In this document: positions 1 to 64,000 of the stretch, one piece after another | How the letters are laid out: each line of letters opens with the position of its first letter | How positions within the stretch are numbered: position 1 is the first letter of the stretch | DNA from: Pseudanabaena sp. M085S1SP2A07QC | Lineage (GTDB): Bacteria; Cyanobacteriota; Cyanobacteriia; Pseudanabaenales; Pseudanabaenaceae | Direction: 5' to 3' | Assembly (NCBI GenBank): GCA_020404895.1 | Contig: JADBWK010000004.1 | Span: forward strand, 109,506 to 173,505 | Length of the DNA stretch: 64,000 nucleotides | Position numbers and translations under genes: made by a program | The notes under the pieces: model-generated | Told to the model about the DNA's origin: nothing | Databases searched by the model: none | The model's input: the letters and a program-made list of their open reading frames with translations, nothing else

Positions 1-1
1 T

Positions 2-1225
2 TGCAAAATTTTGACTTATCAATTAACTGCATGGCAGATGCGGGTTGATGCATTACAAAATGCTTCTAATGCGATCGCGATTTTGCGAACAGCCGTGGAA
101 GAAGGCGATCGCTATCAATTAGCAATTTTGGACATGCAAATGCCTGATCTTGATGGCGAAATGCTGGGCGCATTGATCAATGCTGACCCTTTACTGAAAG
201 ATCTCAAATTAATCATGCTGACATCTCTAAACCAGCAAGGTGGTATTAGCCGAGTTAAAGAACTAGGGTTTGAGTTTTATCTTATCAAACCAGTAAAACA
301 GTCTCGCTTGTTGGATGTTTTGGTGGAAGTAGTTTCTATAGATACTAAGAGTGAAATTTTTCGCTCTGCACCATTGATTCAAGAGAATGATTTACCCCTA
401 AAGGCTTCTAAACTTAAAATTTTGATTGCTGAGGATAACCCTATCAATCAAAAAGTGGTTTTACATCAGTTACGTAGTTTTGGCTATGATGCAGATGTCG
501 TAGGCAATGGTCGAGAAGTACTTAATCTCCTAGAATGCATCCACTATGACATCATCCTCATGGATTGCCAAATGCCTGAAATTGATGGATATGAGACAAC
601 AAGAGTCATTCGTCAGCTAGATTCAGAAAAGAGCAAAATTGTGATTATGGCGATGACGGCTAATGCGATGAAAGAAGATCGCGATCGCTGTATTGATTGT
701 GGTATGGACGACTATCTCAGCAAACCCATACGCAAAGAAGATATCGCTCAAAAATTAGCTGATTGGGAGAAAAAGATTTTTGCTCAGAATGCGATTGCAT
801 CTTCTGTGCCTATTACTTCTGATATCACATCTACAGACAATATGAATGTTGATACTAGTTCCCTAGAGGTAAATTTCAAAATCTCAAAATCTTTGCCATT
901 AATTGACTGGACTTATATAGATAGTATTGCTGATGGTAGTGAAGAGTTTAAAGCTGAAATTCTCCAAACTTTTTTCGAGTCCACTTCGGAAAGTTTAGGA
1001 CATCTTGAACAGGCGATCACTGAGAATGATTACCATAAGATTGCACAAATTTCTCATTCTATCAAAGGTGCATCAAGTAACCTAGGTATGATTTCAATAG
1101 CAGCGATCGCTAATGATTTGCAGCAAGTTGTGAAAAATCAAAAAGAAGAGAATATGCAAGAGATGTTTCAGAAAATACAATCTCTATTTTCACAAATTCA
1201 AAATTCTCTTTTATCATCTAAATAA
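2..1225 (+). CDS. C-terminal part of a hybrid sensor kinase or multidomain response regulator (partial REC - REC - HPt); the 5' end lies outside the window
   Basis: The frame is open from nt 2, so the track start at 11 is an internal TTG. The first receiver lacks its N-terminal part but has ILDMQMPDLDG. The second receiver is complete (KILIAEDNPINQ..LMDCQMPEIDG..SKP). There is a C-terminal HPt motif, HSIKGASSNLG. Confidence 0.85.
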   Translation, partial: CKILTYQLTAWQMRVDALQNASNAIAILRTAVEEGDRYQLAILDMQMPDLDGEMLGALINADPLLKDLKLIMLTSLNQQGGISRVKELGFEFYLIKPVKQSRLLDVLVEVVSIDTKSEIFRSAPLIQENDLPLKASKLKILIAEDNPINQKVVLHQLRSFGYDADVVGNGREVLNLLECIHYDIILMDCQMPEIDGYETTRVIRQLDSEKSKIVIMAMTANAMKEDRDRCIDCGMDDYLSKPIRKEDIAQKLADWEKKIFAQNAIASSVPITSDITSTDNMNVDTSSLEVNFKISKSLPLIDWTYIDSIADGSEEFKAEILQTFFESTSESLGHLEQAITENDYHKIAQISHSIKGASSNLGMISIAAIANDLQQVVKNQKEENMQEMFQKIQSLFSQIQNSLLSSK

Positions 1226-1248
1226 AGACGGCACGAAGTGCCGTCTTT
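1224..1248. terminator. Hairpin between convergent genes (aaagacggcac-gaa-gtgccgtcttt)
   Basis: Perfect 11-bp stem followed by a T-rich tract. It sits between the HPt gene stop and the nfu stop. Confidence 0.6.
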
Positions 1249-1260
1249 ATTTATTTGGGT

Positions 1261-1497
1261 TTAAAAAACCTGTTCGATTTCGTCGATTTCAGGAATCTCT
1301 TCTTTCAACTTGCGCTCAATACCCATTCTCAGAGTCATTGCTGAGCTAGGACAAGATCCACAAGCGCCTTGTAGGCGCAATCTCACAATTGGACCCTCGA
1401 TTTCGACGAGTTCCACATTGCCTCCATCAGACATTAGATAAGGACGTAACTCATCTAAAACATTTTCGACATTTTCTGTAGTCAGAGTCAAACTCAT
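1261..1497 (-). CDS. nfu: NifU C-terminal domain (Nfu-type) Fe-S cluster scaffold/carrier protein
   Basis: 78 aa with the CGSCPSS (CxxC) motif and DGGNVELV, typical of the small cyanobacterial Nfu. It lies next to the suf locus. Confidence 0.85.
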
Positions 1498-1629
1498 ATT
1501 TTTTCCTGTATTTATCTCAAAACTATATGCTTAGGGAGTGCAATGCAAAAAATTGCACTCTCTAACAACCATAACTATTGATATCTATGCTAACAGAATA
1601 ATTGAGAGCTAATGGTTGTGAGATTTAAT

Positions 1630-1684
1630 AAGGAACCAATTTTTTATGGCGCGGCTTCGCCGCGCCATAAAAAATTGGTTCCTT
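1630..1684. repeat. 55-nt perfect palindrome (aaggaaccaattttttatggcgcggcttcgccgcgccataaaaaattggttcctt), a member of a dispersed hairpin family
   Basis: Read directly from the sequence. It is closely related to 45547-45600. It lies just 3' of sufR, so it may act as its terminator. Confidence 0.8.
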
Positions 1685-1687
1685 ATT

Positions 1688-2380
1688 TTACTTGTTTGGG
1701 ATTAAGTATCCACAACGATGCTCACCATCAACCATCCAATGCGTGCGTTCTACGGGACTGTCCAGCACAGTAGCAAACATTTCTAGCTCATGTCCGCATA
1801 CACTGGGAAAAGACTCAGCAACATGGGCGATCGCGCAATTATATTCCGTAAAAATGAAACCTTCTGTCCCTTCTATAGGGAACCATTCCGTAACATAACC
1901 TTCACTACGGCGAAGTTCGGCTAATTTTTCTAGCCGTTGCTTTAGTGTACCTCCTCCAAGTTGTAATTTATAATGCTGTGCTTTGCGTTGCCACTGCTTT
2001 TGTAATACCTCAGACACTTGCTCTTTGCCTAAAGTATCAATCAGCGTATCAAGAAAATTTACGGCAAATTGGTTATAACTATCGGGAAAGCGATCGCGCC
2101 CTGCCGTGGTCAAAGCATAAATAAATTGGGGTCTACCCATACCCAACTGCTCGGCTGTGTGATAGATCAGCCCCTCAGTTTCAAGATCCTTTAAATGTTT
2201 ACGAATTGCCTGCGGACTAATATCTAACTTTTCAGCTAAGTCTTGTGCTGTTACCTCTCCACGCTTAAGCAAATGTTGCAAAATATCCTGCTTAGTATCG
2301 TTTTTAGCATCATTTCTGTGATCTAGTTTCAGATCTGGTGCACTTGAAACCACGTCAGCGACACTGATGGGAGTTTTCAT
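1688..2380 (-). CDS. sufR: SufR, Fe-S-cluster-sensing transcriptional repressor of the suf operon
   Basis: N-terminal winged-HTH region (LAEKLDISPQAIRKHLKDLE). C-terminal Cys cluster (CAIAHVAESFPSVCGHE..HRCGY). Divergent from sufB, as in other cyanobacteria. Confidence 0.9.
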   Translation of the reverse strand: MKTPISVADVVSSAPDLKLDHRNDAKNDTKQDILQHLLKRGEVTAQDLAEKLDISPQAIRKHLKDLETEGLIYHTAEQLGMGRPQFIYALTTAGRDRFPDSYNQFAVNFLDTLIDTLGKEQVSEVLQKQWQRKAQHYKLQLGGGTLKQRLEKLAELRRSEGYVTEWFPIEGTEGFIFTEYNCAIAHVAESFPSVCGHELEMFATVLDSPVERTHWMVDGEHRCGYLIPNK

Positions 2381-2464
2381 GAATATTCAGCTCCTGATAA
2401 CAACTAACTCTTGCGGAGAGCCAAGACACGATTAAATGGCGTAGTTATCAAAAAATGACTTTGA

Positions 2465-2478
2465 CAACTTGCATGTTG
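2465..2478. promoter_or_regulatory. Candidate SufR operator, perfect CAAC-N6-GTTG palindrome (caacttgcatgttg)
   Basis: Located in the sufR-sufB divergent intergenic region. It matches the CAAC-N6-GTTG repeat I recall for cyanobacterial SufR sites. Confidence 0.6.
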
Positions 2479-2503
2479 TTAATGTAACCTACAATTAGTA
2501 AAG

Positions 2504-2520
2504 AAACAAGTAAGTTGTTT
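2504..2520. promoter_or_regulatory. Possible second, degenerate operator (aaacaa-gtaag-ttgttt)
   Basis: Inverted repeat about 55 nt upstream of the sufB start. Its spacing differs from the canonical site. Confidence 0.3.
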
Positions 2521-2575
2521 TATTCAAACAAAGGTAGCGCGAAGCACTAACTTTGCACATCAATTATCAGGAGCC

Positions 2576-4021
2576 ATGACTGACATGACTGCAACGGTTC
2601 AAGCACTTGTCAACCAACCATACAAATACGGATTTGTTACGTCTATTGAGTCGGACACGATTCCTCGTGGTCTGAGCGAAGATGTCGTCCGCATGATTTC
2701 GGCTAAAAAAAATGAGCCAGAATACATGTTGGAATTTCGGCTCAAGGCTTATCGTCAATGGTTAAAGATGCAAGAACCAACATGGGCGCATGTCGAATAT
2801 CCTGCGATCGATTACCAAAATATCGTTTATTATTCTGCACCCAAGCAATCGAAAAAGAAAGCAAGTCTTGATGAAGTTGATCCTGAATTACTAGATACTT
2901 TTGAGAAATTAGGGATTTCCATTAACGAGCAAAAGCGTCTGACCAATGTTGCCGTTGATGTCATTTTTGATAGCGTTTCGATCGCTACAACTTTTAAGAA
3001 AGATCTAGCCAAAGTTGGTGTAATCTTCTGCTCGATCACCGAAGCGATGCATGAATATCCTGAACTGATCAAAAAATATCTAGGTAGCGTTGTCCCGATC
3101 GCAGACAACTACTATTCAGCACTAAATGCTGCCGTATTTACCGATGGCTCCTTTGTATACATTCCCAAAGGCGTAAAGTGCCCGATGGATCTGTCTACCT
3201 ATTTCCGCATTAATAATGGCGATTCTGGACAGTTCGAGCGTACTTTGATTGTTGCTGAAGAAGGAGCCTATGTCAGCTATCTTGAAGGCTGTACAGCACC
3301 AATGTTTGATACCAATCAACTTCATGCAGCCGTAGTTGAATTAGTCGCCCTAGATGATGCCGAAATCAAATATTCCACAGTACAGAACTGGTTTGCTGGC
3401 GATAAAGATGGCAAAGGCGGTATCTATAACTTTGTGACTAAGCGTGGTTTGTGCCAAGGCAAAAACTCAAAGATCTCTTGGACTCAAGTAGAAACAGGTT
3501 CCGCAATTACTTGGAAGTATCCTAGTTGTGTATTGGTTGGTGAAAACTCCGTTGGCGAGTTTTACTCTGTTGCTCTAACAAATAATAAGCAACAGGCTGA
3601 TACTGGCTCAAAAATGGTGCATATCGGCAAAAATACCCGCAGCAAAATCGTTTCTAAAGGCATTTCCGCAGGTGGCTCCCAAAATAGCTATCGCGGCTTG
3701 GTGAAGATCTCACCCAAAGCTGAAGGCGCAAGAAATTATTCTCAATGCGACTCAATGCTGATTGGTGATTGCTCGCAGGCAAATACTTTCCCTTATATCC
3801 AAGTCCAAAACAATACCGCTAGAGTTGAGCATGAAGCCTCAACTTCTAAAATCGGCGAAGAGCAATTGTTCTATTTTCAACAACGCGGTATCGCAGTTGA
3901 AGATGCTGTCTCAATGATCATTAGTGGCTTCTGCAAAGAAGTATTTAATGCATTGCCGATGGAGTTTGCTGTTGAAGCTGATAAGCTCTTGGCTTTGAAG
4001 CTAGAGAATAGTGTTGGCTAG
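2576..4021 (+). CDS. sufB: Fe-S cluster assembly protein SufB
   Basis: 481 aa, full-length SufB-like sequence ([37 protein letters not shown]). RBS aggag lies 5' of the ATG. Confidence 0.97.
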
Positions 4022-4097
4022 ATTTGAAATATTTTGAGGGCAAAGCACTCACTGGAATTACCATATAACTATTATGGGATTCTTGATGATTATGTAG

Positions 4098-4379
4098 GTG
4101 ATGGATATGGCAGTTAAATTCATTCTTAGTGATTATGTCGAGGAAGCTCTAAAACAAGCAACCTATGACAAGTTAGACGATAACTCGTTTGTTGGACGCA
4201 TTCCAAGTTGTCAAGGGGTAATAGCATTTGGAGAAACACTTCGCGAATGTGAATATGAGGTGCAGTCGGTCTTTGAAGACTGGGTTCTTTTAGGATTAAG
4301 GCTAGGACATCACCTGCCAATCATTGGCGGGATCGATCTAAATCAGGAGCTAAAAAGTGAGTCGATTAGCGCCATGTAA
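4098..4379 (+). CDS. hicB: HicB-family antitoxin-like protein (UPF0150 fold)
   Basis: About 90 aa with the pattern FVGRIPSCQGVIAFGETLRECEYEV..EDW, typical of short HicB antitoxins. The start could be ATG 4101 or 4107. It overlaps the next ORF. Confidence 0.65.
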   Translation: MMDMAVKFILSDYVEEALKQATYDKLDDNSFVGRIPSCQGVIAFGETLRECEYEVQSVFEDWVLLGLRLGHHLPIIGGIDLNQELKSESISAM

Positions 4380-4590
4380 ACGTAAAGAGTTCATCCGAAA
4401 GCTCCAAAAACTTAAATTTGAAGGCGTGTTTTCTGGAACAAGGCATCAATTTATGATTTATAAACAATGTCGGCTTACAATTCCTTCAAACCTAGAATAT
4501 TCTGTTCCACAGCTAAAAATGATGATACGAGAAATCGAAAATATTTTAGGTCGAGAAATCACTATTGATGAGTGGAATGACTTGATTTAA
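4357..4590 (+). CDS. hicA: HicA/YcfA-family mRNA-interferase toxin-like protein
   Basis: 77 aa. KRKEFIRKLQKLKFEGVFSGTRHQFM..TIP matches the HicA layout, including the conserved His. GTG start overlaps the hicB end by 23 nt. Confidence 0.6.
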   Translation: MSRLAPCKRKEFIRKLQKLKFEGVFSGTRHQFMIYKQCRLTIPSNLEYSVPQLKMMIREIENILGREITIDEWNDLI

Positions 4591-4655
4591 GCTGTTCTGA
4601 AGTATAGATTTTGAACGAAAAGTACTACAATTAAAAGATAACTGTTAAGAAAAAA

Positions 4656-5438
4656 ATGATTGTTGAAAATAGTGAAGTAATTTTATCGGTCAAAGATTTG
4701 ACTGCGGAAGTTGGTGGAGTCGAGATTTTAAAAGGGCTAAATCTGGAGATTAAAGCTGGTGAAGTCCACGCGATTATGGGACCAAATGGCTCTGGTAAAA
4801 GCACATTCTCGAAAGTGTTAGCGGGACATCCTGCCTATACGGTCACAGGTGGTGAGATTATTTATAAGGGCGAAAACTTATTAGATTTAGCACCAGAAAT
4901 TAGATCTAGAGAAGGTATATTTTTAGCTTTTCAATATCCATTAGAAATTCCTGGGGTGACTAATTCTGATTTCTTGCGATTGTCCTATAACAACTTGAGA
5001 AAGCATAAAGGTTTAGAAGAGTTCGATATCATCGATTTTGATGACTTTATCCAAGAAAAGCTAGAAATCGTAGAAATGAATCCTAGTTTCTTGAGTCGCA
5101 GCGTTAATGAAGGTTTCTCGGGTGGTGAGAAGAAACGCAATGAGATTTTGCAAATGGCAATTCTCGATCCGACTTTGGCAATTCTAGACGAGACAGATTC
5201 GGGGTTAGATATTGATGCTTTGAGGATCGTGGCAGGTGGAGTGAATAAGCTCTCAACCCCTCTCAATTCTTCATTAGTGATTACTCACTATCAGCGCTTA
5301 CTGAATTACATTATTCCAGACTTCATTCATGTGATGGAAAATGGCAAAATTATTCTCACAGGTGGCAAAGACTTGGCTCTGGAACTAGAAGAAAAGGGCT
5401 ATGACTGGCTCAAAGAAGAAGAGGCGGTGTTGGCATAA
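4656..5438 (+). CDS. sufC: Fe-S cluster assembly ATPase SufC
   Basis: Walker [10 protein letters not shown], signature FSGGEKKR, Walker [11 protein letters not shown]. The stop overlaps the sufD ATG. Confidence 0.97.
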
Positions 5439-6823
5439 TGGCTATTCAAGTTTCTGAACAAGTGGAAAATCAAGCAGAACTAAAGGGCGCATTAAGCACT
5501 CGCAGTAAATTGGCTGTTGACAGCAAAAAATTTACTTCCCAAGTGATCAGTTTGGGTTCTGCGATCGCGATCGCTCAAGACACCGATCAGTTTGTGAGCG
5601 AGATTCGTCAATTGGCTAGCGATCGCCTAGCGAGTCTTTCTTTCCCAACCACCAAAGATGAAGAATGGAAATATACTGATGTTTCGTCTTTGGGAAATCT
5701 AACTTTTGCTAATCAACTGGCTAAGTCAGAGGATGTCGAAGCATTAATTGCTAAACATTCGGCTTCTGAAGCATCAGGTAACCTTATTGTGTTTGTGAAT
5801 GGCCAGTATAGCCAGAAGTTCTCAGATACAACGGGTGCAGTACAAGGTTTAGTTATTGGCACATTGGCAACTCTTGGCGATCGCATTCTACCCAAGCTGC
5901 GATCGCACCTCGCTCAGCATCCCGATGCGAATGATTATTTTACGAGTCTGAATACAGCTTGTATGAAAGATGTGGCGATCGTGCTTGCCCCAAAAAATCT
6001 TGTCGTCGAAAACCCAATCCAGCTTTTGTTTGTATCTGCACCACAGGCTGGCGCAACATTGATAACTCAGCCGCGCTGTTTGGTGATTGCAGAAAGCCAT
6101 AGTAATTTGACTTTTATTCAAACTTTTGTGGGAATTGATTCTCAAACCTATTTTACTAATACGGTAACAGAAGTTTGGCTTGCCGAAGGTGCAGAGGTTA
6201 ATCATACTAAGGTGCAGTGGCAAGGTGATGAGGCAGTGCATATCAATACGACTGCGATCGCTCAAGCTCGAAATAGTGTCTATAAAAATCAATCTATTAG
6301 CATCGGTGCGAAGATCTCTCGCCAGAATTTGATCGTGCATCAAATGGCTGAACAAACGCAAACTTCGCTGACTGGGTTAGCATTTGTCGATGGTGAACAG
6401 CACGCGGATACACATTCTGTAATCGCCCACAACTATCCGTACGGATCGAGTAAGCAATTGCACAAGTGCATAGCTGACGGTCGTTCCCATACAGTTTTTA
6501 ATGGCAAAATCCAAGTTGCGAAGTTAGCTCAACAGACTGATTCCGCCCAGCTAAGCCGCAATCTCTTGTTGTCTCCCAAAGCGCGAGTGGACACTAAACC
6601 CCAATTAGAGATTTTTGCAGATAATGTCAAATGCGCTCACGGCGCGACTGTCAGTCAACTAGATGCTGAGGAAATCTTCTATCTCCAAAGTCGGGCGATT
6701 GATGATGAGAGTGCTGCTAACTTGCTAACCTATGCTTTTGCAACCGAGGCGATCAACCAAATTCCGATTGTTTCGGTACAGCGATCGCTTAGTAATTTTG
6801 TGCTTGAAAAAACGAAGGGTTAA
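5438..6823 (+). CDS. sufD: Fe-S cluster assembly protein SufD
   Basis: 461 aa. C-terminal beta-helix region is homologous to SufB (KCAHGATVSQLDAEEIFYLQSR). ATGA coupling to sufC. Confidence 0.93.
   Translation: MAIQVSEQVENQAELKGALSTRSKLAVDSKKFTSQVISLGSAIAIAQDTDQFVSEIRQLASDRLASLSFPTTKDEEWKYTDVSSLGNLTFANQLAKSEDVEALIAKHSASEASGNLIVFVNGQYSQKFSDTTGAVQGLVIGTLATLGDRILPKLRSHLAQHPDANDYFTSLNTACMKDVAIVLAPKNLVVENPIQLLFVSAPQAGATLITQPRCLVIAESHSNLTFIQTFVGIDSQTYFTNTVTEVWLAEGAEVNHTKVQWQGDEAVHINTTAIAQARNSVYKNQSISIGAKISRQNLIVHQMAEQTQTSLTGLAFVDGEQHADTHSVIAHNYPYGSSKQLHKCIADGRSHTVFNGKIQVAKLAQQTDSAQLSRNLLLSPKARVDTKPQLEIFADNVKCAHGATVSQLDAEEIFYLQSRAIDDESAANLLTYAFATEAINQIPIVSVQRSLSNFVLEKTKG
6774..6823 (+). repeat. Left copy of a ~50-nt direct repeat (the functional sufD 3' end)
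   Basis: It re-occurs at 8984-9033 with about 8 substitutions by hand alignment. Confidence 0.85.
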
Positions 6824-6852
6824 TGACTTATAAGTAGGAAAGCTTAATTAAA

Positions 6853-6929
6853 TGTAGGATGTGTTAGTGCAACGTAACGCATCAATTAGTTGTCAATGAT
6901 GGGTTAGCGATAGCGTAACCCATCCTACG
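6853..6929. repeat. Double-hairpin palindromic element of the GTAGG(A/G)TG..CA(T/C)CCTAC family
   Basis: tgtaggatgtgttagtgcaacgtaacgcatc ... gatgggttagcgatagcgtaacccatcctac. Related copies lie at 19044-19128 and 63954-63983. Confidence 0.8.
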
Positions 6930-6963
6930 TTTAATTCCAACAACTTACTTATTGAGTATTTCA

Positions 6964-8262
6964 ATGCTAAAGAGTTTGCGTTTAGAAAATTTTAAAAGTT
7001 TTAAAAATGCCGAGCTTTCGCTTGGAGATTTGACAGTTTTAGTCGGGACAAATGCTTCAGGCAAGAGTAATATTCGCGATGCATTTCGTTTTTTGCATGG
7101 TATTTCGCGAGGTTATAGTATTGCTGAAATTATTGGCGAGAAATATGGGGAAGGTGGTGTACTGCAATGGCGAGGCATACGTGGTGGGACAAAGGAAATA
7201 ACTTATTGTGGGGCTGATTCTTTTGCGATCGCTATTTCTTTTTCCGTCCAAGATGGTGATACAGAATATGAGATGGATTACCGCATTGAGATAAGGCTTA
7301 CCGCTTTTAGTCCAGTACCGATTGTTGTTGCAGAGAACCTCCATTGTAGACAGAAAAAACACGCAATTTTTGACACAGTCGCTAGAGTTCATTTACAAAA
7401 TACTATTGCTGTTCGTTTTTATGATTATTACGAAATTGATGAAGTTAATGGAAGTGCTCTTGATCCATATCAATTTTTCCAAAACTATATTCCCATTCTT
7501 TTTTTAGCAGCGAGTGGAGTTAAACCCCATATTCAGAAGCTTGACAAAGAAAATTACAAAATACCAGTTGCAAGAAAATTTTGTGAACTAGCTTTAAATG
7601 CCATAAGTGACATGAGGTTCTTAGAGCTTAGTCCAGATTTGATGAGACTTCCAACTTTCTCAGGACAAAATATTTTAGGCGATCGCGGGGAAAATTTGTC
7701 ATCGGTGATGTTAGATATCTGTCGTGATGAAACTCGTAAGGCGATTTTATTGGATTGGTTGCAATCTTTAACGCCAATGGATGCAAAAGATTTTGATTTT
7801 CCCGAAGACTTCACTGGCAAAGTTCTACTTAGAATCGAAGAAGCAAGTGGTCAGAAAACAACCGCTTATAGTGCATCGGATGGAACATTACGATTTTTAG
7901 GATTGTTGGCAGCACTTTTGGGTAATCAGCGATCGCGCTTTTACTTTTTTGAAGAACCTGAAAATGGCATTCATCCTAATCGGTTAAGCTTGCTGTTGCA
8001 GCTTATGCAGCAAGAAGTCGCCAATAGCTCGATGCAAATTGTGATTACTACTCACTCACCGCTTTTGTTGAATTTCTTAAGCCCCGAAAGCCTCGAATAT
8101 GCTTCTTTAATGTATCGAATCGGCGATCGCAGCGAGTCACGCATAACCAAAATTATGGACATTCCCAACGCTAGGGAACTTGTTGTCAATGAAGGCTTAT
8201 CGAGCTTACTAGATTCAGGATGGCTAGAAGATGCGATGTATAGCAATGTAAGCTTTGCTTAG
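6964..8262 (+). CDS. AAA_15/AAA_21-type ABC (SMC/RecF-like) ATPase, OLD/PARIS-AriA/AbiL-like; its C-terminus has been remodelled by a MITE
   Basis: N-terminus MLKSLRLENFKSFK. Walker A GTNASGKS, signature-like SDGTLRFLGLL, Walker B FYFFEEPENGIHP, H-loop ITTHSP. The track start is TTG at 6952, and ATG at 6964 is the more likely start. The last 7 codons and the stop lie inside the MITE at 8239-8346. Confidence 0.85.
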   Translation: MLKSLRLENFKSFKNAELSLGDLTVLVGTNASGKSNIRDAFRFLHGISRGYSIAEIIGEKYGEGGVLQWRGIRGGTKEITYCGADSFAIAISFSVQDGDTEYEMDYRIEIRLTAFSPVPIVVAENLHCRQKKHAIFDTVARVHLQNTIAVRFYDYYEIDEVNGSALDPYQFFQNYIPILFLAASGVKPHIQKLDKENYKIPVARKFCELALNAISDMRFLELSPDLMRLPTFSGQNILGDRGENLSSVMLDICRDETRKAILLDWLQSLTPMDAKDFDFPEDFTGKVLLRIEEASGQKTTAYSASDGTLRFLGLLAALLGNQRSRFYFFEEPENGIHPNRLSLLLQLMQQEVANSSMQIVITTHSPLLLNFLSPESLEYASLMYRIGDRSESRITKIMDIPNARELVVNEGLSSLLDSGWLEDAMYSNVSFA

Positions 8263-8346
8263 GACATAAAACCCAAAAGATGGCAGAGCGAAGCTCTGCC
8301 ATCTTTTGGGTTTTGAATTGTCCTATCTATCTCTTACGTTGCTATA
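8239..8346. mobile_element. 108-bp MITE, copy 1 (TIR TATAGCAATGTAAG / CTTACGTTGCTATA, internal 20-bp-stem hairpin)
   Basis: Near-identical copies at 49742-49849 and 54001-54108. The outer TA dinucleotides are compatible with a TA target duplication. Confidence 0.9.
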
Positions 8347-8376
8347 TTTCCTCGAAGATGAAGAGGTGCAGAACGC

Positions 8377-8979
8377 ATGAATGTTCTGATTATTCTTGAG
8401 GATTTTGTCAATGATGAGAGTATGGTGCTACCGATTGTCAGAGCGATGATGACAGCGATCGGTAAGCCAAAAGCAAAAATTACTGTCTGCAAAAATCCAC
8501 GCCTCCGAGGTCATGCTGAAGCCCTGAGATGGGAAAAGATTCAAGAAATTTTGCAAAGATATGGTGGTATGACCGACTTGTTTTTGGTCTGTGTTGATCG
8601 CGATGGCAATGAAGATAGACGGGCAAAACTTGATGGACTTGAAAAACGAGCGCAAGAATTTTTAGCAGAGAAATATCAAAAGCCCAAAAAGTTTATAGGC
8701 GAAAATGCTTGGCAAGAATTGGAAGTATGGGTTTTAGCAGGATGCACCGATCTTCCAAAAAACTGGAATTGGGCAGAAATTCGTGCTGAGAGAAAATCTA
8801 AAAAAGGATATTTCATGCAATTTGCGGAACTGCGATCGCTATTAGAAGCACGTTGTCAAGGCAGAGGAATCCTCGCAGAAGAAGCGGCTAATCGTTACGA
8901 TCGCATTCGTAAACGATGCCCTGAAGATATTGGGAACTTAGAAACAAATATTCAAGAATGGCTAGTTAGGAATGATTAG
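8377..8979 (+). CDS. Toprim-like small protein (DUF4276-like, by recollection), partner of the upstream ABC ATPase
   Basis: 200 aa. Ordered acidic motifs are LIILED (N-terminus), LVCVDRDGNED (DxD) and QELEVWVLAG. The ancestral ATGA overlap with the ATPase gene can be reconstructed. Confidence 0.6.
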   Translation: MNVLIILEDFVNDESMVLPIVRAMMTAIGKPKAKITVCKNPRLRGHAEALRWEKIQEILQRYGGMTDLFLVCVDRDGNEDRRAKLDGLEKRAQEFLAEKYQKPKKFIGENAWQELEVWVLAGCTDLPKNWNWAEIRAERKSKKGYFMQFAELRSLLEARCQGRGILAEEAANRYDRIRKRCPEDIGNLETNIQEWLVRND

Positions 8980-8983
8980 TGTT

Positions 8984-9033
8984 CAGTACAGCGATCGCTT
9001 AGTAATTTTGTATTTGAGAAAACAAAAGCATAA
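8984..9033 (+). repeat. Right copy of the direct repeat: a displaced, diverged sufD 3' end (would encode VQRSLSNFVFEKTKA*)
   Basis: It aligns codon-for-codon with 6774-6823 (VQRSLSNFVLEKTKG*). A hairpin terminator follows immediately. Confidence 0.85.
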
Positions 9034-9038
9034 ACCCT

Positions 9039-9081
9039 AAAAAATAAGAGACGACGCAATTGCCTCGCCTCTTATTTTTTT
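9039..9081 (+). terminator. Hairpin plus T-run, probably the ancestral sufD/suf operon terminator
   Basis: aaaaaataagagacg..cgcctcttattttttt, directly after the displaced sufD 3' end. Confidence 0.6.
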
Positions 9082-9158
9082 CCTCTATACTTCGCTAAAA
9101 ATGCTATAAGTCATCCTGTGAAAAATGCTAGGATGCTGAACATCAAGAATGTATCGGG

Positions 9159-11327
9159 ATGAGAAAATTAATGCGTTGGTCTATCGTGCTTATGCTCAGT
9201 GCTACATTAGCAGGAGCGAGCGCCCCACTAATTACCGCTTCTTCTGACTCAGATATTACTCTGAATGCAAGCTTAGGAAATAATCGAGACGGCAAATCAT
9301 TTGATCCGCTTACATACTCTCCCGTTGATCAAAGACTTGCTAAATTAGAAACTCAGGCTAAACAGCAAAGTTCTAATACTACCGATACTGACCGTGTTCG
9401 CGCTCGTTTGGTAATTGCGGATATTCATCTCAACAACCGCAAGCCTCGCGAAGCGATCGCTGCTCTTGATAAATTGGAAACTGAGTATCCAGTTTTAGCC
9501 GATTATGTTTTGCTCAAACGCGCACAGGCTCAAACCCAACTGCGCGATCTCCAAGCAGCAAAAGCAACTTGGGAGCAACTTTTAGCTAAGTTCCCTGATA
9601 GTCCTGCATCTGCTGAAGCGATGTTTGCTTTAGGACAAAATCAACAGCTTTTACAAAAATTTCCTGCTCATCCGCGATCGCAAGAAGTTGCCCTACGCTT
9701 ACTAGCCCAAACTCCAAATCGAGTTGATCTAATGGCGCATCTGGCGACTTACTTTAGTGATTCCAAAGAGATTGTCCCGATTTTAAATCGTCTAGTTGCT
9801 AGTTCACCATCACTCACCTCTGATCAATGGTGGGCGATTGCCGATGGATATTACAATAAGTTTGAATTTGGTCGAGCTGCTAATGCTTACGCCCGTGCGA
9901 CTGTAAATCCTATAACTGCCTACAATTACGCCCGTAGCCTGCATCGGGGCAAACAATTCGACAATGCGATCACCGCTTATAACCGAGTTGTCCAGCAATT
10001 TCCGCAAAGTCCTCAAGCTCCTCGTGCTCTCATTCGGATTACGCAGATAGGTTCGCCTGAAGCTGCGATCTCGGTAACTGATCGCATTGTGACAAGCTAT
10101 CCCGATACCGCAGCCGAAGCCTTAGCAATTAAGGCTTCGATTTTGCAAGATAAACTTGATAGCCCTAAATCCGCAAGTGACGTTCGTAATCTATTGTTAA
10201 GTCGCTATGGCAGTAGCGATGATGCTGGTGAATTACGTTGGCGAATTGCTAAAGGACAAGGGCGATCTGGACAGGTCAAGAATGCGATCGCCACGGTTGA
10301 CGCATTGATTGCCAATAGTCCAGATAGTACATCCGCAGCCGAAGCGAGCTTCTGGGCAGGTAAATGGGCTAATCAAATTGGCGATAAAGCTAAAGCTAAA
10401 AAGTTTTTTGAGTTTGCGATTCGTCAACATCCCGATTCCTATTTTGCGTGGAGATCGGCGAGTTCTCTTGGATGGAATGTGGGAACCTTCACGACAGCAC
10501 GCTACGTTGCACCAGCGATCGCATTACCTAGTGCAAGAGTAGCTTTGCCAGCGGGTTCGGCGAAACTACAAGAGTTGTATATCCTCGGTCTAGATCGTGA
10601 TGCACAATCGCAATGGATGTCAGAATTGCGCGGTAAGCGAAAACTGGAACCCAAGGAAATTTTTACTGACGGTGTTTTGCGTGTTGCGAATCTAGATAAC
10701 TTGATTGGAATTAAAACGCTGGAAAGCTTAAATTGGATTGATGTTCCTAATTCGCAAAGAGCCGAAATCGCCCAACTCAAGCAGCATCCTGCATACATAC
10801 ACTCACTCTATCCGTTTCATTACTGGGATATCATTTCCAACTGGTCACGCGATCGTAAACTCTCTCCAGCTCTCGTCATTGGTTTGATGCGTCAAGAATC
10901 CCGATTTGAGGCTCAAATTCGTTCTCGTTCAGGTGCGATCGGTTTGATGCAAATCATGCCAGATACAGGCTCATGGATTGCTAGTAAAAAGGGCGTGAAT
11001 AGCTATAATCTCGACAGACCTGAAGATAATATCAATTTTGGGACTTGGTATCTGGACTATACCCACAGCCGTTTTGGAGATAACACCATGCTTGCCATTG
11101 CTAGCTATAATGCAGGACCTGGTGCGATCGGTAGATGGGTAGAATCGAGAGGTTTGGGAGATCCTGATGAGTTTGTGAATAATATTCCCTACGATGAAAC
11201 TAGAGATTATGTGTCCAAAGTTTTAGGTAACTATTGGAACTACCTGCGGTTGTATTCTCCTTCAGTACAACAACAGATAACAGCTTTGGAACAGCCTAAT
11301 AATATCAATGCCTCAACTAAGTTCTAA
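9159..11327 (+). CDS. Soluble lytic murein transglycosylase (Slt70-like: signal peptide, TPR/superhelical region, C-terminal SLT domain)
   Basis: SLT motifs LMRQESRFE, GLMQIMPDTG, ASYNAGPG. N-terminal signal sequence. Confidence 0.9.
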   Translation: MRKLMRWSIVLMLSATLAGASAPLITASSDSDITLNASLGNNRDGKSFDPLTYSPVDQRLAKLETQAKQQSSNTTDTDRVRARLVIADIHLNNRKPREAIAALDKLETEYPVLADYVLLKRAQAQTQLRDLQAAKATWEQLLAKFPDSPASAEAMFALGQNQQLLQKFPAHPRSQEVALRLLAQTPNRVDLMAHLATYFSDSKEIVPILNRLVASSPSLTSDQWWAIADGYYNKFEFGRAANAYARATVNPITAYNYARSLHRGKQFDNAITAYNRVVQQFPQSPQAPRALIRITQIGSPEAAISVTDRIVTSYPDTAAEALAIKASILQDKLDSPKSASDVRNLLLSRYGSSDDAGELRWRIAKGQGRSGQVKNAIATVDALIANSPDSTSAAEASFWAGKWANQIGDKAKAKKFFEFAIRQHPDSYFAWRSASSLGWNVGTFTTARYVAPAIALPSARVALPAGSAKLQELYILGLDRDAQSQWMSELRGKRKLEPKEIFTDGVLRVANLDNLIGIKTLESLNWIDVPNSQRAEIAQLKQHPAYIHSLYPFHYWDIISNWSRDRKLSPALVIGLMRQESRFEAQIRSRSGAIGLMQIMPDTGSWIASKKGVNSYNLDRPEDNINFGTWYLDYTHSRFGDNTMLAIASYNAGPGAIGRWVESRGLGDPDEFVNNIPYDETRDYVSKVLGNYWNYLRLYSPSVQQQITALEQPNNINASTKF

Positions 11328-11527
11328 AATTAAAGCCTAAAGTGACCGCTATACGGTCACTTTGCCTCTTGAGGCTTTAAGCTTTTTACAACGCTTTGCG
11401 CTCAAGACTAAACCAAGAGATTTTTTAAAAGTGTTACGAAGCGACACTTTTAAAAAATCTCTTGTAGTTCGTTTAATCGGTAATTGTTCCAAAGAAATAA
11501 AAAAAGCCTCGCAGTGCGAGGCTTTTT

Positions 11528-12454
11528 TTATTTCTTTGGAGCGTCAGGTAATGGCATAATCGGTGCTCCATTTTGTAATTGGAGAATACCTGCAACAACA
11601 ATCTGATCTTTGGCATTTAAACCTTCTAACACCTCTTGTTTATTGCCAGTAATTTTTCCAAGCTTAACTGGTTTTTGATTAGCAATTAGAGATTTTCCAC
11701 CTGTAGGACTAGGCTCTGCAACAAAGATAAAATCTTGCCCTCCAAGACGGGAAATTGCCGAAGTTGGCACTAGTACACCAGCACGAGAAGCCCATATCAA
11801 TCTTGCTCTCACAAACTGATTAGCTTTGAGTTGATTAGTTCCATTATTAAAATTAGCTTTTACCAAAACCGATTGGCTTTGAGGATTAATATTCGGGGAA
11901 ATAAAAGCGACATTTCCTTTAACAAGAGGCTTATCTTGAGCGTCTAACAACTCTACAGGCATTCCCATTTTTAAGCGAGGTGCATTCTCAACTGGAACCG
12001 AAATCTGAACTTCTAATACTTGATTTTGAGTTACAGTCGTTAGCTGCGTTGTGCTATTGACATTGTCACCGACTTTAATGGGAATATCACCAACAATACC
12101 CGCAAAAGGAGCTGCTACCGTATAGAAATCTAGCTGTACTTCTTCCTGCACAGCACCAGCACGAGTTTCTTCAATCCTTGTGGCTGCACTATTAATACTT
12201 GCTTGTTGAGCATTCATCTGAGCATCGATCTGACCAAGTTCAGCTCTTGCATTTCTCAGATTATTCGCAACTTCGTCAAGCTTTTGTTTTGTTGTCGCAC
12301 CAGCACCAAATCCGTTACCTTTAGGAGCATTAGCAGAGCAAGAAACTAACAACGCACCGATTACAGCTACTAAGCCCTTGCTCAATGATTTATCTAATAG
12401 GTTGTTCGACAATAGCTGTCTTCGGAATTTATGTTTAATCATGAATATTGGCAA
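11528..12454 (-). CDS. Efflux transporter periplasmic adaptor (HlyD/MFP family), with no cognate pump gene adjacent
   Basis: Coiled-coil followed by the barrel-sandwich motif APFAGIVGDIPIKVGDNV and ARAGVLVPTSAI. The track start is TTG, and ATG at 12442 (MIKHKF) is the more likely start. Confidence 0.8.
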   Translation of the reverse strand: MPIFMIKHKFRRQLLSNNLLDKSLSKGLVAVIGALLVSCSANAPKGNGFGAGATTKQKLDEVANNLRNARAELGQIDAQMNAQQASINSAATRIEETRAGAVQEEVQLDFYTVAAPFAGIVGDIPIKVGDNVNSTTQLTTVTQNQVLEVQISVPVENAPRLKMGMPVELLDAQDKPLVKGNVAFISPNINPQSQSVLVKANFNNGTNQLKANQFVRARLIWASRAGVLVPTSAISRLGGQDFIFVAEPSPTGGKSLIANQKPVKLGKITGNKQEVLEGLNAKDQIVVAGILQLQNGAPIMPLPDAPKK

Positions 12455-12578
12455 ATTCTCGCTGACGTTTCGGTTCTCTTTGCCTATAGATGATAGACAA
12501 CATTGATCATCACTAAATCACCCTGTAGGAGCTATTTTCCTAAAACAAAAAGGGGGTGCTTTGCTCCCCCTTTTTGTT

Positions 12579-13565
12579 TTAAATACCCGCATGTCCCATT
12601 GCGATACCTGCAACTAGCATCCCAATCACAAGGAATGGCTGAGCGCTGGCTTGATATTTCACATCATTTTTGAGTGGGTCACGCAGGAAGTACATGTCTT
12701 GAAATGTAATCTGCGGAATTACTAACAGCACAATTAAGCTTGCTAATAGTTGTTCGCCAACAGTAACCAAATAAATGGCGATGCCAATTTGGAAGACATC
12801 GATCGCAGTTGCCGAAATCAATGCCGCATTCTGCACGCCAAACATCACTGGCAAAGACTTCAATCCTAATTCGCGATCGCCTTCAACGCTTTTGAAGTCA
12901 TTGACGACAGCGATACCTAAACCAGCAAGGCTATAGAACAGGGTGACGGCTACTACTGTCCAGTTGAGGGTTCCATAAAGCGCATGACCTGCCCACCAAG
13001 GCAAAGCGATATAGCTTGCTCCGAGAGCATAGTTGCCGAGCCAACCATTTTGCTTGAGCTTCAAAGGTGGCGCAGAGTAGATATAGGCAACCAATGAACC
13101 ACCAACCGCTAATTTTGTCATGATAAAGTCTGCATGACCTGCGGTGACATCGAGGATTGCCGCTACCGCAATGCCCGCCAGCCACAAAATCCAAATCTGA
13201 GCAATGACTTGCTTGAGGGAAATTGCTCCCGATGGAATCGGACGATATGGCTCGTTAATTGCGTCAATTTCGCGATCGTAGTAATCGTTAATCGTCTGGG
13301 TATAGCCTGTCAGTAGGGGCCCTGACATGAGCATACAAAGTAGCGATCGAAATACGTTTTCAATCGACCATGTAAAATCGCCAGAGGAGGCTGCACCACA
13401 GAGTACGCCCCACATCAGGGGTATCCATGTAATCGGTTTCATCAGTTGCAGGCGGATCTTCCAGATTGAAGCGCCTTGTACGTCCGCACCTTTCATTCCG
13501 AGCATTTGGCGGGTACGGGCTTCGCGAGACTCGCTCGCTGGTACGTCAGGGGTTGGAGACGACAT
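12579..13565 (-). CDS. chlG: Chlorophyll a synthase ChlG (UbiA prenyltransferase family)
   Basis: Near-colinear with known ChlG: LGMKGA..IWKIRLQLMKPITWIPL, NDYYDREIDAINEPYRPIPSGAIS, VNDFKSVEGDR, DVKYQASAQPF. Confidence 0.97.
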   Translation of the reverse strand: MSSPTPDVPASESREARTRQMLGMKGADVQGASIWKIRLQLMKPITWIPLMWGVLCGAASSGDFTWSIENVFRSLLCMLMSGPLLTGYTQTINDYYDREIDAINEPYRPIPSGAISLKQVIAQIWILWLAGIAVAAILDVTAGHADFIMTKLAVGGSLVAYIYSAPPLKLKQNGWLGNYALGASYIALPWWAGHALYGTLNWTVVAVTLFYSLAGLGIAVVNDFKSVEGDRELGLKSLPVMFGVQNAALISATAIDVFQIGIAIYLVTVGEQLLASLIVLLVIPQITFQDMYFLRDPLKNDVKYQASAQPFLVIGMLVAGIAMGHAGI

Positions 13566-13706
13566 ATTTACAAAAATTTATAGACTTGCGGTTGATTATA
13601 GCCCGTAGTAATACTTAGGCGATCGCCATGCCACGCTAAAGCAATGAAATAAGCTATGACATAATGATTAGAGTAAGTTTGCTATTGTTTTGCCTAATCC
13701 AAGGAG

Positions 13707-13973
13707 GTGCGTATGACTTACTCTGAGTTACGCGAAAAAGTTGAACAGCAAATATCTCAATTGCCGCTAGAGCGTCTTTTTTTGGTTAGCAGTTTTATTG
13801 ATTCGATTGAGTCTAAAGATGATGCGAGTAATAAACAGTTTCGCCGTATTCCATCTCTGAAGCGCAATAAAAAAGCTAGCGATTTGTTACGTCATGCGGG
13901 AACTTGGCAAGGTAACGATCTAGCTGAATGTCTTGATTTTGTTCAAGATAGTCGTTCTAGGACGCACTTTTAG
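13707..13973 (+). CDS. Small antitoxin-like protein with no cognate toxin gene downstream
   Basis: The likely start is ATG 13713, after RBS aaggagg. The N-terminal helix (SELREKVEQQISQLPLERL) resembles those common in cyanobacterial type II antitoxins. This is a family-level guess only. Confidence 0.4.
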   Translation: MRMTYSELREKVEQQISQLPLERLFLVSSFIDSIESKDDASNKQFRRIPSLKRNKKASDLLRHAGTWQGNDLAECLDFVQDSRSRTHF

Positions 13974-14103
13974 TCTTAATATTTCTTATTTGCAATCAAT
14001 CCGTAATTTAATCGGTAGAACTAAATAAAAAAGTTATTGCTGAATAAAAATATTTTTACAAATGTAAATAAGTAGCCTTTTAAACTAGAGATTGGATTAA
14101 AAA

Positions 14104-15780
14104 ATGTCAATTGAAATAATTAAACAGCAAATAAATAAGTTTGTTAGCCACGACACGCCAGAAGTGATAGCTATTAAGGGTGAATGGGGAGTTGGTAAAA
14201 CCTATGCTTGGAATACATTTTTATCAGATGCTCAAAAAGAAAATCGAGTTGCATTAAAAAAATACTCTTATGTTTCAATGTTTGGAATTAATTCCTTAGA
14301 TGCTTTCAAATATGCAATATTTGAAAATGTTATAGATCGTGAATTGATAGGAGTTGGAGCTAATGTAGAAACATTTAAACAAAACACTTCTAGTTTGCTT
14401 GAAAAGCTGACTAGAAAATCTTTCATGATATTTAAAGATGTTTCAGTTTTAAAAGGGATTACTCCTGCTATTGAGTCTCTTTCATTTCTCTCTCTCAGCC
14501 AAACATTAATATGTATAGATGATCTTGAAAGAAAAGGAAGAGCGCTTGACATTAAAGATATCCTTGGGCTTATCTCTCTCTTAAAAGAGCAAAGAAAATG
14601 TAAGTTTATTATACTGCTCAATGATGGAGAAGATGGACTAGAAGAATATTCAAAATACAAAGAAAAGGTGATTGATCTTGAGATGCTCTTTGCCCCGACA
14701 GCAGATGAATGTGCTGAAATCGCATTTCAGAAAAACAGTTATGAGTCTAATAAATTAAAAGAGTTGACTCCAAAATTAGGAATTAAGAATATACGTGTAC
14801 TAAAAAAAATCGAGAAATTGGTTGATCTATCTATACCTTTAGCTAGTTCATATGAGCAAGAACTCAGAGACCAATTAATTCATTCATTGGTGTTATTTAC
14901 CTACTGTCATTACTGTTCTAAGAATGTTCAAGATATACCGCCTCTAGAATTTACTACACATTTAGGTTACAACTTTTTAGGAATTGGTGCAGCTCAAGAC
15001 GATAACGAAGAAAAGAAGAAATGGCGCTCATTATTACATAGTTATAACTATAACCATACCGATAGTTTTGATTTGGTATTAGCAGAATCTATCCGTGCAG
15101 GCTATTTCATTGAGGAAGATTTTGAAAGGGAAGCAGAGAAAAAGAATGGAGAAATAATTGCATCAAGATCATTAGGTTCGTTTAAAGAATCTTGGAATTT
15201 ATATCATGAAACATTTGACAATAATACAGATGAGGTAATTAGTGGCATTTACGAAAGCTTTAAAAAGAACACTAAATATATTTCAACAAATGATTTGAAT
15301 GGCACTGTTACATTATTTAGACAGCTTGGTGAAGACAAGAAAGCTTCAGAGATCATCGATATTTATATACGAGAAAGAATGGATGAAAAAAAATCATTTG
15401 ATCTTGCAAGCAATAACTTTTTTGGAGATGTTATCGATCCTGAAATAGTACATAGATTTAATGATACATATAAAGAATTATCCACCAAAGAAAGTGCCAA
15501 ACAAGTGCTTGAACGTATTGCTGGTAAGAATGGATGGAATGAGAATGACATAGTTGTATTAGCCAGTACAACCACTGATGAATACTATAATTTGTTCAAA
15601 TCTTTACAAGGAGAACATATTTATCCCTATATAAATACTTGTTTGCAATTTAATAGATTTGTTGCTCCTTCTGATCAGCATAAAGAAATTGCGGAAAAAG
15701 CTATAGAAGCATTGAAGAAAATCGCTGCCGAATCTGAAATTAATAGATTACGAGTTCGCAAGTTTGGTATTGATGTTTAG
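14104..15780 (+). CDS. KAP-family P-loop NTPase
   Basis: Walker A KGEWGVGKTY (GxWGxGKT) and Walker B LICIDDLERKG, followed by a long helical C-terminal region. G+C is visibly lower than in the flanking genes. Confidence 0.8.
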   Translation: MSIEIIKQQINKFVSHDTPEVIAIKGEWGVGKTYAWNTFLSDAQKENRVALKKYSYVSMFGINSLDAFKYAIFENVIDRELIGVGANVETFKQNTSSLLEKLTRKSFMIFKDVSVLKGITPAIESLSFLSLSQTLICIDDLERKGRALDIKDILGLISLLKEQRKCKFIILLNDGEDGLEEYSKYKEKVIDLEMLFAPTADECAEIAFQKNSYESNKLKELTPKLGIKNIRVLKKIEKLVDLSIPLASSYEQELRDQLIHSLVLFTYCHYCSKNVQDIPPLEFTTHLGYNFLGIGAAQDDNEEKKKWRSLLHSYNYNHTDSFDLVLAESIRAGYFIEEDFEREAEKKNGEIIASRSLGSFKESWNLYHETFDNNTDEVISGIYESFKKNTKYISTNDLNGTVTLFRQLGEDKKASEIIDIYIRERMDEKKSFDLASNNFFGDVIDPEIVHRFNDTYKELSTKESAKQVLERIAGKNGWNENDIVVLASTTTDEYYNLFKSLQGEHIYPYINTCLQFNRFVAPSDQHKEIAEKAIEALKKIAAESEINRLRVRKFGIDV

Positions 15781-15800
15781 GATTTTTATACATAGGAATA

Positions 15801-15872
15801 ATGAAAGAGTCAAGATTTGATCCACAAAGATTACGAGATAGACTCATTTCCTCAAATCTTCCTTTGACTTAA
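15801..15872 (+). pseudogene. 23-codon remnant of a DUF433-type gene 3' end (MKESRFDPQRLRDRLISSNLPLT*)
   Basis: About 75% nt identity with 16652-16723, the 3' end of the intact DUF433 gene, and with the same stop position. Confidence 0.75.
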
Positions 15873-15889
15873 GCACGCAGGAGTTTTAT

Positions 15890-16087
15890 ATGAGCATTCA
15901 AGAACTTGAAACCGCAATCAAAAAGCTGTCTACAAAAGAGTTAGCCAGCTTAACAACATGGCTAATAGATTACCATGAGCAAATATGGGATCAGCAAATA
16001 GAAGACGATCTTGATTCTGGAAAGCTTAATCAATTATTAGATGAGATTGATAGTGAGTACGAAGCAGGGCTAGCCAAAAGTTTATGA
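15890..16087 (+). CDS. Type II antitoxin-like protein
   Basis: 65 aa, acidic and helical. It overlaps the downstream toxin gene by 4 nt (ATGA). Confidence 0.6.
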   Translation: MSIQELETAIKKLSTKELASLTTWLIDYHEQIWDQQIEDDLDSGKLNQLLDEIDSEYEAGLAKSL

Positions 16088-16350
16088 ATCACCTAACTCT
16101 ACCTAGATTTTGGCAAGCATATAACAAACTTCCCAAAGAAATCCAAACTCTAGCCGACAAAAACTATGAACTGTTAAAAAACAATCCTTTGCATCCATCA
16201 CTTCACTTTAAGAAAGTTGGCAAGCGTAAACAATTATGGTCTGTGAGGATCACCGATAATTATCGAGCGCTTGGACTCGAAAAGCCAGAAGGTATTGTCT
16301 GGTTTTGGATTGGTACACATAGCGATTATGATGCAATCCTAGATCAGTAG
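16084..16350 (+). CDS. RelE/ParE-superfamily toxin-like protein
   Basis: 88 aa. The pattern LHPSLHFKKVGKRKQLWSVRITDNYRALG..IVWFWIGTHSDYD is typical of RelE/ParE-fold toxins. Confidence 0.65.
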   Translation: MNHLTLPRFWQAYNKLPKEIQTLADKNYELLKNNPLHPSLHFKKVGKRKQLWSVRITDNYRALGLEKPEGIVWFWIGTHSDYDAILDQ

Positions 16351-16390
16351 AGGATGAACGATACATAACATTAGTAAGTCTAAAAATATT

Positions 16391-16723
16391 ATGACATTAG
16401 CCATTACTGCCGAACCAGTTCCACTCAAAACCGACATCAATGGTGTAGTGCGCGTTGGTAAAACCCGCGTCACCCTTGATACAGTTATCAAAACCTTTCA
16501 GAATGGTGCAACGGCTGAAGAAATTGTTTATCGTTATCCATCCCTAAAACTAGCCGATGTCTACACCACAATTAGCTTTTACCTCAATCATCAGCAAGAA
16601 GTCGAAACATATTTACAGCAAAGGCAAAATCAAGCGCAAATAATCCGCACAATGAATCAATCAAGGTTTGATCCTCAAAGATTACGAAACAGACTCATTC
16701 TCGCAAGCCTTCATTTGATCTAA
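16391..16723 (+). CDS. DUF433 domain protein (antitoxin-like HTH)
   Basis: GVVRVGKTRVTLDTVIKTFQNGATAEEIVYRYPSLKLADVYTTISFYLNH matches the DUF433 pattern. Confidence 0.75.
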   Translation: MTLAITAEPVPLKTDINGVVRVGKTRVTLDTVIKTFQNGATAEEIVYRYPSLKLADVYTTISFYLNHQQEVETYLQQRQNQAQIIRTMNQSRFDPQRLRNRLILASLHLI

Positions 16724-16739
16724 TCAATCAGGAGTTTAT

Positions 16740-17324
16740 ATGTCCGCGATCGCACTCTCAACTCCAACAACAACTAAAAAAATCTGGACAGATGCCGAAC
16801 TAATGGCATTAACAGATGGGAAATGCTATGAGCTTGTTAATGGAGAGCTAATTGACATGGGAAATTCGGGAGCCTTATATGGATACACTTGTAGTCTTCT
16901 CGTTATGGCTCTGATGAACTACATTTTACCTAGAGGACTGGGGATTATTCTCGACTCTAGCGTAGCCTTCACGATGAAAAATGGTAACAAGCGATCGCCT
17001 GATATTTCCTTTGTATCTAGAGACAAGTTACAAGGATTGGCTGAATTGCCTGATGGCTTTTTAGATGGCGCACCTGATTTAGCGATCGAGGTTCTTTCAC
17101 CTAACAACACGATCGCTGAAATCGATCAAAAAATTGTGGAATACTTTGAGAATGGCTCACGCTTAGTTTGGGTGATCAATCTGAAATTGCATTATGTTTT
17201 AGTCTATCGCTCAGCCCTAGAACCCGATCGCTTACTCAAGCAGTCAGATTCTTTAGATGGGGAAGATGTGATTGCTGGTTTTACAATGCCATTGTTTGAA
17301 TTATTTCAAAGGATATCATTCTAA
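16740..17324 (+). CDS. Uma2-family (DUF820) PD-(D/E)xK endonuclease
   Basis: 194 aa. Motifs YELVNGELI, SPDISFV and PDLAIEVLSPNN are typical of Uma2 proteins. Confidence 0.8.
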   Translation: MSAIALSTPTTTKKIWTDAELMALTDGKCYELVNGELIDMGNSGALYGYTCSLLVMALMNYILPRGLGIILDSSVAFTMKNGNKRSPDISFVSRDKLQGLAELPDGFLDGAPDLAIEVLSPNNTIAEIDQKIVEYFENGSRLVWVINLKLHYVLVYRSALEPDRLLKQSDSLDGEDVIAGFTMPLFELFQRISF

Positions 17325-17451
17325 TTTACTGAAACCACCTTAAATACAGCAATTTTTGATCAAACAAACTACGAGAAAAGCTTTTCTTAGTTTGGGTTTG
17401 AGTGCAAAGCACTGTAAATTCTCAAAATCACAATACCATTTCGAGAATTTA

Positions 17452-17508
17452 CAAATGTAAAAAAGCAAGCAAAATCACGATGTGATTTTGCTTGCTTTTT
17501 TACATTTG
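17452..17508. terminator. 57-nt perfect palindrome (27-bp stem, 3-nt loop) between convergent genes
   Basis: caaatgtaaaaaagcaagcaaaatcac-gat-gtgattttgcttgcttttttacatttg. Confidence 0.7.
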
Positions 17509-17515
17509 GGCAAGA

Positions 17516-18082
17516 TTATTGTCTGACCAATTTTACAGGCTGACCATCAGCTTGCAATTCTTTGCCATCTGCGGACAATGTGTAAGGCTGCTCGGGAGGA
17601 GCTTGGGGTGGTTTTTCTCCATTAACAGATTCGACTTGAGAAACAACCTTGCCATCTTTGATTGAAATTTTGCCAGTAGTCTTGATTTCTTGGACTTCAT
17701 CTTTAGTAGAGACTGCTTTGAGGGTAGCTTCAAAAGTTCCCTCAGGTTTAATCGTCCATTTACCTGTAACGGATTTAACACCCTCTTTTTCAGCATCCGC
17801 TAAAACTTTAGGGTCTAAAACGACTGTATATTCACCTGCGACCTTATCAAGACTAGCAGCAGTTGCAGGGCTTTTATCTGGCGGAGATTCAGGAGTCTTT
17901 GTGGTGGGAGATGCTGATGGAGAAGCAGTAGGACTTGCCGTTGCTGCGGCTGTGGGTTTAGTGGTTGCCGCAGTTTCTTTTGTTGCTGGTGGTTGCTGAC
18001 AAGCTGACATAACCGCAACACAACTAACGGCGATCGCTGCGAGTAGGCTTTGCTTTAAGTGATGATTGAGTGATTTTTTCAC
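17516..18082 (-). CDS. Lipoprotein with a Pro/Thr/Ala/Ser-rich linker, function unknown
   Basis: Signal peptide with lipobox (VMSAC). Low-complexity ATTKPTAAATASPTASPSASPTTK, then a beta-rich domain. Confidence 0.7.
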   Translation of the reverse strand: MKKSLNHHLKQSLLAAIAVSCVAVMSACQQPPATKETAATTKPTAAATASPTASPSASPTTKTPESPPDKSPATAASLDKVAGEYTVVLDPKVLADAEKEGVKSVTGKWTIKPEGTFEATLKAVSTKDEVQEIKTTGKISIKDGKVVSQVESVNGEKPPQAPPEQPYTLSADGKELQADGQPVKLVRQ

Positions 18083-18442
18083 GATTAATTTGGAGAGGTA
18101 ATTGTCGGTAAGTAACGGGTGGAAATTAGTCTTGAGTCACTTGTCTAATCAAGATACTCTACGCATCATTTCTTAGCAAATCTTTTGGGATACAACTGAT
18201 TGTGATCGCAACCAGCCTGAAGCATAGATATATCCAGAAACTCTCCATATTAAGGCTATTAGTCATTGATCCCCAATCTCGAAACTAATTTTGAGATTTG
18301 CAACGTTAAGATGCTTTGCAAATCTCAAAATTGGTTTTGATCAAGAGAATTGCTACTTACCAGTAGTTTACACATACTAGAGACTGCAAGCCGCTATATA
18401 CTGTTCCTTGACATAGTAATTTTTTTAATATTGTTTCAACCG

Positions 18443-19000
18443 ATGGTAACTACAAAATCTCAATCCAATGTTCTGCGATATGACATTGTCGGGTCACGGC
18501 GCTTTAGTAACTATTGCTTTGCGGTTATTGTTGCCATAGGTGCGTCGGGCTTTTTGCTAGCAGGAATATCGAGTTTCTTAAAGATTAATCTACTGCCGTT
18601 TTCTGAGCCTCTACAGTTGGAATTTGTACCTCAAGGTTTGGCGCTTTCCTTTTATGGAGTAGCTGGCACATTGCTAGAGCTATACCTGCTATATGTAATG
18701 GCGATCGATTATGGTAGCGGCTACAACGAGTTCGATCGCAATAATGGCAAGGTGACGCTTTTTCGGCAAGGACGTAGTAAGAGCAAGAATATTGAATTTA
18801 CTTACAAGATTTCTGATGTACAGGCGGTTCGTGTCGAAATTCGCAATGGTCTGAGTCCTAAGAGATCCTTATATCTGAGAGTTAAGGGCAAAGGCGACTT
18901 ACCTCTATCAGAGGTTGGTCAACCGATCGCTTTAACCGCTCTCGAAGATCGAGCCGCTGAAATTGCCAAGTTTTTGGCAGTGCCATTGGAAGGGCTATAA
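18443..19000 (+). CDS. ycf4: Photosystem I assembly protein Ycf4
   Basis: Colinear with Ycf4: GSRRFSNY..GFLLAGISSFL..LLPF, VPQGLALSFYG, GYNEFD, VQAVRVEIRNGLSPKR, FLAVPLEGL. ATG at 18443 gives 185 aa. The track start at 18350 is an upstream extension. Confidence 0.93.
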   Translation: MVTTKSQSNVLRYDIVGSRRFSNYCFAVIVAIGASGFLLAGISSFLKINLLPFSEPLQLEFVPQGLALSFYGVAGTLLELYLLYVMAIDYGSGYNEFDRNNGKVTLFRQGRSKSKNIEFTYKISDVQAVRVEIRNGLSPKRSLYLRVKGKGDLPLSEVGQPIALTALEDRAAEIAKFLAVPLEGL

Positions 19001-19043
19001 CTAGATGAGATGCGGCGCTTTGCGCCACATCTCATCTAGTTAT

Positions 19044-19128
19044 AGTAGGGTGCGTTACGCTGACGCTAACGCACTTTTAAAGTACCATTGCGGTTATTGG
19101 GTGCGTTACGCTAGCGTAACACACCCTA
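19044..19128. repeat. Double-hairpin palindromic element (gtagggtgcgttacgc..gcgtaacacaccctac)
   Basis: Same family as 6853-6929 and 63954-63983. It is preceded by a separate hairpin at about 19001-19039. Confidence 0.8.
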
Positions 19129-19164
19129 CATCTAGCTAGTTTTTTTAGTTATCAAGGATTAAAC

Positions 19165-19947
19165 ATGTTGCGTTGGATTCTTAGTTGTTTTTTAGCAATG
19201 AGTGTTTTGCTCACAAGTTGCACAAATGCGGGTGGTGTCTCCGCAAGCGCTTCACCAACTGCTTCTGAAAGTCAATCAGCCACTGCTTCACCTACAGCTA
19301 ACAGCAAGCCGACCGCGATCGCCACAATTCCTACATCGCCTAAGCCTAGTGCAAATCCTGAAAACTCACTAGAGGCGGCGCTTGCTAGATTTGTGCAGCT
19401 TAAAGGCTCGGCAACGGTGGAATTAAAACTAAAGTCTGGAACCGTTAAGATCGAGCTTGATGGCGTTAATGCACCAGTTACCGCTGGTAATTTTGCCGAT
19501 TTAGTCAAGCGTGGGTTGTATAACGGCTTAACTTTTCATCGAGTGGTTAAAGATCCAACCCCCTTTGTCGCCCAGGGTGGCGATCCCCTTGGCGATGGTA
19601 CGGGTAATTTCACTGATCCTGTAACTTCACAGCCTCGTTATATTCCTCTAGAAATTTTGCCTGATGGCGCAAAACAGCCTATCTATGGCGAAATTTTACC
19701 ACCCACTCAAAAGCCAAAATTGCGTCACAACAAGGGCGCGATCGCTATGGCGAGATCACAGTCTCCGAATTCTGCATCTAGCCAGTTTTATCTCGCTCTT
19801 GATGATATTTACTTTCTTGATGGTTCCTATGCTGTATTTGGTTATGTAACTGAAGGCATGGAGTTAGTCGAAAAAATTCAAGTCGGCGATCGCATTGAAT
19901 CGATAACGATCACTAAAGGCGAAGAAAACCTTAAGCAACCTGCTTAA
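19165..19947 (+). CDS. Cyclophilin-type peptidyl-prolyl cis-trans isomerase, lipoprotein
   Basis: Lipobox LLTSC, a Ser/Pro/Ala-rich linker, then cyclophilin motifs FHRVVKDPTPFVAQGGDP and SQFYL. Confidence 0.9.
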   Translation: MLRWILSCFLAMSVLLTSCTNAGGVSASASPTASESQSATASPTANSKPTAIATIPTSPKPSANPENSLEAALARFVQLKGSATVELKLKSGTVKIELDGVNAPVTAGNFADLVKRGLYNGLTFHRVVKDPTPFVAQGGDPLGDGTGNFTDPVTSQPRYIPLEILPDGAKQPIYGEILPPTQKPKLRHNKGAIAMARSQSPNSASSQFYLALDDIYFLDGSYAVFGYVTEGMELVEKIQVGDRIESITITKGEENLKQPA

Positions 19948-20233
19948 AAAATTAAAAAATGAGCCTGCAAATGTAGTCATTGCAACAAGCGTAGCGATCG
20001 CTGTCATGATTACTTTCATGGGTTAATGCTCCTTAATATTTCAGAACACAACACAGAGACTATCTCTACTTTAACTCAAGCAACCCTATTCTTATCCAAG
20101 AAGTGTTGCGGCGCGCCGCGCCGCAACACTTCTTGTTTTTTACGGAGAGAGTACACCCTTCCCATCGAAAGGATAAATGAATAAACTAGTGGTGCGCGGC
20201 AAAGCCGTGCACCACTAGTTTAAGGGAGTAAAC

Positions 20234-21841
20234 ATGACTGTTGTTGCGATTGATTTTGGAACTAGTAATACTGCGATCGCAATTCTTACAATGGATAGAG
20301 ATCGCGATATTGCTATACCAAAAACTTTGCATTTTGATAATATCACTCACGGTTTTGAGACAAATGAGGGAACGGCTTGGCTAGTGCCGAGTTTAGTCTA
20401 TGTGCTTGGCAATGAGACGGATTATGGTGAATTTCTGTTTGGAGAACAAGCGCGATCGCAATACTTATTAGAAAATCAATCAAAGCGATTGTTTCAAGGA
20501 TTTAAGCGGGATATTGTCGCTAGTTTTCGATCGCCTGCGCGTGAGATTGATGGCAAGCTTTATGATGCCGAAGTGATCGCGGAAGTGTTCTTAACAGAAT
20601 TATGGCAGCGCTTACTATTACAAGATATCCAGCCAACGCAATTAATCTTTACAGTTCCCGTTGGCGCATTTGAGGCATATCTCAACTGGTTTAGTAACTT
20701 TGCCGAACGTCTACAAGTTCCTAACTTCCAAATTATCGATGAATCTACTGCCTCTGCTCTGGGCTATGCGATTACTCGTCCAAATGCTCTGGTATTAGTG
20801 ATTGATTTTGGTGGTGGCACGTTAGATTTAAGTTTAGTACGCACTGCGCCAATTACTAACGCCACCAATCCTAAACAAGTTAACAAAGCTGAAGCGATCG
20901 CTAAATCTGATGCTTATATTGGTGGAATTGACATTGACCGATGGATTGCCGAGCATTTTTTGCGACAATTGGGAAGCACGCGATCGCAAATTGGGGAAGC
21001 TAGTTGGCTCAGTATTTTAGAAATATCAGAACAAATCAAAATTCAATTGTCAGTGGTTCAGGAAGTCAAAGAAATTTGGCTAGATGAGGATTTGATTTCT
21101 CGCAAATTGAGGCTTAATCAAGATGAATTGACGGAAATTCTTGAACAAAATCAGATGCTTGAGCAGTTGCGCGAAGCTATCGATGAAGTTCTGACTATTG
21201 GACTAAATCGGGGTATTAGTAAAGCGGAGATCGAGCAAGTTCTGTTAGTGGGCGGCAGTTGCCAGCTTGTGGCAATTCAGCGATTGATCATGTCGTATTT
21301 CGGCAAATCCAAAGTTAAGTTTGGCAAGCCATTTGAGGCTGTCGCTCATGGGGCTTTAGTTCTCGGTCAGGAGATCGCAGTTGTAGATCATTTACGGCAT
21401 AGCTACGCAATTCGTCTTTGGGAACCTTATCTGCATCAATATTCTTTCTATACATTGTTTGAGAAGGGCACAAAATATCCTTGCCAACGCCCTGAGCCTT
21501 TAATTTTGCAAGCAGCGATCGCGGGACAAACCGAAATTTGGCTAGATATCGGTGAGGTTGCCGATATTTCACAGGCTGAAGTTACCTATGACAGTTTTGG
21601 ACGCATGACTAGCAGTCAATTGCTGAAACAATCAGATTTTCGATCGTTAGCCGCAAATAGTAAAAAATCAGAGGTCGATCAAGTGTGCATAGCGCGACTC
21701 GATCCTTCAGGACAGTTAGGAAGCGATCGCATTGCCGTTAATTTTGAAATCGATGATCGGCGTTTTTTGACGGTAACTGTGTGCGATTTGCTGACGGATC
21801 AGGTACTGATCGACAAACAGGCGATCGCCAAACTAGAATGA
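20234..21841 (+). CDS. Hsp70-family (actin-fold ATPase) protein with a non-canonical C-terminal domain
   Basis: Phosphate-1 AIDFGTSNT, phosphate-2 DFGGGTLD, adenosine motif LLVGGSCQLVAIQRLI. No recognisable DnaK substrate-binding or lid sequence. Confidence 0.85.
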   Translation: MTVVAIDFGTSNTAIAILTMDRDRDIAIPKTLHFDNITHGFETNEGTAWLVPSLVYVLGNETDYGEFLFGEQARSQYLLENQSKRLFQGFKRDIVASFRSPAREIDGKLYDAEVIAEVFLTELWQRLLLQDIQPTQLIFTVPVGAFEAYLNWFSNFAERLQVPNFQIIDESTASALGYAITRPNALVLVIDFGGGTLDLSLVRTAPITNATNPKQVNKAEAIAKSDAYIGGIDIDRWIAEHFLRQLGSTRSQIGEASWLSILEISEQIKIQLSVVQEVKEIWLDEDLISRKLRLNQDELTEILEQNQMLEQLREAIDEVLTIGLNRGISKAEIEQVLLVGGSCQLVAIQRLIMSYFGKSKVKFGKPFEAVAHGALVLGQEIAVVDHLRHSYAIRLWEPYLHQYSFYTLFEKGTKYPCQRPEPLILQAAIAGQTEIWLDIGEVADISQAEVTYDSFGRMTSSQLLKQSDFRSLAANSKKSEVDQVCIARLDPSGQLGSDRIAVNFEIDDRRFLTVTVCDLLTDQVLIDKQAIAKLE

Positions 21842-21943
21842 ATCTTTAAGAAATGACTTTAAGCGTCTGAAATTTTGTAGAATCTAGAAATGGTATATTT
21901 CTACGTTCTGGCTCAAACATTCAGTTGATAGCAGGTATCACTT

Positions 21944-22453
21944 GTGACTCACACACGCTCAAAACATTCTCGACTGATGATTGCTGTCTTACCTGACGAA
22001 TCTTCAGCTTTTGAAGCATATCGATTGCTTCAATGTCATGGCATTTCGCCCGAGCATCTTGCTCTAGTTGGCAAAGGCTACAGCAGCCCCGATAGTGTCG
22101 GCTTATTTAATCCCACTTTCACAGCATGGCGCTACGCCAAGCGAGGAATGTTTTGGTTAGGCGTAATTAGCACCGTAATGGGCGTGATCTTATATTTGAT
22201 CTTCAATATCAAATTGCCCAATCTTGAATGGCATCAGGCTTTATTGACGATCGCCTCAACCTCTGGACTGATTGGGATCTTTATTGGTGGCGTAATTGGC
22301 ACTTTATATGGCTGGTTCTTTAAAAGTAGCCTGTCGATTTCCTGTCGTAGTTGTTTAGAGCGCGGACAATACTTACTCATGCTAGAAGGTTCTGAAACGC
22401 TTACTCGGCGAGGAAGAGAAATTCTTAATGACTATACTGTAAAACCACATTAA
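21944..22453 (+). CDS. Small membrane protein, function unknown
   Basis: GTG start. Soluble N-terminal ~50 aa, then 2-3 hydrophobic helices (GMFWLGVISTVMGVILYLIF; LIGIFIGGVIGTLYGWFF). Confidence 0.5.
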   Translation: MTHTRSKHSRLMIAVLPDESSAFEAYRLLQCHGISPEHLALVGKGYSSPDSVGLFNPTFTAWRYAKRGMFWLGVISTVMGVILYLIFNIKLPNLEWHQALLTIASTSGLIGIFIGGVIGTLYGWFFKSSLSISCRSCLERGQYLLMLEGSETLTRRGREILNDYTVKPH

Positions 22454-22510
22454 TTAACCAAAAAAACTGTAAATTTCGTGTTAAGATCTCGCGAAATGAG
22501 TTTTTAAGCT

Positions 22511-25500
22511 ATGTCTAATGCGAAAACTATTTTGATAGTGAATAATGATGAAAGTGATCGCTTACTTTGTCGTAACTATATAGAATGTGATCCTGAAAAT
22601 AGCTATCGTATTTTAGAAGCTGAAACTCTTAAGCAAGGATTGGAATTATGGCGATCGCAAACCCCTGATGTGACATTGGTTGACATCGGTTTGCCTGATG
22701 GCAATAGCCTAGTCTTAGTCGAGACTATTCGTGCTGACATTCAAAGTAAGGCAAGTAAACAGGTATTAGATCTCAAACTTCCAGTAATTATGTTTATAGG
22801 AAGTGAAGACGCAAGAAATGCAGTGAGCACAATGAGTTTGGGAGCATATGACTATTTGATTAAAGATGGTATTACCAAATATTCATTACAACGGAGTATC
22901 TGTAGCTTACTTGAATACATTAGCTTAAACCGCCAACTAGAGCAGTCTTGCAGACGGGAAGAGCTAGTTTCTCAAGTCGCTCTAAATACTCGTCAGTTTA
23001 TTAATCTAGAAGATATTTGTCAGACTGTGGTTCAAGAAATTAGTAAATTTCTCCAAACTGATCGCACGCTTATTTATAAATTTGATGAGGATATGAGCCG
23101 CAGAATTATTGCTGAGGAAGTAGTTCCGTCTTTTTCTTCTTGTTTAGGTTTTGGGTCTGATGCTCTCTGTCCCCATCTTTCCGAGGAACAGATGAATGCC
23201 TATTTAGATTGTCAGATTTCTGCTAATGCAGATATACATAGTGCTGGTTTTGCAGAATGTCATGTACAGATGTTGGAGGGCTTTCAGGTTAAAGCAAATG
23301 TGGTTGTACCAATTCTATTAGCTGAATCTCTAAGTAATAATTCAGTTTCTAATAATCAGCCAAATAATCGCCAGAACAATCAAACTTTATGGGGATTACT
23401 GATTGTTCATCAATGTTCGGCAACTCGTGATTGGGATGAACATGAAATTAAGTTGCTTAAGCAATTATCGGTGCAATTAGCGATCGCAATTCAACAAGCT
23501 GAAATCCATCAGGAACTTCAAAACTTGAATGATTCTTTAACGATACAAGTCCAAAATAAGACATCCGCACTTCAAGCTAGTGAGCATAAGTTGCGTTCAA
23601 TATTAAATGGGATTCCAGACATTATCAATTTAATCAGTATAGATGGCACTTATCTTGAATCTAAACAGGATAAACCTTCTTATGACTTCATTCCCGATCA
23701 TACTCATTCGATCGGGAAGAAGATTGTAGATCTCCTGCCATTAACACTTGCGACAAATCAACTTCAGACAATTCAGCAGGCTGTCTCTTCTGGGGAAATA
23801 TTAACTATCGATCAAACTTATCAGGCTAGTGACGGGGGACACTATGAGGAAGTTCGAGTAATCCCAATAGACAATAACGCTGCTGTTGTAGTTGTCCGTG
23901 ATATTAGCAATCACCGTCGCGCTGAAATTGCCTTATTTGCAAGTGAGGAGAAACTCAAAAAAGTAGCACTGTCATCTCCAGTGATAATCGAGATTTTTGT
24001 GCAACGCACAAATGGTTCTGCATATTTTGAATATTTAAGTCCCGCTTTTGAGGAGATTTATGAGTTAAAAGTTGCCCAAGTCATGCAAAATCCTCAACTT
24101 TGTTTTGAGCAGATTCATCCTGATGATGTAGCGAATGTATGGGAAGCTGTTGGCATTAGTCTTGAGACATTATCAATCTTGCAGCACGAATGGCGAGTCA
24201 TTACCCCATCTGGCAAGATTAAATGGCTATGTACTAATCTCCGTCCAGAGTGGCGAAAAAATGGAGATACGGCTTGGTATGGAACTGTCTCAGATATCAG
24301 TGATCGCAAACAGATAGAAATCACTCTTGAGAAACAATTAATCTACAATAAAACACTTTTGACTAATTCTTTTGATGGAATTGTGATCATTGATAGTTTG
24401 GGGAATTTTGTTGAGTGTAATTCAAGTTTCGCCGAGATGCTTGGTTATTCTCTAGAAGAAATACCTAATCTCAGTATTTATGATATTGATGTGAGATGGA
24501 CAAAAGAAGAATTAGATAAGGGAATTCAAGAATTTAACCTTCGGCGAAAAAAAGTCCAGTTTGAAACTCAACATCGTAAAAAAGATGGATCGATCTGTGA
24601 TGTTGAGATTAGCGCCAATTCTGTCGATTGGGATAATAATATTTTACAATTTTGCATTTGCCGAGATATTACAAAACGCAAACTCGCTGAACAATCATTA
24701 GAGAAAGATAAAGAACTAGCCGAATCTGCCAATAAAGCTAAGAGTGAATTTCTTGCCAATATGAGCCATGAAATCCGTACGCCAATGAATGGAGTTCTTG
24801 GCATGGCGCAACTGCTATCTACTACACCCTTGAATGAAGACCAAAAGGATTTTGTAAAGGTTATCTTAGATAGTGGGGATGCGTTATTAACGGTAATTAA
24901 TGACATTCTAGACTTCTCAAAAATTGAATCTGGAAATCTCCAGCTAGAGCAAAAAGAATTTAATTTTGAAGATACGCTCAATGCAGTTTGTAATCTCTTA
25001 AATAAACAGGCTTCTGACAAAAACATTAATCTGCAATGTCACGTTAATAGCATAAACCCCACTACAGTCGTAGGCGATAGCTCACGACTGAGACAAATCC
25101 TGATTAACCTAATTGGTAATGCAATTAAGTTTACTAATCAAGGCTATATCTCCATTAGCTATAACCGTAAATTTATTGCAGCTAACACCTACGAATTTAG
25201 GTTCTCGATCGCAGATACAGGGATTGGCATCAATTGCAATAGCATCCATAAACTGTTTAAGCCTTTTACTCAAGCTGATGCCTCGATCAATCGTCAGTTT
25301 GGAGGGACTGGGCTAGGATTGGCAATCTCCAAACGACTTGTAGAAATCATGGGTGGAACAATCTGGGTGGAAAGTCGAGGTAAAGTCGGTGGCTATCCTC
25401 CATCAGATTGGGTAATCAGATCTAACGATAATACTGGCTCCACTTTCTATTTCACAGTCATCTTACCTGTAATTGCGATACCCCCCACTATCACCACTAA

Positions 25501-25948
25501 TAAATCTGGTTCTTTTTTACCTGATAATAATAAAATTAGTTTTGAGCAGTTTCCTATTAAAATCTTGATTGTTGAAGATACTATTCTCAATCAAAGAATA
25601 ATTGTCCTAATGCTCCAAAAACTAGGCTGTCAAGCCGATGTAGTTAACGATGGCAGTAAATGTGTAGCGATTTTTTCTAATCAAGATTCTCAGGCTACCT
25701 ATGATATCATATTCATGGATGTGCAGATGCCTGTTATGGATGGACTAACTGCAACTAGAGCAATTCGTCAAAGTTCATTACTAACACAGCCTTGGATTAT
25801 TGCCCTCACTGCTGATGCTATGCCAGAAGATTATAAAGCCTGTATGAATGCGGGAATGAATGACTATATGTGTAAACCAATCAATATAAAAGATGTTGAG
25901 CGATCGCTATTAAAATACATCAAAGTCAATAACGTACGATCACTGTAA
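22511..25948 (+). CDS. Hybrid sensor histidine kinase (REC-GAF-PAS x3-HisKA-HATPase_c-REC)
   Basis: N-terminal receiver and a GAF region. H-box [11 protein letters not shown]-box LIGNAIKFT, G-boxes DTGIGI and GGTGLGLAISK. C-terminal receiver IFMDVQMPVMDG..CKP. Confidence 0.93.
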   Translation: MSNAKTILIVNNDESDRLLCRNYIECDPENSYRILEAETLKQGLELWRSQTPDVTLVDIGLPDGNSLVLVETIRADIQSKASKQVLDLKLPVIMFIGSEDARNAVSTMSLGAYDYLIKDGITKYSLQRSICSLLEYISLNRQLEQSCRREELVSQVALNTRQFINLEDICQTVVQEISKFLQTDRTLIYKFDEDMSRRIIAEEVVPSFSSCLGFGSDALCPHLSEEQMNAYLDCQISANADIHSAGFAECHVQMLEGFQVKANVVVPILLAESLSNNSVSNNQPNNRQNNQTLWGLLIVHQCSATRDWDEHEIKLLKQLSVQLAIAIQQAEIHQELQNLNDSLTIQVQNKTSALQASEHKLRSILNGIPDIINLISIDGTYLESKQDKPSYDFIPDHTHSIGKKIVDLLPLTLATNQLQTIQQAVSSGEILTIDQTYQASDGGHYEEVRVIPIDNNAAVVVVRDISNHRRAEIALFASEEKLKKVALSSPVIIEIFVQRTNGSAYFEYLSPAFEEIYELKVAQVMQNPQLCFEQIHPDDVANVWEAVGISLETLSILQHEWRVITPSGKIKWLCTNLRPEWRKNGDTAWYGTVSDISDRKQIEITLEKQLIYNKTLLTNSFDGIVIIDSLGNFVECNSSFAEMLGYSLEEIPNLSIYDIDVRWTKEELDKGIQEFNLRRKKVQFETQHRKKDGSICDVEISANSVDWDNNILQFCICRDITKRKLAEQSLEKDKELAESANKAKSEFLANMSHEIRTPMNGVLGMAQLLSTTPLNEDQKDFVKVILDSGDALLTVINDILDFSKIESGNLQLEQKEFNFEDTLNAVCNLLNKQASDKNINLQCHVNSINPTTVVGDSSRLRQILINLIGNAIKFTNQGYISISYNRKFIAANTYEFRFSIADTGIGINCNSIHKLFKPFTQADASINRQFGGTGLGLAISKRLVEIMGGTIWVESRGKVGGYPPSDWVIRSNDNTGSTFYFTVILPVIAIPPTITTNKSGSFLPDNNKISFEQFPIKILIVEDTILNQRIIVLMLQKLGCQADVVNDGSKCVAIFSNQDSQATYDIIFMDVQMPVMDGLTATRAIRQSSLLTQPWIIALTADAMPEDYKACMNAGMNDYMCKPINIKDVERSLLKYIKVNNVRSL

Positions 25949-25959
25949 ATCAATTACCT

Positions 25960-26004
25960 AATACCAAAACACAAAATGGCGTAGCCATTTTGTGTTTTGG
26001 TATT
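25960..26004. terminator. 45-nt palindrome between convergent genes (core cacaaaatggcgtagccattttgtg)
   Basis: Perfect stem. The same core recurs at 49157-49199. Confidence 0.7.
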
Positions 26005-27016
26005 AGTCCTGATCAAATACTTTTCCTAATGACGCAGGTGGCGTAGTTCTGACTGTATTTAATATCCCTTGTTTAAGAGATCGCGGCAAGGCTGATATTA
26101 AGCGATCGAGCCATTCTCCTGAAGTCATCGCCAACATCAAAATCATCAATACAAAAGGAGCCGTATTAAATACCTGCGTCGGCACTTCAGGAATTGCACT
26201 CTGAGCGACACTGGCTAAAGATTGCAAAATCCCAAATAGATACGCTCCTAAGGCTACACGCAGAGGGTTCCAACCACCAAAAATGACGATCGCCAAGGCA
26301 ATCCAGCCATAACCTGCGGTGTGGCGGTGGCTCCATCCCGCTTTAAAATCTAACGAGAAAGCGGCTCCTGCGATCCCCATTAAGGCTCCACCGAGGAGCG
26401 TGTAAATGTAACGCATTTTAATCACATTAGTTCCTCTAGCAAAAGCTGCAGATGGTTGTTCGCCCACTGTCCGTAGGATCAAACCGCCTTGTGTACGATA
26501 GAAATAGAACCATGAACCCAGAATTAAAATGTAGCTGCTGTAGACTAATAGATCACTTTGAAATAGGAGTTTCCCAAAAACAGGAATACTCTCTAAAACA
26601 GGAATTTTAAAGCTCGGAACTGTAATTCCCTCAACTCTGACAACGGGATTGCCTAAAAAAGAAGATAAATCACTACACATCAGCGCCAATACAAATCCAA
26701 TTGACACTTGAGATTGCTTGAGGGTAATTGCGCCAACTGCTACGACTAAAGCGATCGCCGCACCCACAAGCGCCGCCGCCGCAAATCCTAAGAGTAAGCT
26801 ATTCGAGAACTTCGCTACCGCAAAACCTGTCATCGCTGACATCAAGATTGTCCCTTCAGCAGATAGATTAATCACGCCTGCCCGTTCGGTAATAGTTTCG
26901 CCAATACTGGCAAAAATTAAAGGTGTCGAAGTTGCGATCGCTGTAGCAAGAATTGTGATTATATCCATAGTTTTTATAGCGATAGGGATTAAGAGACTTT
27001 TTGAGAAGTTTTTCAC
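26003..27016 (-). CDS. ABC transporter permease (BMP/nucleoside-type importer, second permease)
   Basis: Polytopic membrane protein, last gene of the four-gene operon. An alternative ATG start lies at 26968 (MDIITIL). Confidence 0.85.
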   Translation of the reverse strand: MKNFSKSLLIPIAIKTMDIITILATAIATSTPLIFASIGETITERAGVINLSAEGTILMSAMTGFAVAKFSNSLLLGFAAAALVGAAIALVVAVGAITLKQSQVSIGFVLALMCSDLSSFLGNPVVRVEGITVPSFKIPVLESIPVFGKLLFQSDLLVYSSYILILGSWFYFYRTQGGLILRTVGEQPSAAFARGTNVIKMRYIYTLLGGALMGIAGAAFSLDFKAGWSHRHTAGYGWIALAIVIFGGWNPLRVALGAYLFGILQSLASVAQSAIPEVPTQVFNTAPFVLMILMLAMTSGEWLDRLISALPRSLKQGILNTVRTTPPASLGKVFDQD

Positions 27017-27021
27017 CCTCT

Positions 27022-27090
27022 AAATCCCCCTTGCAAAGGGAGAGGATTTAAGTCTCCCCCCTTTGCAAGGGGGGATTAAGGGGGGTAAAA
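27022..27090. repeat. C/G-tract twin-hairpin element (cccccttgcaaaggg..ccccctttgcaagggggg)
   Basis: Sits between the two permease genes. A related element lies at 29753-29838. Confidence 0.75.
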
Positions 27091-27130
27091 ATAGAAATTC
27101 ATGCTAGCTAGGATTCTTCTCTAACACGCT

Positions 27131-28210
27131 CTAAGAGTGAGCAGATTCCTTAGATAACTTGGCTAAACCTTCGCCAAGAATCGCGAAAAGTAGCAATGCT
27201 CCTTGAATAATCCCAGAAAGAGAAGAATCTAGACTTAGAGATAGCGGTAATTCCAAACTACCAACATTAAGAGAGCTAAATAGAAATGCGATCGGCAAAA
27301 CCAAAAAGGGATTGTAATTAATCAGCATGACTACTAGCAAAGCTAAAAATCCTAAATTGCTAGAAACATTAGGAATGAGTCGATGGAATACAGCGACTAC
27401 TTGCAAAGAGCCAGCGATACCAGCTAATGCACCACAGATGACAAAACTGCTCAGCATTTGCTCGATCGCAGGAATTCCCAAAACATAGGCTGCCCGTAGA
27501 TTATTACCCACCGCTTTTAGCTTCAAGCCAAAGTAAGTTGCTCTAATCGTGATTGCTGTTACAATCAAAGCAAATATAGCGATCGCTAAAGCAATCGGAC
27601 TAAAGTCAGTATTACCAACAGTAGGCAGCGATAAAGCATCACTAAATGGCTCCGTACCACTCATTGAGGCAACACCCGATCGCTTCCACGGACCAAAGAC
27701 TAGGTAAAGCGCTAATCCCTGCGCGGTGAAGTTCATGCCCAAACCAGCAAAAATCTCGCTGACTTTGCCATAGATATTTAACACCCCTGCTAGTAAGCCC
27801 CATAATCCACCGCCAACAATACCAAATAATATGGCAAGCGTAATCGCGATCGCAGGGGAAAACCCTTCGGGAATAAGTCTGAGCAATAATGTCGAGGCGA
27901 TCGCGCCTGCTGTAATTTGCCCTTCGATACCTAAGTTATATAAACCTGCGGTAAAGGTAAAAATCAAGCCGCAGGAAGCAAGTAATAAAGGGCAAAGAGT
28001 AGAAATAACCCTAGCAAAGCGATCGCTACTACCAAAAGCCCCATTCCACATGCCCATGGCGACTTGAGTCGGTGAGCCACTTGATAGCAAGATCACCGCC
28101 GCAATGAACAATAGCGCCGCCACAAAAGCCCCAAAACGAAAGTAGGCAACTTTAGGGAATTTTTTAAGAATTTGAAGATTTTGCAAGAAATTTTGTAAGG
28201 GACTATGCAA
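27131..28210 (-). CDS. ABC transporter permease (BMP/nucleoside-type importer, first permease)
   Basis: 359 aa with about 8-10 hydrophobic helices. It overlaps the ATPase gene by 8 nt. Confidence 0.85.
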   Translation of the reverse strand: MHSPLQNFLQNLQILKKFPKVAYFRFGAFVAALLFIAAVILLSSGSPTQVAMGMWNGAFGSSDRFARVISTLCPLLLASCGLIFTFTAGLYNLGIEGQITAGAIASTLLLRLIPEGFSPAIAITLAILFGIVGGGLWGLLAGVLNIYGKVSEIFAGLGMNFTAQGLALYLVFGPWKRSGVASMSGTEPFSDALSLPTVGNTDFSPIALAIAIFALIVTAITIRATYFGLKLKAVGNNLRAAYVLGIPAIEQMLSSFVICGALAGIAGSLQVVAVFHRLIPNVSSNLGFLALLVVMLINYNPFLVLPIAFLFSSLNVGSLELPLSLSLDSSLSGIIQGALLLFAILGEGLAKLSKESAHS

Positions 28211-29735
28211 ACTTGCCTCCGATCGCTTGACCTAGTTTATCGACTGTTAGAGTTTTCGCATCAATGAGCTGTGAGACCTTGCCGCCGCAAAATACGAGAA
28301 TGCGATCGCTATATTGCAAAATCTCATCGAGATCAGAAGATGTGAATAAAATCATCATTCCTTTTTCGCAACGAGCCATCATCTGTTTCCAAATCCATAG
28401 GGTGGATTCGATGTCTAATCCTCTGGTTGGCTGTTCCATTAATAGTAGATTTAAATGATCTGGCAAAAGTGATATTTGGGTGCGCTGCTGATTACCTCCC
28501 GATAATCTTTCAACCTTAGTAGAGGGTTTCCCACGAATATTAAAAGTCTCGATCGCCTCATGTGTAAACTTGCGCGTATCCCGCCAATTGATTAAAAAGC
28601 CTGAATGCGATTGGCGCAACATGAAATGCTCATGGATCGATAGACCGCGAATCAATCCATCCTGTAAGCGATCGGCTGGCAAATAGCCAATTCCTGCCTT
28701 CAGAAAATTACTATAGGCACGATTAGTCATATCCACATCACTAATGCGAATCTTGCCAGCGTTCGGCTTGAGTAACCCAGCACAGGCTAGCAATAGCAAT
28801 TGCTGTCCATTACCTTCCAAACCTGCAAGCCCGATCACCTCGCCCTCATTAACCGTTAATTTATCAATCTGTAAACTTAAGCGATCGCCTTCAATCTGCA
28901 AATCCTGAATTACTAGAGCAGGTTCCGTTTGCTGAATGTTAATCTCATGTTTTGCAGGTATAGCTATCTCTCTGCCAAACATCATATCCACTAAAGACGA
29001 TGCTAACTCATTAGATTCTCGACCTTTGACCTCAGATTCTCCAATTACTTGCCCCTGACGCATTACCATCAGGCGATCGCATAGCTCTTCTACATCTTCT
29101 AATTTATGCGAAACAAAAATAATCGATTTCCCGTCCGCAGCCAATTGCTTGACCGCCGTAAATAGAGCCGTTTTTTGGGAAGCAGAAATACCTGTAGTTG
29201 GCTCATCAAGGATTAAAGTCTTGACTCCAAGAGACAAAAGTCGCAGTATTTCTAACTGCTGACGCTCTCCTACAGTCAGATTAGCTAGGCGATCGTTAGG
29301 AGGTAAGTCAAAACCAAAAGTTGCGGATAGCTGCCGAAGTTCTCTAATTAAATCACTACGATTGTTGCTAGTTTTAGATCTTTTTTTGCCTATTTTTTTA
29401 CCTAAAGTACTTCTCCCAGCCATGAAATTATCAAGTACCGACAGAGAAGGAAAGTCTAAGGGATCTTGATGCAACATCCCAAGCCCTGCGCAGATTGCAT
29501 CCGCAGGAGTTTTAATGTCAACTTCTATTCCATCTAATACAATCTTGCCAGAGTCCTTAGTAATAAATCCACTCAGGACTTTGGATAAAGTGCTCTTCCC
29601 TGCACCATTTTCACCCAAGATGCCATAAACACTTCCAGCCTCAACCGTCATGGAAATATCATGGTTTGCCTTGACATTCCCAAAGGATTTATAAATATGG
29701 CTAAGTTCAACTTTCATGTTTATTCCATAAGGCAT
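28203..29735 (-). CDS. ABC transporter ATP-binding protein with duplicated ABC domains
   Basis: Walker A GENGAGKST, signature LTVGERQQLEI, Walker B LILDEPT. A second half carries LSGGNQQR and LLMEQPTRGLD. Confidence 0.92.
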   Translation of the reverse strand: MPYGINMKVELSHIYKSFGNVKANHDISMTVEAGSVYGILGENGAGKSTLSKVLSGFITKDSGKIVLDGIEVDIKTPADAICAGLGMLHQDPLDFPSLSVLDNFMAGRSTLGKKIGKKRSKTSNNRSDLIRELRQLSATFGFDLPPNDRLANLTVGERQQLEILRLLSLGVKTLILDEPTTGISASQKTALFTAVKQLAADGKSIIFVSHKLEDVEELCDRLMVMRQGQVIGESEVKGRESNELASSLVDMMFGREIAIPAKHEINIQQTEPALVIQDLQIEGDRLSLQIDKLTVNEGEVIGLAGLEGNGQQLLLLACAGLLKPNAGKIRISDVDMTNRAYSNFLKAGIGYLPADRLQDGLIRGLSIHEHFMLRQSHSGFLINWRDTRKFTHEAIETFNIRGKPSTKVERLSGGNQQRTQISLLPDHLNLLLMEQPTRGLDIESTLWIWKQMMARCEKGMMILFTSSDLDEILQYSDRILVFCGGKVSQLIDAKTLTVDKLGQAIGGKFA

Positions 29736-29752
29736 TTTCTCATTTAAAATTT

Positions 29753-29838
29753 ACCCCACCCTAGCCCTCCCCTTGCAAAGGGGAGGGAACAAGATTTCTA
29801 GTTTTCCCCCTTTGCAAGGGGGAATTAAAGGGGGTGAT
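29753..29838. repeat. C/G-tract twin-hairpin element (ccctccccttgcaaaggggaggg..ccccctttgcaaggggg)
   Basis: Sits between the binding-protein and ATPase genes of the operon. Confidence 0.75.
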
Positions 29839-29844
29839 TTACAT

Positions 29845-31128
29845 TTATTTACTAGCGCCCTCAATACCTTGTAGCAAGCTGGTAAAGTACCAAATCTGCT
29901 GTGGAGTTGCAGTTTCGCCTTCCTTCAGAAAAGGAGTCCCATCTTGATAGTTAAGAGGTCCTTTAAAAAGACTGATCTTGCCATCGCCCAAGCCAGTAAT
30001 AAATTCTGTCAGGAACTTGTCACTTTCTGGAGTCAGAGCCTTTCCTTTCTCAAATCCCACAGCTGAAGTGTCAGGATTATTCAAGTCTTTCCAATTTGGC
30101 GCTGCGGCAATAAATTCTCCTGTGAATTTACCTTCCTTAGCCTTTTTGACTTGATCGAGATATGCTGGGCCCCAGTTGTAATAGGGAACGCCAATACAAA
30201 TTTCTGGAGCAGCATTACAGCCAGTTTTGAGCCCGTAGTGTAGATATTTGACCTTCTTGCCAGCTTCAGCAGCTTTCTTTCCTTGCACTGCCACTTCAGG
30301 TGTATCAATACCGCTCATCACCACATCGAAGCCACTGTTGTAAAAATCATCAGAGACCTTAGTCGGGTCAAGGGTCTGTCCAGGAATATTGAACCAGAAG
30401 CCAATCCAAACCACCTTAAACTTCAAATCTTCGGGATTTTTTTTGCGATAGGTTTGCCAGCAATACTTAGCCCCCAAATAACTTGCTGATACTAGTCTGC
30501 GGGTTTCATCATTGATTAATGGTCCCACAAAACCGATTTTGCCTGTCTCTGAGTTGAGAGCCGCTGCGCATCCAGAGATCATTCGACCATACTCAATTTG
30601 AGGCATGACGTTGCTAATGTTTTTCTGGTTTTTGAAATTTTTGCCTTCTTTCCAAGCATAGTCACCGCTTGCATGAATTATGGACACATTAGGATGCTTT
30701 TTCGCGGTTTCTAGGGCATCATCTTTAAAATCGTCAGAATTGAAAACTACTAGCTTTGCGCCCTTAGCAATAAGATCGTCAGCAACCTGAGAAGCCTTGA
30801 CATTTGGGCGATCGCCTGGATTGACTTTGTCTACATAGTCAAACTGGATGCCAGATTGCTTTTCCATTACATATTTTGAGGCTTCGTAATGACCTTGGTT
30901 CCAACCAGAATCATTTTTCGGCCCAACTAAAATCATCGCTGCTTTAAATTCTTTCGCATCGGTCGCAGTTGTAGTTGCCGCAGTAGTTGCTGTAGTTGGT
31001 GCAGTGGTTGAAGTTGTAGGAGCTGTGGAAGTACTGTTACAAGCTCCAGCAAATATTCCCACTAGCATGGCAGCCCATAAGTGCTTGAAAGAAACTATAG
31101 AAGAAATCTTATTAGTGAGTATTCCCAT
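29845..31128 (-). CDS. BMP-family (PnrA/Med-like) ABC substrate-binding lipoprotein
   Basis: Lipobox FAGAC and a Thr/Ala-rich linker. The BMP-like core has MILVGPKNDSGWNQ and IGFVGP. Confidence 0.85.
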   Translation of the reverse strand: MGILTNKISSIVSFKHLWAAMLVGIFAGACNSTSTAPTTSTTAPTTATTAATTTATDAKEFKAAMILVGPKNDSGWNQGHYEASKYVMEKQSGIQFDYVDKVNPGDRPNVKASQVADDLIAKGAKLVVFNSDDFKDDALETAKKHPNVSIIHASGDYAWKEGKNFKNQKNISNVMPQIEYGRMISGCAAALNSETGKIGFVGPLINDETRRLVSASYLGAKYCWQTYRKKNPEDLKFKVVWIGFWFNIPGQTLDPTKVSDDFYNSGFDVVMSGIDTPEVAVQGKKAAEAGKKVKYLHYGLKTGCNAAPEICIGVPYYNWGPAYLDQVKKAKEGKFTGEFIAAAPNWKDLNNPDTSAVGFEKGKALTPESDKFLTEFITGLGDGKISLFKGPLNYQDGTPFLKEGETATPQQIWYFTSLLQGIEGASK

Positions 31129-31366
31129 AAATTAATGCGATTATTTAGATGTTTTATACCTTTTTACTATTTTATTTAAGGCGATCGCACATGAGACAAA
31201 GGTATTGCTAATTACAGTTTTTGCAAAGCTTTACACTAAGCCCAGAAAAAAGAAATTTGTTAAAAGTGGTGCTTTGCTTCACTTTTAACAAATTTCTTAT
31301 GATTATCTTGCTCACGGATTTATGTAAGTAATAACATATGCTAATTATTATCTCTTGTTTAGGTAT

Positions 31367-32059
31367 ATGCGTTTTCCAATTCTCTATTCTTTCAGGCGTT
31401 GTCCCTATGCAATTCGTGCAAGAATGACTCTTGCTTATGCTGGCATTAGCTATGAACTTAGAGAAGTTTCTTTAAAAAATAAACCCCAAGAGATGCTCGA
31501 TATTTCGCCAAAGGGAACAACGCCAGTAATGCAGTTTTTTACTGGACAAGATCTTATAGAGCAAGATTTTCTTGTTTTAGAAGAAAGTCTCGATATTATG
31601 AATTGGGCGCTAGAGCAGCACGATCCGCTCAATTGGAAAAACTTGCCAGAACAGTCTTTAGTGATCGCACAGCAGCTTATCGATACAAATGATCGCGAGT
31701 TTAAACATGCACTCGATCACTATAAGTACCCAAACCGATTCCCCGAAAAATCGCAGAAAGACTATCGCCTACAAGCAGAAGAATTTCTCCAAGTTTTAGA
31801 ACTTCAACTTCAGTCGCGATCGCGAACTAGTGAAGCTCATGTTTTTTTGGTTAGCGATCGTCAAACCCTCGCTGATATTGCAATTTTTCCTTTTGTAAGA
31901 CAGCTTGCCTATGTAGATATAGATTGGTTTCTATCGAGTTCTTATGAGCGCTTGCAACAATGGTTAAAGTGGCATGAAACTAGCGAAATGTTTGAGTTTG
32001 TCATGCAAAAGTTTCCTATATGGACATCAGAGCAAGAAGTGATCGTAATTACTCCTTAA
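31367..32059 (+). CDS. Glutathione S-transferase-family protein (thioredoxin-like N-domain)
   Basis: ILYSFRRCPYAIRARMTL..SPKGTTPV is a GST_N-type motif. ATG at 31367 is preferred over the TTG track start at 31355. Confidence 0.7.
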   Translation: MRFPILYSFRRCPYAIRARMTLAYAGISYELREVSLKNKPQEMLDISPKGTTPVMQFFTGQDLIEQDFLVLEESLDIMNWALEQHDPLNWKNLPEQSLVIAQQLIDTNDREFKHALDHYKYPNRFPEKSQKDYRLQAEEFLQVLELQLQSRSRTSEAHVFLVSDRQTLADIAIFPFVRQLAYVDIDWFLSSSYERLQQWLKWHETSEMFEFVMQKFPIWTSEQEVIVITP

Positions 32060-32110
32060 AACCAAAAATTGTTTGGGTGGGCTTCGCCCACCCAAACAAT
32101 TTTTGGTTTT
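32058..32110. repeat. 53-nt perfect palindrome (aaaaccaaaaattgtttgggtgggcttcgcccacccaaacaatttttggtttt)
   Basis: Near-identical to the core at 41414-41466. Confidence 0.85.
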
Positions 32111-32188
32111 AATAATGCGATAAAATAGTACAGGATTATGACAATGCTTTGTGTTGCCATTCTCCTAATAATGAATATGGAGCTTTTT

Positions 32189-33748
32189 ATGAAACCCCTT
32201 GCGCTTTTGAGTGTCTCTGACAAAACAGGACTACTCGACCTTGCCCGCGAACTATCGACCACCTATAACTTTCAACTAATTAGTAGTGGTGGAACTGCCA
32301 AGGCACTCAAAGCGGCTGAGCTTGAAGTTACTAAGGTTTCCGACTATACTGGAGCACCTGAGATTTTAGGTGGACGAGTGAAAACCCTGCATCCGCGAAT
32401 TCATGGTGGGATTCTCGCAAGACTCGAACTACCTGAACATCAGCAAGACCTATCTGACAATGAGATTCAACCAATTCGGATTGTGGTGGTTAACCTCTAT
32501 CCATTTACGGAAACGATCGCAAAGCCCAATGTCACCCTCGAAGATGCGATCGAGAATATCGATATTGGGGGCCCAACTTTGATTCGCGCCTCGGCAAAGA
32601 ATTATAATCATGTTGCCGTATTGTCCAGTCCTAGCCAATATCCAGAATTTCTGGATGAGCTAAAAGCAAATAATGGGGAAACGACCTTAGAATTTCGCAA
32701 AAAACTAGCGATCGCGGCTTTTCAACATACACAGTCTTACGACAAAGCGATCGCTGAGTATTTAGAAAAGGAACAGAAAGTTGCACAAGGTTTGCCCAAT
32801 ACCCTCTCTTCTTCCTATACTTTGCTGTGCAATAATCCTAAACCTTTACGTTATGGCGAAAATCCCCATCAACCCGCCACATGGTATCAAGTTGGTGCAA
32901 CGCCCAAAGGTTGGTCTGCTGCCCAACAATTGCAAGGCAAAGAACTCAGTTTCAATAACTTGCTCGATCTAGAATCAGCACGGAGCATTATCGCTGAATT
33001 TAGTGACGATCTCCCCTGTGCGGTAATCATTAAGCACAACAACCCTTGTGGAGTTGCGATCTCACCAACTATTGCCGAAGCTTATCAAAAGGCTTTTGAA
33101 GCAGATTCCACTTCTGCTTTTGGGGGGATTGTCGCCCTCAATCGTCCGATTGACGAAGAAACAGCGCTGCTTTTAAATAAAACATTTTTAGAATGTGTCG
33201 TTGCGACCGCCTGTGTGCCCAGTGTGGCAACAATTTTGGGCAAAAAGCAAAACTTGCGGGTGCTAGTTCTATCTGATCTTAATCATGGTTCCCATGAGAC
33301 AGTGAAGACGATCTCTGGAGGGATGCTAGTCCAGAAGTCTGATGATGAAGCAGTTAATCCTGATATATGGAAAGTTGTGACTGAAAAGCAGCCAACCCCA
33401 GAACAGTTGCAGGAGTTGATTTTTGCTTGGAAAATTAGTCGCCATGTCAAGTCTAATGCGATCGCTATTACTAAAAACTGCACCACGATTGGCATTGGTG
33501 CTGGTCAAATGAATCGAGTTGGCTCAATCAAAATTGCGCTTGATCAAGCAGGCGAGAAGGTGAAAGGAGCATTTCTAGCTAGTGATGGCTTTTTTCCGTT
33601 TGATGACTCTGTGCGAACAGCGGCAGCCGCGGGAATTATTGCGATCGTGCAACCAGGCGGAAGTATGCGCGATGCCGATTCGATCAAGGCAGCTGACGAG
33701 CTTAGTCTAATTATGGTATTTACAGGCGTTCGGCATTTCTTACATTAA
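32189..33748 (+). CDS. purH: Bifunctional AICAR transformylase / IMP cyclohydrolase PurH
   Basis: MKPLALLSVSDKTGL, GGRVKTLHP, NLYPF, GGPTLIRASAKN, C-terminal QPGGSMRD. The ATG at 32189 removes a spurious 17-aa leader. Confidence 0.96.
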   Translation: MKPLALLSVSDKTGLLDLARELSTTYNFQLISSGGTAKALKAAELEVTKVSDYTGAPEILGGRVKTLHPRIHGGILARLELPEHQQDLSDNEIQPIRIVVVNLYPFTETIAKPNVTLEDAIENIDIGGPTLIRASAKNYNHVAVLSSPSQYPEFLDELKANNGETTLEFRKKLAIAAFQHTQSYDKAIAEYLEKEQKVAQGLPNTLSSSYTLLCNNPKPLRYGENPHQPATWYQVGATPKGWSAAQQLQGKELSFNNLLDLESARSIIAEFSDDLPCAVIIKHNNPCGVAISPTIAEAYQKAFEADSTSAFGGIVALNRPIDEETALLLNKTFLECVVATACVPSVATILGKKQNLRVLVLSDLNHGSHETVKTISGGMLVQKSDDEAVNPDIWKVVTEKQPTPEQLQELIFAWKISRHVKSNAIAITKNCTTIGIGAGQMNRVGSIKIALDQAGEKVKGAFLASDGFFPFDDSVRTAAAAGIIAIVQPGGSMRDADSIKAADELSLIMVFTGVRHFLH

Positions 33749-33809
33749 ACAAAAAGCAGGGGCAATTCATGAATTGCCCCTGCTTTTATAACGACAGAGA
33801 ATCCTATTT

Positions 33810-36791
33810 CTATTGGTCAGCAATTAACAAAAAGCGAATATGCTCCATACCTTGCTCAGCACGAAGAGATTGCACTTGATCCGCTAGCTTGGTACTAGCA
33901 ATGATTACATCTGGCTGAGAAGCAATCACATTAGTTCGCAAATCGTCTTGATTACTGATTTTAGATGGTAAGAAGCCTTGGTTTTGCAGCATTTCCATCA
34001 ATAGATCGATAGAACCAAAATTGTCATCCACTACCAAAATCTTTTTGCCAGTAGAAGCCTTACTAGATAGAAGAATATCAACTTCTCGCAACAATAGCAC
34101 CATATCTAGAGGTTTAGTCACATAACTATCTATACCTAGATGGCGACCTTTAGCTTTGTCATCTAATACTGAGACAATAATAATGGGAATATCCAAAGTC
34201 GCAGGATCGGATTTGAGAATCGCTGCTACATCATAGCCACTAATACCATCCATAACAATATCAAGGGTGATTAGATCGGGACGACTTTCACGAACTTTGA
34301 CAATCGCTTCTTGTCCATTTCCAGCTTCGCGAACAGTATATCCTTTAGCTTCCAACTCTTGTCTCAGCAGGTTGCGAATACTCGCATCATCGTCAATGAC
34401 TAAAATGTTCTTGGGGTCACCTATAACATTCTGACCGTCTGATTGCGTTTGGCTTTGCGAAACCGATCTTTTCTTGAGCTGCTCAATCAAAATGTCAAAA
34501 TTAATTGCAGGAATCTCATTTTCTGGATTGATTGGAAGTGTGAAAGAGAATGTACTACCCTTACCAATTTCACTCTCCACCCAAATCTTCCCACCATGAT
34601 AAGCAATGATTTCTTTGGAAATTGGTAGTCCTAGCCCTGTGCCTTGTGGTTTATCGGTCAGAGTATCCCCAACCTGCTTGAACTTCTCAAACACTTTAGG
34701 CTGATCCGATTCAGAAATTCCTATTCCTTGATCGATGACACTGACCATAATTGATTGATCATCTTGCTTAGCCCGACAAGTGACACTTCCCTGATCCGAA
34801 AACTTCACCGCGTTGGAAATCAAATTGATTACAACTTGAATCAAGCGATCTTTATCGCCAAGGATATCGGGTAGATCGGCTTCAATATCTCTTACTGGAA
34901 TTAATCTTTTTTGTTCAAAGAGAGCTGAAGTTGCCGAAAATGCACGATCAATCACTTCATTAATTGTTAATGGCTTCATATTCCATTGCATTTTACCAGC
35001 TTCTATTTTGGCAACATCTAAGACTTCGTTAATTAGTTTGGTGAGTCGTGTCCCCTCAGATACGATGATCTCAATATTTTCAGTAACTTGACGGACACTT
35101 CGATTGACTTTTTTGTCGTCGGTCTGAATAAGTGGAAATATTGATTCATCTAGCTTTTTTTGAATCAATTTCGCAAAACCTAACACAGATGTAAGCGGCG
35201 TTCTTAATTCATGGGATACAGTTGAGATGAAGTCCGTCTTCATCCGATCTACTTCTTTCTCGGCAGTAATATCACGAATTAGAATTACAGTACCTAAATA
35301 ATTTGTTTTTAATAGAGATTCTTCTGAAATATTTACTTCTCCAAAGATTGAAGTTGCAACTGCTTTTCCAATACGGCGAACGGGTAGGGCAAACTCTTCA
35401 CTAAAAACTTGTTTTGGATTCTCTCTGGTATTTGTAACAAGATTAGCGATTTCCTCAGATTTAAATATTTCTCTATAACTCTTCGCATTAGCAATCACTT
35501 TACTGCTAATGCCAATCATACCTGCTAGCGCTGGATTAAATTGGGTGATCTGATCCTCGTTATTAACTACCACCAAGCCATCAACCATGTTGTCAATAAT
35601 TGCCTTGATCTCACTGGTGCGCTGTTCGACTTTCTGCTCCAGAGTACGACTGTAATCAGCTAACTGTTCTCCTGAAGCTTTAAGTTGCGATGTCATTTGA
35701 TTAAACGCGATCGCCAAAATCCCAATTTCATCATCTGTTAATACAGGTGCTTGCGAATCGAGGTTACCACTAGCAACTTGGTTGGCTGCATCGGCAATCG
35801 CCAAAATTGGCTGAGAAATCCGTCTGGCAATCAGGTATACAGCCGTTAACAAAATGCCTGCGGAGCTTAATCCGATCAGTAAAATATCGCGAGCGAGGCG
35901 ATCAGCGGGCTCAAAAGCTTCTGCCTGAGATATTTCTGCAAGTAACGCCAGATTGAGGTTGTCAATCCAAATGTAACTTCCTAATACAGGTATAATTTTA
36001 TAGTTTTTATATAAACCCTCCCCATCTTTTCCTAAAGCCGCCGCAGAAATACCATCACTTTTAATATCTTTGGCGAGATCCTGTTTATCGCCTTCCGCTC
36101 CTGAAATTAGGATATTCTTAGTTGCTAGTCTTCCCACCAGATAGGTCTCGCCGCTATTACCTAGTCCTGTGCGTTCACGAATGATGTCATCCACCCCTTG
36201 GAGATCTAGATCAACCGCTATCACGCCAATGCGATCGCCCGCTTTATTAGTTAGAGGAGCCGCAAAAGTCATTGCGGCTTTGCCAGTGATAGGTGAGATA
36301 TAGAAGTTTGGCACAATGATCCGAGATTGGTCGCGCGTAAAATAAGTAGTGGTATTTCCGAGCGGTTGGTATTTGCCTTCTTTTTGCTTATCTGTGGAAA
36401 CAATTGTAATCCCGTTATTGGTTAGGATCGAAATCTGTCGAATGTTTGGTTTGACTGTGGATATATTCGCCATGAACCTTTGCAGAGAGTCAACAGCCGA
36501 CTTAAATTCTGGAGATTCTTTCTCTTTTGTAAAAGCTATTTCAGAATTGACGATCAAATCTGGCAACTGCGTCATCAAAATTACATCGCGGCGTTGATTA
36601 TCAACCCATTGATTAACCTGCGCTTCTTTGAGCGATGTGGCAACTGCTAATCGGTCAATCACTGATTTTCTAAGAGCATCACGACTGCGAGTATTAGCAC
36701 TTACAGCGACTACTAAAACCGTGACAATCGACAGAACCGAAAAATATGCCACAAGTTGCAGCAGCAGGCGTTTCTTAAATAGGTTGATCAT
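33810..36791 (-). CDS. Hybrid sensor histidine kinase (TM-Cache-like periplasmic domain-TM-HAMP-PAS-HisKA-HATPase_c-REC-REC)
   Basis: HAMP (AFNQMTSQL), H-box SHELRTPLTS, N-box LISNAVKFS, G-box GTGLGLPISK, and two C-terminal receivers. Confidence 0.92.
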   Translation of the reverse strand: MINLFKKRLLLQLVAYFSVLSIVTVLVVAVSANTRSRDALRKSVIDRLAVATSLKEAQVNQWVDNQRRDVILMTQLPDLIVNSEIAFTKEKESPEFKSAVDSLQRFMANISTVKPNIRQISILTNNGITIVSTDKQKEGKYQPLGNTTTYFTRDQSRIIVPNFYISPITGKAAMTFAAPLTNKAGDRIGVIAVDLDLQGVDDIIRERTGLGNSGETYLVGRLATKNILISGAEGDKQDLAKDIKSDGISAAALGKDGEGLYKNYKIIPVLGSYIWIDNLNLALLAEISQAEAFEPADRLARDILLIGLSSAGILLTAVYLIARRISQPILAIADAANQVASGNLDSQAPVLTDDEIGILAIAFNQMTSQLKASGEQLADYSRTLEQKVEQRTSEIKAIIDNMVDGLVVVNNEDQITQFNPALAGMIGISSKVIANAKSYREIFKSEEIANLVTNTRENPKQVFSEEFALPVRRIGKAVATSIFGEVNISEESLLKTNYLGTVILIRDITAEKEVDRMKTDFISTVSHELRTPLTSVLGFAKLIQKKLDESIFPLIQTDDKKVNRSVRQVTENIEIIVSEGTRLTKLINEVLDVAKIEAGKMQWNMKPLTINEVIDRAFSATSALFEQKRLIPVRDIEADLPDILGDKDRLIQVVINLISNAVKFSDQGSVTCRAKQDDQSIMVSVIDQGIGISESDQPKVFEKFKQVGDTLTDKPQGTGLGLPISKEIIAYHGGKIWVESEIGKGSTFSFTLPINPENEIPAINFDILIEQLKKRSVSQSQTQSDGQNVIGDPKNILVIDDDASIRNLLRQELEAKGYTVREAGNGQEAIVKVRESRPDLITLDIVMDGISGYDVAAILKSDPATLDIPIIIVSVLDDKAKGRHLGIDSYVTKPLDMVLLLREVDILLSSKASTGKKILVVDDNFGSIDLLMEMLQNQGFLPSKISNQDDLRTNVIASQPDVIIASTKLADQVQSLRAEQGMEHIRFLLIADQ

Positions 36792-36807
36792 CTTCTATAC
36801 TCACTTA

Positions 36808-36961
36808 GAACCCATTTAAGAATTATATGATACTTGGAATTTCGTTTAAAGCTCTAGGTGTCTAGCCCCCTAAATACCCCAATTCTGGGGGACTTAAATA
36901 TGGTTCCCCCCCAGAATTGGGGGGCTAGGGGGGGGCTAAACTACAATTCTTAAATGGGTTC
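36808..36961. mobile_element. 154-bp palindromic MITE-like element with perfect 17-bp TIRs (GAACCCATTTAAGAATT)
   Basis: TIRs at 36808-36824 and 36945-36961. Nested internal palindromes: ctagcccc/ggggctag and ccccaattctggggg/cccccagaattgggg. Confidence 0.8.
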
Positions 36962-36995
36962 TTAACTAACAATAGTTGCCTATCATACTTTTCAA

Positions 36996-38405
36996 TTATT
37001 TCCACTCAGTGAAAATAGCTTTAATTTGGGCGATCGCAGTATCAGATGCTTGTTCAGGTGAATTTTTACCTGAAGCCACGGACTTGATCGCTTGTCCCCA
37101 TACTTTTTTAGCACCCACTTCTGAATAAGCTGGATTCTGTGCTGTATAAAAAGAACTAGTATTCTGAAATTGCTTAGTTGCTGCCAAAATATGTGGGTCT
37201 TTGGAATCCTTATAATAGGGATCTTCTAATAATTTTGGCATAGTCGGGAAATACCTTCCTCCTGCTCCTTTCAAATAGGTAAGTAAATTATCAGGTTGAA
37301 TAATGTGGGACAACAGACTTTTAGCAAGAGATTGCCTTGCTTGTTCCTTCGCAACATCCTCCTTAGTTTCTTTAACATTAGGGGCAGCAAATATAATCGC
37401 CTGTTTTACTGCTACTAAATGGCTAAGAGTCTTACCGTCTGGAGAAACGGGCCATTCTGTAGTCACTAATTTTTTGTTGTAAACCTCTTGATCAAACTGC
37501 TGGGATGCGGGAATAGACAATCCTGGATTTGCTGTCATGAATGAGTTGCGGCTAAGAAATACCTGATTATTATCAGCATCTGTCCATTGCAAAGCATTAG
37601 GAGGTACGTGCTTACTCTGATAGAAACCCGCATATTTTTTCAATGCTGCGATAATACCTTGACGATTTTGGGGATTCTCAACTTTTAGTTGCCCATTCTC
37701 ATCTAATAGCTGGACTCCATAAGCCGTGAGGAATTGCTCAAACATGAAGATCACATCTGTAGCTTCTGTAGACATGGGCAAGCCGATCCCATAGATGTCT
37801 TTTTTGCCTTTATTTGAGGCTCGGTCTTGAGCCGTTTCCCAAAATGCCCAAAATCCATGCCAATCCTTAGGAATATTGGTATCATTCAGCCCTACATCTA
37901 TCAGCATATCCCGCCAATAATGCAAACCAGCAGCTAGTTGAGCGATTGGTACGGCATAGTAAGCAGGATTAGGATTTTGACTATTTTTATAGGCGACGGC
38001 TTTAAGGGCGATCGGACTAAATAAATTTTTAACAGGTTCTACAACATCCGAAACATTTACTAATTTATTTTGCCATGCTAATTTCGGATAGAGGGCAAAC
38101 TCAGCGGTATTACTAAATAAGATATCGGGAGGATTACCATTATTAAGCGCATTTTCAGCATCACGATTCACCGATCCATCATTATAGAAAGTGATTTCCA
38201 CTTTCGTATTATTCTTTTTTTCCCACTCGGCAACAATTTGTGAAAGTGCCTCTGTTTCCGCAGGATAAAAGCTTTGAATCCACCAAACTCTAAACTTGGA
38301 ACTTTTTTCGGGAGCCCGATAATTTAAGACGGCAGAATCACTACAGGCAGCTAAACCCAAGCCTGCTAAAGATAGAGATAACTGATTAAACTGACGACGA
38401 CGCAT
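36996..38405 (-). CDS. ABC transporter substrate-binding protein (family 1, sugar-type), orphan
   Basis: Signal/lipobox RRRQFNQLSLSLAGLGLAAC. Size and composition fit a carbohydrate-type SBP. No permease or ATPase genes are adjacent. Confidence 0.75.
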   Translation of the reverse strand: MRRRQFNQLSLSLAGLGLAACSDSAVLNYRAPEKSSKFRVWWIQSFYPAETEALSQIVAEWEKKNNTKVEITFYNDGSVNRDAENALNNGNPPDILFSNTAEFALYPKLAWQNKLVNVSDVVEPVKNLFSPIALKAVAYKNSQNPNPAYYAVPIAQLAAGLHYWRDMLIDVGLNDTNIPKDWHGFWAFWETAQDRASNKGKKDIYGIGLPMSTEATDVIFMFEQFLTAYGVQLLDENGQLKVENPQNRQGIIAALKKYAGFYQSKHVPPNALQWTDADNNQVFLSRNSFMTANPGLSIPASQQFDQEVYNKKLVTTEWPVSPDGKTLSHLVAVKQAIIFAAPNVKETKEDVAKEQARQSLAKSLLSHIIQPDNLLTYLKGAGGRYFPTMPKLLEDPYYKDSKDPHILAATKQFQNTSSFYTAQNPAYSEVGAKKVWGQAIKSVASGKNSPEQASDTAIAQIKAIFTEWK

Positions 38406-38489
38406 AGATTTTTAAAATTAAAAAATAAAGCAGAACTGGAAACTTCAGGAGACAAGGTGTACCACGCTTGGCGATGTACACCCTGTCTC

Positions 38490-39179
38490 CTATATGACGA
38501 GTTCAACTAAGTCTGGCAAAACAATTGTCCACGCAGGGAAAGGATAAGTTTCAGGATATTGCATCACTCTGCCTACAAATTTTACACCCGCAGCGATCGC
38601 ACCTTCATAATCAGCGATCGCATCGCCAACCATCAATACGCGATCGGGTTCAAAATCATATTTCGACAAAATATCTTGGATAATATCTCCCTTTTTAGCT
38701 GGAGAACCATGCACAGAGACGAAATAATGAGCCATATTTCGCCTTGAGACGATGCGTTTCAACTCTTGATCGGGAGTTCCTGAAGCCACAAATAAGGGGG
38801 TAGACCGATAATTTCTTTCTAAAAGTTCATAGGCTCCTAAAACATAAACCGCATCCACCACAGCATCTTCAACACATTGTGAAAATTGGTCACCGAGTCG
38901 CACCTCCTCTTCTTTAGTCAAGGCTTTACCAAGTAAAATCTCATGGTAATAGCGAAATTTTTCAAATCGCGATACTCCGCCATGAAGCAGATGATAGGCT
39001 TTCACCTGCTCTACAATGAGATCTCCATATTCTGCATACAAAGCCCCAAAAGCTTGAGTTTTGACATCCACAGACTCAACTAGGACTCCATCAAAATCAA
39101 ACACGATCGCATCATATCTCTTAGGGATATTTTCATGGATGTCTTTAGTCACGATTTCGGTCATTGTATTTTGGCTCAC
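38490..39179 (-). CDS. HAD-superfamily hydrolase (phosphatase)
   Basis: Motif I FDFDGVLV, motif II SGT, motif IV MVGDAIAD. Confidence 0.85.
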   Translation of the reverse strand: MSQNTMTEIVTKDIHENIPKRYDAIVFDFDGVLVESVDVKTQAFGALYAEYGDLIVEQVKAYHLLHGGVSRFEKFRYYHEILLGKALTKEEEVRLGDQFSQCVEDAVVDAVYVLGAYELLERNYRSTPLFVASGTPDQELKRIVSRRNMAHYFVSVHGSPAKKGDIIQDILSKYDFEPDRVLMVGDAIADYEGAIAAGVKFVGRVMQYPETYPFPAWTIVLPDLVELVI

Positions 39180-40114
39180 TTAGCTAAACCAAGATTTACA
39201 AGGCTGTCAAATAGATTTTGAGCAGCTTCCTGCTCCATCTGCCCTCTTGCTTCCTTCGCGTACGAACCCATATGGGGAGTCAAAATGACTTGAGGCAAAG
39301 TGCGCAGTTGACCAGAATATGGTTCCTCTTCAAACACATCAAGGGCTGCACCTGCCAAATGCCCTGAAACTATTGCTTCATATAAAGCTTGTTCATCAAC
39401 CAGCCCCCCTCTAGAAGTATTAATTAAAATACTACCTGCTTGCATCTTATTGATAAAGTCGCGATTAATTAAATGATGATTGTCTTTGTTGTAGGGAATA
39501 TGAACCGTAATTACATTGGAACGTGCGATAAATTCATCTAAAGATGAGATACAAACTGTATCTGCGAATAGCGAATCATCACGAAAAATGTCATAGGCGA
39601 CTCTTTTTGCCCCAAAAGCCTTCAAAATCTGTCCTACCCGATTGCCAACTCTTCCATAGCCCAACAGCCCTACTACTTGAGAGGCAAGTAGTTTCCCCAT
39701 CAGAGGATTCCATTTTCCGTCACGCAAAGTGCGATCGGCTTCAGTAGTGCGTCTCAACAGAGAAAGAATCAGGTTCACTGCCAACTCAGCTACAGCAATT
39801 ACAGGGGCGGTAGGCGTAATATGTACGGAAATTCCCAATTCTTCGGCTGCTGCTAAATCTACACTATCAGTTCCAATTCCACATCGCGAGACTACCTTGA
39901 GAGACTTAGAGGAGTTTAAAACATTCCGAGTTAGAGGCTCAACTCCAGCAATCATCCCAACAACATCACTGGTGAGAAGCTCTAAAACTTCTGTTTCTTT
40001 AAGTTTTCTACCATAGGGGTTTAAAACAATTTCAAAACCTTGAGCTTGGAGACTCTGCAATACCTGATTGCCTTTTACATCAAAAGACGAAGTACTGATC
40101 AGTAGTTTGGACAT
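39176..40114 (-). CDS. D-isomer-specific 2-hydroxyacid dehydrogenase (PGDH/glycerate dehydrogenase-like)
   Basis: NAD motif GLLGYGRVGNRVG. Catalytic region NTSRGGLVDE and TPHMGS. 4-nt overlap with the HAD gene. Confidence 0.88.
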   Translation of the reverse strand: MSKLLISTSSFDVKGNQVLQSLQAQGFEIVLNPYGRKLKETEVLELLTSDVVGMIAGVEPLTRNVLNSSKSLKVVSRCGIGTDSVDLAAAEELGISVHITPTAPVIAVAELAVNLILSLLRRTTEADRTLRDGKWNPLMGKLLASQVVGLLGYGRVGNRVGQILKAFGAKRVAYDIFRDDSLFADTVCISSLDEFIARSNVITVHIPYNKDNHHLINRDFINKMQAGSILINTSRGGLVDEQALYEAIVSGHLAGAALDVFEEEPYSGQLRTLPQVILTPHMGSYAKEARGQMEQEAAQNLFDSLVNLGLAK

Positions 40115-40250
40115 ATTTTTACTTGTTCCTAGGTTGACTTTACCAATTCTTTTACGAATTTCTTAGTAAGTCTACATGATTATGCCTGATATATTCAAAT
40201 ATTTTTCGCGCAAAGATTAGGTAACATAAATATTTTTCAGGTTAAGTTTT

Positions 40251-41282
40251 CTAAGAAAATAGCCACAGCCAAATAGGTATTGTAAAGAGTAAAAGAACTA
40301 CACCAAAAGCCAAAGTAGTAACTGTTAAGTCTCGATCCAAGTTGTAAGCTTGTGCAATTACTAGAGTTGAAAAGGCTGGGGGCATTCCCATTTGTAAAAC
40401 CATTGCCATTCGAGGCTCTCCAGTCACACCAAAAAACATCAGTCCAGTACCGACGACAAGTGGTGTAAGCAACATCTTGATCGATATACAAGTAAGAGCT
40501 TTTTTAACATTACGTAAGGTTTTCAACTGACTTAGTTGCATCCCAATCATTACCAGTGACAAAGTTACAGTTGTCCATGCGATCGTAATCATGCCGCCCG
40601 AAATTATCGTAGGCAAGGGAACAAATCGCATGCCTACCCCAATCGGCAAACTCCATAAGGCAGGAGTTTTAGCCATTGATACAAATGGATTTGGTTTCTT
40701 TTGACCGCTAGACATGCTGCCATAACGGCTAGCAAGAGCGATCCCGACAGAATAAGCCGCTATCGTAGAGCCAATCAAATCGTAAAATAGCGACCAAGCA
40801 AAATATTGTGGGCCCACGAGAGCAAGGCTGACAGGGTATCCCATAAAAGCTGTATTGCCTAAGGTCATAGCAAGTAAGAAGCTGCCTTGAGTAGCCCCTG
40901 ACCAAGCACTTTCTTGCTCTAAAGTTGCTTCCATACTAGGGTTGGTTTCCAAATTTTTTTCTCTTGCCGTAATCCCTTTTGACAACTTACTGAACCTTTC
41001 ATCACTTACACCCAGATCGATCCAAATCCAAGCTAGTCCCGCACCTACTAGAATCGCAACCCAAGCTGTGGTTGGAGCAATCACGATCCATCCCGATAGA
41101 TCCGCTTGACGGAGGAAAGAAACAATACTAATTGGAACTCCTACAAACAACAGAGCTTTACCGAGGTAAGTGGGGAAAATCTTCGGGAGGAGTTTTCCTA
41201 AGACATACCCTAAGAGAGTCCATCCAATTAACCTCACGTAGAGCATGACGAGAGGGTTTTCTAACGTGAACATAATATTCAA
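40251..41282 (-). CDS. AEC-family (auxin efflux carrier) transporter
   Basis: About 10 TM helices with a central hydrophilic loop. The N-terminus resembles AEC permeases. TTG track start, with an alternative ATG at 41273. Confidence 0.75.
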   Translation of the reverse strand: MNIMFTLENPLVMLYVRLIGWTLLGYVLGKLLPKIFPTYLGKALLFVGVPISIVSFLRQADLSGWIVIAPTTAWVAILVGAGLAWIWIDLGVSDERFSKLSKGITAREKNLETNPSMEATLEQESAWSGATQGSFLLAMTLGNTAFMGYPVSLALVGPQYFAWSLFYDLIGSTIAAYSVGIALASRYGSMSSGQKKPNPFVSMAKTPALWSLPIGVGMRFVPLPTIISGGMITIAWTTVTLSLVMIGMQLSQLKTLRNVKKALTCISIKMLLTPLVVGTGLMFFGVTGEPRMAMVLQMGMPPAFSTLVIAQAYNLDRDLTVTTLAFGVVLLLFTIPIWLWLFS

Positions 41283-41362
41283 CCATAAGAACTAAGTATG
41301 AAAGTTGACAAGGGATTTGAGTATTTATTAAGCAGCAAACCCAAAGAAAAATATTGATTTAC

Positions 41363-41538
41363 AGATCTCCTGACTTTTTTGAAGATTGACATAGTTAGGA
41401 ATGAAAATTAATTAAAACCAAAATTTGTTGGGGCGGGCTTCGCCCGACCCAACAAATTTTGGTTTTAATTGCACAAGTTAATTAATTTTCATTCCTTACT
41501 TATTGATTTTATTGAAAAAGTCAAAGATCTTCCTATCT
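41363..41538. repeat. ~175-bp nested inverted repeat built around a 53-nt perfect palindrome (41414-41466)
   Basis: Outer arms share agatct, tgacttttt and aggaatgaaaattaatt in inverted orientation. Confidence 0.7.
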
Positions 41539-41543
41539 GCATT

Positions 41544-42305
41544 TTATAACTGTCCCCCATTTACATCAATGATCGCACCTGTCATATAGCTAGATAGTTG
41601 AGAAGATAGAAATAAAATTACGTTTACTTGTTCTTCCATTGAGGCAATTCGACCTAAAGGGATTGAATCGATTAACTTTTGTTCTGCTTCGGGTGGTAAA
41701 GTAGCCGCTAGCATCGGCGTATAGGTTTGGCTGGGACAAATAGCATTGACATTAATTTGAAAAGGTGCTATCTCGTAGGCAAGTTGTCTTGTAAAGCCGA
41801 TCGCCCCAGCTTTTGATGTTACGTAATGGATGCCTGACAATTTACTACGAAAATGTCCTGCGATCGATGAGACATTAACGATTTTCCCACTTCTTTGTTG
41901 CTTCATGATGGGGACTACATGCTTGCAGCAAAGAAACTGACTGGTGAGATTTGTTGCCATGACTTTGTTCCAATCCTCAAGGGAAATATCCTCTATCTTG
42001 GCAATTTGATTAATCGCGGCATTGTTGACCAGAATGTCAATCTGCCCATATTTCTGAAAAACCTTGGCGATCGCAGCTTTAACTTGATCTTCATCAGAAA
42101 CATCACATGGTAATGACAATGCTGATTTACCTGTTCCATTAAGTTCTGAAGCGATCTCTTCAGCGCCACTACGTGAAATGAATACAGTGTGGGCTCCATA
42201 AAGCGCGATCGCCTCAGCCACTGCTTGACCGATGCCGCTACTTGCCCCAGTAACAATTGCAACTTTCCCCTTGAAATCGTGAGGGAATTCATGAGGTTTA
42301 GTCAT
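41544..42305 (-). CDS. SDR-family oxidoreductase (FabG-like)
   Basis: TGASSGIG, NNAA, and the catalytic S..YVTSK pattern. Confidence 0.9.
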   Translation of the reverse strand: MTKPHEFPHDFKGKVAIVTGASSGIGQAVAEAIALYGAHTVFISRSGAEEIASELNGTGKSALSLPCDVSDEDQVKAAIAKVFQKYGQIDILVNNAAINQIAKIEDISLEDWNKVMATNLTSQFLCCKHVVPIMKQQRSGKIVNVSSIAGHFRSKLSGIHYVTSKAGAIGFTRQLAYEIAPFQINVNAICPSQTYTPMLAATLPPEAEQKLIDSIPLGRIASMEEQVNVILFLSSQLSSYMTGAIIDVNGGQL

Positions 42306-42376
42306 AAGCTAATTCAATTAATTTAATTGTTTTGTGAATAATGAAGTGTCGTGCTAAGCGCGACACTTCATTACTT

Positions 42377-42853
42377 TTAAGTGTGATCAAAAACGTGGTC
42401 CTCTACAAAAATATGGTTTACATCAGGTTTCCCAATTGCTAGACGGATTGAGGGTTTATCACCAATAACACGAATATTATGGATTACCTTACGAGGAACA
42501 AAAATGATGTCATCCTTAGTAGCTCGGTAAGAGCCATGTCCGTCCACGTCCCACTCTAGCTCGCCTTCCATGATCACCCACCACTCGTCCTCGTTGGCAT
42601 GATAGTGAGTACGATTACTTTCTCCTGGTTTCTGACAAATCATGACTGCGCTCATCATATCGGTATAAATGAGGCGCACTGACCAAGATGGCTCCCCCAT
42701 CTCTTTTTTGATATCTTCAAGACGATTAAAAATGCGATTGATGCTGTCATGGGTATTCGCTTTGGCAACACCATCATTTTTCATTACCGTAGCAAGGTTT
42801 CGATCTTGGTTTGCGATCATGGTCATAGCTGATAACTCCGATATTCTAATCAA
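42377..42853 (-). CDS. Cupin-domain protein
   Basis: Cupin motifs THYHANEDEWWVIMEGE and VPRKVIHNI. Confidence 0.8.
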   Translation of the reverse strand: MIRISELSAMTMIANQDRNLATVMKNDGVAKANTHDSINRIFNRLEDIKKEMGEPSWSVRLIYTDMMSAVMICQKPGESNRTHYHANEDEWWVIMEGELEWDVDGHGSYRATKDDIIFVPRKVIHNIRVIGDKPSIRLAIGKPDVNHIFVEDHVFDHT

Positions 42854-42914
42854 ATTATCATAATATCATAATAAAAATAAAAATAAAGGTACGCTTAGCG
42901 TGCCTTTATTTTTA

Positions 42915-44531
42915 TTAGAACGAAAATGTTGTGCGAATAACACCGACTGTTGCGGTTGGATTAGTACTCACGCCTTCAGGATTAAACACCCAGAAGACAC
43001 CAGGAGTGATACTGATATTCCTGCTGAGACGATAGCGATAGAACAGTTCTAAATGATATGGAGTTGAGTTAACTGTTCCCAAGGTGGCTAAACCACTTGC
43101 TGATGAACGATTAATTGGTTGTCCAAATAGAACACTTCCCATACTACCTTCACTAAATAAATCGTTGAAGGTTAAGCCTGTAATCCAACTAGTAAAAGTT
43201 GTCGAGGCAGAAGTATTAACTGCATCTGCAAAAATCACGGCTCCCCAAGTATGGAAAGATATTTTGGGAGTGATTTTCCAAGCCAAGTTACCAGCGATCG
43301 AATTAGCTCTTAGAGAAGTTACTCCAGCAGCACTAATCGACTCAGTGCTAACTAAGCCTGTTCCTAAAGAGTTGGTCTGATGGTAAGTATTTGTGTAAGT
43401 GACGGAAGCATCTAGATTTTCAGTAGGCTTGAATAAAAGCTGAACTAGAGCAATTGTTGAGCCACCAAATAATCCACCTTGTCCACCAGGTGCAGGCGAA
43501 GCTGGATTGGATGAGCCATAACCTGCTTGAATTTTGAATTGATCGGAAACCTTCCAATCAAAGGCAAATAGAGAAGATGTGGCTCCAATCCGCATTAGGG
43601 GATCAAAGCGTCCAAAGCGAGAAATCGATCCTTGACCATTGCTAGCTACTGGTGAAAGTACAGTGAAGAACTCATCAGGGAAACTTATAGGAGCAACATA
43701 AAGAGTGACCTTGTTGTCAAAAACAGGAAACTTATAATCAAGAAGTGTCAAGTTAAAAGTGTTGGCGCTTGAAGAGTTACCAGATCCAGGACCAATTCTT
43801 ACAGTATTTGTACCAAGCAAAGCCGCGAGGCTAGATGTATCACCTGTACTACCAAAGTTGTTACCCGCCTCTAAGCGAGTTCTGAGTGAATCTTTACCTG
43901 TAAAGCTAGTATTAAGTACAAGGCGCGTGCGATTGCCTAAAGTAATGTTTGATCTGGCGTTGGTAGGACCTCCACTACCTGCGGTTGCCGAGAAGATGAC
44001 TTCGCCAGTGAGTTTTGTCGTAGTAGAAAACTGTTGTGCTTCTAGCTTGGCAGTTTTGGCATCAAGGGCATCAACACGACCACGTAAAGTAGCAAGTTCA
44101 GCAGCAAATTCTTCCTGTAGCTTTTGCAGAGTTGCTAAGTCTTCTTTGCTAACTTTGTCAGCTAGTCCTGAGGAGATGATTTCATTGATTTTGTCAAGGC
44201 AAGCATTCAAACCTGCGGCAAATTCATAGCGGCTAGTGGCTTGTTTGCCCCGAAAAGTACTATCTGGATATCCTGCAATACAGCCGTAGCGCTCAACGAG
44301 AGATTGCAAAGCGGTGAAAGCCCAGTCGGTTGGTTTCACATCACTAAGTTGTGATACAGAGGTGATGTTTTGGGCTTGGGTAGTTGAAGGGGATAGTTGA
44401 ATAGCCTTATAAGGGTCAACACTTACAGAAGATGTCGTTGTTTCTGCATGAGCCAGATTTGACGACAGGGACAAAACTGTTAAAAAAGACAGGCAAGATA
44501 CACTGACGGAAGAACTTTTTACCTTAAACAT
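42915..44531 (-). CDS. Outer-membrane porin with N-terminal SLH domain and OprB-like beta-barrel
   Basis: Signal peptide. SLH motif DVKPTDWAFTALQSLVERYGCIAGYPDSTFRG, a coiled-coil, then a barrel ending in ..TTFSF. Confidence 0.9.
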   Translation of the reverse strand: MFKVKSSSVSVSCLSFLTVLSLSSNLAHAETTTSSVSVDPYKAIQLSPSTTQAQNITSVSQLSDVKPTDWAFTALQSLVERYGCIAGYPDSTFRGKQATSRYEFAAGLNACLDKINEIISSGLADKVSKEDLATLQKLQEEFAAELATLRGRVDALDAKTAKLEAQQFSTTTKLTGEVIFSATAGSGGPTNARSNITLGNRTRLVLNTSFTGKDSLRTRLEAGNNFGSTGDTSSLAALLGTNTVRIGPGSGNSSSANTFNLTLLDYKFPVFDNKVTLYVAPISFPDEFFTVLSPVASNGQGSISRFGRFDPLMRIGATSSLFAFDWKVSDQFKIQAGYGSSNPASPAPGGQGGLFGGSTIALVQLLFKPTENLDASVTYTNTYHQTNSLGTGLVSTESISAAGVTSLRANSIAGNLAWKITPKISFHTWGAVIFADAVNTSASTTFTSWITGLTFNDLFSEGSMGSVLFGQPINRSSASGLATLGTVNSTPYHLELFYRYRLSRNISITPGVFWVFNPEGVSTNPTATVGVIRTTFSF

Positions 44532-44685
44532 CCTAAAACATTAACCTCATACTTCACCTAATCTATAAGGTTAAACTTGTTCGCCTTGGATGTCAAAGGA
44601 ATATTTGGCTGATATTTGAAAGCGAATAAAAAATAGAGAGGTCGATTCGACCTCTCTATTTTTATTCGCTTAAGATCTGTTTAAG

Positions 44686-45474
44686 CTATCTAATTAAGCT
44701 ATCTAATGTAGTCTTAAGTGTAAATTGATTGAGAGTCTCTAATTCTTGTTGAGGATGACTGAGAAGCCGCGATCGCATTTCATCAGTTAGTCCTTGAACA
44801 TTGCTGAAATCTGCCCCAGCAATACTTTCAAATTTCTCAAAATCGGCATCAGTTAGATCCGCAGCACGTAGATCGGCTCCAGCCAAATTTGCTCCGTTTA
44901 ATCGGGCTTTTTGTAAATAAGCGCCTGTCAAAATAGCCTTTCTTAAATCAGCTTGAATAAGTCTTGCTCCTGCTAAGTTAGCACCTGTTAAATCTGCTCC
45001 GCCAAGATAAGCACCCATCAAATTTGCATTTTGTAAGTCTGCATCTTTGAGATTACCTGTATTGAGCGGTGCACCATTCAAACTTGCACTTGGTCCGATC
45101 GCACTTGAGGATTTGTAAGCGAAGTTCTCAGGAAAGATAGTTTCACTGTCATATCTTGCTCCTTGCAGCTTTGCATCAGTCAGATTTGCTTCACTAAGAT
45201 CTGCACCACTGAGATCGGCACGATATAAATAAGCTCCTTGGAGATTGGTTCTTTTGAGTATGGATTTACGGAGATTAGAGCTGCGAAGATCAGATCTACA
45301 TAGATTGGCTTCACTTAAATTTGCCAAACTTAAATTGGCGCGGATCAGAGTTGTTTCTTGCAGGTCAGCTTTTTGGAGGTCACATCCACTGAGATCGATC
45401 TGATATAAATCTTTCTTATTCAAAGAAAGTCCCGATTTAATTGCTGCTAAAACTTCTTGAGCAAGGTTGGACAT
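44686..45474 (-). CDS. Pentapeptide-repeat protein
   Basis: Long run of A(D/N)LxG-type repeats (ADLSGADLSEANLTDAKLQGA...). ATG at 45474. The longer track ORF runs into the palindrome at 45547-45600. Confidence 0.88.
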   Translation of the reverse strand: MSNLAQEVLAAIKSGLSLNKKDLYQIDLSGCDLQKADLQETTLIRANLSLANLSEANLCRSDLRSSNLRKSILKRTNLQGAYLYRADLSGADLSEANLTDAKLQGARYDSETIFPENFAYKSSSAIGPSASLNGAPLNTGNLKDADLQNANLMGAYLGGADLTGANLAGARLIQADLRKAILTGAYLQKARLNGANLAGADLRAADLTDADFEKFESIAGADFSNVQGLTDEMRSRLLSHPQQELETLNQFTLKTTLDSLIR

Positions 45475-45546
45475 AACTATTGAGACTATTAAAATTTTTA
45501 TTAAAGCCCTGAGAAGGTGATCATAAACTGAACTAGTAGTAAAACA

Positions 45547-45600
45547 AAGAACCAATTTTTTGTGGTGCGGCAAAGCCGCACCACAAAAAATTGGTTCTTT
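45547..45600. repeat. 54-nt palindrome (aaagaaccaattttttgtggtgcggcaaagccgcaccacaaaaaattggttcttt) in a divergent promoter region
   Basis: Same family as 1630-1684. No gene ends here, so it is unlikely to be a terminator. Confidence 0.85.
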
Positions 45601-45693
45601 ATAGGTTTAAGCAAAAATCTGGATTTTGTGATCGCACTTTACGGTAACTTTCCTTAAGTAGGCAATAACGAATAATTTTGCCAAAAATCCGCC

Positions 45694-45744
45694 GATTTTT
45701 TTGATTTTAGTTTTATTTGATTTTAGTTTTATTTGATTTTAGTT
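45694..45744. repeat. Tandem 16-nt repeat (gattttagttttattt, about 2.6 copies)
   Basis: Read directly from the sequence. It ends immediately before the RBS aaggag of the CpcS-like gene. Confidence 0.85.
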
Positions 45745-45758
45745 AAGGAGTTGCCCCA

Positions 45759-46343
45759 GTGCTTGTACCACCGATGACGATGATGGACTTCTTTAAAAAA
45801 AGTGAAGGAGTTTGGTTTATTCACCGTACCGTACATCATTTTGACAGCGTTGCTGACGAGTCTGGGGAGTCAAAGATTCATGTCAAAATGGTCGCAAAAG
45901 ACGATGATCGAGTCCAAAAAATCTGTGCGTCACAGGACATTGATTTCACAATCGCTTCCTGCGGTGCTAGCTTTATCTGGCAAGCACATGAGGTGGATGG
46001 TGCGGAGCCAAACCCTGACCACGCCGCAATTTTAGTAGATGTGCCCCATGAGACCTCAGGGAGATCGGGCAAATTATTGAGAAATCAAGGCTATGTCGAA
46101 AGAATTCCTGTCGTTAGCCGCTATTGGTTTGGTGATGATGGCATTTTGACTATTGATACTGAATATGACAATAATCAGGGGCAAGAGCGTTGTTGGTTTA
46201 TTACTGATGACTTTCGAGTGCGCGTAGGTACGGTGCGCATGAATAATGGTGTTTATCAGATGACCTATTGTTCCGAGCGCCGTTATGTTGGAGAAACAGA
46301 TTTAGAAGCTATGCTACAAAGAAACTTAGCAAGACAAAATTAA
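45759..46343 (+). CDS. cpcS: CpcS/CpeS-family phycobiliprotein (bilin) lyase
   Basis: FFKKSEGVWFIHRTVHHFD, LLRNQGY and WFITDDFRVR resemble the CpcS/CpeS lipocalin-like family. GTG start 8 nt after aaggag, with alternative ATG starts within the next 27 nt. Confidence 0.8.
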   Translation: MLVPPMTMMDFFKKSEGVWFIHRTVHHFDSVADESGESKIHVKMVAKDDDRVQKICASQDIDFTIASCGASFIWQAHEVDGAEPNPDHAAILVDVPHETSGRSGKLLRNQGYVERIPVVSRYWFGDDGILTIDTEYDNNQGQERCWFITDDFRVRVGTVRMNNGVYQMTYCSERRYVGETDLEAMLQRNLARQN

Positions 46344-46456
46344 GTTCATACTCAAAACTCAAAAGAGAGCTGCTGCACAAAGTGCCACAGCTCTCTTTTG
46401 AGTTTTATATCTCTACTAAAGTGGCATTAGCCATAACCTATGGGAAAAATATTTTA

Positions 46457-47317
46457 ATGCTTGAAAATGATCTTCAACAATGGCTGAAATCAGCGCGACA
46501 AGAATCAGCCAAGGGAAAACTACCAAACTATATCCCCTTGCTTGCTCAGGCTGATCCACAAGCGATCGCGATCGCCATCCAAAAAGTTAATGGTGATCAT
46601 CTAACAGCAGGTGACTTAGAGTTAACTTTTCCGCTAATGAGTGTAATTAAGCCATTTTTGTTACTTTACTTACTAGAGACAAAAGGCTCTGAGCAGGTTT
46701 TTCGGATAGTTGATAGTCAAGTAACATCGGAACCATTTAATGCGATTCCTAGAGGAAAACCCAAAAATTCGATGATTAATAGTGGCGCGATCGCCCTGTC
46801 ATCCCTATTAGAATCTTGTGAAACATTACAAAATTGGCTCAATCAGCGATCATGCACAAATTTGACACTGGATCTAGAAATTTTAGCTTCAGTTCGATCA
46901 GTTGCTAATCGTCGTAATTTAGCGATCGCCGATCAACTTAAAAATCTAGGCATAATTTCTAATCCTAGGAAAGCTCTTGCGGTTTATGAAGAAATTTGTT
47001 GTTTGCGAGGTAATGTGCAAGATCTCGCAAAAATTGGCACTTTGTTAGTTTATGCGCAGCGATCTTCTAGTATTCCAATCGTATTGGAAGTTATGACCGA
47101 ATGCGGCATGTATGAATCATCAGCAGAATTTGCTCAGGATATAGGAGTTCCCTCAAAGTCAAGTATTAGCGGCGCTTTACTATCGATTATTCCTGATCAA
47201 GCAGCGATCTCCTGTTATAGTCCTGCGCTTGATGCAACTGGTAATTCAGTCTCAGGACTATTTTTAATCCGAAAAATTAAAAACTATGTTTTAGGATTAG
47301 GGCGCGAAGAGTCGTAA
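46457..47317 (+). CDS. glsA: Glutaminase A
   Basis: GKLPNYIPLLAQADP, the Ser-x-x-Lys motif MSVIKPF, NSGAIAL, and SKSSISGAL. The track ORF start (46268) overlaps cpcS and crosses its terminator hairpin. Confidence 0.85.
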   Translation: MLENDLQQWLKSARQESAKGKLPNYIPLLAQADPQAIAIAIQKVNGDHLTAGDLELTFPLMSVIKPFLLLYLLETKGSEQVFRIVDSQVTSEPFNAIPRGKPKNSMINSGAIALSSLLESCETLQNWLNQRSCTNLTLDLEILASVRSVANRRNLAIADQLKNLGIISNPRKALAVYEEICCLRGNVQDLAKIGTLLVYAQRSSSIPIVLEVMTECGMYESSAEFAQDIGVPSKSSISGALLSIIPDQAAISCYSPALDATGNSVSGLFLIRKIKNYVLGLGREES

Positions 47318-47510
47318 ACCCAAGATCTGTGCCTCCCGCTTAGCGGGAGGCACAGATCTTGGGTTTACGTTTAGTGAAAGTCAGCCGAAATATTTGATTA
47401 AAAATTGAATTTTTCGATAGTTATTTGCGATCGTGTATATACAGCTACCTTTATCCGATAAAATTAAAAACGCTAAAAAGTTTTATTGGTTGTAAGCAGA
47501 GAATAAGTAA

Positions 47511-47747
47511 ATGAGTACCTTTGAGCAAGTTCAAGACATCGTTGCATCCCAATTAGGCGTTGATAAAGCCGAAGTTAAGCCTGAAGCTAGCTTTGCGAAC
47601 GACCTTGGCGCTGACTCTCTCGATACTGTCGAATTAGTTATGGCATTGGAAGAAAAATTCGGCGTTGAAATCCCCGACGAAGACGCAGAAAAAATTGCCA
47701 CCGTGCAAAACGCCGTTGATTACATTGACAGCAAACAAGCTGCTTAA
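47511..47747 (+). CDS. acpP: Acyl carrier protein
   Basis: [20 protein letters not shown], the phosphopantetheine-attachment Ser motif. Confidence 0.97.
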
Positions 47748-47831
47748 GCAATTGTTTTAGATAAAAGCTTTGTTGCTCAGCGACAAAGCTTTTCTGTTCT
47801 TAAAATTTTTGACATACTGATTCCAAACGAA

Positions 47832-49091
47832 ATGCAAAACCCTCAGCCCCTCTCTCGCGTCGTTGTCACTGGACTAGGTGCAATCACACCGATCGGTAAC
47901 ACGGTCGAAGAATACTGGCAAGGTCTAGTCGATGGCAAAAACGGAATTACGGAAATTACTCGCTTTGATACAACCGATCATGAGTGTCGGGTTGGTGGCG
48001 AAGTAAAAGATTTTGATCCACTTGCCTATGTCCCAGCCAAAGAAGCGCGCCGAATGGATCGCTTTGCTCAGTTTGGTGTGAGCGCCAGTATCCAAGCATT
48101 ACGCGATGCTAATCTGGAAATAACGCCGCTTAATGCACCTCAGATTGGGGTTTTGCTAGGTACTGGAATTGGGGGCTTACAAGTACTCGAAGATCAGCAT
48201 GAAATTATTCGCACCAAAGGTCCAAGCCGTTGCAGCCCTTTTATGATTCCGATGATGATCGGCAATATGGCCGCAGGTTTGACTGCAATTCATACGGGCG
48301 CTCAGGGACCAAACTCCTGCACCGTGACTGCTTGTGCGGCTGGCTCCAATGCGATCGGTGATGCATTTCGTCTTGTCCAAAGTGGTTTTGCCCAAGCGAT
48401 GATCTGTGGTGGTACTGAGGCGGCGATTACACCGCTAGGCTTTGCAGGTTTTGCCTCAGCAAGAGCAATGTCTCGCCGAAATGACGATCCTGCCCATGCT
48501 TCTCGTCCCTTTGACAAAGATCGCGATGGTTTTGTGATGGGTGAAGGCGCAGGTATCTTGATCATTGAAAATCTAGAACATGCTCTAGCGCGTGGAGCAA
48601 AAATCTATGCTGAAATCGTTGGCTATGGCTGCACCTGTGATGCTTACCATATGACATCACCATCACCTAATGGTGAAGGTGCAGTAAGAGCAATGACTCT
48701 TGCCCTAAATGATGGCTATATTACCCCTGAGATGGTGGACTATATTAATGCTCATGGTACTAGTACTTCAGCAAATGATAGTACTGAGACTAAGGCTATC
48801 AAAAAAGTTCTAGGCGATCATGCCTACAAAGTTGCAGTTAGTTCTACTAAGTCGATGACAGGACATTTGCTTGGTGGATCAGGTGGCATTGAGGCAGTAG
48901 CGACAGTTTTGGCGGTGAAAAATAATATCGCGCCACCGACGATGAACTTAGAAAACCCTGATTCTGACTGTGATCTCGACTATGTACCTAACCAGTCTCG
49001 TCCGATGACAATTAATGTGGCGACCTCTAACTCCTTTGGGTTTGGTGGTCATAACGTTACGCTAGTCTTTAAGAAATACCGTAATTCGTAA
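47832..49091 (+). CDS. fabF: 3-oxoacyl-ACP synthase II
   Basis: Active-site ACAAGS, HGTSTSANDSTE and GHLLGGSGG. Directly downstream of acpP. Confidence 0.96.
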   Translation: MQNPQPLSRVVVTGLGAITPIGNTVEEYWQGLVDGKNGITEITRFDTTDHECRVGGEVKDFDPLAYVPAKEARRMDRFAQFGVSASIQALRDANLEITPLNAPQIGVLLGTGIGGLQVLEDQHEIIRTKGPSRCSPFMIPMMIGNMAAGLTAIHTGAQGPNSCTVTACAAGSNAIGDAFRLVQSGFAQAMICGGTEAAITPLGFAGFASARAMSRRNDDPAHASRPFDKDRDGFVMGEGAGILIIENLEHALARGAKIYAEIVGYGCTCDAYHMTSPSPNGEGAVRAMTLALNDGYITPEMVDYINAHGTSTSANDSTETKAIKKVLGDHAYKVAVSSTKSMTGHLLGGSGGIEAVATVLAVKNNIAPPTMNLENPDSDCDLDYVPNQSRPMTINVATSNSFGFGGHNVTLVFKKYRNS

Positions 49092-49283
49092 TTTAGAATT
49101 ACGGTATTTCACAATGTGAAGCTAGTTTTTAAAAATATCAATATCTTTAGAGACTCAAAACAAGGCACAAAATGGCGTAGCCATTTTGTGCCTTGTTTTT
49201 TATGGATCGTTTTTCTTTGGATTTTCCTTATAGCGATCGCAAAAAAAGCTTTCGTGCAAAGCGCGGAGTCTTTTTTTGATTTT

Positions 49284-49649
49284 TTATGCATCAATAAATA
49301 GATCAGAGCCTTCTTGTGTGACTGCAAAGCTTTTCACGTCAGTAGATGTTTTGCCCATCGCAATCATTTTTTTCGCAGCATCAGGTAAGGGAATACCCAC
49401 GAAGGACTCTACCCATTCAGTATTCTTGCCAGTGCAAATTTCAAACTTGGAACCATGAAAAGGACAGGTAATTGTCCCATTCTCAAATTTGCCTTTTGCT
49501 AAAGGTAGCCCAAAATGAGGACATTTATTTGCGATCGCGCAATATTTATCACCAACTTTCGCGACGAGGACAGATTGTCCATTAGCGCTAGTTTTCAGGA
49601 CTTTATCAGAAATGACATCGGATGTGGAAGCAACTTTGACTTTAGTCAT
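49284..49649 (-). CDS. Rieske [2Fe-2S] domain protein
   Basis: CPHFG..(17)..CPFHGSKF. ATG at 49649 (MTKVKV). The longer track ORF extends into the MITE at 49742-49849. Confidence 0.85.
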   Translation of the reverse strand: MTKVKVASTSDVISDKVLKTSANGQSVLVAKVGDKYCAIANKCPHFGLPLAKGKFENGTITCPFHGSKFEICTGKNTEWVESFVGIPLPDAAKKMIAMGKTSTDVKSFAVTQEGSDLFIDA

Positions 49650-49741
49650 TTGGTTGTGGGGGATGGTTAAGACACAAAAAACTATATCACAAGCCTTGTT
49701 TGTCATTACCCACCAAAAAATAGCATGACGGTGCAATGTGC

Positions 49742-49849
49742 TATAGCAATGTAAGCTTTGCTTAGGACATAAAACCCAAAAGATGGCAGAGCGAAGCTCT
49801 GCCATCTTTTGGGTTTTGAATTGTCCTATCTATCTCTTACGTTGCTATA
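49742..49849. mobile_element. 108-bp MITE, copy 2
   Basis: By eye identical to copy 1 (8239-8346). It lies 93 nt upstream of the Rieske gene start. Confidence 0.9.
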
Positions 49850-50512
49850 TCACTATGTTTTTGGGGTTGAGATCGAAATTTTTTAGTAATAGTGTTATGG
49901 GCGCTTCGCGCCCATAATGCAAGTTTGTCTGTGTCGGAAAATGTTGGAAAAAAAGATCAGACTTTTTCTGTTCCCAGAACTTGTTTGTTAATGCCTTGAT
50001 TGATGTCATCAAACATCATAATTTTTATCGTTAAAAACAAGTTAGAGCTAGATTAAAAAAATATAATAATCCTTGAAAACCTTGCTAATAAATGTTTTTG
50101 AGGTTTACATCTATACAATTATCATAGATAACCAGTTTAAATAAACTGTGCTAACTTATCTGTGTCAGCAGAAACAACATACAAAATATTTTATTTTCTA
50201 CGTTGTTATCTGTATTGATTTTTGGATTCATCTCTAAAACTTTTTGGCGAGTCTAACGGAAGGGTGTTGAGTAATTGTGAATTGAATAATAAGTTCTAAT
50301 GTTTTAATTAAAAAATGACTTGGGAAAAGTATTGGTAAATGTGTTGAGTACAAACTATGAGTTTGTTTGCCTAATTAGATGGAGATTTAATTAGAAAGTT
50401 CCCAATTTATGTCAAGATTTAGAATCAAAAATTAGAATAATTGTATTATTGAAAACATTTTGACTCGCTAGTTTTTTAGAGAGCTTATCTAAATAAAAAT
50501 AATTAGTGAACT

Positions 50513-51058
50513 GTGAGGAAAAAGATGACTATTGAAGACGCACTCAATATCGTAGATTCTGTTTTGGGAAATAAGAGCCTCAGTACAATTCAAGAGGCTA
50601 TATTTCGCCAGACTTGGGAGGGTAAAACCTATTCAGAGATCGCGGAAAAAGCTGGCTATGATGCTGCTTATATTCGTGATGTTGGCTATAAATTATGGCA
50701 ATTACTATCAGAAGCTTTTGGCGATCGCGTAACTAAAAATAATTTGCAAGTGGTTCTTCGTCGCTATAGCAATCGATCGGTTAATGCTATTACTAATCCT
50801 GTTGGAAATTATCCATCTACGATTAATTCTCAGATGATTTCAGCCATGCCATCACCTGTAAATTTGCCTGTTTCTACAGAGTCATTTAGTCAAGAAATTA
50901 GTAATGGAGCCTCTAAGCTTTTGCAGTTATTAGCGCGGGTTTTGACTGAACCTATTAGCGATCGCCCAATTAATCACCATTGGCAACAAATTCACGATTC
51001 AAATACCGACTCTTCGTTGAAATTAACGATTACCGTAAATCTGAGCATGGCTGACTAA
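50513..51058 (+). CDS. Stand-alone HTH-like N-terminal domain protein with a low-complexity tail
   Basis: SLSTIQEAIFRQTWEGKTYSEIAEKAGYDAAYIRDVGYKLWQLLSEAFGDRVTKNNL resembles the N-terminal module of many cyanobacterial STAND/WD40/vWA-MoxR-associated proteins (recollection only). GTG track start, ATG at 50525. Confidence 0.5.
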   Translation: MRKKMTIEDALNIVDSVLGNKSLSTIQEAIFRQTWEGKTYSEIAEKAGYDAAYIRDVGYKLWQLLSEAFGDRVTKNNLQVVLRRYSNRSVNAITNPVGNYPSTINSQMISAMPSPVNLPVSTESFSQEISNGASKLLQLLARVLTEPISDRPINHHWQQIHDSNTDSSLKLTITVNLSMAD

Positions 51059-51253
51059 TAACCTCACCCCTAGCCTATCTTCTACCTAAGGAGGGGAGAG
51101 CAAGAAAAATATTGCGCCCCTTCTCCTTTGCGAGGAGAAAGACCAATTATCGAAAGTGTGAATACACTTTCGATAATAAAAAACAGACCCAGTGAGGGTT
51201 TTAATTTTCCAAATGGCAATGCCATTTGGAAAATTGGTATTCGGGAGGTGTGG

Positions 51254-52525
51254 TTAAATTGCTTTGCTAGCAATATCCTTGCGGTAATACATGCCATCAT
51301 AAGCAACAAACTCAATTGCGCTATATACATTGGCGATCGCATTTTTAATGTCTTCGCCCAAAGCAGTAACTCCAAGCACTCGACCACCATTAGTAACTAA
51401 AGCATTATTCTTAAGCTTTGTTCCTGACTGAAACACAAAAGCACCCAAATCTTCGGCTTTACCGATACCTGTAATAAACTGCCCCATATCTACCTTGTCT
51501 GGATAGCCACCTGCTGCCATTACTACACATACAGAAGACTGCTTTTTCCATTTAATCGATGGAAAATTAGCTAGGTTCCCTTCGATGCAAGCCATGAGCA
51601 AATCATCAAGATTGGTGTCGAGCAATGGCAATACAGCTTGGGTTTCAGGATCACCCAAGCGGCAGTTAAACTCCACAACCTTGGTCTCACCTTCGGGAGT
51701 AATCATCAAACCCGCATACAGACAACCACGATAGTCAATGCCTCTAGCATTCAAAGCTGCGATCGCAGGTTCTAAAACTTGGGTCTGCACCTTTGCCATC
51801 AATTCAGGCGTTGCGATCGGAGCGGGGGCATAGGCTCCCATACCACCTGTATTAGGACCAGTATCACCATCCCCGAGACGCTTATGATCTTGAGCAGGGC
51901 TTAAGGGGCGGATGGTTTTACCATCTGTGACGGCAAGTACAGATACTTCTTGTCCTACCATAAACTCTTCGATCACCACGGTTTCGCCTGCGGAGCCGAA
52001 CTGTCCTGCAAAAATGCGATCGATTGCTTCAGTGGCTTCTTCCAGAGTCATAGCAACAGTGACTCCTTTGCCGCTAGCTAACCCATCTGCCTTGATCACA
52101 ATCGGTGCACCCTGCTCTTGCACATAGGCTTGCGCAGTTTCGAGACTTGTGAAAGTGGCACTGGCAGCGGTGGGGATATTCGCCTCTTTCATCAGCGCTT
52201 TCGCCCAAGATTTGCTTGCCTCAATCTGAGCGCCTTCTTTAGTTGGTCCAAAAATTAACGCTTCAGCAGCTTGAAAATAATCAACAATGCCAAGTGCTAG
52301 CGGCAGTTCGGGACCAACTATTGTAAAACCAACACCTTGTACTTTGGCAAATCGTAAAATCCCTTCAAAATCATCAATGCTGAGGGAAACGTTTTGACAG
52401 TTTTGCATAGTTGCTGTACCGCCGTTTCCTGGGATGCAAAAGACGCGATTAATATTGGGAGATTGCAGAAGTTTCCAAGCTAAGGCGTGTTCTCTACCGC
52501 CACTGCCAACTACGAGGACTTTCAA
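51254..52525 (-). CDS. purD: Phosphoribosylamine-glycine ligase PurD
   Basis: MKVLVVGSGGREHALAWKL, ATP-grasp region, GPNTGGMGAY, EFNCRLGDPE. Confidence 0.96.
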   Translation of the reverse strand: MKVLVVGSGGREHALAWKLLQSPNINRVFCIPGNGGTATMQNCQNVSLSIDDFEGILRFAKVQGVGFTIVGPELPLALGIVDYFQAAEALIFGPTKEGAQIEASKSWAKALMKEANIPTAASATFTSLETAQAYVQEQGAPIVIKADGLASGKGVTVAMTLEEATEAIDRIFAGQFGSAGETVVIEEFMVGQEVSVLAVTDGKTIRPLSPAQDHKRLGDGDTGPNTGGMGAYAPAPIATPELMAKVQTQVLEPAIAALNARGIDYRGCLYAGLMITPEGETKVVEFNCRLGDPETQAVLPLLDTNLDDLLMACIEGNLANFPSIKWKKQSSVCVVMAAGGYPDKVDMGQFITGIGKAEDLGAFVFQSGTKLKNNALVTNGGRVLGVTALGEDIKNAIANVYSAIEFVAYDGMYYRKDIASKAI

Positions 52526-52780
52526 ATTACACCTTTAATACTCACACTAATTTTGCTTTCTCAATTACAATGCTTTGCATCTTCGTCAAATCCAAATAAT
52601 TCTTTAAAATCCTTAATAAATATGGCTTCCAAAGAATTGTTTGGACTTTACTCATTTGCAAAATGTGATGAGAAAACTCCAAATGATCAGATTTTCAAGA
52701 AATTATGTACTGCTAAAGCAAGACGATAAATCTCAATAATATTAATCATTCAGGCATTAATTATACCTGAGGAGTAGCTC

Positions 52781-53392
52781 TTAAGAAGTAGAGCCTATGG
52801 TAATTTCGTTGCTAAAGCTTGTCTTTTTCACAAACTGGAAGGCTCCTGCGATCGAGCCCCAGACCCTTTCATCGGTTACGATGTCATAGCCACGATCAAG
52901 GCTGCTATATGTATTTTCCGTAACTTCAAACTCAATTGCAAGATAGGTATCGACACCTTTACGATTAATGCAACATTTTTTTCCTGGCTCGACTGCCCCT
53001 TTAAATGTTTGCTGATCAGTGCGATCTACCCATTGAGTACAGCCCTGTAGCTGCTCGATCGCATTGATATCCAGCACTTTAAGCCGATCAAGATCTCGAC
53101 TAGCCCCAAAAAACGTTTCCGCATTTTTGAGACGATAGTTGATCATTTCAATGCGATCATTTTGAAAAATCAGATGTAAAACTGCGGTGCGATAAGGATG
53201 ATTTAGCTCATAGTCGTATGCTTGTTCAAGAAAGAGCCATACGCCATCGTCAGTAATGGGATTTGGTAATGCGCGAATGCCAACGCGAATATGGGCAAAA
53301 AATGGCGGATTATCGATCGCTTGTTCCCAATTACTATGATCGCCTGCGAGCCATTGAGCAAGCGTATACACATCGCTAGGGTTTGTAGTCAT
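52781..53392 (-). CDS. cpcT: CpcT/CpeT-family bilin lyase
   Basis: LAQWLAGDHSNWEQAIDNPPFFAHIRV and FLEQAYDYELNHPYR match the CpcT/CpeT pattern. Confidence 0.85.
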   Translation of the reverse strand: MTTNPSDVYTLAQWLAGDHSNWEQAIDNPPFFAHIRVGIRALPNPITDDGVWLFLEQAYDYELNHPYRTAVLHLIFQNDRIEMINYRLKNAETFFGASRDLDRLKVLDINAIEQLQGCTQWVDRTDQQTFKGAVEPGKKCCINRKGVDTYLAIEFEVTENTYSSLDRGYDIVTDERVWGSIAGAFQFVKKTSFSNEITIGSTS

Positions 53393-53553
53393 GAGTTGTT
53401 AAAATTTACTTTTTTTATTAGACATTAAAAATTTGAAGATGCAAAGATTGCGATCCTCTACTTTTTTGGGATCCACTATTAAATATAAACCTAGCGACAA
53501 AAATCCAAAACGCCCGCTGCGCAGGTATTATGATTTTGGCTCTAGGTTTATAT

Positions 53554-53976
53554 TTATGCTGAGTTACTTATTACTGAAATTACCTGCATAATTTCTGTAA
53601 TGTTAATCGGTTTACTAATGTAATCATTCATACCTGCATCAAAACAAGCTTGGCGATCTTCGGGCATCACATCAGCAGTCATGGCAACAATCGGCACTTG
53701 GCTCATTAATTCATTGCGAATAATCTTTGTGGCTGTTATGCCATCCATTGTTGGCATTTGCAAATCCATCAGGATTAGATCGTAGGTATTATTTTGTAAA
53801 GCCTGCAATACCTCTAATCCGTTGTTAGCAATATCACTAGTCTGATAACCAAGTTTTTTGAGTATCGAACTAGCAACCATTTGATTAACTTTATCGTCTT
53901 CCACTATGAGAATCTTTAAAGGGAATTTTTCGGCAAATTGTCTGCTGATCGCAGTTTTTTTATTGTGAGTTCCCAA
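53554..53976 (-). CDS. Receiver (REC) domain, the detached C-terminal module of the broken hybrid kinase upstream
   Basis: KILIVEDDKVNQ, LILMDLQMPTMDG and SKP. The only in-frame start is TTG. The frame stays open upstream, through a linker, to the MITE. Confidence 0.7.
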   Translation of the reverse strand: MGTHNKKTAISRQFAEKFPLKILIVEDDKVNQMVASSILKKLGYQTSDIANNGLEVLQALQNNTYDLILMDLQMPTMDGITATKIIRNELMSQVPIVAMTADVMPEDRQACFDAGMNDYISKPINITEIMQVISVISNSA

Positions 53977-54000
53977 AGGCTGATAGATCGTTTGACTAGT

Positions 54001-54108
54001 TATAGCAATGTAAGCTTTGCTTAGGACATAAAACCCAAAAGATGGCAGAGCTTCGCTCTGCCATCTTTTGTGTTTTGAATTGTCCTATCTATCTCTTACG
54101 TTGCTATA
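54001..54108. mobile_element. 108-bp MITE, copy 3 (central loop inverted: gagcTTCgctc versus gagcGAAgctc)
   Basis: Same TIRs as copies 1 and 2, plus one g-to-t change in the right stem arm. It sits exactly where a HATPase_c domain should be encoded. Confidence 0.9.
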
Positions 54109-54119
54109 AGACCACAATC

Positions 54120-55283
54120 TCAAAGTAAAATTACGATAGGAATATCAGGCGAGATCATATATTGGAGATCAATTTGCTTAGCGATCGCTTGACTATTTAG
54201 CAGTTGAGTGACTCCACTAACAACATCTTCCAACTTGAAATCCCATGTTTCTATTTCTAACATGCCTGATTCAATTTTAGAGAAGTCAAGAATATCGTTG
54301 ATAATGGTTAAAAGAGATTCACTACTATCCTGAATTGTTTTCACAAAATCTGCTTGTTCTTCGGTAAGAGAAGTAGTTTCCAGTAGTTGTGTCATTCCCA
54401 TCATGCCATTCATTGGCGTGCGGATTTCATGGCTTATATTTGCTAAAAATGCACTTTTCGCTCTAGTAGCTTCTTCAGCACTTGTTTTCGCTTGTTCTAG
54501 AGCGCTTTCTGCTTGCTTACGGACAGTGATATCCACTACTCGCGCTAGACTATACTGTTGTTCTCCAAAAGTAATTCTCTTAAGAGAAAGATCCCCCCAA
54601 AATTCGCGTCCTTTGCGAGTGAGATATTCTACCTCGATGCTACAAAAAACATTTTGGTTAACTTCTTGGTCAATCTGGGCGAGTTCTTGCCTAGTAAACT
54701 GGCGTTTGTGGAGAGTGCGCCCTTCAATATTAAGTAGATCATTTTTATCTTCAACTTCAAATAGTTTTATAGCTTGCTGATTGCAGTCTATTATGAGTGA
54801 AGTCTTACTATCGACTAAGAACATTGCATCAGTAGACTCATTAAATATTAATTCTCGTAAATCACGACTATGGGTTAACTCTATTTCTAATCGTTTGCGA
54901 TCGCTAATATCAGTAATTGTACCAATCAGTCTCACTACTTTTCCTTGGTCGTCACAAATCGCCTCACCTCGGCTGATTACATGACAGATTGAGCGATCAG
55001 GACGAATGATGCCATGTTCCACCATGTAAGGTGTACCATGGGCGATCGCTTCTTCTACGGCTGCACGAATATTTGGTTGGTCAACTAGAGGGACAATATC
55101 AAAGAAGTTGGCATATTTGGGTAATGGCACATTTGGATCAAATCCCAGAATAAGGAATTGCTGATCTGACCAAGTACTAACTCCACTCGCTACATCAAAT
55201 TCCCAGCTACCGATCCTTGCAATACGTTGAGCTTCAGTAAGATCTGTTGTTTTTTTAGCAACATAGAATCGTGCGATAAACAT
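54120..55283 (-). pseudogene. Truncated sensor kinase (PAS-PAS-HisKA) lacking the HATPase_c domain
   Basis: The H-box [10 protein letters not shown] is present. The ORF stops at ..QYMISPDIPIVILL*, the position where the paralog at 22511-25948 continues with VVGDSSRLRQILINLIGNAIKFT. Confidence 0.75.
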
Positions 55284-55387
55284 TCTTCTGAATTTCTGAC
55301 ATAAAGTCAGCTTCAGGGATCGCTATTACAAAAAGCCAGTCTAAGCCGTAATACAGAAATATAGTTTTTTACAGTAGCGTTTTGTTT

Positions 55388-56620
55388 TTATCTAACTGGT
55401 ATTTGCTCGGCTTCAGGAACTTGTTCAGCTTCCCAATGGCTGAGAATAATTGCATTCACACTGTTACCAATAATATTAATGACGGTTTTAAATCCATCGG
55501 TTAAGCGATCAATGCCTGCGACTAAGGCAATCGCTTCTAATGGCAAACCTGATGCTGATAGCACGGTTGCCATCGTGATCAGTGCTGAGCCTGGCACTCC
55601 AGGGGTACTAAATGAAACCAGTAAACTACTAACAGCGATCGCGGTTAGTAGAGAAGGTGTTAAGGGAACTTGATAGATTTGAGCGACAAATAGAGCGTTA
55701 AATCCTTGCAAAATCGCCGCACCATCACGTTTGAGAGCAGTACCTAGAGGGATCGCGAAACTAGCAATTTCTTCTCGCAAACCATAGTTCTCTTGAATGT
55801 TTTGTAGTACAACTGGCAAGGCGGCATTGGAACTAGCTGTACCAAAGGCTAAAGCGATCGCTTCTGAAAGACTACGCAAAAATCTTATAGGCTCAGCTTT
55901 AAGAATAAACAGGGCTATCATATCTAAGCTAATCATGATCGAAGAAGCAATCACTAAACCCAAAACATAGAGAAATAATTTAGCAACGATTTCTAATCCT
56001 TGAGTAGCGATCGTAGAACTCATCAGGGCAAATACACCCAAAGGCGCAACATACAAAATTACGGATAAAGTTTTTTCGCTAATGTGATAGATACTTTCGA
56101 TTAATTCCACAAAGGGTTTTGCTTTCTCTTTAGCAAGTTGAACGCCTATTCCTAGCAGAACAGCCGAGAAAATGATTTGTAATAGATTGCCAGTGCTAAG
56201 AGCTTCTAATGGGTTTACAGGAATTAGGCTAACGAGCCAAGATATTAAAGATGGTGCTTCAGTAATACTAATATTTTCTGAGATTGTAAAGCCTTTTACT
56301 CCACTTCCAGGCTGTAAGCAATAGGCTGTACCCATACCCACACAAAGAGCGATTGAACTGGTGATCAGGTAGCTAGTCATTAACTTAACTGTATATCTGC
56401 CAACTTGTCCAGCGCCTTGGATTCGCGTCAATCCCATGATTAGCGAAGAAAAAACAATGGGAACGACTACAAACTGAATCAGCCTTAAGAAAGATTCACC
56501 AACTGGAGCTAAAAAGCTTTGATTGATTAGTTCAATATTCTCAGAAAAAGTTGTATTCAATAAAGTTCCAAAAGCAACACCAAATGCTAATGAAATGAGA
56601 ATAAAAGTAGATAGATTCAT
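55388..56620 (-). CDS. Dicarboxylate/amino acid:cation symporter (DAACS, GltP/DctA-like)
   Basis: 410 aa, polytopic. SSNAALPV and GTALKRDGAA hairpin motifs, and a PGVPG motif. Confidence 0.9.
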   Translation of the reverse strand: MNLSTFILISLAFGVAFGTLLNTTFSENIELINQSFLAPVGESFLRLIQFVVVPIVFSSLIMGLTRIQGAGQVGRYTVKLMTSYLITSSIALCVGMGTAYCLQPGSGVKGFTISENISITEAPSLISWLVSLIPVNPLEALSTGNLLQIIFSAVLLGIGVQLAKEKAKPFVELIESIYHISEKTLSVILYVAPLGVFALMSSTIATQGLEIVAKLFLYVLGLVIASSIMISLDMIALFILKAEPIRFLRSLSEAIALAFGTASSNAALPVVLQNIQENYGLREEIASFAIPLGTALKRDGAAILQGFNALFVAQIYQVPLTPSLLTAIAVSSLLVSFSTPGVPGSALITMATVLSASGLPLEAIALVAGIDRLTDGFKTVINIIGNSVNAIILSHWEAEQVPEAEQIPVR

Positions 56621-56871
56621 ATTCTAAATTGCTAATAAAAAAACGCCATAAAAAACTTACAGCCTTATGGATCAAGCTAACTTAGCCAGCCAAAAAAGAA
56701 AGTCCAAAATGAACTACGATCGCAATAAAAATTCAAAATTAGTACCGCTCGCTACGCGGGTAGTACAGATTTTGGCTCTGAATTTTTAATTATGCTGCGG
56801 TACTTAGTGATTGCTATATAATCAAGGCTGCTAGTTTGCCCCTCTTAATATTTAGATACAAACAAGATGCT

Positions 56872-57693
56872 ATGGCGGATCGTTATGTTCGCGTGAAAAC
56901 TTCCCAAGGGAAAGTCTGTTACGGGCTGTTAGAGTTGAATCAATCTATAAAGCTACTCAGTTCAGCACCTTGGCTGGGAGGGGAGCCAAATGGTGAATTA
57001 CTTGCACCAGAAACCTATGAACTTCTAGCTCCCTGTGAGCCAAGCAAGATTGTCGCTGTAGGCAAAAACTATTCGGCACATGCTGCGGAAATGGGTGGAG
57101 AAGTCCCCAGAGAGCCAATTATATTTTTAAAACCTACTACTACGATTATTGCTCCTGAAGCAAAAATAGCCTTGCCGCCACAGTCTAAACGGGTAGAATA
57201 TGAAGGTGAGTTAGCATTGGTGATTGGCTCTCATTGTTTTAATGTCACACCTAATCAAGCGATCGCAGCGATTTGGGGCTATACGATCGCTAACGATGTA
57301 ACTGCAAGGGATTTACAAAGAAGCGATAGTCAATGGACTAGGGGTAAGGGCTTTGATACTTTCTGTCCTTTGGGTCCATGGATTGTGCGCGAAATTAGTC
57401 CTACTGCGATGTTGCAAACTTTTGTAAATGATACTAAAAAGCCTTTTCAGTCAACCTCCATTGAAGAGATGGTATTTTCTCCAGACTATATCGTTTCCTA
57501 CATTAGCCAAATCATGACTTTACTACCAGGAGATATTATTCTCACTGGTACACCTGAAGGTGTGGGGCAAATGCAAGAAGGCGATCGCATTTATATCGAA
57601 ATCGAGGGGATTGGTAAATTGCATAACACGGTAATCCTGCGATCGCCTTTACCGATTGAGCAAGAACCTGAAGAAAGCGAAATTAACGAATAG
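56872..57693 (+). CDS. Fumarylacetoacetate hydrolase (FAH) family protein
   Basis: KIVAVGKNYSAHAAEMG, EYEGELALVIG, NDVTARDLQ, GKGFDTFCPLGPW, and LLPGDIILTGTPEGVG. Confidence 0.9.
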   Translation: MADRYVRVKTSQGKVCYGLLELNQSIKLLSSAPWLGGEPNGELLAPETYELLAPCEPSKIVAVGKNYSAHAAEMGGEVPREPIIFLKPTTTIIAPEAKIALPPQSKRVEYEGELALVIGSHCFNVTPNQAIAAIWGYTIANDVTARDLQRSDSQWTRGKGFDTFCPLGPWIVREISPTAMLQTFVNDTKKPFQSTSIEEMVFSPDYIVSYISQIMTLLPGDIILTGTPEGVGQMQEGDRIYIEIEGIGKLHNTVILRSPLPIEQEPEESEINE

Positions 57694-57950
57694 TAACAGA
57701 GTATTTTACGCTCAATCTCCTATAGAGTTTTTAAAAGTGTTACAGAACAACACTTTTAAAAACTCTATAGGTTTGTTTGATCAAAAATTTTGACGCGACA
57801 AGAAGTTTTGCTTTTTAAATTTTTAGCGGGAACATATGCTGTGAAACTGAGGTCATAAATATTTAGTAAGATCTATAGTTAAAGTCAGGCTCAATGTCAT
57901 AGGCGTAACCACGTAAGAGTCGCAAAATATATCTGGGGGGACGCTTTGAA

Positions 57951-58835
57951 TTGTCTACTAATCCTCACACACCCACTAATCCTATGAATTACTCAACCCA
58001 AAATTTGTCAAATTTTTTTAAAAAACAACTTGGCTACTTGTCAGCGATCGCTTTAGGTTTACCCCTATTAGCAAGTCCTAGCTTCGCTCAGATTATCCCT
58101 GTCGAAACAACCCCTAGCTCAAATCCTTCAAGACTACCATCTGAAAACCCTAACGATAAAGCTGCCAATCCTACTGACAACAAAACGGCTCGTTTTAGCT
58201 GCCAGTCGCGTGATGGTCAATATATTGTCGTCTATCAACCCAAGAGCCAACCCCAAAAATATTTCCCTTGGGCTGCCCCCAGTGCGATGGGTGATGGCTG
58301 GTCACCTGAAAAGCGTTGCAATGAAATTAGCCGTCGGTTGGAGTCATACCGCCCCGATGGTTTGCTGGAAATGAAAACGAGTACTGAAAATGGATACAAC
58401 ATTATCTGTGCTACCACCGACAAAAATTCTGCTTGTCGGATTGTCTTAACTGTCCCCAATGGACAAGATCCGATCGCCACCCGCGATCGCGTATTTGGAA
58501 ATCTCACCACTGCTGATAATGGTCAGGCAACTACGGCGGTGAATACTTACGTCCCTCGTCGTGGCTCGCTTACTCCACCTCGTTTAGGGAAAGTTGGTGG
58601 ACCAGAAGGATTTATTGGGATAGTTCCTAGTAACTTACCTCGTGGGGTAAGTGGTAGTCTACCCGTAAAAATTCCCAGTGATAGTTGGAAACCATTACCA
58701 ACATCAAGCTCCTATAAAGGTAATGGATTATATCTAAAGCCCTACCTCGATCCCAGTGATGGCGGTACTGGTGCTAGGCTAGGAACTAGCAATTTCACAG
58801 GCGGCACAAGACTAAATCCTAATAATTTTCGTTAA
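57951..58835 (+). CDS. COP23 (circadian oscillating polypeptide)-domain secreted protein with a C-terminal Gly/Pro/Ser-rich extension
   Basis: ARFSCQSRDGQYIVVY..WSPEKRCNEISRRL..GYNIICAT..ACRIVLTVP matches the COP23 Cys pattern (recollection). TTG track start, alternative ATG at 57984. Confidence 0.7.
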   Translation: MSTNPHTPTNPMNYSTQNLSNFFKKQLGYLSAIALGLPLLASPSFAQIIPVETTPSSNPSRLPSENPNDKAANPTDNKTARFSCQSRDGQYIVVYQPKSQPQKYFPWAAPSAMGDGWSPEKRCNEISRRLESYRPDGLLEMKTSTENGYNIICATTDKNSACRIVLTVPNGQDPIATRDRVFGNLTTADNGQATTAVNTYVPRRGSLTPPRLGKVGGPEGFIGIVPSNLPRGVSGSLPVKIPSDSWKPLPTSSSYKGNGLYLKPYLDPSDGGTGARLGTSNFTGGTRLNPNNFR

Positions 58836-58881
58836 ATAAAAAAGGGGCGCAAAGCGCCCCTTTTTTTGCTTATTTTATTTA

Positions 58882-60084
58882 TTAAGCTTCGTTCAAAGCT
58901 GCAATACCAGGAAGGATTTTGCCTTCAAGCAATTCTAGGCTTGCACCACCACCAGTGGAGATGTGGCTCATCTTGTCAGCAACACCAACTTTCTCAACCG
59001 CAGCTACGGAATCGCCACCGCCGATGATGGTGATTGTGCCAGTGGCTGTGAGATCAGCAAGAGTATGCGCGATCGCCTCAGTACCAACAGCAAACTTATC
59101 AAACTCGAATACACCCATCGGGCCATTCCAGATTGCAGATTTGCATTCGGCAAGTGCAGCTTGGAATACCTTTACGGAGTCAGGCCCAATATCCAAGCCC
59201 ATCCAACCATCAGGAATATTGTCAATGCTAACGGTTTGGGCATTAGCATCAGGCTTGAAGTTATCAGCAACAACAACATCAGTTGGTAGCAAGAACTTTA
59301 CACCACGTTCCGCAGCTTTCTTTTCAAGGGCGCGAGCCAAGTCTAGCTTATCTTCTTCAACGAGAGACTTACCAACACTCAAGCCACGAGCCTTGTAGAA
59401 GGTAAAGATCATGCCGCCGCCGAGCAACAAATAATCGACTTTATCTAGCAAAGTTTCGATAACGCCGATCTTGCTAGAAACCTTAGAGCCACCAACGATC
59501 GCTGCTAGAGGACGCTTAGGATTGTCGATCGCACCGCTCAAGTATTGCAATTCTTTATCCAGCAAGAATCCAGCAACTGAGGTGCTGATGTACTTGGTTA
59601 CGCCTTCAGTTGAAGCATGGGCGCGGTGAGCAGTACCAAAAGCATCATTTACATAAATGTCAGCCAAAGATGCTAGTTTTTTGGCGAATTCAGGATCGTT
59701 CTTTTCTTCTTCAGGATAAAAACGTACATTTTCTAACAAAGCGACATCGCCATTGTTAAGAGCATTAACTTGAGCCGCAACTGCGTCACCAATGCAATCG
59801 TCGGTTTTGACAACGGGCTGACCAAGTAGCTCAGATAGACGTACTGCTACAGGATTGAGTCGAAGACTTTCAGTGACACCCTTGGGTCTGCCGAAGTGAC
59901 TGGTGAGAATTACGCGAGCGCCAGCTTCGGTGAGGTACTTAATGGTTGGTAGTGCTGCACGAATACGGGTATCGTCGGTAATTTTGCCAGTTTCGTCTTG
60001 AGGAACGTTAAAATCAACTCTTACTAAAACTTTCTTGCCTGCTAATTCCGCAGCAGTCAAACTTGCAAGACTTTTCTTCGCCAT
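58882..60084 (-). CDS. pgk: Phosphoglycerate kinase
   Basis: [32 protein letters not shown], and STGGGASLE. Confidence 0.97.
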
Positions 60085-60562
60085 AAATTTTTTATACTCG
60101 TAGTATATAAAGTTGCTTTTTTACTATGTCTTAATAATTTTACCGAATTCCGTCCAGTTTAAACCCCCAAAAATAAGGAGCGATCGCTCCTTATTTTTGG
60201 ATTTGTCCTTTAATTCACAAAATAATTCACAAACGTGTTAACAATTTTGTGAATTGGTATTATCGGCTAACCTGATCTGGTTCTGTAATGAGCGCTCAAC
60301 CAAGGATATTTTGCCCCAAGCAAAAAGCAAAAAGAATTTAAGGTGCGCGACCACTTTTTTGTTTTTTAAGGATCTCAAGCTGTATATAATTTGCTGTGAA
60401 ATTCAATAACGATCTTTTTCAATTACTAGCTGTAGTTTCTAAAACAGACTTCAAGTCCAACTTAATGCTAGTTTCAAGATATAGTTCAAGTTTAAGGCGA
60501 CTACCAAATGCTAACAGTCGTTAGATGGTGGAACTTGCCCCTATCCACAAAAGACATAATCT

Positions 60563-62830
60563 ATGTATCGATTTCAGGTAAAAGCACCCACGCAAAATGG
60601 GGAAATGATTGGTATCGTCGGCTCGATTTCTCAATTTGGATTATGGGATATCAAGAAATATTTACCTTTGCAGACATCAGGAGATCGCTACCCTATTTGG
60701 TGGGTAGACGTGGAAATTGATCCGTCAACCTTGACTGATTCTGAAGAGAAAATTGAATATAAGTATGTGCGAATTGATGCTAATGGTAAATTCCAATGGG
60801 AATGTGAAAAAGAGACAAATCGCTGGATTCCTATTGAAAAAGAGCATATTGGCTCTAAAACTTCGACCATCATTGTTGATGATCTTGCATTTGGAAATGT
60901 TCATCCATGTCCTTATGGATATTTAGAAAATGCGATCGCTCCAGAGCCAAAAACAGAAACATACTCACAAAATGGGCTCAAAATATTAGTCCTTGGTAGT
61001 TCAGTGGCTATGGGTTGTAGCGCTTGGTTATTAAATGGCTGGGCAAATCAACTAGGGCAAACTCTAAAGGAAAAATTTGGTCATCAATTGATCAACCGAT
61101 CGCAATTGGGTGCAAATGTCACTAGTACAATTGAGCGCTTCGCTTCAGTCGTTGTACCTGAAAAACCAGATCTGGTAATTATTTCGCTCTCTTTAGGAAA
61201 CGAAGGACTAGCTTACTGCCGTCCCCATGATCGCCGTGCCGTCCAGCGCCGCTACGAAAGCGGTTTGCAGCAACTGATTAAAATGACCCAAGATTTGGGC
61301 GCAATACCAGTGATTGGTGGTCTCTACCCCAATGGAGACTACAACCCTGAACACAACTGGCTTTTGCGTGATACCCACCATCGGATGTTGCGTTGGGGCG
61401 TTCCTATTCTCGACTGGCTAGATGCTTTGGATGATGGCGATGGAGGTTGGAAATCTGGTATATCTCTGGATATCGCGCACCCTAATACCGCAGGACACAA
61501 ACTAATGTTTGAGGCGATCAATCTTGATATTTTTCAGATTGATCGTGAGCGACGATCACAGGAACAAGCCATCAAATCCCATAGCAGTACCACCGAAATT
61601 GCTATCTATGGCGATAAATATGGATTTCAAGTATTTGCTAACCCCGAAGCTCAGACTTTGCGAATCATTAACAATTCTGAATATGATTACAACATCACTT
61701 CAACTTGGAAGGAATTGCAAGAAGCCCTGAAACGCAAAGCTGATTTAACTTTTGGCACGTCGTATATCGCTAAAAATGATGAGCTAGGCACAGTTCCATT
61801 GCTTTCAGTTGGGTTTAATGGAATGATTGAGAATACTGTTAAAGTTCCGATTGGAGTCGATCTTCAATACTGCTCAGCGCTCAAGTTTTTTGCGCCCCAA
61901 AATGCAGAAATCCTTTACTATGATGGGCATCTAGGGATTCTCAAAGAGGGCGATCGCACAATCCGTATTATCAATGAGTCTGAAGAAGAATATAACATCC
62001 ATCCGATGTGGAAAGAAATTCAGGCGGCGTTAGCTGCTATGCCTGCAGGAGTTTATCACGATCCTGCCAATCCAGAAGCACCATTTCGGACAATGATGAT
62101 TGGCGAGCAAGGTTTAGAGAGCAGAGTCAAGGCTCCAGTCAAATCGACAATGTTGCTCAAATACAAATGTAAACTATCAGAAATTAATCGCATTGCCATT
62201 TTGCCGTTAGGCGATCGCTGTGCTGCGAGAATGCTCCTGTACAAGATGGAATATGATGGGCCAGCATTTCCCTTTGATTTAGCGCGTTCCACTAATCTCG
62301 GCGATGTAACTGATATGGTGGTCAATGATTTTAAAGATATGTGGAATCCTGCATATCTCCACTACAACGCTATTGATAACCGCATCTATCACTCTAAATG
62401 GTCCGGTCTATCCTTTGGACATGAAGTCGAAGATACGGACGATCCTGCAAATAATATGCAGCCTGTTCATGAAAGGATGCGTGTTCGCTATTCGGCGCGG
62501 GCAAAGAGATTTTTGTACACGCTCGAACATTGTGATGAAGTATTATTTGTACGTACTGGTGTAACTAATCGCGACTATGTGCTAGACCTGATCGAGAAGC
62601 TAACGGTTAAATGCAAGGACAAACCATTCCGAGTGCTGCTTATTTCCAAGCAAACATCTGATGAGTTTAGAGACATCCCAAATCTACTACATTACGATCT
62701 CCACTTCAGTCCCGATTGGATGTATGACAGCCAAGACTATTGGATGGAATGTACTAAAACTATGAAGGAGATTCTCGAATCTCTTGGCATCTCTAGTCAA
62801 AATCTATTTTGGTGTCCACCTAATCCTTAA
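60563..62830 (+). CDS. Multidomain protein: CBM20 starch/glycogen-binding module - SGNH/GDSL hydrolase - two tandem ~100-aa repeats - DUF1796-like C-terminal domain
   Basis: CBM20-like FQVKAP..GEMIGIVGSISQFGLWD..EYKYVRID. SGNH blocks LVLGSSVAMG, SLGNEG and DIAHPNTAGH. Internal repeat RIINNSEYDYNITSTWKELQEAL / RIINESEEEYNIHPMWKEIQAAL. C-terminal LGDRCAARMLL..PFDL is DUF1796-like (recollection). Confidence 0.75.
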   Translation: MYRFQVKAPTQNGEMIGIVGSISQFGLWDIKKYLPLQTSGDRYPIWWVDVEIDPSTLTDSEEKIEYKYVRIDANGKFQWECEKETNRWIPIEKEHIGSKTSTIIVDDLAFGNVHPCPYGYLENAIAPEPKTETYSQNGLKILVLGSSVAMGCSAWLLNGWANQLGQTLKEKFGHQLINRSQLGANVTSTIERFASVVVPEKPDLVIISLSLGNEGLAYCRPHDRRAVQRRYESGLQQLIKMTQDLGAIPVIGGLYPNGDYNPEHNWLLRDTHHRMLRWGVPILDWLDALDDGDGGWKSGISLDIAHPNTAGHKLMFEAINLDIFQIDRERRSQEQAIKSHSSTTEIAIYGDKYGFQVFANPEAQTLRIINNSEYDYNITSTWKELQEALKRKADLTFGTSYIAKNDELGTVPLLSVGFNGMIENTVKVPIGVDLQYCSALKFFAPQNAEILYYDGHLGILKEGDRTIRIINESEEEYNIHPMWKEIQAALAAMPAGVYHDPANPEAPFRTMMIGEQGLESRVKAPVKSTMLLKYKCKLSEINRIAILPLGDRCAARMLLYKMEYDGPAFPFDLARSTNLGDVTDMVVNDFKDMWNPAYLHYNAIDNRIYHSKWSGLSFGHEVEDTDDPANNMQPVHERMRVRYSARAKRFLYTLEHCDEVLFVRTGVTNRDYVLDLIEKLTVKCKDKPFRVLLISKQTSDEFRDIPNLLHYDLHFSPDWMYDSQDYWMECTKTMKEILESLGISSQNLFWCPPNP

Positions 62831-62933
62831 ACGAAAAAGCCGCGCTCAGCGCGGCTTTACAGAAAAAATCTAGTGGCAATTCAGGAATTGTCCGTGATGA
62901 GTTTAACTTTTAGTTCACCAGATTACTCTGCTA

Positions 62934-63812
62934 TTAAGATTTTGGCGATCGCTTTGTTTTTGCTGATTTCTGGGGATTGGATTTCTGAGCAGAAATTTTT
63001 TGTAACTTTTGTACTTCTTTGAGGGTTAGTCCTGTAAATTGGGCGATTAATTCTACGGAAATGTTGGAGTGCATCATGTTTATGGCGATTTGGTTTCTTT
63101 CCTTAGTCTTGCCTTTAGCCTCACCCTCAGCTATACCTTCAGCTTTGCCCTTGGCTAGACCTTTAGCTTCACCTTCGGCTATACCCTCACGCAAGATTTC
63201 TTGATAAATTACTGATTCTTTCATGATTTCGCTCCTTAAAAGTCTTTGGATGATTTCTTTATTTAGGGCTATACCCGATATTATAGCTGTGGATGCGGCT
63301 ACGTTGCTTTGTACTTGTTTATCGGTAATTTGTTCGATTTGTCTGGCAACTTGTCTTAAGGTTTCTTCGGGATTTTTAGTTTGTGAGAGGGTTGCAAAAG
63401 GTAATAATCCTTGGTATTGCTGAAATATTTCTGTGGGCTGCTCCCAAAGTCTGATCACGTTAAATTGATGGCTTAGTCCGCCAAGGTTAAATGTGGTTTC
63501 GTAAACAAGGGGTGATTCGCTGGGTGTGAGGTAAATCACGACTTGATAGATTTCCCTGTCTGGAAATTGACGATGCAATCTCAACAGGTAATCGGTCATG
63601 CGGAAGGGAATGTTTTTGTTGGGGTCGGTCTGGAACTCTATGTGGAGTATCATTCTTAATGATTTCAGAAATATAACTGAATCAGCCCGAATTGGTTCGA
63701 CGGATAGTTCCGATGGTTCGAGTTTGGTAAAGTTAATGGGTTCTCCTAACAACCAACTGGCAAAGTCGATGGGAAAGGTTTCTGCTAAGAATTTACAAAT
63801 GTTGTCGATCAT
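62934..63812 (-). CDS. Rpn-family recombination-promoting nuclease / putative transposase (PD-(D/E)xK) with a DUF4351-like tail
   Basis: EPIRADSVIFLKS..ILHIEFQTDP..RMTDY is typical of cyanobacterial Rpn/YhgA-like proteins. Low-complexity GIAEGEAKGLAKGKAEGIAEGEAKGK. Confidence 0.8.
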   Translation of the reverse strand: MIDNICKFLAETFPIDFASWLLGEPINFTKLEPSELSVEPIRADSVIFLKSLRMILHIEFQTDPNKNIPFRMTDYLLRLHRQFPDREIYQVVIYLTPSESPLVYETTFNLGGLSHQFNVIRLWEQPTEIFQQYQGLLPFATLSQTKNPEETLRQVARQIEQITDKQVQSNVAASTAIISGIALNKEIIQRLLRSEIMKESVIYQEILREGIAEGEAKGLAKGKAEGIAEGEAKGKTKERNQIAINMMHSNISVELIAQFTGLTLKEVQKLQKISAQKSNPQKSAKTKRSPKS

Positions 63813-63953
63813 TGCGGAATTTTATCATCTCAAGGGTGATTGAGAACGACTCAATCTATAGCTCAAAAGATCGCTCACAAGTTTGAGAAAATCGCTTGCT
63901 TGTTTGGATGGAGATCTCTGGAATAATAGAATAGGTTCTAAATAGATTTATTT

Positions 63954-63983
63954 GGTGCGTTTCATTTCATGAACGCACCCTAC
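63954..63983. repeat. Single-hairpin relative of the GTAGGGTGCGTTAC element family (ggtgcgtt..aacgcaccctac)
   Basis: It shares the GGTGCGTT / AACGCACCCTAC arms with 19044-19128. It is close to the window edge. Confidence 0.6.
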
Positions 63984-64000
63984 GCTACTCATTTGAAAAC

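Follow-up and report, generated by a model that had tools for sequence, protein, structure and literature searches.

A two-gene cassette that replaces the 3' end of sufD and has spread among lineages of Pseudanabaena

Minimal mobile elements and defence hotspots flanked by core genes, a concept that comes from Neisseria and from later surveys, are exchanged by homologous recombination after transformation. CIMEs and IMEX-type elements are flanked by att sites and carry no integrase of their own, but are served by a recombinase in trans. For the Rhs, CDI and Vibrio T6SS effector loci, C-terminal displacement accompanied by orphan arrays has been attributed to homology-facilitated illegitimate recombination (PMC5361080). 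The locus presented here combines traits of all three.

It lies in a stretch of 64,000 nucleotides of a Pseudanabaena genome, referred to as the window (Table 1). The insert is composed, in this order, of a foreign sufD tail, a MITE, an ABC ATPase gene, a secondary MITE, and the gene of a 200-aa DUF4276/Toprim-like protein, here called P200. The left end of the islet is a functional sufD tail of its own, and the right end is the start of a dead copy.

Table 1. Coordinates of features at the sufD locus, as positions in the window
Feature	Position	Strand	Support or detail
sufD, now a hybrid gene	5438..6823	+	Pfam SUFBD_core 1e-79, NCBIfam sufD 4e-81
Repeat copy 1, functional sufD 3' end	6772..6823	+	26-nt exact core 6776-6801, HIP1 site 6781-6788
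MITE-A, palindromic dispersed element	6832..6952	+	inverted arms 6846-6866 / 6916-6936
ABC-type ATPase (AAA_15/AAA_21)	6964..8262	+	Pfam AAA_21 4e-33, AAA_15 5e-23; PADLOC PDC-M07A 3e-70, AriA 1e-33
ATPase variable segment	7238..7622	+	two alleles, 54-70% nt identity (sliding identity)
MITE-B, secondary insertion between ATPase and P200	8239..8346		core hairpin 8268-8314
P200, 200-aa DUF4276-like protein with Toprim signature	8377..8979	+	family matches, AF2 model, conserved residues
Repeat copy 2, displaced, non-functional original sufD 3' end (remnant)	8982..9033	+	matches the intact sufD end of L001
Original suf operon terminator, hairpin and T-run	9039..9080	+	25-nt arms 92% complementary
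TPR/SLT lytic transglycosylase gene	9159..11327	+	Pfam SLT 6e-30; conserved right-hand neighbour at empty and occupied sites

The repeated coding part, in frame in both copies, comprises 15 codons and the stop, at 6776-6823 (VQRSLSNFVLEKTKG) and 8986-9033 (VQRSLSNFVFEKTKA). The first-pass annotation had described this repeat as 16 codons and a stop, starting at 6774 and 8984; the duplication itself and its 42 identical positions over the 50 nt then compared stand, while its extent is corrected by one codon. Similarity begins 4 nt before the in-frame part, at 6772/8982, and a repeat search extended it over 68 nt at 78% (6772-6839 vs 8982-9049). Of seven differences within the coding part, all but one are synonymous or conservative. 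A 26-mer, GTACAGCGATCGCTTAGTAATTTTGT, is exact in both copies, and no third copy exists in the window with up to 3 mismatches allowed (shuffled sequences give an expectation of 0 matches). Since only two copies are present in the window, the sufD-tail 26-mer is not a dispersed repeat despite its one HIP1 site, and within the window this answers the earlier reservation that the 50-mer might be one. The remnant is identical in the conspecific genomes L085 and L086.

Empty sites exist and define the polarity of the insertion. In 12 related Pseudanabaena genomes sufD is followed directly by the terminator and the SLT gene, so the search for empty sites suggested at first pass was successful, and the region between the copies is inserted, as had been proposed. 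In L001, the closest of these relatives, intact sufD ends with GTATTTGAAAAAACAAAAGCC-TGA, and the same terminator element follows as an exact reverse complement. Because the L001 gene ends with copy 2 and this terminator, copy 2 represents the displaced original end that the first reading had taken it for, with ~2.16 kb inserted. The hairpin and T-run next to it (RNA dG -16.8 kcal/mol, z = -7.9) likewise proved to be the original suf terminator. In the hybrid sufD, host sequence extends to about position 6802, and an incoming, cassette-type tail occupies 6803 to 6823; the suggested regeneration of the gene end by incoming DNA concerns these last ~21 nt. A tail of the form ...ACG AAG GGT TAA is common only to the other occupied loci and the L010/L015/L019/L030 lineage. 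The first reading had also remarked on the absence of sufS from this position, but sufS was not displaced by the insertion, because it is absent here at empty sites too.

At least five further lineages carry the same cassette at this site; the occupied loci are L004, L014, L030 with L104, L034, L085/L086, and L087. At each occupied locus the remnant tail and the terminator match the local clade, and the functional sufD carries a shared foreign tail type, ...ACG AAG GNN TAA. Nucleotide identity is 89-99% in the cassette vs 77-82% in the flanks. The dS of P200 is 0.19-0.24 in every pair, and between the window and L014 it amounts to 0.69 for sufC, 0.95 for SLT, and 1.45 for sufD. Since P200 dS is far below that of flanking genes between clades, the cassette has moved horizontally among lineages. 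The compared relatives are species-level representatives, and recombination tracts are for that reason not finely mappable. In L015, an unrelated 2.9-kb cargo (a P-loop NTPase and three ORFs) lies between a cassette-type sufD tail and a decayed remnant, which scores 43-49 vs a null maximum of 32 and starts with the same AGTCAG-GCGATCGC as in L100 and L104.

GC content and HIP1 density of the cassette are host-like. MITE-A fills the gap from the sufD stop to the ATPase start and is located at the same place in L004, L014, L030, and L034, with its inner loop (6900-6920) flipped in the window relative to other loci; further copies are at L034:966-1041(-), L035:13280-13390, and L043:18339. MITE-B has three copies in the window and is absent from every other occupied locus, conspecifics included. 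Both elements are short, without an ORF, with terminal inverted repeats and multiple dispersed copies. The MITE noted at first pass is therefore genuine, and the palindromic element noted beside it is itself a dispersed MITE family. In the window, MITE-B replaces the last 10 native codons of the ATPase, whose native C-terminus, YFLEDEEVQNA*, is present in L004, L014, and L034; in undamaged cassette copies the ATPase and P200 genes are translationally coupled through an ATGA overlap. The mechanically called ATPase ORF starts from TTG 6952, and ATG 6964 is the probable start. The conspecific L085 has the other allele of the variable segment (ATPase 82% aa, SLT 99.7% aa), and sliding identity reveals that cassette alleles are shuffled.

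The window P200 gave no direct match in Pfam, PADLOC (E<=0.01), NCBIfam or PHROGs. DUF4276 is matched by 3 of 28 members of the P200 family (E<=3e-4, best 3e-4), and members appear in some sources under the name "DUF4276 family". The Toprim superfamily is recognized by an alpha/beta core of four strands, in which a conserved Glu follows the first strand and DxD the third (PMC12065111). The AF2 model of P200 (pLDDT 91.6) contains four beta-alpha units with strands at 2-7, 34-37, 68-72, and 105-109; across the family, E8 (following strand 1) and D76 (following strand 3) never vary, and at least 90% of members retain D74. As modelled, P200 thus fits the Toprim superfamily in fold and residues, and it is probably a nuclease effector. 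A Foldseek search against the PDB disclosed nothing below 1e-3, and a PDB profile search nothing. Phage records contained no relatives of P200, and plasmids just two.

An AAA_15/21 ABC ATPase paired with a Toprim nuclease is the architecture of OLD-family and PARIS-like two-gene systems, and the cassette has the same one. DUF4276 partners such as Mad4 are known among OLD/PARIS-like systems (PMC11464382, PMC12065111). The PARIS AriA models match the ATPase at 1e-33 and 4e-26, covering parts only, and PDC-M07A scores far better; AriB is a DUF4435 Toprim nuclease of ~35 kDa, while P200 has 200 aa and no PADLOC or Pfam match. In the PADLOC candidate system PDC-M07, the A component matches at 3e-70, and the partner P200 matches no PADLOC model at E<=0.01. 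For MADS (Mad3, Mad4 with DUF4276, and a methyltransferase), Mad3 reaches 96.8 bits vs the NCBIfam cut-off of 420, and neither a methyltransferase nor other MADS genes are present in the insert. Going by sequence, the uncharacterised ATPase and the DUF4276-like Toprim protein form a candidate anti-phage pair, to which the swappable variable segment of the ATPase also points.

sufD passes from host to incoming sequence at about -21/-24 in the window and in L014, at about -39 in L004, and still further upstream in L034. Remnants are 78, 52, or ~45 nt long, starting at -76, -52 or -45. A fixed crossover would not predict such variation in switch point and remnant length, although later gene conversion could have shifted switch points and remnant starts alike. 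Breakpoints cluster at two HIP1 palindromes (GCGATCGC): the remnant starts at HIP1#1 in L014, L087, L100, L104, and L015, at HIP1#2 in L034, and 8 nt upstream of HIP1#2 in the window and L004. A tandem duplication in L030 starts at AGCGATCGC, and a deletion in L095 joins ACAGCGATCG in P200 to the remnant. These joints fall on HIP1 sites of 8-10 nt, and the shared "AGT" suggests that some are inherited and not independent. The right junction (stop codon followed by AGT...) is common to most occupied loci and the L015 cargo.

HIP1 is the most abundant cyanobacterial repeat. In Synechococcus PCC 7002, HIP1 in homology arms raises integration in natural transformation, and the authors consider it Chi-like (bioRxiv 10.1101/2024.09.10.611283). 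The evidence leans, with considerable room for doubt, towards an integrase-free islet whose sufD tail travels with it as portable homology, and whose spread relies on natural transformation plus homologous or short-homology recombination. DNA of an occupied strain would be taken up by another Pseudanabaena through natural transformation; alternatively, the islet would loop out between its direct repeats. Recombination would proceed through the 26-30-nt HIP1-containing run of the sufD tail, nearly invariant across lineages, by a RecA-type homologous process that grades into homology-facilitated illegitimate recombination with HIP1 as the microhomology. The incoming tail would complete the recipient sufD, and the recipient's own tail would be pushed downstream, to decay there. 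We infer the recombination pathway, some role of HIP1, the function of the cassette in defence, and its co-transcription with the suf operon. Several points count against this explanation. Recombination over only 26-78 nt of homology is inefficient; cross-clade transfers all have both crossovers tight at the cassette edges, not deep in sufD or SLT; the shared right junction could mark a conserved att arm; and the first event, which duplicated the frame, is not explained by homologous recombination alone.

Such edge crossovers are exactly what a site-specific enzyme would predict. Integration by a recombinase acting in trans, of CIME or IMEX type, is unlikely but deserves serious weight. The sufD tail and the AGTCAG-HIP1 arm would represent attP, and a host or helper tyrosine or serine recombinase would cut a core in the HIP1-containing run, so that different cargos use one att site. 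Direct repeats resembling attL and attR flank the insert (6772-6823 / 8982-9033), the 3' end of the target gene is regenerated, and the 12 empty sites complete a picture expected of integrative elements. Insertions in at least three clades occupy this one site, their crossovers all lying within the repeat; two unrelated cargos in the same frame have the right-end motif AGTCAGGCGATCGC in common, and the extended HIP1 at -76 is a perfect 10-bp palindrome, GGCGATCGCC. Against this, the insert lacks a recombinase, as already observed at first pass: none was detected in the two inserted genes (Pfam, NCBIfam, PADLOC, PHROGs), among 20 other ORFs tested in the 64-kb window, or in the L015 cargo. The insert does not correspond to genomic islands, IMEs or prophages that encode a site-specific recombinase, as it holds only the ATPase and P200, neither of which matches a recombinase family. 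Furthermore, 43 related Pseudanabaenaceae loci downstream of sufD disclosed neither an integrase-bearing element nor further sufD-tail duplicates, and loci differ in where the crossover seems to lie and where the remnant starts. The gene pair also occurs elsewhere on the chromosome, at a second locus (polyprenyl synthase to amino oxidase/HicAB), where only the coding sequence is shared and neither conserved ends nor a duplicated gene end is present. The footprint that had been interpreted as site-specific integration does not demonstrate it; the variable switch points and remnant lengths, with no integrase-bearing element at this site in the 43 loci, fit short-homology recombination at least as well.

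A more daring and unlikely proposal is that the frame of the sufD tail serves as a natural "landing pad" with swappable cargo and HIP1-dependent mobility, in which HIP1 palindromes act as joints and are Chi-like or linked to uptake. An islet with a portable target-gene end maintained by selection would then allow an integrase-free element to behave site-specifically across species. This would be the first natural genomic footprint of HIP1-stimulated recombination, so far known only with engineered plasmids.

A restriction/ligation-type or other cut-and-paste process targeted at HIP1, joining a HIP1-bounded fragment into a HIP1 site of the recipient sufD, appears very improbable. Several ends of rearrangements, and starts of remnants, coincide exactly with GCGATCGC, but the remnants of the window and L004 start upstream of HIP1#2, and we know of no enzyme candidate. 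In addition, HIP1 was reported not to be part of a native restriction system in PCC 7002 (bioRxiv 10.1101/2024.09.10.611283). Least probable of all is a single ancient insertion inherited vertically, with many losses by recombination between the repeats and no horizontal movement: the common right junction, the age implied by deletions in the remnants of L034, L015, L087, and L101, and the capacity of direct repeats for precise loss regenerating a native-looking sufD all agree with it, but it is contradicted by a P200 dS of ~0.2 in all pairs vs 0.7-1.45 for flanking genes between clades, and by remnant tails and terminators of local clade type in each of three clades, as a dead copy would not follow the live gene in its synonymous states from lineage to lineage.

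If spread through the portable sufD tail is the correct explanation, a defence cassette can act like a site-specific mobile element without its own recombinase, and a short functional copy of a housekeeping gene end both keeps an essential gene intact and gives the cassette a homologous stretch in any relative. The locus is also a natural test bed for HIP1 function in recombination and gene transfer. In Pseudanabaena, the stress-regulated suf operon seems to collect toxin-antitoxin and defence genes, in the sufB-sufC spacer and at the sufD tail.

Among known systems, the islet shares with minimal mobile elements a small cargo without mobility genes between conserved chromosomal genes, here sufD and SLT, and presence/absence and alternative-cargo alleles spread among related lineages; the cassette is also younger than its flanks, as expected after homologous exchange. 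It differs in that the insertion point is inside a gene, the islet brings its own replacement 3' end and leaves a duplicated remnant, and the edges offer just tens of nucleotides of usable homology. With CIMEs and IMEX-type elements it has in common direct repeats at both ends, a regenerated target gene end, and the lack of an internal recombinase. In contrast to them, no cognate integrase-bearing element or recombinase was detected for it (43 sufD-downstream loci, 20 window ORFs), its crossover position apparently varies, and its target is neither a tRNA gene nor dif. As in Rhs, CDI, and T6SS displacement, the conserved end of the upstream gene anchors incoming DNA; a new 3' end comes with that DNA, and the former end, shifted downstream, persists as a remnant in which part of the conserved sequence is kept. 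The incoming sufD tail is a one-sided homologous anchor, and the remnant begins inside the conserved gene. In those loci, however, the displaced piece is a toxin tip with its immunity gene, whereas here it is the 45-78-nt tail of a housekeeping Fe-S assembly gene, the protein is essentially unchanged, and the cargo consists of separate genes.

The final 15 codons and stop of sufD are repeated in register at the far side of the insert (Table), with similarity beginning 4 nt further 5′. Over the 50 nt compared in the first-pass annotation, which had proposed this duplication, 42 nt are identical. A 26-mer, GTACAGCGATCGCTTAGTAATTTTGT, which includes an octamer of the abundant cyanobacterial repeat HIP1, is identical in both copies, while differences are confined to the last 21 nt and are nearly all synonymous or conservative. 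No third copy of the 26-mer was found in the window at ≤ 3 mismatches (0 expected in shuffled sequences). With just two copies in the window, the repeat is not dispersed in spite of its HIP1 octamer; dispersal was an explanation which the same annotation had named as one that would overturn its reading. The hairpin and T-run noted behind copy 2 were confirmed by folding (dG −16.8 kcal/mol, z = −7.9); a terminator scan did not flag them because the stem has two mismatches. Compared with its counterpart in Pseudanabaena sp. UWO311 (L001), this hairpin is exactly reverse-complemented, as in a flip of an imperfect palindrome. Neither Rfam nor tRNA searches gave a match in the window, ruling out a tRNA or ncRNA attachment site.

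Table. Coordinates of features at the sufD islet and in the suf operon (positions in the window unless a locus is named)
Feature	Position	Description
sufB-sufC spacer	4022-4655; L001:7851-9219; L026:5042-9228; L036:5098-9219; others	
sufD	5438-6823	Pfam SUFBD_core 1e-79, NCBIfam sufD 4e-81
sufD tail, copy 1	6776-6823	final 15 codons and stop
MITE-A	about 6832-6952	121-nt palindromic element; other copies in Pseudanabaena genomes
ABC-type ATPase	probable ATG 6964 to 8262	AAA_21/AAA_15 (Pfam), PADLOC PDC-M07A 3e-70, AriA 1e-33
ATPase variable segment	7238-7622	residues ~92-220; two alleles, 54-70% nucleotide identity
MITE-B	8239-8346	three copies in the window: 8239-8346, 49771-49817, 54030-54076
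P200	8377-8979	200 aa; no direct Pfam, NCBIfam, PADLOC or PHROGs match
sufD tail, copy 2	8986-9033	in-register repeat of copy 1
Hairpin and T-run	9039-9080	

A SufD scan of species-representative genomes gave 43 Pseudanabaenaceae loci, 12 of which are empty: sufD is followed by 114-253 nt and then by a TPR/SLT gene (window counterpart at 9159). In L001, the closest empty-site relative, sufD ends ...GTATTTGAAAAAACAAAAGCC-TGA, after which the terminator and promoter-proximal sequence are those of window 9034-9160. This end corresponds to copy 2, and therefore copy 2 is the original, the present gene tail GTGCTTGAAAAAACGAAGGGT-TAA having arrived with the insert. The DNA between the copies is thus inserted, as had been suspected. 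The cassette occupies the same site in related loci L004, L014, L034, and L030. Two metagenomic contigs from lakes, L085 and L086, belong to the window's own species, with SLT at 99.7-100% aa, and are likewise occupied, as are L087, L100, L101, and L104. Occupied genomes include lw0831 and OY969811. In all occupied loci the functional sufD ends in the foreign tail ...ACG AAG GNN TAA, which is also present in the lineage L010/L015/L019/L030. The absence of sufS noted in the first-pass annotation is a separate matter: sufS does not adjoin sufD at empty sites either, so it was not displaced by the insertion. No GHHC-type SufS motif was found in the window, and no sufS among the 20 ORFs scanned. 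Given that the cassette follows sufD in the operon orientation and precedes the operon terminator, its co-transcription with sufBCD would be plausible.

Other states of the site were also observed. Between sufD and the SLT gene, two Pseudanabaena genomes (L018:8680-9540 and L067:8336-8980) carry 650-870 nt of MITE-rich non-coding DNA, in which no sufD-tail duplicate was found. A decayed cassette is present in L095:1340-1470. What survives there is ~25 nt from the 3′ end of the ATPase gene plus the initial 30 codons of P200, fused to the sufD remnant by a deletion that joined P200 to it via the shared 10-mer ACAGCGATCG.

Within the insert, MITE-B was found in none of the other occupied loci, the conspecific L085 and L086 included, indicating a very recent secondary insertion in the window. 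In loci without it, the ATPase C-terminus reads ...YFLEDEEVQNA*, its stop overlapping the start codon of P200 as ATGA. The MITE-B copy in the cassette replaced the last 10 ATPase codons, broke this overlap and so uncoupled the genes, and may impair the ATPase-P200 system. Of the two alleles of the variable ATPase segment, one is shared by the window and L034 and the other by L004, L014, and L085; both accordingly occur within one species (L085: SLT 99.7% aa, ATPase 82% aa). Judged by sequence, the segment looks like a swapped specificity domain. The MITE-A inner loop GGGTTA-GCGATAGCG-TAACCC (window 6900-6920) is inverted with regard to L004, L014, and L034, a second flip of an imperfect palindrome. 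In L030 (8440) and L104 (1-135), the ATPase is split within its Walker A region by an IS-like element whose end reads GGGGTGCGACCTT..., the insertion point being identical in both contigs.

The P200 family is widespread in cyanobacteria, with members in a few other phyla, and its relatives adjoin such an ATPase in every locus examined. Some sources name certain relatives “DUF4276 family”, and 3 of 28 family members match DUF4276 weakly. Four beta-alpha units make up the AF2 model (pLDDT 91.6). Two residues are invariant, E8 following strand 1 and D76 following strand 3, and D74 is kept in ≥ 90% of members. This pattern is the Toprim signature described for DUF4276 (PMC12065111). Foldseek against PDB and a PDB profile search gave no significant match for P200. 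From sequence and model, the cargo is a predicted OLD/PARIS-like ATPase + Toprim pair, of the kind placed in context in PMC11464382.

Comparison of flanks and cargo addresses the history of the cassette. Window and L014 belong to different clades, with sufD about 77% and SLT about 82% identical, while their cassettes are 89-99% identical. Nei-Gojobori dS of P200 is 0.19-0.24 in all six pairs of occupied loci, whereas flank dS reaches 0.69 (sufC), 0.95 (SLT), and 1.45 (sufD) between window and L014, and 0.40-0.53 within clades. The remnant tail and terminator are of the local type in each clade: the window and L004 have the L001 type, L034 the L002 type, and L014 that of L011/L017/L022. Low cassette divergence combined with local remnants indicates that the cassette reached this site in at least three lineages after their divergence. 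Vertical inheritance with loss is rejected on the same data. Carriage by phages or plasmids was considered and rejected, the pair being absent from known phages and nearly so from plasmids: phage records gave no match, plasmid records gave two distant ones, and one viral contig is a distant match (L110, IMG/VR UViG_3300036393_000014, with a 53% identical P200 relative at 6122-6694). GC content and HIP1 density of the cassette are host-like.

The site accepts more than one cargo. At the sufD tail, L015:11429-14350 carries a different 2.9-kb cargo with four minus-strand ORFs, including a P-loop NTPase, in which no family matches and no recombinase were found. A Walker A motif (GGIGSGKTT) and a Walker B-like one in its largest ORF (413 aa) suggest that the cargo may be another defence module. 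This ORF, adjacent to the remnant, had no recombinase match in Pfam, PADLOC, PHROGs, or PDB and was rejected as a hidden integrase. Behind the cargo stands a decayed remnant (score 43-49, null maximum 32), closer to the ordinary ancestral tail than to L015's own, so the foreign tail was element-borne there too. Further weak “remnants”, in L016 and L035, are fortuitous HIP1 matches within other genes.

Right junctions consist of the stop codon, AGT, and the remnant. The remnant begins at the upstream HIP1 (−76) in L014, L087, L100, L104, and L015. In L034 it begins at the second HIP1 (−48), whereas the window, L004, L085, and L086 have its start 8 nt upstream of that second site; the upstream HIP1 is missing in the window's clade (GCGATCAAC). 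Truncations in L087 and L100 fall directly after a HIP1 site. A tandem duplication of 103 nt at the sufD-tail/MITE-A junction of L030 begins at AGCGATCGC; like the L095 deletion, it has an end at HIP1. In copy 1, the position at which host sequence gives way to incoming sequence differs: the window and L014 switch at about −21/−24, L004 at about −39, and L034 at a point still further upstream.

Elsewhere on the chromosome, the ATPase-P200 pair has a second locus that lies downstream of a gene for polyprenyl synthase. It is found there in Pseudanabaena minima (L080:8691-10603, CP159508), whose sufD site (L017) is empty, and in L081-L084, L089, and L096-L099. P200 is 72-87% aa at this locus. Its surroundings vary, with Uma2, HicAB, and a PIN toxin-antitoxin pair among the neighbours, along with an amino oxidase that overlaps the stop of P200 with its own start. 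The two loci have only the coding sequence in common, and neither conserved ends nor gene-end duplication were found between the polyprenyl synthase and amino oxidase/HicAB genes. Within Pseudanabaena, the sufB-sufC spacer forms another hypervariable islet, the second in the operon, with lengths from 67 nt to 4.2 kb; gene-end duplication was looked for there and not found. It holds a UPF0150/HicB-like ORF in the window (4098-4376), and Tox-PL-2, DUF29, DUF6414, a methyltransferase, or another AAA_21 ATPase in relatives. Together with the sufD-tail site, the suf operon seems to gather toxin-antitoxin and defence genes at two positions.

The proposal of a cassette without an integrase agrees with our results, as no recombinase was found in the two cargos or in 20 further ORFs of the window, and related loci revealed no integrase-bearing element or further sufD-tail duplicate. 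The footprint had also been read as site-specific integration; insertion itself stands, while a site-specific mechanism is unproven. A serious rival is a recombinase acting in trans (CIME/IMEX-like), in favour of which are both crossovers lying close against the cassette in every clade and a right-end motif common to two cargos. The lack of a recombinase, the variable switch point, and the second-locus pair without conserved ends favour integrase-free spread, and on balance homology-driven insertion is likelier than site-specific integration. By the pathway we infer, the islet would enter by natural transformation and recombine through the sufD tail that it carries itself and through the almost unvarying run with HIP1 in it, the longest identical stretch shared by these diverged lineages. 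Recombination would grade into homology-facilitated illegitimate recombination at HIP1 microhomology. Integrase-free spread fits published work in which integration during natural transformation rose when the homology arms contained HIP1 (bioRxiv 10.1101/2024.09.10.611283). The HIP1 association at the sufD islet is an interesting and testable one.

With regard to known systems, the cassette pair falls outside PARIS, MADS, and PDC-M07 as these are delimited. Displacement of the sufD tail is analogous to C-terminal displacement at Rhs and T6SS loci (PMC5361080). The locus combines a putative defence islet, probably exchanged by recombination, with 3′-end displacement, both of known kinds.

Follow-up and report, generated by a model that had tools for sequence, protein, structure and literature searches.

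What is the two-gene cassette that lies directly behind sufD in Pseudanabaena sp. M085S1SP2A07QC, and does it act in defence? The cassette was analysed within a stretch of 64,000 nucleotides (the window) and consists of an ABC ATPase gene (6964–8262, + strand) followed by a gene for a small Toprim-like protein (8377–8979, + strand). The original prediction, made from the letters of the DNA, had proposed an undescribed defence module in an inserted cassette. In our reading, which we consider rather probable though well short of certain, the pair is a mobile two-gene operon that serves as an immune module of the OLD/PARIS/HEC-01 type, directed against phages or mobile elements. Below, the two proteins are described and compared with catalogued systems, and the insertion site, the spread and the genomic context of the pair are used to weigh this reading against its alternatives.

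The ATPase and its small partner

The ATPase gene encodes 432 residues counted from the ATG at 6964, which corresponds to the start (MLK) of the homologues; an in-frame TTG is present upstream, at position 6952. All motifs on which the identification as an ABC ATPase had been based were located (LRLENFKSF, GTNASGKS, SDGTLRFLGLL, FYFFEEPENGIHP and ITTHSP), and the protein matched Pfam AAA_21 (E = 4e-33, 116 bits; cut-off 27) and AAA_15 (E = 5e-23, 82.9 bits; cut-off 32.1). Walker A spans G28–S35 with the lysine at K34, the signature-like motif is S305-DGTLRF, Walker B is Y327-FFEE331 and the H-loop T362-THS. Among 30 homologues, G28, S32-G33-K34-S35, S305-D-G-T-L-R-F, Y327-F328, E330-E331 and T362-T363 were invariant, and H364-S365 were kept in at least 90%. 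The AF2 model (pTM 0.81) was matched by Foldseek to PtuA, Rad50, SMC heads and OLD, with E-values of 3e-12 to 5e-10 and a probability of 1.00. As modelled, the upstream gene product has an ABC-type fold, and in structure it belongs with the SMC/Rad50/OLD/PtuA clade of ABC ATPases.

The partner has 200 residues and matched no Pfam, PADLOC or NCBIfam model at threshold. Its homologues number 256 in 90% clusters (best 1e-121), and the family as a whole comprises 449 representative clusters, with >540 relatives among the GTDB species genomes. The Pfam matches of the ATPase and the many homologues of the partner show that both are real genes rather than chance open reading frames. The acidic motifs LIILED, VCVDRDGNED and ELEVW, which had been said to follow the order of a Toprim-type nuclease, were found, and their residues indeed occupy Toprim positions. 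Across 79 loci, E8, D9, D13, D74-R75-D76, R81, E114, E116 and W118 were invariant. In the AF2 model (pLDDT 95.5; strands 2–7, 34–37, 68–74 and 105–111), E8 (79/79 loci) comes directly after strand 2–7 and D74-R75-D76 (78/78 loci) stands at the end of strand 68–74. The model thereby places a Glu after strand 1 and a DxD after strand 3, as in the Toprim superfamily, and an ExE after strand 4. The order of the elements along the chain (beta-alpha-beta-alpha-beta-alpha-beta) fits Toprim, whose four-stranded parallel sheet has the strand order 2-1-3-4; the C-terminal part forms a basic helical domain.

Foldseek with the partner model against the PDB returned no Toprim structure: the matches, all with E >= 0.04 and the best with E = 0.04, were to alpha/beta folds of a generic kind (lumazine synthase, decarboxylase wing domains, EF-Tu). 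A sequence-profile search of the PDB gave zero matches, so the fold of the partner is anchored by no solved structure. In a separate Foldseek search of BFVD, an RloB-like viral protein ranked second (probability 0.98, E = 0.03, TM 0.45), and this match is the sole structural support for the Toprim fold of the partner. One relative of the partner had a sub-threshold match to Pfam RloB. The Toprim superfamily includes both DUF4276 and RloB (PMC12065111).

The resemblance to DUF4276 was pursued with profiles. The window partner itself gave nothing with Pfam DUF4276 (PF14103; gathering threshold 30.2 bits) at E <= 10. Several of its relatives showed sub-threshold, colinear matches of 13.9–17.1 bits, the lowest E-value in a set of 38 being 3e-4. 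Profile–profile alignment of the two families with hhalign gave a probability of 85.1% and E = 6.2e-6 (167 columns), with VDRD of the partner aligned to VDRD of DUF4276 and EiEvW to ELEAW. With one DUF4276 protein as a single sequence the hhalign result was weak (probability 5.5%, E = 0.007), and a control alignment of the partner family with a PDC-M07B protein was negative. At the level of profiles, then, the partner family and DUF4276 are remotely homologous, which agrees with the likeness that the original prediction had noted.

Comparison with catalogued systems

HEC-01, the PADLOC Hma-embedded candidate 01 (ABC ATPase and TOPRIM/DUF4276 protein), has the same two-gene layout in the same order, with a Toprim-type partner of ~200 residues (HEC-01B has been reported to be TOPRIM-like and to share the metal site of OLD; bioRxiv 10.1101/2024.01.29.577857), and ~10% of the loci of the present family share the Hma-embedded context. 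HEC-01A models matched the window ATPase with E = 4.1e-44 and 149 bits, a partial match (residues 209–397) that came second to PDC-M07A; a true HEC-01A member scored 553 bits. The partners of true HEC-01 are canonical DUF4276 proteins, and a Pfam-confirmed DUF4276 protein reached 268 bits with HEC-01B, whereas the window partner had no HEC-01B match at E <= 1 and just 3 of its 38 relatives reached 9e-4. The window cassette also differs from HEC-01 in lying outside any defence system.

PADLOC recognised one half of the pair. PDC-M07A is the nearest catalogued relative of the ATPase (four models, full-length, 2.8e-70 to 6e-59), and the partner matched nothing. The operon layout and the 4-bp overlap are also like those of PDC-M07. 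However, the window ATPase scored 235 bits, compared with ~700 bits for true PDC-M07 ATPases, and the true partners are weakly PIN-like proteins of ~160 residues that match PDC-M07B at 1e-67 to 1e-77; neither the window partner nor any of the 38 relatives had a PDC-M07B match. The assignment to PDC-M07 was rejected because the true B component is this different, PIN-like 160-residue protein. We found no literature on PDC-M07, and a literature search on Mad3/Mad4 brought up nothing but unrelated papers.

MADS, the methylation-associated defence system, was likewise rejected. Its MAD3–MAD4 genes encode an AAA_15/21 ABC ATPase and then a DUF4276 protein, and have been counted among the ABC ATPase plus TOPRIM systems (PMC11464382), but MADS comprises several genes, among them one for a methyltransferase, which the locus of the window pair lacks. 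The scores for the MAD3 and MAD4 equivalogs were far under the cut-offs: the window ATPase reached 96.9 bits with NCBIfam MAD3 (cut-off 420), and NCBIfam MAD4 touched one of 43 family members (E = 0.0054) and not the window protein.

PARIS is also a split ABC ATPase and Toprim nuclease (AriA/AriB); there, a scaffold formed by the ATPase sets free or activates the Toprim effector, which cleaves tRNA. It was rejected since the partner lacks a match to DUF4435: neither Pfam DUF4435 nor PADLOC AriB matched it. AriB is a DUF4435 protein of ~300 residues, and the partner, with 200, is much shorter, as had been anticipated. The AriA match of the ATPase was limited to a generic AAA_21-type model, and AriA was absent from the 14 PDB chains that the ATPase matched by phmmer at E <= 0.001. 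OLD and Gabija GajA combine an ABC ATPase with Toprim chemistry, and Thermus OLD (6p74) is near the ATPase in sequence and structure. They differ in that a single polypeptide contains both ATPase and Toprim, where the cassette has two genes, and in that the predicted Toprim core of the window protein is DUF4276-like with a helical C-terminal domain of its own. In structure, the ATPase model was closest to Septu PtuA and retron-associated PtuA (Foldseek E = 3e-12, TM ~0.4–0.47); the sequence similarity to PtuA is marginal (E ~6e-4), and the partner of PtuA is the HNH nuclease PtuB, not a Toprim protein.

Since true PDC-M07 partners are PIN-like and true HEC-01 partners are canonical DUF4276 proteins, the pair would be an uncatalogued, effector-swapped relative of these systems, and by HMM comparison it is not PARIS, MADS, PDC-M07 or HEC-01. 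The earlier claim that the module was undescribed thus holds for the family, for which there is no Pfam, PADLOC or NCBIfam model, but not for the class, of which HEC-01 and MADS3-4 are catalogued.

Insertion, spread and disruption of the pair

Among the 80 species-level genome loci, the ATPase gene was found directly 5' of the partner gene at every one that had kept upstream sequence, and a 4-bp overlap of the pair is present at 70 of 86 loci. ATPase and Toprim-like partner were separate reading frames at all related loci, as the proposed split architecture required, and their trees were congruent (Mantel r = 0.83; 0 of 1000 permutations as high). ATPase and partner form a strict operon and have co-evolved, and translational coupling is the ancestral state. 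The distribution of the pair is patchy and suggestive of horizontal transfer, reaching more than 8 phyla with ~50% identity across phyla. Some copies are plasmid-borne, one of them on a Rathayibacter plasmid together with relaxase and coupling-protein genes. The pair is a horizontally mobile two-gene module.

In the window, the cassette is neighboured by sufD (5438–6823, + strand, from the list of open reading frames) on one side and by an SLT-domain gene on the other, and it is bordered by a direct repeat (family D1; 6772–6839 and 8982–9049, 78% identity over 68 nt). The left copy contains the 3' end of sufD (6772–6823, + strand). The right copy begins just past the stop codon of the partner and repeats the final ~50 nt of sufD; this relic (8982–9033, + strand) could in theory encode SVQRSLSNFVFEKTKA followed by a stop codon, and it is conserved, and longer, in the syntenic locus L019. 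With its flanking duplication of the sufD 3' end, and with the pair at a different locus in other Pseudanabaena, the cassette proved to be an insertion into a housekeeping operon, as first supposed. The leader of the cassette (6824–6963, + strand) has conserved hairpin elements that are kept in the syntenic loci L019 and L020; a promoter scan detected no sigma-70-like promoter in it, and one weak terminator-like hairpin was found at 6858–6883. Behind the cassette, a hairpin with 21-bp arms (inverted repeat I2) and a subsequent T run (9039–9080, + strand) is a putative terminator: judged by the sequence itself, it probably ended the suf operon before the cassette was inserted, and it now lies 3' of the cassette. 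Because the cassette sits between sufD and this putative terminator, it is probably transcribed by read-through from sufBCD.

The distribution bears on the view that the pair is an accessory module of DNA repair or recombination, like RecF plus RecR or SbcCD, rather than of immunity. RecF is an ABC ATPase, and its partner RecR is a Toprim-domain protein of ~200 residues; the structural neighbours of the ATPase include Rad50 and SMC heads, and NCBIfam gave weak RecF and RecN matches. We nevertheless judge a repair function very improbable in view of the patchy occurrence with ~50% identity across phyla, the insertion sites that vary even within Pseudanabaena, the plasmid copies, the Hma embedding (see below) and the frequent inactivation of the pair. 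In addition, the partner model contains no coiled coils and no RecR-type HhH or zinc-finger elements.

The window copy itself is interrupted by a 104-bp MITE (8241–8344, + strand) whose terminal inverted repeats are TAGCAAYGTAAG; it contains a perfect internal 22-bp hairpin (8268–8314) and is flanked by a TA target duplication (8239–8240 and 8345–8346). The uninterrupted alleles used for comparison were from P. minima, two syntenic genomes and three near-identical metagenome strains. Relative to these, the window has a 106-nt insertion, equal to the 104-bp element plus the TA duplication; alignments showed the MITE to be absent at loci L001, L019, L020, L099 and L100. In the MITE-free relatives the genes overlap by ATGA, which confirmed the suspected MITE insertion and loss of coupling. 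The final 7 codons and the stop codon of the present ATPase gene lie inside the element, and the displaced original 3' end (8347–8380, + strand) still contains the FLEDEEVQNA codons with the former stop codon TGA (8378–8380); an uninterrupted allele (P0391) ends in ...AMYFLEDEEVQNA. The MITE has replaced the final 11 residues of the ATPase, an acidic tail, and has broken the translational coupling. The insertion is very recent.

The acidic tail, together with a GAGG, is conserved across loci, and the C-terminal extensions of the WonAB ATPase have been predicted to be an effector-binding surface. The window copy, which lacks the tail, is therefore perhaps non-working. With the tail replaced and translation of the partner uncoupled, it may be weakened or mis-balanced. 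That the copy is dead or crippled is a serious possibility, although we lean against it. The MITE RNA folds into a hairpin of −81 kcal/mol (z = −10.7) in the transcript, and an insertion sequence occupies the same ATPase/partner junction at locus L064. The element is identical to one of the other copies in the window, which holds three in all, and strains near-identical at the locus lack it; the insertion is too recent for the reading frames to have decayed, which makes their intact state uninformative on function. Against a dead copy stand the integrity of both reading frames with all catalytic motifs present, the retained Shine-Dalgarno-like GAGG of the partner (8363–8366, 10 nt 5' of the ATG), and the terminator scan, which did not call the MITE hairpin an intrinsic terminator; a U-rich stretch is paired inside the stem of the predicted RNA fold.

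Apart from the window, independent disruptions of the pair were observed at loci L041, L049, L064 and L080; at L041 the N-terminal half of the ATPase is lost and the partner is intact. Repeated disruption of this kind is the turnover typical of costly immune genes.

Genomic context and proposed function

Hma and restriction-modification (RM) genes were counted directly by tblastn in the 80 loci. The pair is inside Hma or Hma-like systems at 8 of these and adjoins HsdM or Eco57I-like methylases at further loci; at ~85% of the examined loci neither an RM nor an Hma gene adjoins it. Type I RM loci on plasmids harbour sister ATPases whose partners are PIN-like or DUF4276 proteins, and these sister pairs are placed between hsdS and hsdR. 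Most cyanobacterial copies, including that of the window, are solitary among housekeeping genes. A near-versus-far comparison of neighbours with PADLOC showed no enrichment past the Hma cases. That comparison was blurred by promiscuous models, which inflate the counts (mad3 matches SufC and PD-T4-6 matches kinases), and the near and far sets matched the same Hma systems; the direct tblastn count was used in its place. Taken over the family, the genomic context makes a role in defence most likely. One representative of HEC-01 is reported to have given E. coli protection from one or more of the phages T4, T5 and T7 (PMC12881386), and in another test (Payne et al.) a HEC-01 representative gave no protection.

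The embedding in Hma systems could also mean that the pair guards restriction-type systems. It would then sense phage anti-restriction proteins, like PrrC and PARIS, and fire solely on inhibition of a cognate RM or Hma system, the stand-alone copies having escaped or guarding unlinked systems. The position between Hma genes (8/80 loci), that of the sister pairs between hsdS and hsdR, and the reported anti-restriction triggers, Ocr for PARIS and Stp for PrrC, agree with such a role. We consider it unlikely, however, given the large majority of loci without an adjacent RM or Hma gene and the window cassette, which no RM gene flanks within the window.

An addiction module is about equally unlikely in our view. 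Here the Toprim protein would act as a toxin that the ATPase neutralises, as in toxin-antitoxin pairs, and the genes would be kept because their loss is harmful, with no dedicated anti-phage role. The operon is tightly coupled, mobile and wedged into housekeeping operons, it is often found beside PIN, PemK, Gp49 and Uma2 genes, and some copies are on plasmids. But an ABC ATPase of 430 residues with intact catalytic motifs is an atypical antitoxin, simple sequestration was excluded for a related architecture in the WonAB study, and the embedding in Hma and RM systems indicates immunity. The ease with which copies are disrupted, including the L041 copy that retains the partner without an entire ATPase, argues against strict addiction.

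For the immune module that we favour, PARIS and WonAB provide mechanistic precedents of an effector controlled by an ATPase; we infer a nuclease activity, a trigger, a target and a defence phenotype. The ABC ATPase would be the sensor and regulator, and the downstream partner the nuclease effector, with a predicted DUF4276-like, Toprim-type metal-binding core and the basic helical C-terminal domain. Until a signal of infection arrives, the effector would, by analogy with PARIS (AriA/AriB) and WonAB, be held back or controlled by its ATPase. Cleavage of DNA or of tRNA by the Toprim protein would follow and would stop the infection, for which the cell would probably pay a price.

A more far-reaching proposal is tentative, and we hold it to be doubtful as a whole. 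The pair would represent a distinct and widespread immune family (>540 species-level genomes), with a minimal 200-residue Toprim effector that the catalogues have missed. In this family a PDC-M07-type sensor ATPase would have exchanged a PIN-like for a DUF4276-like effector. The resulting system would act in the manner of PARIS, by abortive infection or as a guard, and would have a trigger and target of its own. In Pseudanabaena it would be integrated into housekeeping operons under stress regulation (suf and the polyprenyl synthase locus), so that its expression would track the physiology of the host.

Bacterial immunity repeatedly makes use of ABC ATPase sensors that are combined with exchangeable nucleases; OLD, Gabija, PARIS, Septu, WonAB and the HEC systems are examples. 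The present family appears to be a clean natural swap of effectors on one ATPase lineage, PIN-like in PDC-M07 and a DUF4276-like Toprim protein here. Current catalogues overlook this family in hundreds of species, especially in cyanobacteria, whose phage defences have been little tested. Strains that are near-identical at the locus and differ by a single 104-bp MITE offer a ready-made natural experiment. If the family is not validated, it will be one more uncharacterised candidate; if it is, its very small effector would make it a convenient model for the control of a Toprim nuclease by an ABC ATPase.

Two genes inherited as a pair

The ABC ATPase (6964–8262, forward strand, 432 aa) and its 200-aa partner (8377–8979, forward strand) are both encoded by intact open reading frames, in which every motif quoted in the original prediction was found. 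An in-frame TTG is present upstream of the ATPase ATG (position 6952); the start was placed at 6964, because homologues begin with MLK(S/K)LRLENFK. The sequence around the pair is ~90% identical to that of Pseudanabaena sp. lw0831. The ATPase matched AAA_21 (4.2e-33) and AAA_15 (4.7e-23) in Pfam, and in 30 homologues the Walker A (G28...G33-K34-S35), signature-like SDGTLRF, Walker B (YFFEE331) and H-loop (TTHS) motifs were invariant or nearly so. Similarity to solved structures was marginal at the sequence level; for the AF2 model (pLDDT 76, pTM 0.81), the closest Foldseek matches were PtuA proteins from Septu and from retron systems, Rad50 and SMC heads, and a Thermus OLD nuclease (E = 3e-12 to 5e-10 for the whole set).

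The partner had no match in Pfam, PADLOC-DB v2 or NCBIfam. Judged from its sequence relatives, it belongs to a conserved family: 256 homologues were found in 90%-identity clusters (mostly cyanobacteria, some Chloroflexota and Methylomagnum), the family comprises 449 clusters among 1.84 billion representatives, and GTDB species genomes hold more than 540 relatives (Cyanobacteriota, Chloroflexota, Planctomycetota, Myxococcota, Acidobacteriota, Desulfobacterota, Gammaproteobacteria, Bacillota, Spirochaetota and Actinomycetota). An AAA_15/21 ATPase gene preceded the 200-aa gene in 8/8 places looked up, and a homologue of the window ATPase lay directly upstream on the same strand in all 80 species-level loci with upstream sequence. 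Stop and start codons overlapped by 4 bp (ATGA, GTGA or TTGA) in 70 of 86 loci, and the pairwise identities of the two proteins were strongly correlated (Mantel r = 0.83, 79 loci; none of 1000 permutations exceeded 0.23). The strict pairing, the overlap and the correlated identities indicate that the two genes are inherited together, and their products presumably act together.

Affiliation of the partner and comparison with catalogued systems

The AF2 model of the partner was very confident (pLDDT 95.5) and has a beta-alpha-beta-alpha-beta-alpha-beta core (strands 2–7, 34–37, 68–74 and 105–111), followed by a helical domain (116–199). Residues E8, D13, D74-R75-D76, E114, E116, W118 and W132 were invariant in 79 loci, and D9, R81, W112, Q113, R136, K142, C181 and E183 nearly so. 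These positions place a glutamate directly after strand 1 and a DxD at the end of strand 3, in agreement with the definition of the Toprim signature given in PMC12065111. The partner-family profile aligned with a bona fide DUF4276 profile over 167 columns (85.1% probability, E = 6.2e-6), with VDRD and E-x-E-x-W co-aligned. Individual distant relatives gave colinear, sub-threshold Pfam matches to DUF4276 (E = 0.007–0.065); one matched RloB below threshold (E = 0.0097) and one touched NCBIfam MAD4 (E = 0.0054). Searching the model against PDB structures returned nothing below E = 0.04; in BFVD an RloB-like phage protein ranked second (probability 0.98, E = 0.03, TM 0.45). Taken together, these results identify the partner as a divergent sister family of DUF4276/RloB. 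The assignment to Toprim rests on this homology, the motif positions and the literature rather than on a direct structural match.

The best PADLOC matches of the ATPase were four PDC-M07A models (2.8e-70 to 6e-59, full length), then HEC-01A (4e-44) and the generic AriA, AbiLi and mad3 models. Since mad3 also matches the housekeeping ABC ATPase SufC (L019:6389-7168, in a syntenic genome; 1.5e-21), such matches on ABC ATPases are no evidence of MADS. Scores were calibrated with reference members of the two candidate systems on plasmids. ATPases on Photobacterium pAQU1, an Acinetobacter plasmid and Anabaena pANACY.01 reached ~700 bits on PDC-M07A, whereas the window ATPase, at 235 bits, is only a distant relative. 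The partners of the three plasmid ATPases (160–165 aa; PDC-M07B, 1e-67 to 1e-77) look weakly PIN-like, and the pAQU1 pair sits between hsdS and hsdR. A Meiothermus plasmid ATPase scored 553 bits on HEC-01A, and its partner, a true DUF4276 protein (Pfam, 3.6e-28), 268 bits on HEC-01B; this pair too is nested between hsdS and hsdR, in one type I RM locus. Nested there together with it (L018:2218-3911) are adjoining genes annotated as DUF4433 and macro domain, which we take to be a DarTG-like pair. The window pair fits neither system, its ATPase being distant and its partner matching no B model. The simplest reading is an exchange of effectors, in which a single ATPase lineage has a PIN-like partner in PDC-M07 and a DUF4276-like Toprim partner in the window pair.

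Insertion into the suf operon and a recent MITE

The cassette (about 6824–8981) is bounded upstream by the stop codon of sufD. Downstream, the partner stop codon is followed by a diverged copy of the final 17 codons of sufD (8982–9033) and then by a T-run hairpin (9039–9080), apparently the terminator that originally ended the suf operon. The insertion is old, because L019 and L020, syntenic genomes of related species, share the arrangement (~81–90% nucleotide identity). A sigma-70-like promoter was sought in the cassette leader and none was found; putative read-through from sufBCD is plausible. The core of a hairpin in the leader (6905–6925) is reverse-complemented relative to L019 and L020 (GGGTTAGCGATAGCGTAACCC vs GGGTTACGCTATCGCTAACCC); this small palindrome has been inverted with its stem preserved. 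Between sufB and sufC, a small overlapping gene pair (4098–4590; 93 and 77 aa) is probably a HicAB-type toxin-antitoxin, the 93-aa protein being UPF0150/HicB-like according to the Pfam annotation that this gene carries in the near-identical metagenome strain L099. The spacer (4021–4617) is not conserved in L019 and L020, so the operon contains a second variable site for insertions.

A 104-bp MITE (8241–8344; 12-bp terminal inverted repeats, TA duplication, perfect 22-bp internal stem) separates the two genes. The window holds three copies with the terminal repeat TAGCAAYGTAAG; of the other two (49744–49847 and 54003–54106), one is identical and one differs at 3 positions, and the family appears to have been active recently in this Pseudanabaena genome. 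The element is absent from L019, L020 and three metagenome contigs, the latter with flanks almost identical to the window and an ATPase with two residue differences upstream of the insertion site. It replaces the conserved acidic ATPase tail YFLEDEEVQNA by YSNVSFA, puts 114 nt between the genes and adds a hairpin of −81 kcal/mol; the displaced tail sequence still provides GAGG 10 nt upstream of the partner ATG. As the insertion is too recent, the intact reading frames say nothing on whether the module still works. Some near-identical strains have a different ~104-nt insertion, between the partner and the SLT-domain gene (L099:5935-6040, also L101); it is absent from the window and L100, so small elements vary at this locus in more than one place.

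Genomic context and a possible role in defence

Several observations speak for immunity. Eight of the 80 species loci, spread over six phyla, have the pair embedded in Hma or Hma-like systems (e.g. HmaA-HmaB-[pair]-HmaC in L058, HmaA-[pair]-HmaB in L084), the same guilt-by-embedding signal by which the HEC candidates were defined. In some further loci the neighbours are HsdM or Eco57I-like methyltransferases, and on a Rathayibacter plasmid the pair lies between relaxase and coupling-protein genes. Its phyletic pattern is patchy (~50% identity across phyla), and its location varies even within Pseudanabaena. In two other members of this genus (L001:6600-6603, L011:8602-8612) it sits between polyprenyl synthetase and amino-oxidase (desaturase-like) genes, the latter starting in overlap with the partner end, so that here too the pair has been inserted among consecutive housekeeping genes; Uma2 and PIN genes accompany it in L011. 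Copies are often broken: by an IS with a 324-aa transposase at the gene junction of another cyanobacterium, which removes partner residues 1–15 including E8, D9 and D13 (L064:8803-10000), by a frameshift in the ATPase (L049), by loss of its N-terminal half (L041) or by a partner beginning at residue 13 (L080). In cyanobacteria, the majority of copies stand alone in housekeeping surroundings, accompanied at most by toxin-antitoxin genes, which is neutral for immunity or counts against it. A near-versus-far PADLOC comparison of the neighbours gave no usable signal either way.

Pairs of an ABC ATPase and a DUF4276/TOPRIM protein, e.g. HEC-01 and MADS3-4, are already recognised, the latter grouped with PARIS and AbiL among ABC ATPase + TOPRIM systems (PMC11464382). 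HEC-01 gave no protection in the assay of Payne et al.; a representative from a cold seep conferred protection against one or more of T4, T5 and T7 (PMC12881386). Thus 'undescribed' applies to the family, which is uncatalogued, but not to the design, which is known and makes this no new kind of system; the observation of the module and most of its interpretation otherwise hold. In WonAB, a variant without WonA ATPase activity lost the WonB protein, and C-terminal extensions of the ATPase are the predicted docking site of the nuclease. A role of the pair in defence appears reasonably likely. By analogy with PARIS and WonAB, the ATPase would sense a cue and control the Toprim effector, which may then cut DNA or tRNA.

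Follow-up and report, generated by a model that had tools for sequence, protein, structure and literature searches.

The question raised by this locus is why a single AT-rich gene, coding for a putative KAP-type P-loop NTPase, should be found beside the chlorophyll synthase gene chlG in Pseudanabaena, and what its product might do there. Within the window (the whole stretch of 64,000 nucleotides that was analysed), the interval 13975-15800 contains one long open reading frame, whose main features are the following:

14104-15780, forward strand: gene for a KAP-type P-loop NTPase (558 aa; soluble; PDC-S49/phrog_4740/Reve superfamily)
14179-14202, forward strand: Walker A motif GEWGVGKT (residues 26-33), read from the sequence
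14506-14532, forward strand: Walker B motif LICIDDLER (residues 135-143), read from the sequence
14926-15777, forward strand: predicted C-terminal all-alpha domain (residues 275-558; AlphaFold2), with no recognisable family or fold

A previous sequence-only reading of this DNA had described a 558-residue KAP protein with these two motifs, and both were indeed located in the frame. In an alignment of 40 sequences of the family, the residues G26, W28, G29, G31, K32 and T33 of the Walker A motif and D139, D140, E142 and R143 of the Walker B motif are invariant; moreover, the protein carries both signatures by which the KAP family is recognised, that is, a GxxGxGKT/S Walker A and a hhhhDDL(D/E)R Walker B. 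The Pfam model KAP_NTPase (PF07693) gave a marginal and partial match of 21.9 bits (cut-off 20, E 1.2e-4), which covers residues 11-174 and profile positions 9-192 of 293. The PADLOC model PDC-S49 matches the protein with 74.5 bits (E 1.9e-21) over residues 22-408 (profile positions 27-415 of 624), leaving the last 150 residues outside the profile, and phrog_4740 matches it from end to end (E 1.6e-88). Both PDC-S49 (PADLOC-DB v2), a single-gene phage-defence candidate, and phrog_4740 (PHROG) are computational groupings, and a literature search for the name PDC-S49 returned no papers; NCBIfam yielded sub-threshold noise only (beta-phosphoglucomutase, 27 bits against a cut-off of 189). On the whole, these matches support the assignment of the protein to the KAP-type P-loop NTPases.

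A relative with a known activity is Reve (pFD425, 'UnknownSys7'), a single-gene KAP-domain defence from the P4-satellite hotspots of E. coli, which cuts the plaquing of Drexlerviridae by up to ~1e-5 to 1e-6 (bioRxiv 10.64898/2026.02.27.708500). The comparison of Reve with the KAP protein gave an E of 2e-9 in BLASTP (27% identity over 260 aa) and a probability of 96.5% in hhalign over columns 10-263, corresponding to the NTPase and its lid; Reve also matches PDC-S49 (E 2.5e-11) and phrog_4740 (E 2.7e-17, residues 4-544). These alignments indicate homology between the NTPase half of the protein and Reve, whose activity as a single-gene defence has been validated.

In the AlphaFold2 model the NTPase comprises five strands and a lid (residues 200-271), with a helical insert (residues 78-120) modelled at low confidence. 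The long helical tail proposed previously was borne out by the models, in which the C-terminal half is all-helical; residues 275-558, modelled separately, form helices only (pLDDT 88.1). The top Foldseek matches of the whole model are Apaf-1, human ORC and archaeal Cdc6/ORC2 (E 2e-4 to 5e-3), with a probability of ~1.0 and TM-scores of just 0.2-0.4. The suggested search for a C-terminal effector or sensor domain recovered no recognisable one: there was no Pfam match in a scan of 55 family members and no PDB match by sequence profile, the best Foldseek match of residues 275-558 against the PDB had an E of 0.022 and a TM of ~0.2 (designed helical repeats, 14-3-3), and comparison of the full-length model with viral structures retrieved generic AAA+ proteins only. 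The domain is conserved family-wide, with G333, W364 and L537 invariant in 55 sequences. Transmembrane helices inside the NTPase domain are common, though not universal, in the KAP family (PF07693); on the Kyte-Doolittle scale (19 residues) the protein analysed here has no transmembrane segment (maximum 1.26; none reaching 1.6).

As regards composition, the gene and the spacer on its 5' side had been described as AT-richer than their neighbours, and the counts agree: the G+C content is 32.0% in the KAP frame and 21.5% in the spacer (13974-14103), versus 48.7% in chlG and 41.7% in the whole genome. Computed in windows, the frame falls at the 0.8th percentile of all 1677-nt windows of the genome (mean 41.8%, sd 3.1); among 1620 long genome ORFs it is at the 1.7th percentile for GC and, with a GC3 of 23.1%, at the 2.3rd. 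These GC and GC3 percentiles are the informative statistics. The codon-usage log-score is uninformative, the KAP gene scoring high because the synonymous codons preferred by this genome are AT-ending. A consensus scan revealed no promoter-like site and no confident sigma-70-type promoter in the spacer, promoter-like sites at the locus being rarer than in shuffled sequences, and no confident terminator was predicted.

The place of the gene is best appreciated by considering the whole slot in which it is embedded, the parts of which are:

12579-13565, reverse strand: chlG (UbiA-family chlorophyll synthase; Pfam UbiA, E 3.8e-35), the left anchor
13707-13973, forward strand: orphan VapB-like antitoxin gene (88 aa), its PIN/VapC partner missing
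13974-14103, forward strand: AT-rich spacer (21.5% G+C), with the left cassette junction at ~13993
15800-15886, forward strand: 3'-end remnant of a DUF433 gene with spacer and RBS, an 87-nt direct repeat forming the right cassette junction
15890-16350, forward strand: intact toxin-antitoxin pair, a 65-aa antitoxin-like protein and an 88-aa ParE-like toxin (Pfam ParE_like, E 8.2e-10)
16391-16723, forward strand: intact DUF433 gene (110 aa; Pfam DUF433, E 3.6e-10), the source type of the repeated tail
16740-17324, forward strand: Uma2-family gene (putative restriction endonuclease-like; Pfam Uma2, E 1.4e-29), the right anchor

Both anchors are conserved, chlG being single-copy in 39 of the 41 genus genomes (91-99% aa identity) and the Uma2 gene 89-94% identical in G031, G063 and P. 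biceps; the latter gene matches PADLOC PDC-S03 (E 8.8e-15). The 88-aa antitoxin-like protein has no Pfam match, and its orthologues in three congeners (G063, G006 and G035; 82-89% identity) are followed, 10 nt downstream, by a 148-aa PIN-domain gene (Pfam PIN, E 2.7e-16), in agreement with the previous suggestion that this gene has lost its toxin. Homology to the KAP-less G063 stops at 13992, 12 nt into the PIN gene; the KAP cassette, on its arrival, replaced the VapC partner of the antitoxin.

At the other end, the 23-codon DUF433 remnant (15803-15874, MKESRFDPQRLRDRLISSNLPLT) is real and lies within the 87-nt repeat, which is 79% identical to 16651-16737, where the 3' end of the intact DUF433 gene is followed by a spacer and RBS. 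The remnant is also found 3' of the KAP gene in P. mucicola, in P. biceps and in metagenome contigs. However, in the KAP-less G063 a DUF433-tail remnant also stands directly before Uma2 and, therefore, the truncation is part of the history of cassette swapping at this hotspot and cannot be attributed to the KAP insertion in particular. Beyond the DUF433-tail repeat, neither terminal inverted repeats nor target-site duplications were detected at the cassette ends.

Directly to the right of the remnant lie the ParE-like pair, in which stop and start codons overlap, and the intact DUF433 gene, both left out of the sequence-only reading. The pair is missing from the KAP-bearing locus of P. mucicola and found in the KAP-less G013 and G009; it is a separate cargo of the chlG-Uma2 hotspot. 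In G018 the DUF433 orthologue is paired with a 115-aa gene that, in our judgement from its sequence, looks DUF5615-like. Other Pseudanabaena species harbor in the same slot a VapBC pair with a DpnII-type endonuclease, an ABC-type ATPase with a small partner, a GHKL ATPase, or ParE and MazF-like pairs. The slot between chlG and the Uma2 gene is thus filled by alternative cargoes, several in number, of which the KAP gene is one.

Since the KAP gene adjoins chlG wherever it is found in the genus, one might have expected it to be vertically conserved there. This is not the case: it occurs in 4 of the 48 Pseudanabaena species genomes, always at the chlG-Uma2 site, is absent from the genomes with the closest chlG (99%), and is less diverged than chlG, its synonymous divergence from P. 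mucicola being 0.21 versus 0.57 for chlG in the same two genomes. The nucleotide identity to P. mucicola is 90.7% in the cassette and 72-84% in the core flanks. In a quick tree of the family with SH-aLRT supports, the Pseudanabaena clade branches within a group of sequences that are mostly gammaproteobacterial. The gene is therefore a horizontally acquired single-gene cassette of ~1.8 kb (~13993-15799), lacking an integrase, which moved between Pseudanabaena lineages after its arrival, probably via homologous recombination in the conserved flanks. The previous view of a low-GC acquired island stands as far as the outlier composition, the sporadic presence and the nested tree are concerned; the low GC, however, is a family-wide trait and is not specific to this insertion: in 61 of 64 family loci the KAP gene has a higher A+T content than the flanking DNA (mean gap of 10 points).

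The selective regime of the gene bears on whether it does anything at all in its present host. The dN/dS of the KAP gene relative to the P. mucicola orthologue is 0.24, which denotes purifying selection, and that of chlG in the same comparison is 0.05. The gene is dispensable, because it is absent from most congeners and has been inactivated in P. biceps, where the copy is split by an IS630-like element. It might be argued that it now has no function in its host and is a passenger, recently transferred and drifting to loss, and its sporadic presence in the genus, the disrupted P. biceps copy, a dN/dS five times that of chlG and a composition far from that of the host would all fit this idea. 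Nevertheless, four diverged lineages have an unbroken 558-codon frame, the dN/dS is well under 1, and the family, which comprises at least 1182 clusters (50% identity), is conserved over its full length with a uniform size of ~560 aa; a patchy distribution and the inactivation of a copy now and then are, in turn, typical of defence genes. On this basis we regard the passenger explanation as unlikely.

The family at large spans cyanobacteria, proteobacteria, CPR bacteria, phages, plasmids and integron cassettes. Homologues occur in the accessory regions of Burkholderia temperate phages, beside toxin-antitoxin genes, on a 111-kb E. coli IncFIB plasmid with phage tail-fibre genes, on a Nostoc plasmid, in a Pseudomonas integrative element and in integron-like arrays; some stand alone in chromosomes, with no element backbone. 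The clustering of 979 neighbouring ORFs from 80 homologue loci disclosed no conserved partner gene, no neighbouring family recurring in more than 4 of the 80 loci, so that the description of the gene as stand-alone was accurate. Among the toxin-antitoxin neighbours, Phd-YoeB lies directly 5' of a homologue with 64% identity, an arrangement present in three contigs; in one Burkholderia phage the neighbour is RelE-like, and on the E. coli plasmid it is a GNAT/DUF1778 pair. These families vary by locus and none recurs.

Such a distribution raises the possibility that the protein serves the mobile elements themselves, for instance as an ORC/Cdc6-like replication, partition or exclusion ATPase, the chromosomal copy being a stranded remnant. 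In structural searches the protein comes closest to ORC/Cdc6, TnsC and AAA+ ATPases of the clamp-loader type, and homologues carried by plasmids and temperate phages lie, in one case, beside ParA-like and DnaB-like genes. However, the TM-scores of those matches are low (0.2-0.3) and stem from the generic AAA+ core only, the gene is found alone in chromosomes, the phage copies are located near toxin-antitoxin genes and outside the replication modules, and Reve, expressed alone, protects against phage; a role of this kind seems to us improbable, slightly more so than a mere passenger. That the NTPase instead forms a new two-gene module with the upstream 88-aa antitoxin-like gene, in which it would be the toxin-like or effector component, is hardly credible: the two genes are adjacent and co-oriented, and KAP relatives often adjoin toxin-antitoxin genes, but the pairing is not conserved across genomes, the 88-aa gene having its own PIN partner in congeners, being degraded (57-58% identity, with a deletion) in the KAP carriers G031 and L065, where the KAP gene is intact, and being separated from the latter by a 130-nt AT-rich spacer, while the toxin-antitoxin families next to other homologues change from locus to locus.

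We thus consider it probable, at roughly 60%, that the KAP protein acts as a single-protein anti-phage defence, a reading based on its homology to a validated relative and on its genomic context, notably that the alternative cargoes of the slot in congeners are defence or toxin-antitoxin genes. As to how such a defence might work, the N-terminal ORC/Cdc6/STAND-like NTPase module could act as an ATP-driven switch, whose parts would be K32 of the Walker A motif, D139/D140/E142 of the Walker B motif and the helical lid with its invariant NIR motif (R231). The conserved, novel all-helical C-terminal domain would sense a phage component, and ATP-dependent assembly or remodelling would then stop the infection directly; a direct block is proposed in view of the lack of any nuclease, protease, TIR or pore domain. 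Since no effector domain is recognisable, this mechanism is a conjecture. A more general and less probable idea is that the whole PDC-S49/phrog_4740/Reve superfamily might represent a widespread immune NTPase devoid of a classical effector, in which the helical C-terminal domain would capture a phage protein or nucleic acid and the ORC-like motor alone would stop infection via ATP-driven sequestration, assembly or disassembly. If so, the mechanism would be host-independent, which could explain how a cyanobacterium and marine Gammaproteobacteria come to share proteins of ~60% identity.

If active, the protein would represent, in a cyanobacterium, a very large family of single-gene defences that has been little studied, and the host range of the Reve/PDC-S49 group would extend far beyond enterobacterial prophages and satellites. 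The finding itself adds a member to a kind already catalogued and, for its relatives, experimentally supported. The Pseudanabaena site also offers natural controls, namely carriers with an intact gene (such as P. mucicola FACHB-723), one in which an IS element disrupts it (P. biceps O153) and many alleles that are empty or hold other cargo, which makes it convenient for asking what the gene costs and against what it protects in bloom-forming cyanobacteria. In addition, the slot illustrates how cassettes are exchanged between species without an integrase.

The closest term of comparison is Reve, whose defence was shown experimentally, whereas the KAP protein is likened to it from sequence and predicted model. 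Both are single soluble proteins of ~560-590 aa that share the Walker A sequence GEWGVGKT, a Walker B with IDDLER (aligned as IIDDLER in Reve) and the YxSxxGxNSLxxFK and NIR motifs; the motor module of human ORC is among the top Foldseek matches of each, and both genes are AT-rich (30% G+C for Reve and 32% for the KAP gene). Their C-terminal halves show no direct alignment beyond residue 263 in either BLASTP or hhalign and are linked indirectly, each protein matching phrog_4740 almost end to end. The hosts belong to different phyla, and the genetic settings differ as well, a P4 satellite for Reve and an integrase-free chromosomal slot for the KAP gene.

Four KAP NTPases, each with an uncharacterised C-terminal fusion, protect Enterococcus faecalis, and EF_KAP, whose defence is not abortive, requires both its Walker B motif and its C-terminal region (PLoS Biol 2026, PMC13552941). 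As described, EF_KAP and the Pseudanabaena protein share the same class of architecture, an NTPase followed by ~300 aa with no known domain; the former, however, has two predicted transmembrane helices and the latter has none. The classical KAP family (PF07693) takes in Kidins220/ARMS and PifA of plasmid F. The latter excludes phage T7 (as stated in PMC13552941). With this classical family and with the transmembrane NTPase Tmn, the Pseudanabaena protein shares a KAP-type Walker A, a DDLxR-type Walker B and a helical insert between the two, which in its case contains no transmembrane helices; no match to the PADLOC models of Tmn was obtained.

Finally, the chlG-Uma2 slot resembles the integrase-free defence hotspots flanked by core genes, in that conserved anchors (chlG on one side, the DUF433 tail with Uma2 on the other) surround alternative defence or toxin-antitoxin cargoes, species resemble one another more in the cargo than in the flanks, and no recombinase gene is present. 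It differs from them in being small (1-5 kb) and located in a cyanobacterial genus, and in the short repeated junction module, made of the DUF433 tail and RBS, that recurs at its cassette boundaries.

The cassette at about 13993-15799 contains a single long ORF of 558 aa, in which the Walker A (GEWGVGKT, residues 26-33) and Walker B (LICIDDLER, residues 135-143) motifs that the sequence-only reading had assigned to a KAP-type NTPase are fully borne out: G26, W28, G29, G31, K32, T33, D139, D140, E142, and R143 are invariant across 40 aligned homologues. The genes surrounding it are the following:

12579-13565, minus strand: chlG
13707-13973: 88-aa gene, no Pfam match
14104-15780, plus strand: KAP-type NTPase gene
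within 15800-15886: 23-codon DUF433 remnant, right of the NTPase gene
15890-16350: overlapping genes for a 65-aa antitoxin-like protein and an 88-aa ParE-like toxin
16391-16723: intact DUF433 gene
16740-17324: Uma2-family gene

Beyond the Uma2 gene, a perfect 27-nt inverted repeat with a 3-nt loop (17452-17508) probably represents a bidirectional terminator between the convergent Uma2 and lipoprotein genes. Downstream of chlG, the HlyD-family membrane-fusion gene (11528-12454, minus strand) is called at 308 aa only, whereas its orthologues in P. mucicola and in metagenome contigs measure 424-428 aa; it aligns to them as two segments (residues 1-51 and about 34-308), with roughly 300-450 nt in between in several congeners. 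The copy in the window genome may have been truncated, or its start called at the wrong position.

The composition of the NTPase gene is a clear outlier. Its G+C content is 32.0%, and that of the 130-nt upstream spacer 21.5%, vs. 48.7% for chlG and 41.7% for the 4.81-Mb genome; this places the ORF at the 0.8th percentile of all 1677-nt genome windows and, among 1620 long ORFs, at the 1.7th percentile for GC and the 2.3rd for GC3 (23.1%). Across the family, AT enrichment of the gene over its flanks is seen in 61/64 loci (mean difference 10 points, Wilcoxon p = 5e-12), which makes low GC a family-wide feature.

The NTPase gene was found in only four of the 48 species-representative Pseudanabaena genomes, i.e., the window genome, P. 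mucicola FACHB-723 (90% aa identity), Pseudanabaena sp. UWO311 (89%), and P. biceps O153 (94-95%), with a fifth carrier lineage (95%) recovered from metagenome contigs; it adjoins chlG in every copy lying on a long enough contig. It is missing from the six genomes with the closest chlG (99% aa; G029, G013, G061, G034, G016, and G063). Nucleotide identity to P. mucicola rises from 72% in the SLT gene to 76% in HlyD, 84% in the chlG region, and 90.7% in the cassette (13815-15892), and a similar rise is seen against P. biceps, with about 75% for HlyD and 91-99% for the cassette; synonymous divergence from P. mucicola is 0.21 for the NTPase gene, 0.37 for Uma2, and 0.57 for chlG. Since the cassette is more alike than its flanks, it spread between lineages that had already diverged. 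No recombinase gene is present at the window locus, and for this reason homologous recombination in the conserved flanks appears to be the most economical route. The whole layout is reproduced in P. biceps O153, where a 1.1-kb element (L094:7263-8364) interrupts the NTPase gene after codon 421; the element encodes a pair of overlapping transposase-like ORFs (173 and 236 aa) and is, in our reading, IS630-like. The possibility that the gene is a functionless passenger is less likely than a defensive role; its dN/dS between the window and P. mucicola (0.24, vs. 0.05 for chlG) indicates purifying selection, even though weaker than that acting on chlG.

A word-indexed search retrieved full-length relatives (558-560 aa, 55-60% identity) in many Gammaproteobacteria (Shewanella, Vibrio, Pseudomonas, Pseudoalteromonas, and Aeromonas) and one outside them, in Nitrotoga, and an exhaustive search yielded 3850 clusters at 50% identity with E <= 1e-3, 1182 of them with E <= 1e-30. 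Nearly all of the best 150 clusters are collinear from end to end (545-610 aa), the remainder being shorter fragments, and no variant with an added effector domain occurs among them. In a quick maximum-likelihood tree, the Pseudanabaena clade (support 100) falls inside a mainly proteobacterial one (support 98), and host taxonomy is scrambled all over the tree. Homologues occur on a plasmid of Nostoc, on plasmids of E. coli/Klebsiella (about 110 kb; the one inspected, an E. coli IncFIB plasmid of 111 kb, bears phage tail-fibre genes), on a Pseudomonas integrative element, and in Burkholderia temperate phages, where the gene belongs to an accessory region and is two genes away from a RelE-like pair. 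In one Vibrio, housekeeping genes flank the homologue, and elsewhere it comes directly after a Phd-YoeB pair. Clustering of 979 neighbouring ORFs revealed no family present in more than 4 of 80 loci. The sole recurrent neighbour is a tyrosine recombinase (Phage_int_SAM_4 and Phage_integrase domains). In Cycloclasticus, Oceanospirillum maris, and Marinobacter daqiaonensis, all three marine Gammaproteobacteria, it lies divergently upstream of cassette-like arrays. In these settings (L076:3997-7750, L080:4320-7683, and L097:3440-7686), the homologue sits one or two genes downstream of the IntI-like recombinase within arrays of short co-oriented ORFs, and in L076 an imperfect, attC-like hairpin (GCATAAC...GTTATGC, z = -3.2) follows its stop codon; integron cassettes are thus a further vehicle by which the family spreads. 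That the NTPase serves the mobile element carrying it is considered less likely than defence.

The chlG-upstream region was taken from 16 congeners and the window proteins were mapped onto each. chlG is kept in all of them, and the genes beyond it vary. In G063, the 88-aa gene is followed after 10 nt by a 148-aa PIN gene, a 267-aa DpnII/MboI-type endonuclease gene, and Uma2. G018 carries a 663-aa protein of the GHKL type (HATPase_c_3) together with a gene pair in which DUF433 is accompanied by a 115-aa gene that, judging from its sequence, might be DUF5615-like. G013 harbors an AAA_15/AAA_21 ATPase with a partner and, from a reading of the sequences rather than a scan, a ParE pair, DUF433, and a MazF-like pair; the 438-aa ATPase gene overlaps that of the 213-aa partner (L045, window-oriented 2894-4848), which has no Pfam match but shows Cys/His-rich HNH-like motifs, a putative Septu-like arrangement in our opinion. 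Homology between the window and G063 ends at 13992, 12 nt inside the PIN gene, and restarts at 16670, about 70 nt before Uma2. The antitoxin upstream of the NTPase gene is indeed an orphan, as proposed: in G063, G006, and G035, this 88-aa gene is VapB-like and pairs with a PIN toxin. That the NTPase is its partner is a less likely explanation.

The 23-codon DUF433 remnant is likewise genuine: 15800-15886 is an 87-nt direct repeat (79% identity) of 16651-16737, which comprises the last 23 codons, spacer, and RBS of the intact DUF433 gene. It need not be damage caused by the KAP insertion, since a short DUF433 tail also precedes Uma2 in KAP-less G063, which makes it a recurrent cassette boundary of the slot. 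The tail with its RBS lies before the ParE pair and before Uma2 in the window, and before Uma2 in G063 (L046 3829-3899, window orientation); it may offer recombination a short anchor during the exchange of cargo. In a KAP-bearing metagenome contig (GROS21-1 scaffold_919, L065:7432-8479), about 1 kb of DNA with two reverse-strand ORFs (201 and 134 aa) interrupts the 65-aa antitoxin gene that follows the remnant, and genes for a Ser/Thr kinase and a TPR protein, both missing from the window, lie further downstream. Apart from the origin of the DUF433 tail and the family-wide low GC, the sequence-only description and interpretation stand.

No transmembrane segment is predicted in the protein. In the full-length AlphaFold2 model (pLDDT 80.7), the P-loop core comprises five strands and a helical insert (residues 78-120) of poor model quality, situated where the membrane helices of classical KAP proteins would be; a lid made of helices (residues 200-271) and an all-helical C-terminal half complete the structure. 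Foldseek against PDB returned Apaf-1, human and archaeal ORC/Cdc6, TnsC, SAMD9, and NLRP2 with high probabilities; given TM-scores of 0.2-0.4, these matches show a generic AAA+/STAND-like core only, and viral structures gave the same result. The C-terminal 284 residues, modelled alone (pLDDT 88.1), have no convincing structural match in PDB and are conserved across the family despite having no Pfam or PDB sequence relatives. On the whole, the locus is best explained by a soluble KAP-type NTPase that is encoded by a single, horizontally mobile gene and acts in anti-phage defence; mobility and hotspot context are well supported, and we would assign the defence function a probability of roughly 0.6. 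The NTPase module would act as an ATP-driven switch and the novel helical C-terminal domain as a recognition domain, defence possibly proceeding with no classical effector.

The family matches the PADLOC candidate PDC-S49 and phrog_4740, catalogued by PHROGs without an assigned function. Experimental support for KAP-NTPase defence comes from two 2026 papers (PMC13552941; 10.64898/2026.02.27.708500). Four KAP NTPases, each with a C-terminal region lacking known function, protect E. faecalis; EF_KAP requires its Walker B motif and C-terminal region and protects at high multiplicity of infection (PMC13552941). Reve, a single gene with a KAP domain from P4 satellites, cuts Drexlerviridae plaquing by as much as five or six orders of magnitude (10.64898/2026.02.27.708500). 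Its sequence, taken from the supplementary file of that paper, shares 27% identity over 260 aa with the window NTPase (BLASTP, E 2e-9) and aligns over NTPase and lid with a probability of 96.5% (hhalign). The C-terminal halves do not align directly. The two proteins have an identical Walker A motif, and Reve, too, matches PDC-S49 and, over nearly its whole length, phrog_4740.

Follow-up and report, generated by a model that had tools for sequence, protein, structure and literature searches.

The locus occupies positions 53554-55387 on the minus strand of the window (the whole stretch of 64,000 nucleotides of Pseudanabaena DNA that was analysed), where it is flanked by an SDF transporter gene upstream and by a CpeT gene, in the same syntenic position as the intact orthologues described below. 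The window lies on contig C125 of a draft source assembly of 190 contigs and 4.8 Mb, and the database match of this contig is JADBWY010000004.1 of GCA_020403805.1. Between the two flanking genes are found an open reading frame for a PAS-PAS-HisKA protein, a MITE and a reading frame for a receiver (REC) domain, together with shorter stretches that are alignable to the intact genes of related genomes (Table 1).

Table 1. Features of the kinase locus, listed in the direction of transcription (coordinates are those of the window; Salubria-1 coordinates are those of its contig)
Feature	Position	Strand	Evidence
Remaining 5' portion of the spacer from the SDF transporter stop (55388) to the former kinase start	55351..55387	-	Collinear with UWO311 and Salubria-1 up to 55351
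88-bp island, end of the dCache domain (YGLDWLFVIAIPEADFMSEIQKNVYRTIL), between deletions 1 and 2	55263..55350	-	97.7% identical to Salubria-1 4009-4096 and to UWO311
Remnant coding for coiled coil, PAS, PAS and HisKA (DHp)	54129..55262	-	Pfam; nucleotide identity 97.2% to Salubria-1, 90.5% to UWO311
Joint of deletion 3, 3-nt microhomology ATT	54128..54131	-	Junction comparison with Salubria-1 and UWO311
20 nt left over from the HATPase_c 3' end (TTACTTTGAGATTGTGGTCT; ..YFEIVV in the ancestor)	54109..54128	-	Identical to Salubria-1 5907-5926
108-bp MITE (both TA copies counted), TIRs TAGCAACGTAAG.../...CTTACATTGCTA	54001..54108		Genome-wide copies, DNA fold, empty-site alleles
HATPase-REC linker remnant and complete receiver domain	53554..54000	-	Pfam Response_reg E = 4e-30; ancestral stop kept

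The minus-strand frame 54120-55283 had been described from the letters alone as encoding PAS-PAS-HisKA without a catalytic domain, and Pfam agrees: its 387-residue product matches PAS_3, PAS_9 and HisKA (the latter at E = 3e-25, with the phospho-accepting histidine of the H-box intact), and HATPase_c is matched in neither of the two leftover frames. The product ends at ..PDIPIVILL*. As the preliminary description had stated and as the alignment confirms, the equivalent point of the paralog at 22511-25948 in the window (REC-GAF-PAS-PAS-PAS-HisKA-HATPase_c-REC, 1145 residues, 41% identical over PAS-HisKA) runs on into the HATPase_c domain. The beginning of the frame is of a different nature. Its opening ATG (55283) lies out of frame inside the 88-bp island of the ancestral gene, and its first seven residues (MFIARFY) are a wrong-frame reading of that island, homologous to nothing in the orthologues; because they are out of frame, homology searches match the 387-residue product only from residue 7 on. 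This ATG is a chance start. Two further deletions took about 440 N-terminal residues of the ancestral protein, so that the N-terminus of the frame is non-native. The frame had earlier been taken to start at its native N-terminus, a reading that does not survive the finding that these two deletions cut away the start codon, the Cache sensor, TM2 and HAMP.

The receiver remnant retains its acidic pocket, phospho-accepting aspartate and conserved lysine in the orthologue alignment, and is 52% identical to the REC domain of the paralog at 22511-25948. Its reading frame runs open from 54084 down to its stop codon at 53554. The earlier observation that a receiver resumes downstream of the MITE with TTG as its only upstream start was correct: the domain is complete, and the sole ATG, GTG or TTG upstream of it is the TTG at 53976, an alternative ATG (53880) lying inside the domain. 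The deposited gene call begins at an internal ATG and comprises only 108 residues, from which strand beta-1 and the acidic pocket are missing. The receiver is not fused in frame to the kinase core, as it lies in another frame and is separated from it by a stop codon, the 20-nt HATPase_c tail and the MITE. In the MITE-free allele of the locus, a GTG start of the REC frame falls 4 nt past the stop of the HisKA frame; the MITE removes this GTG and places a TAG stop in the REC frame.

Intact syntenic orthologues of 1124-1300 residues, with the order dCache-HAMP-PAS-PAS-HisKA-HATPase_c-REC, were identified in six other Pseudanabaena genomes (UWO311, Salubria-1, the Lake ME2015 MAG, OTE_75, lw0831 and L013), in line with the suggestion that orthologues be aligned in search of an intact PAS-HisKA-HATPase-REC gene. 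Over 17 kb, the window aligns collinearly with Pseudanabaena sp. UWO311 at about 90% identity, interrupted only by three gaps and the MITE, and the UWO311 orthologue is one frame of 1124 residues comprising dCache_1, HAMP, two PAS domains, HisKA, HATPase_c (residues 828-948) and REC. The closest relative is Salubria-1, whose orthologue is 97.35% identical to the window at the nucleotide level over shared codons; the L013 orthologue is 58% identical at the amino acid level. HATPase_c is present in six of the six orthologues examined and a HisKA-only architecture in none. The occurrence of full-length orthologues in six genomes shows that the complete hybrid-kinase architecture is ancestral and the state found in the window derived, and that the split arose within the species rather than being ancestral to the genus. 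The proposal that an ATP-binding domain was lost from an ancestrally complete hybrid kinase is thus borne out, as this domain is present in all six orthologues.

We note some variation around these genes. The number of PAS domains differs among the orthologues of the kinase, those of OTE_75 and lw0831 carrying one extra PAS module (about 125-145 residues) between the two PAS domains in frames of 1271 and 1300 residues, respectively, and BL-A-41 carries tandem paralogous copies. The Salubria-1 contig has about 1.5 kb of extra sequence (its positions 268-1792, near window position 56530) close to the SDF transporter gene's 5' end; the window lacks this sequence, which may represent an insertion element of the Salubria-1 genome. 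Further along, 38 of the 42 mismatches over 3.9 kb between the window and two near-identical alleles (contigs L105 and L110, below) fall in a patch of about 280 bp at 57603-57879, formed by the C-terminal tail of an FAA-hydrolase-family gene (56836-57693, plus strand) and the spacer beyond it. This patch contains an imperfect inverted self-match (57719-57771) and may be a local hypervariable or recombined segment.

Comparison of the junctions with Salubria-1 and UWO311 maps three deletions in the kinase gene. Deletion 1, with its joint at 55351|55350, removed 1032 bp relative to Salubria-1 (1038 bp relative to UWO311), that is, the last 24 bp of the 5' leader with the ribosome-binding region, the ATG and 336 codons corresponding to TM1 and almost the whole Cache domain. 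Deletion 2, a frameshifting loss of 245 bp with its joint at 55263|55262, took TM2, HAMP and the beginning of the coiled coil, and beyond it the ancestral frame stops after two codons. The native start and the sensor input of the orthologues are therefore absent from the window copy by virtue of deletions 1 and 2. Deletion 3 spans 431 bp, from the first HATPase_c residues (GDYARLRQIL...) to just before ..YFEIVV; it takes essentially all of HATPase_c, shifts the frame and yields the TGA at 54122-54120. Of 3372 coding bases, the three deletions together took 1684, which is half. A search for repeats or microhomology at all three joints returned only the ATT at joint 3. The preliminary description had spoken of a single lost domain and had missed the two further deletions at 55351|55350 and 55263|55262.

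The element between the two reading frames is short and non-coding, and its ends TATAGCAACGTAAG and CTTACATTGCTATA pair in the fold. Its DNA hairpin has a predicted energy of -35 kcal/mol (z = -9.7), and a scan for terminator-like structures finds a central hairpin with a 16-bp stem (54036-54070) that is terminator-like in both directions. The family to which it belongs is present at 205 loci of the genome. At 156 of these the copy is full length; such copies are mostly 95-99% identical, many at 99%, and all end TATAGCAAC...GTTGCTATA. The family comprises 108-bp copies, which form two identity groups (at about 99% and at about 96% to the copy at 54001-54108), and 116-bp copies at 79-85%. Besides the copy at 54001-54108, the window contains two others (8239-8346 and 49742-49849), and the density of 156 full-length copies in 4.8 Mb corresponds to one per 31 kb. 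The element is a genuine TA-targeting MITE by structural definition, and its earlier identification as a MITE of 108 nt was well founded given the 205 loci, the TIRs and the strong DNA hairpin. The family is a main cause of assembly breaks, because several contigs of the draft begin or end inside a copy. We searched the draft assembly for pairs of TIRs 0.3-4 kb apart as candidates for an autonomous partner, and found no transposase-bearing element among them.

Two other observations concern this family. Outside the window, at positions 28002-28742 of contig C125, 741 bp lie between MITE-like inverted ends (TATAGCAATGCAAG ... CTTGCATTGCTATA) and contain a 136-residue open reading frame with a signal-peptide-like N-terminus and no transposase. 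On contig L103 (GCA_020403765.1), the copy at 4175-4269, whose site corresponds to window 54108-54015, differs from the window copy at two positions, with flanks differing at 3 of about 4170; these differences in the MITE could reflect the mixing of repeat copies in the consensus of a short-read MAG, or real variation.

The relative age of the lesions can be read from alleles that differ by the MITE. Intact relatives read ..GTGGTCT TA ACTAGTC.. in the HATPase-REC linker, where the window reads ..GTGGTCT TA[MITE]TA ACTAGTC..; the target was thus a single TA in this linker, duplicated upon insertion. Four independent contigs, from JGI 3300042946 (L105), Logan SRR27421871 (L107), Ga0068882_1149023 (L109) and Ga0315904_10018653 (L110, 8.4 kb), carry all three deletions together with ..GTGGTCT-TA-ACTAGTC.. 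and no MITE; that of SRR27421871 is 100% identical to the window on both sides of the MITE site. The 20-nt HATPase_c tail, which in the window sits between the deletion-3 joint and the MITE, runs straight into TAACTAGTC in these alleles. The MITE is carried by four other contigs (L103, L104, L106 and L108), and short-read assemblies break inside the element. Since empty-site contigs carry all three deletions, the deletions predate the MITE insertion and are mechanistically independent of it, and the insertion is polymorphic among nearly identical populations. The suggestion to look for strains devoid of the MITE was in this respect fruitful, with four contigs showing an empty site at the locus.

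These alleles bear directly on the reading put forward in the preliminary description, according to which the MITE sits at the deletion joint and has replaced the missing domain. That the element itself caused the loss of HATPase_c, for instance by adjacent deletion or imprecise excision, might be suggested by its position just 20 bp from the joint and by the abundance and recent activity of its family, many copies of which are 99% identical. The joint lies at approximately 54131-54128, however, and the 20 nt of ancestral HATPase_c sequence between it and the element (54128-54109), identical to Salubria-1, indicate that deletion 3 is not anchored at a MITE end. The same joint occurs with an intact single-TA target in the four MITE-free contigs, which severs the proposed tie between element and deletion, and no MITE lies near the other two deletions of the same gene. 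We consider a MITE-mediated deletion very unlikely. Still less probable, to the point of being negligible, is that the missing segments are present in the organism but were lost at repeats, by collapse or omission, when the short reads were assembled. While the draft consists of 190 contigs, several of whose ends are MITE copies, the exact 387-residue product and the same junctions were found on at least 24 contigs from independent assemblies, samples and runs (NCBI, Logan and JGI), repeats are absent from the vicinity of two of the three joints, and the deleted segments are found nowhere else in the assembly, whose remainder matches them only in paralogous HATPase domains at 78% identity or less. 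A search of the source genome for a second copy of the orthologue found none. Assembly collapse between MITE copies is ruled out by the absence of the segments throughout the assembly and by the independent recurrence of identical joints.

The preliminary description had left open whether the outcome is a dead gene or a split into two proteins. Of the two, the dead gene is the better reading and a functional split is unlikely: the locus is very probably a recently inactivated, multi-hit pseudogene of one hybrid kinase gene. The four lesions themselves (the three deletions and the MITE), their polarity and their order are direct observations; from them we infer that the PAS-PAS-HisKA and REC frames are non-functional leftovers, whose intact look would be due to the recency of the decay. 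A functional split would require that the 431-bp frameshift deletion created two working genes, one for a soluble PAS-PAS-HisKA protein that would partner paralogous kinases in phosphotransfer, as a phosphatase or in dominant-negative dimers, and the other for a single-domain response regulator. The preservation of the H-box histidine and of the acidic pocket, aspartate and lysine of the receiver speaks for it, as does the gap of 4 nt between stop and GTG in the MITE-free allele, a layout typical of translational coupling from which the receiver could in principle be translated; the ratio of non-synonymous to synonymous changes (N:S) in the remnants is also indistinguishable, in a test of low power, from that of intact neighbours. 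Against it, the native start, the ribosome-binding region, the sensor, the membrane anchor and HAMP were also lost through the two additional deletions, the frame is opened by a chance, out-of-frame ATG, and the architecture is found in no orthologue among six species. Furthermore, the MITE is tolerated in several assemblies despite the TAG it introduces in the REC frame, its terminator-like hairpin and the TTG left as the only start, and the gene caller yields just a truncated receiver. It would be more improbable again that natural Pseudanabaena populations use the two frames as a pair under translational coupling, the one a soluble PAS-PAS-HisKA protein for phosphotransfer or phosphatase activity and the other a stand-alone receiver, with the hairpin of the polymorphic MITE as a natural switch by which some strains uncouple the expression of the receiver. 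Orthologues in MITE-free genomes with the same organization would have pointed to an ancestral architecture in which the MITE merely landed between two genes; the MITE did land between pre-existing fragments, but the split state was derived in this species and is not ancestral to the genus.

Substitution counts add little to this choice. On the window branch, N:S is 11:15 in the remnants versus 12:23 in the flanking genes in a three-taxon comparison (Fisher p = 0.6) that has almost no power at a dS of about 0.07; with five outgroups it is 6:6, again at low power, and the intact Salubria-1 gene shows 6:8 on its own branch. Alleles from the same species do not differ from one another over the remnant frame. 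Relaxed selection or an excess of non-synonymous change in the remnants was accordingly not detected by counts that have almost no power at this divergence, and the dS of about 0.07 that separates the remnants from their closest intact relative shows only that the decay is recent. No promoter-like site was found on the minus strand in a search of 53300-55700; read-through transcription from the upstream transporter gene into the remnants is possible.

We propose the following course of decay of the kinase gene. The ancestor was a membrane-bound hybrid sensor kinase of about 1124 residues, dCache-TM-HAMP-PAS-PAS-HisKA-HATPase_c-REC. The 1032-bp deletion took the leader together with the start codon and Cache sensor, the 245-bp frameshift deletion TM2 and HAMP, and the 431-bp frameshift deletion the ATP-binding domain. 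Later, the abundant TA-targeting MITE entered the former HATPase-REC linker 20 bp downstream of joint 3 and duplicated the TA; with it came a stop in the REC frame and, between the fragments, a strong hairpin that is terminator-like in both directions. With a full-length copy every 31 kb in this genome, the arrival of a MITE in dispensable DNA is unsurprising.

Ancestrally, the gene was a cyanobacterial hybrid sensor kinase of an ordinary kind. With the orthologues of UWO311, Salubria-1 and lw0831, among others, the window copy shares its syntenic position, 89-97% nucleotide identity in the retained parts, and the PAS-PAS-HisKA and REC domains with their key residues intact, but it differs from them in having no start codon, Cache, TM2, HAMP or HATPase_c, in its two frameshifts and in its interruption by the MITE. 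With no HATPase_c, a receiver out of frame and no native start, it is not expected to function as a hybrid histidine kinase. In bacteria, pseudogenes decay under a deletional bias whereby small and medium deletions build up in inactivated genes. The locus resembles this process in its several independent deletions of 0.2-1 kb, all within one gene whose neighbours are intact and with little microhomology or none at the joints, and in the secondary insertion of a mobile element into the dead gene; it differs in being very young, and its retained parts as yet show no non-synonymous excess. Overall, medium-sized deletions in one inactivated gene and then the insertion of a mobile element make a textbook case of pseudogene decay.

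Phosphotransferases that derive from kinases but have no working ATP-binding domain, such as Spo0B and ChpT, are conserved as such across species. The remnant resembles them in that a receiver adjoins a DHp (HisKA-like) domain that has no functional ATP-binding domain, and differs from them in being the product of a recent frameshifted deletion, in having lost its native N-terminus and in being shared by no orthologue (six examined). The element, for its part, resembles TA-targeting MITEs (Tc1/IS630-type, Stowaway-like) in its size of about 106 bp, its TIRs, its TA duplication, its non-coding nature, its strong hairpin and its more than 150 near-identical copies, and differs from them in that no transposase-bearing partner with these ends was found in the draft assembly. 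MITE families are also present in Microcystis and Nostoc. A literature search returned no paper pairing Pseudanabaena with MITEs, and on the wider subject of histidine kinases, pseudogenes and MITEs in cyanobacteria it yielded nothing but general genome papers. Among cyanobacteria, MITE families have been reported in Anabaena sp. 90.

While the locus raises no new mechanistic question, it has a bearing on annotation in that the genes called as a "PAS/HisKA protein" and a "response regulator" are best annotated as fragments of one pseudogene rather than as a new signalling architecture. It further provides a cleanly dated case of stepwise decay, three deletions and then a MITE, in a bloom-associated cyanobacterial genus, and the MITE family is polymorphic among natural populations that are otherwise nearly the same, a sign of recent or ongoing transposition.
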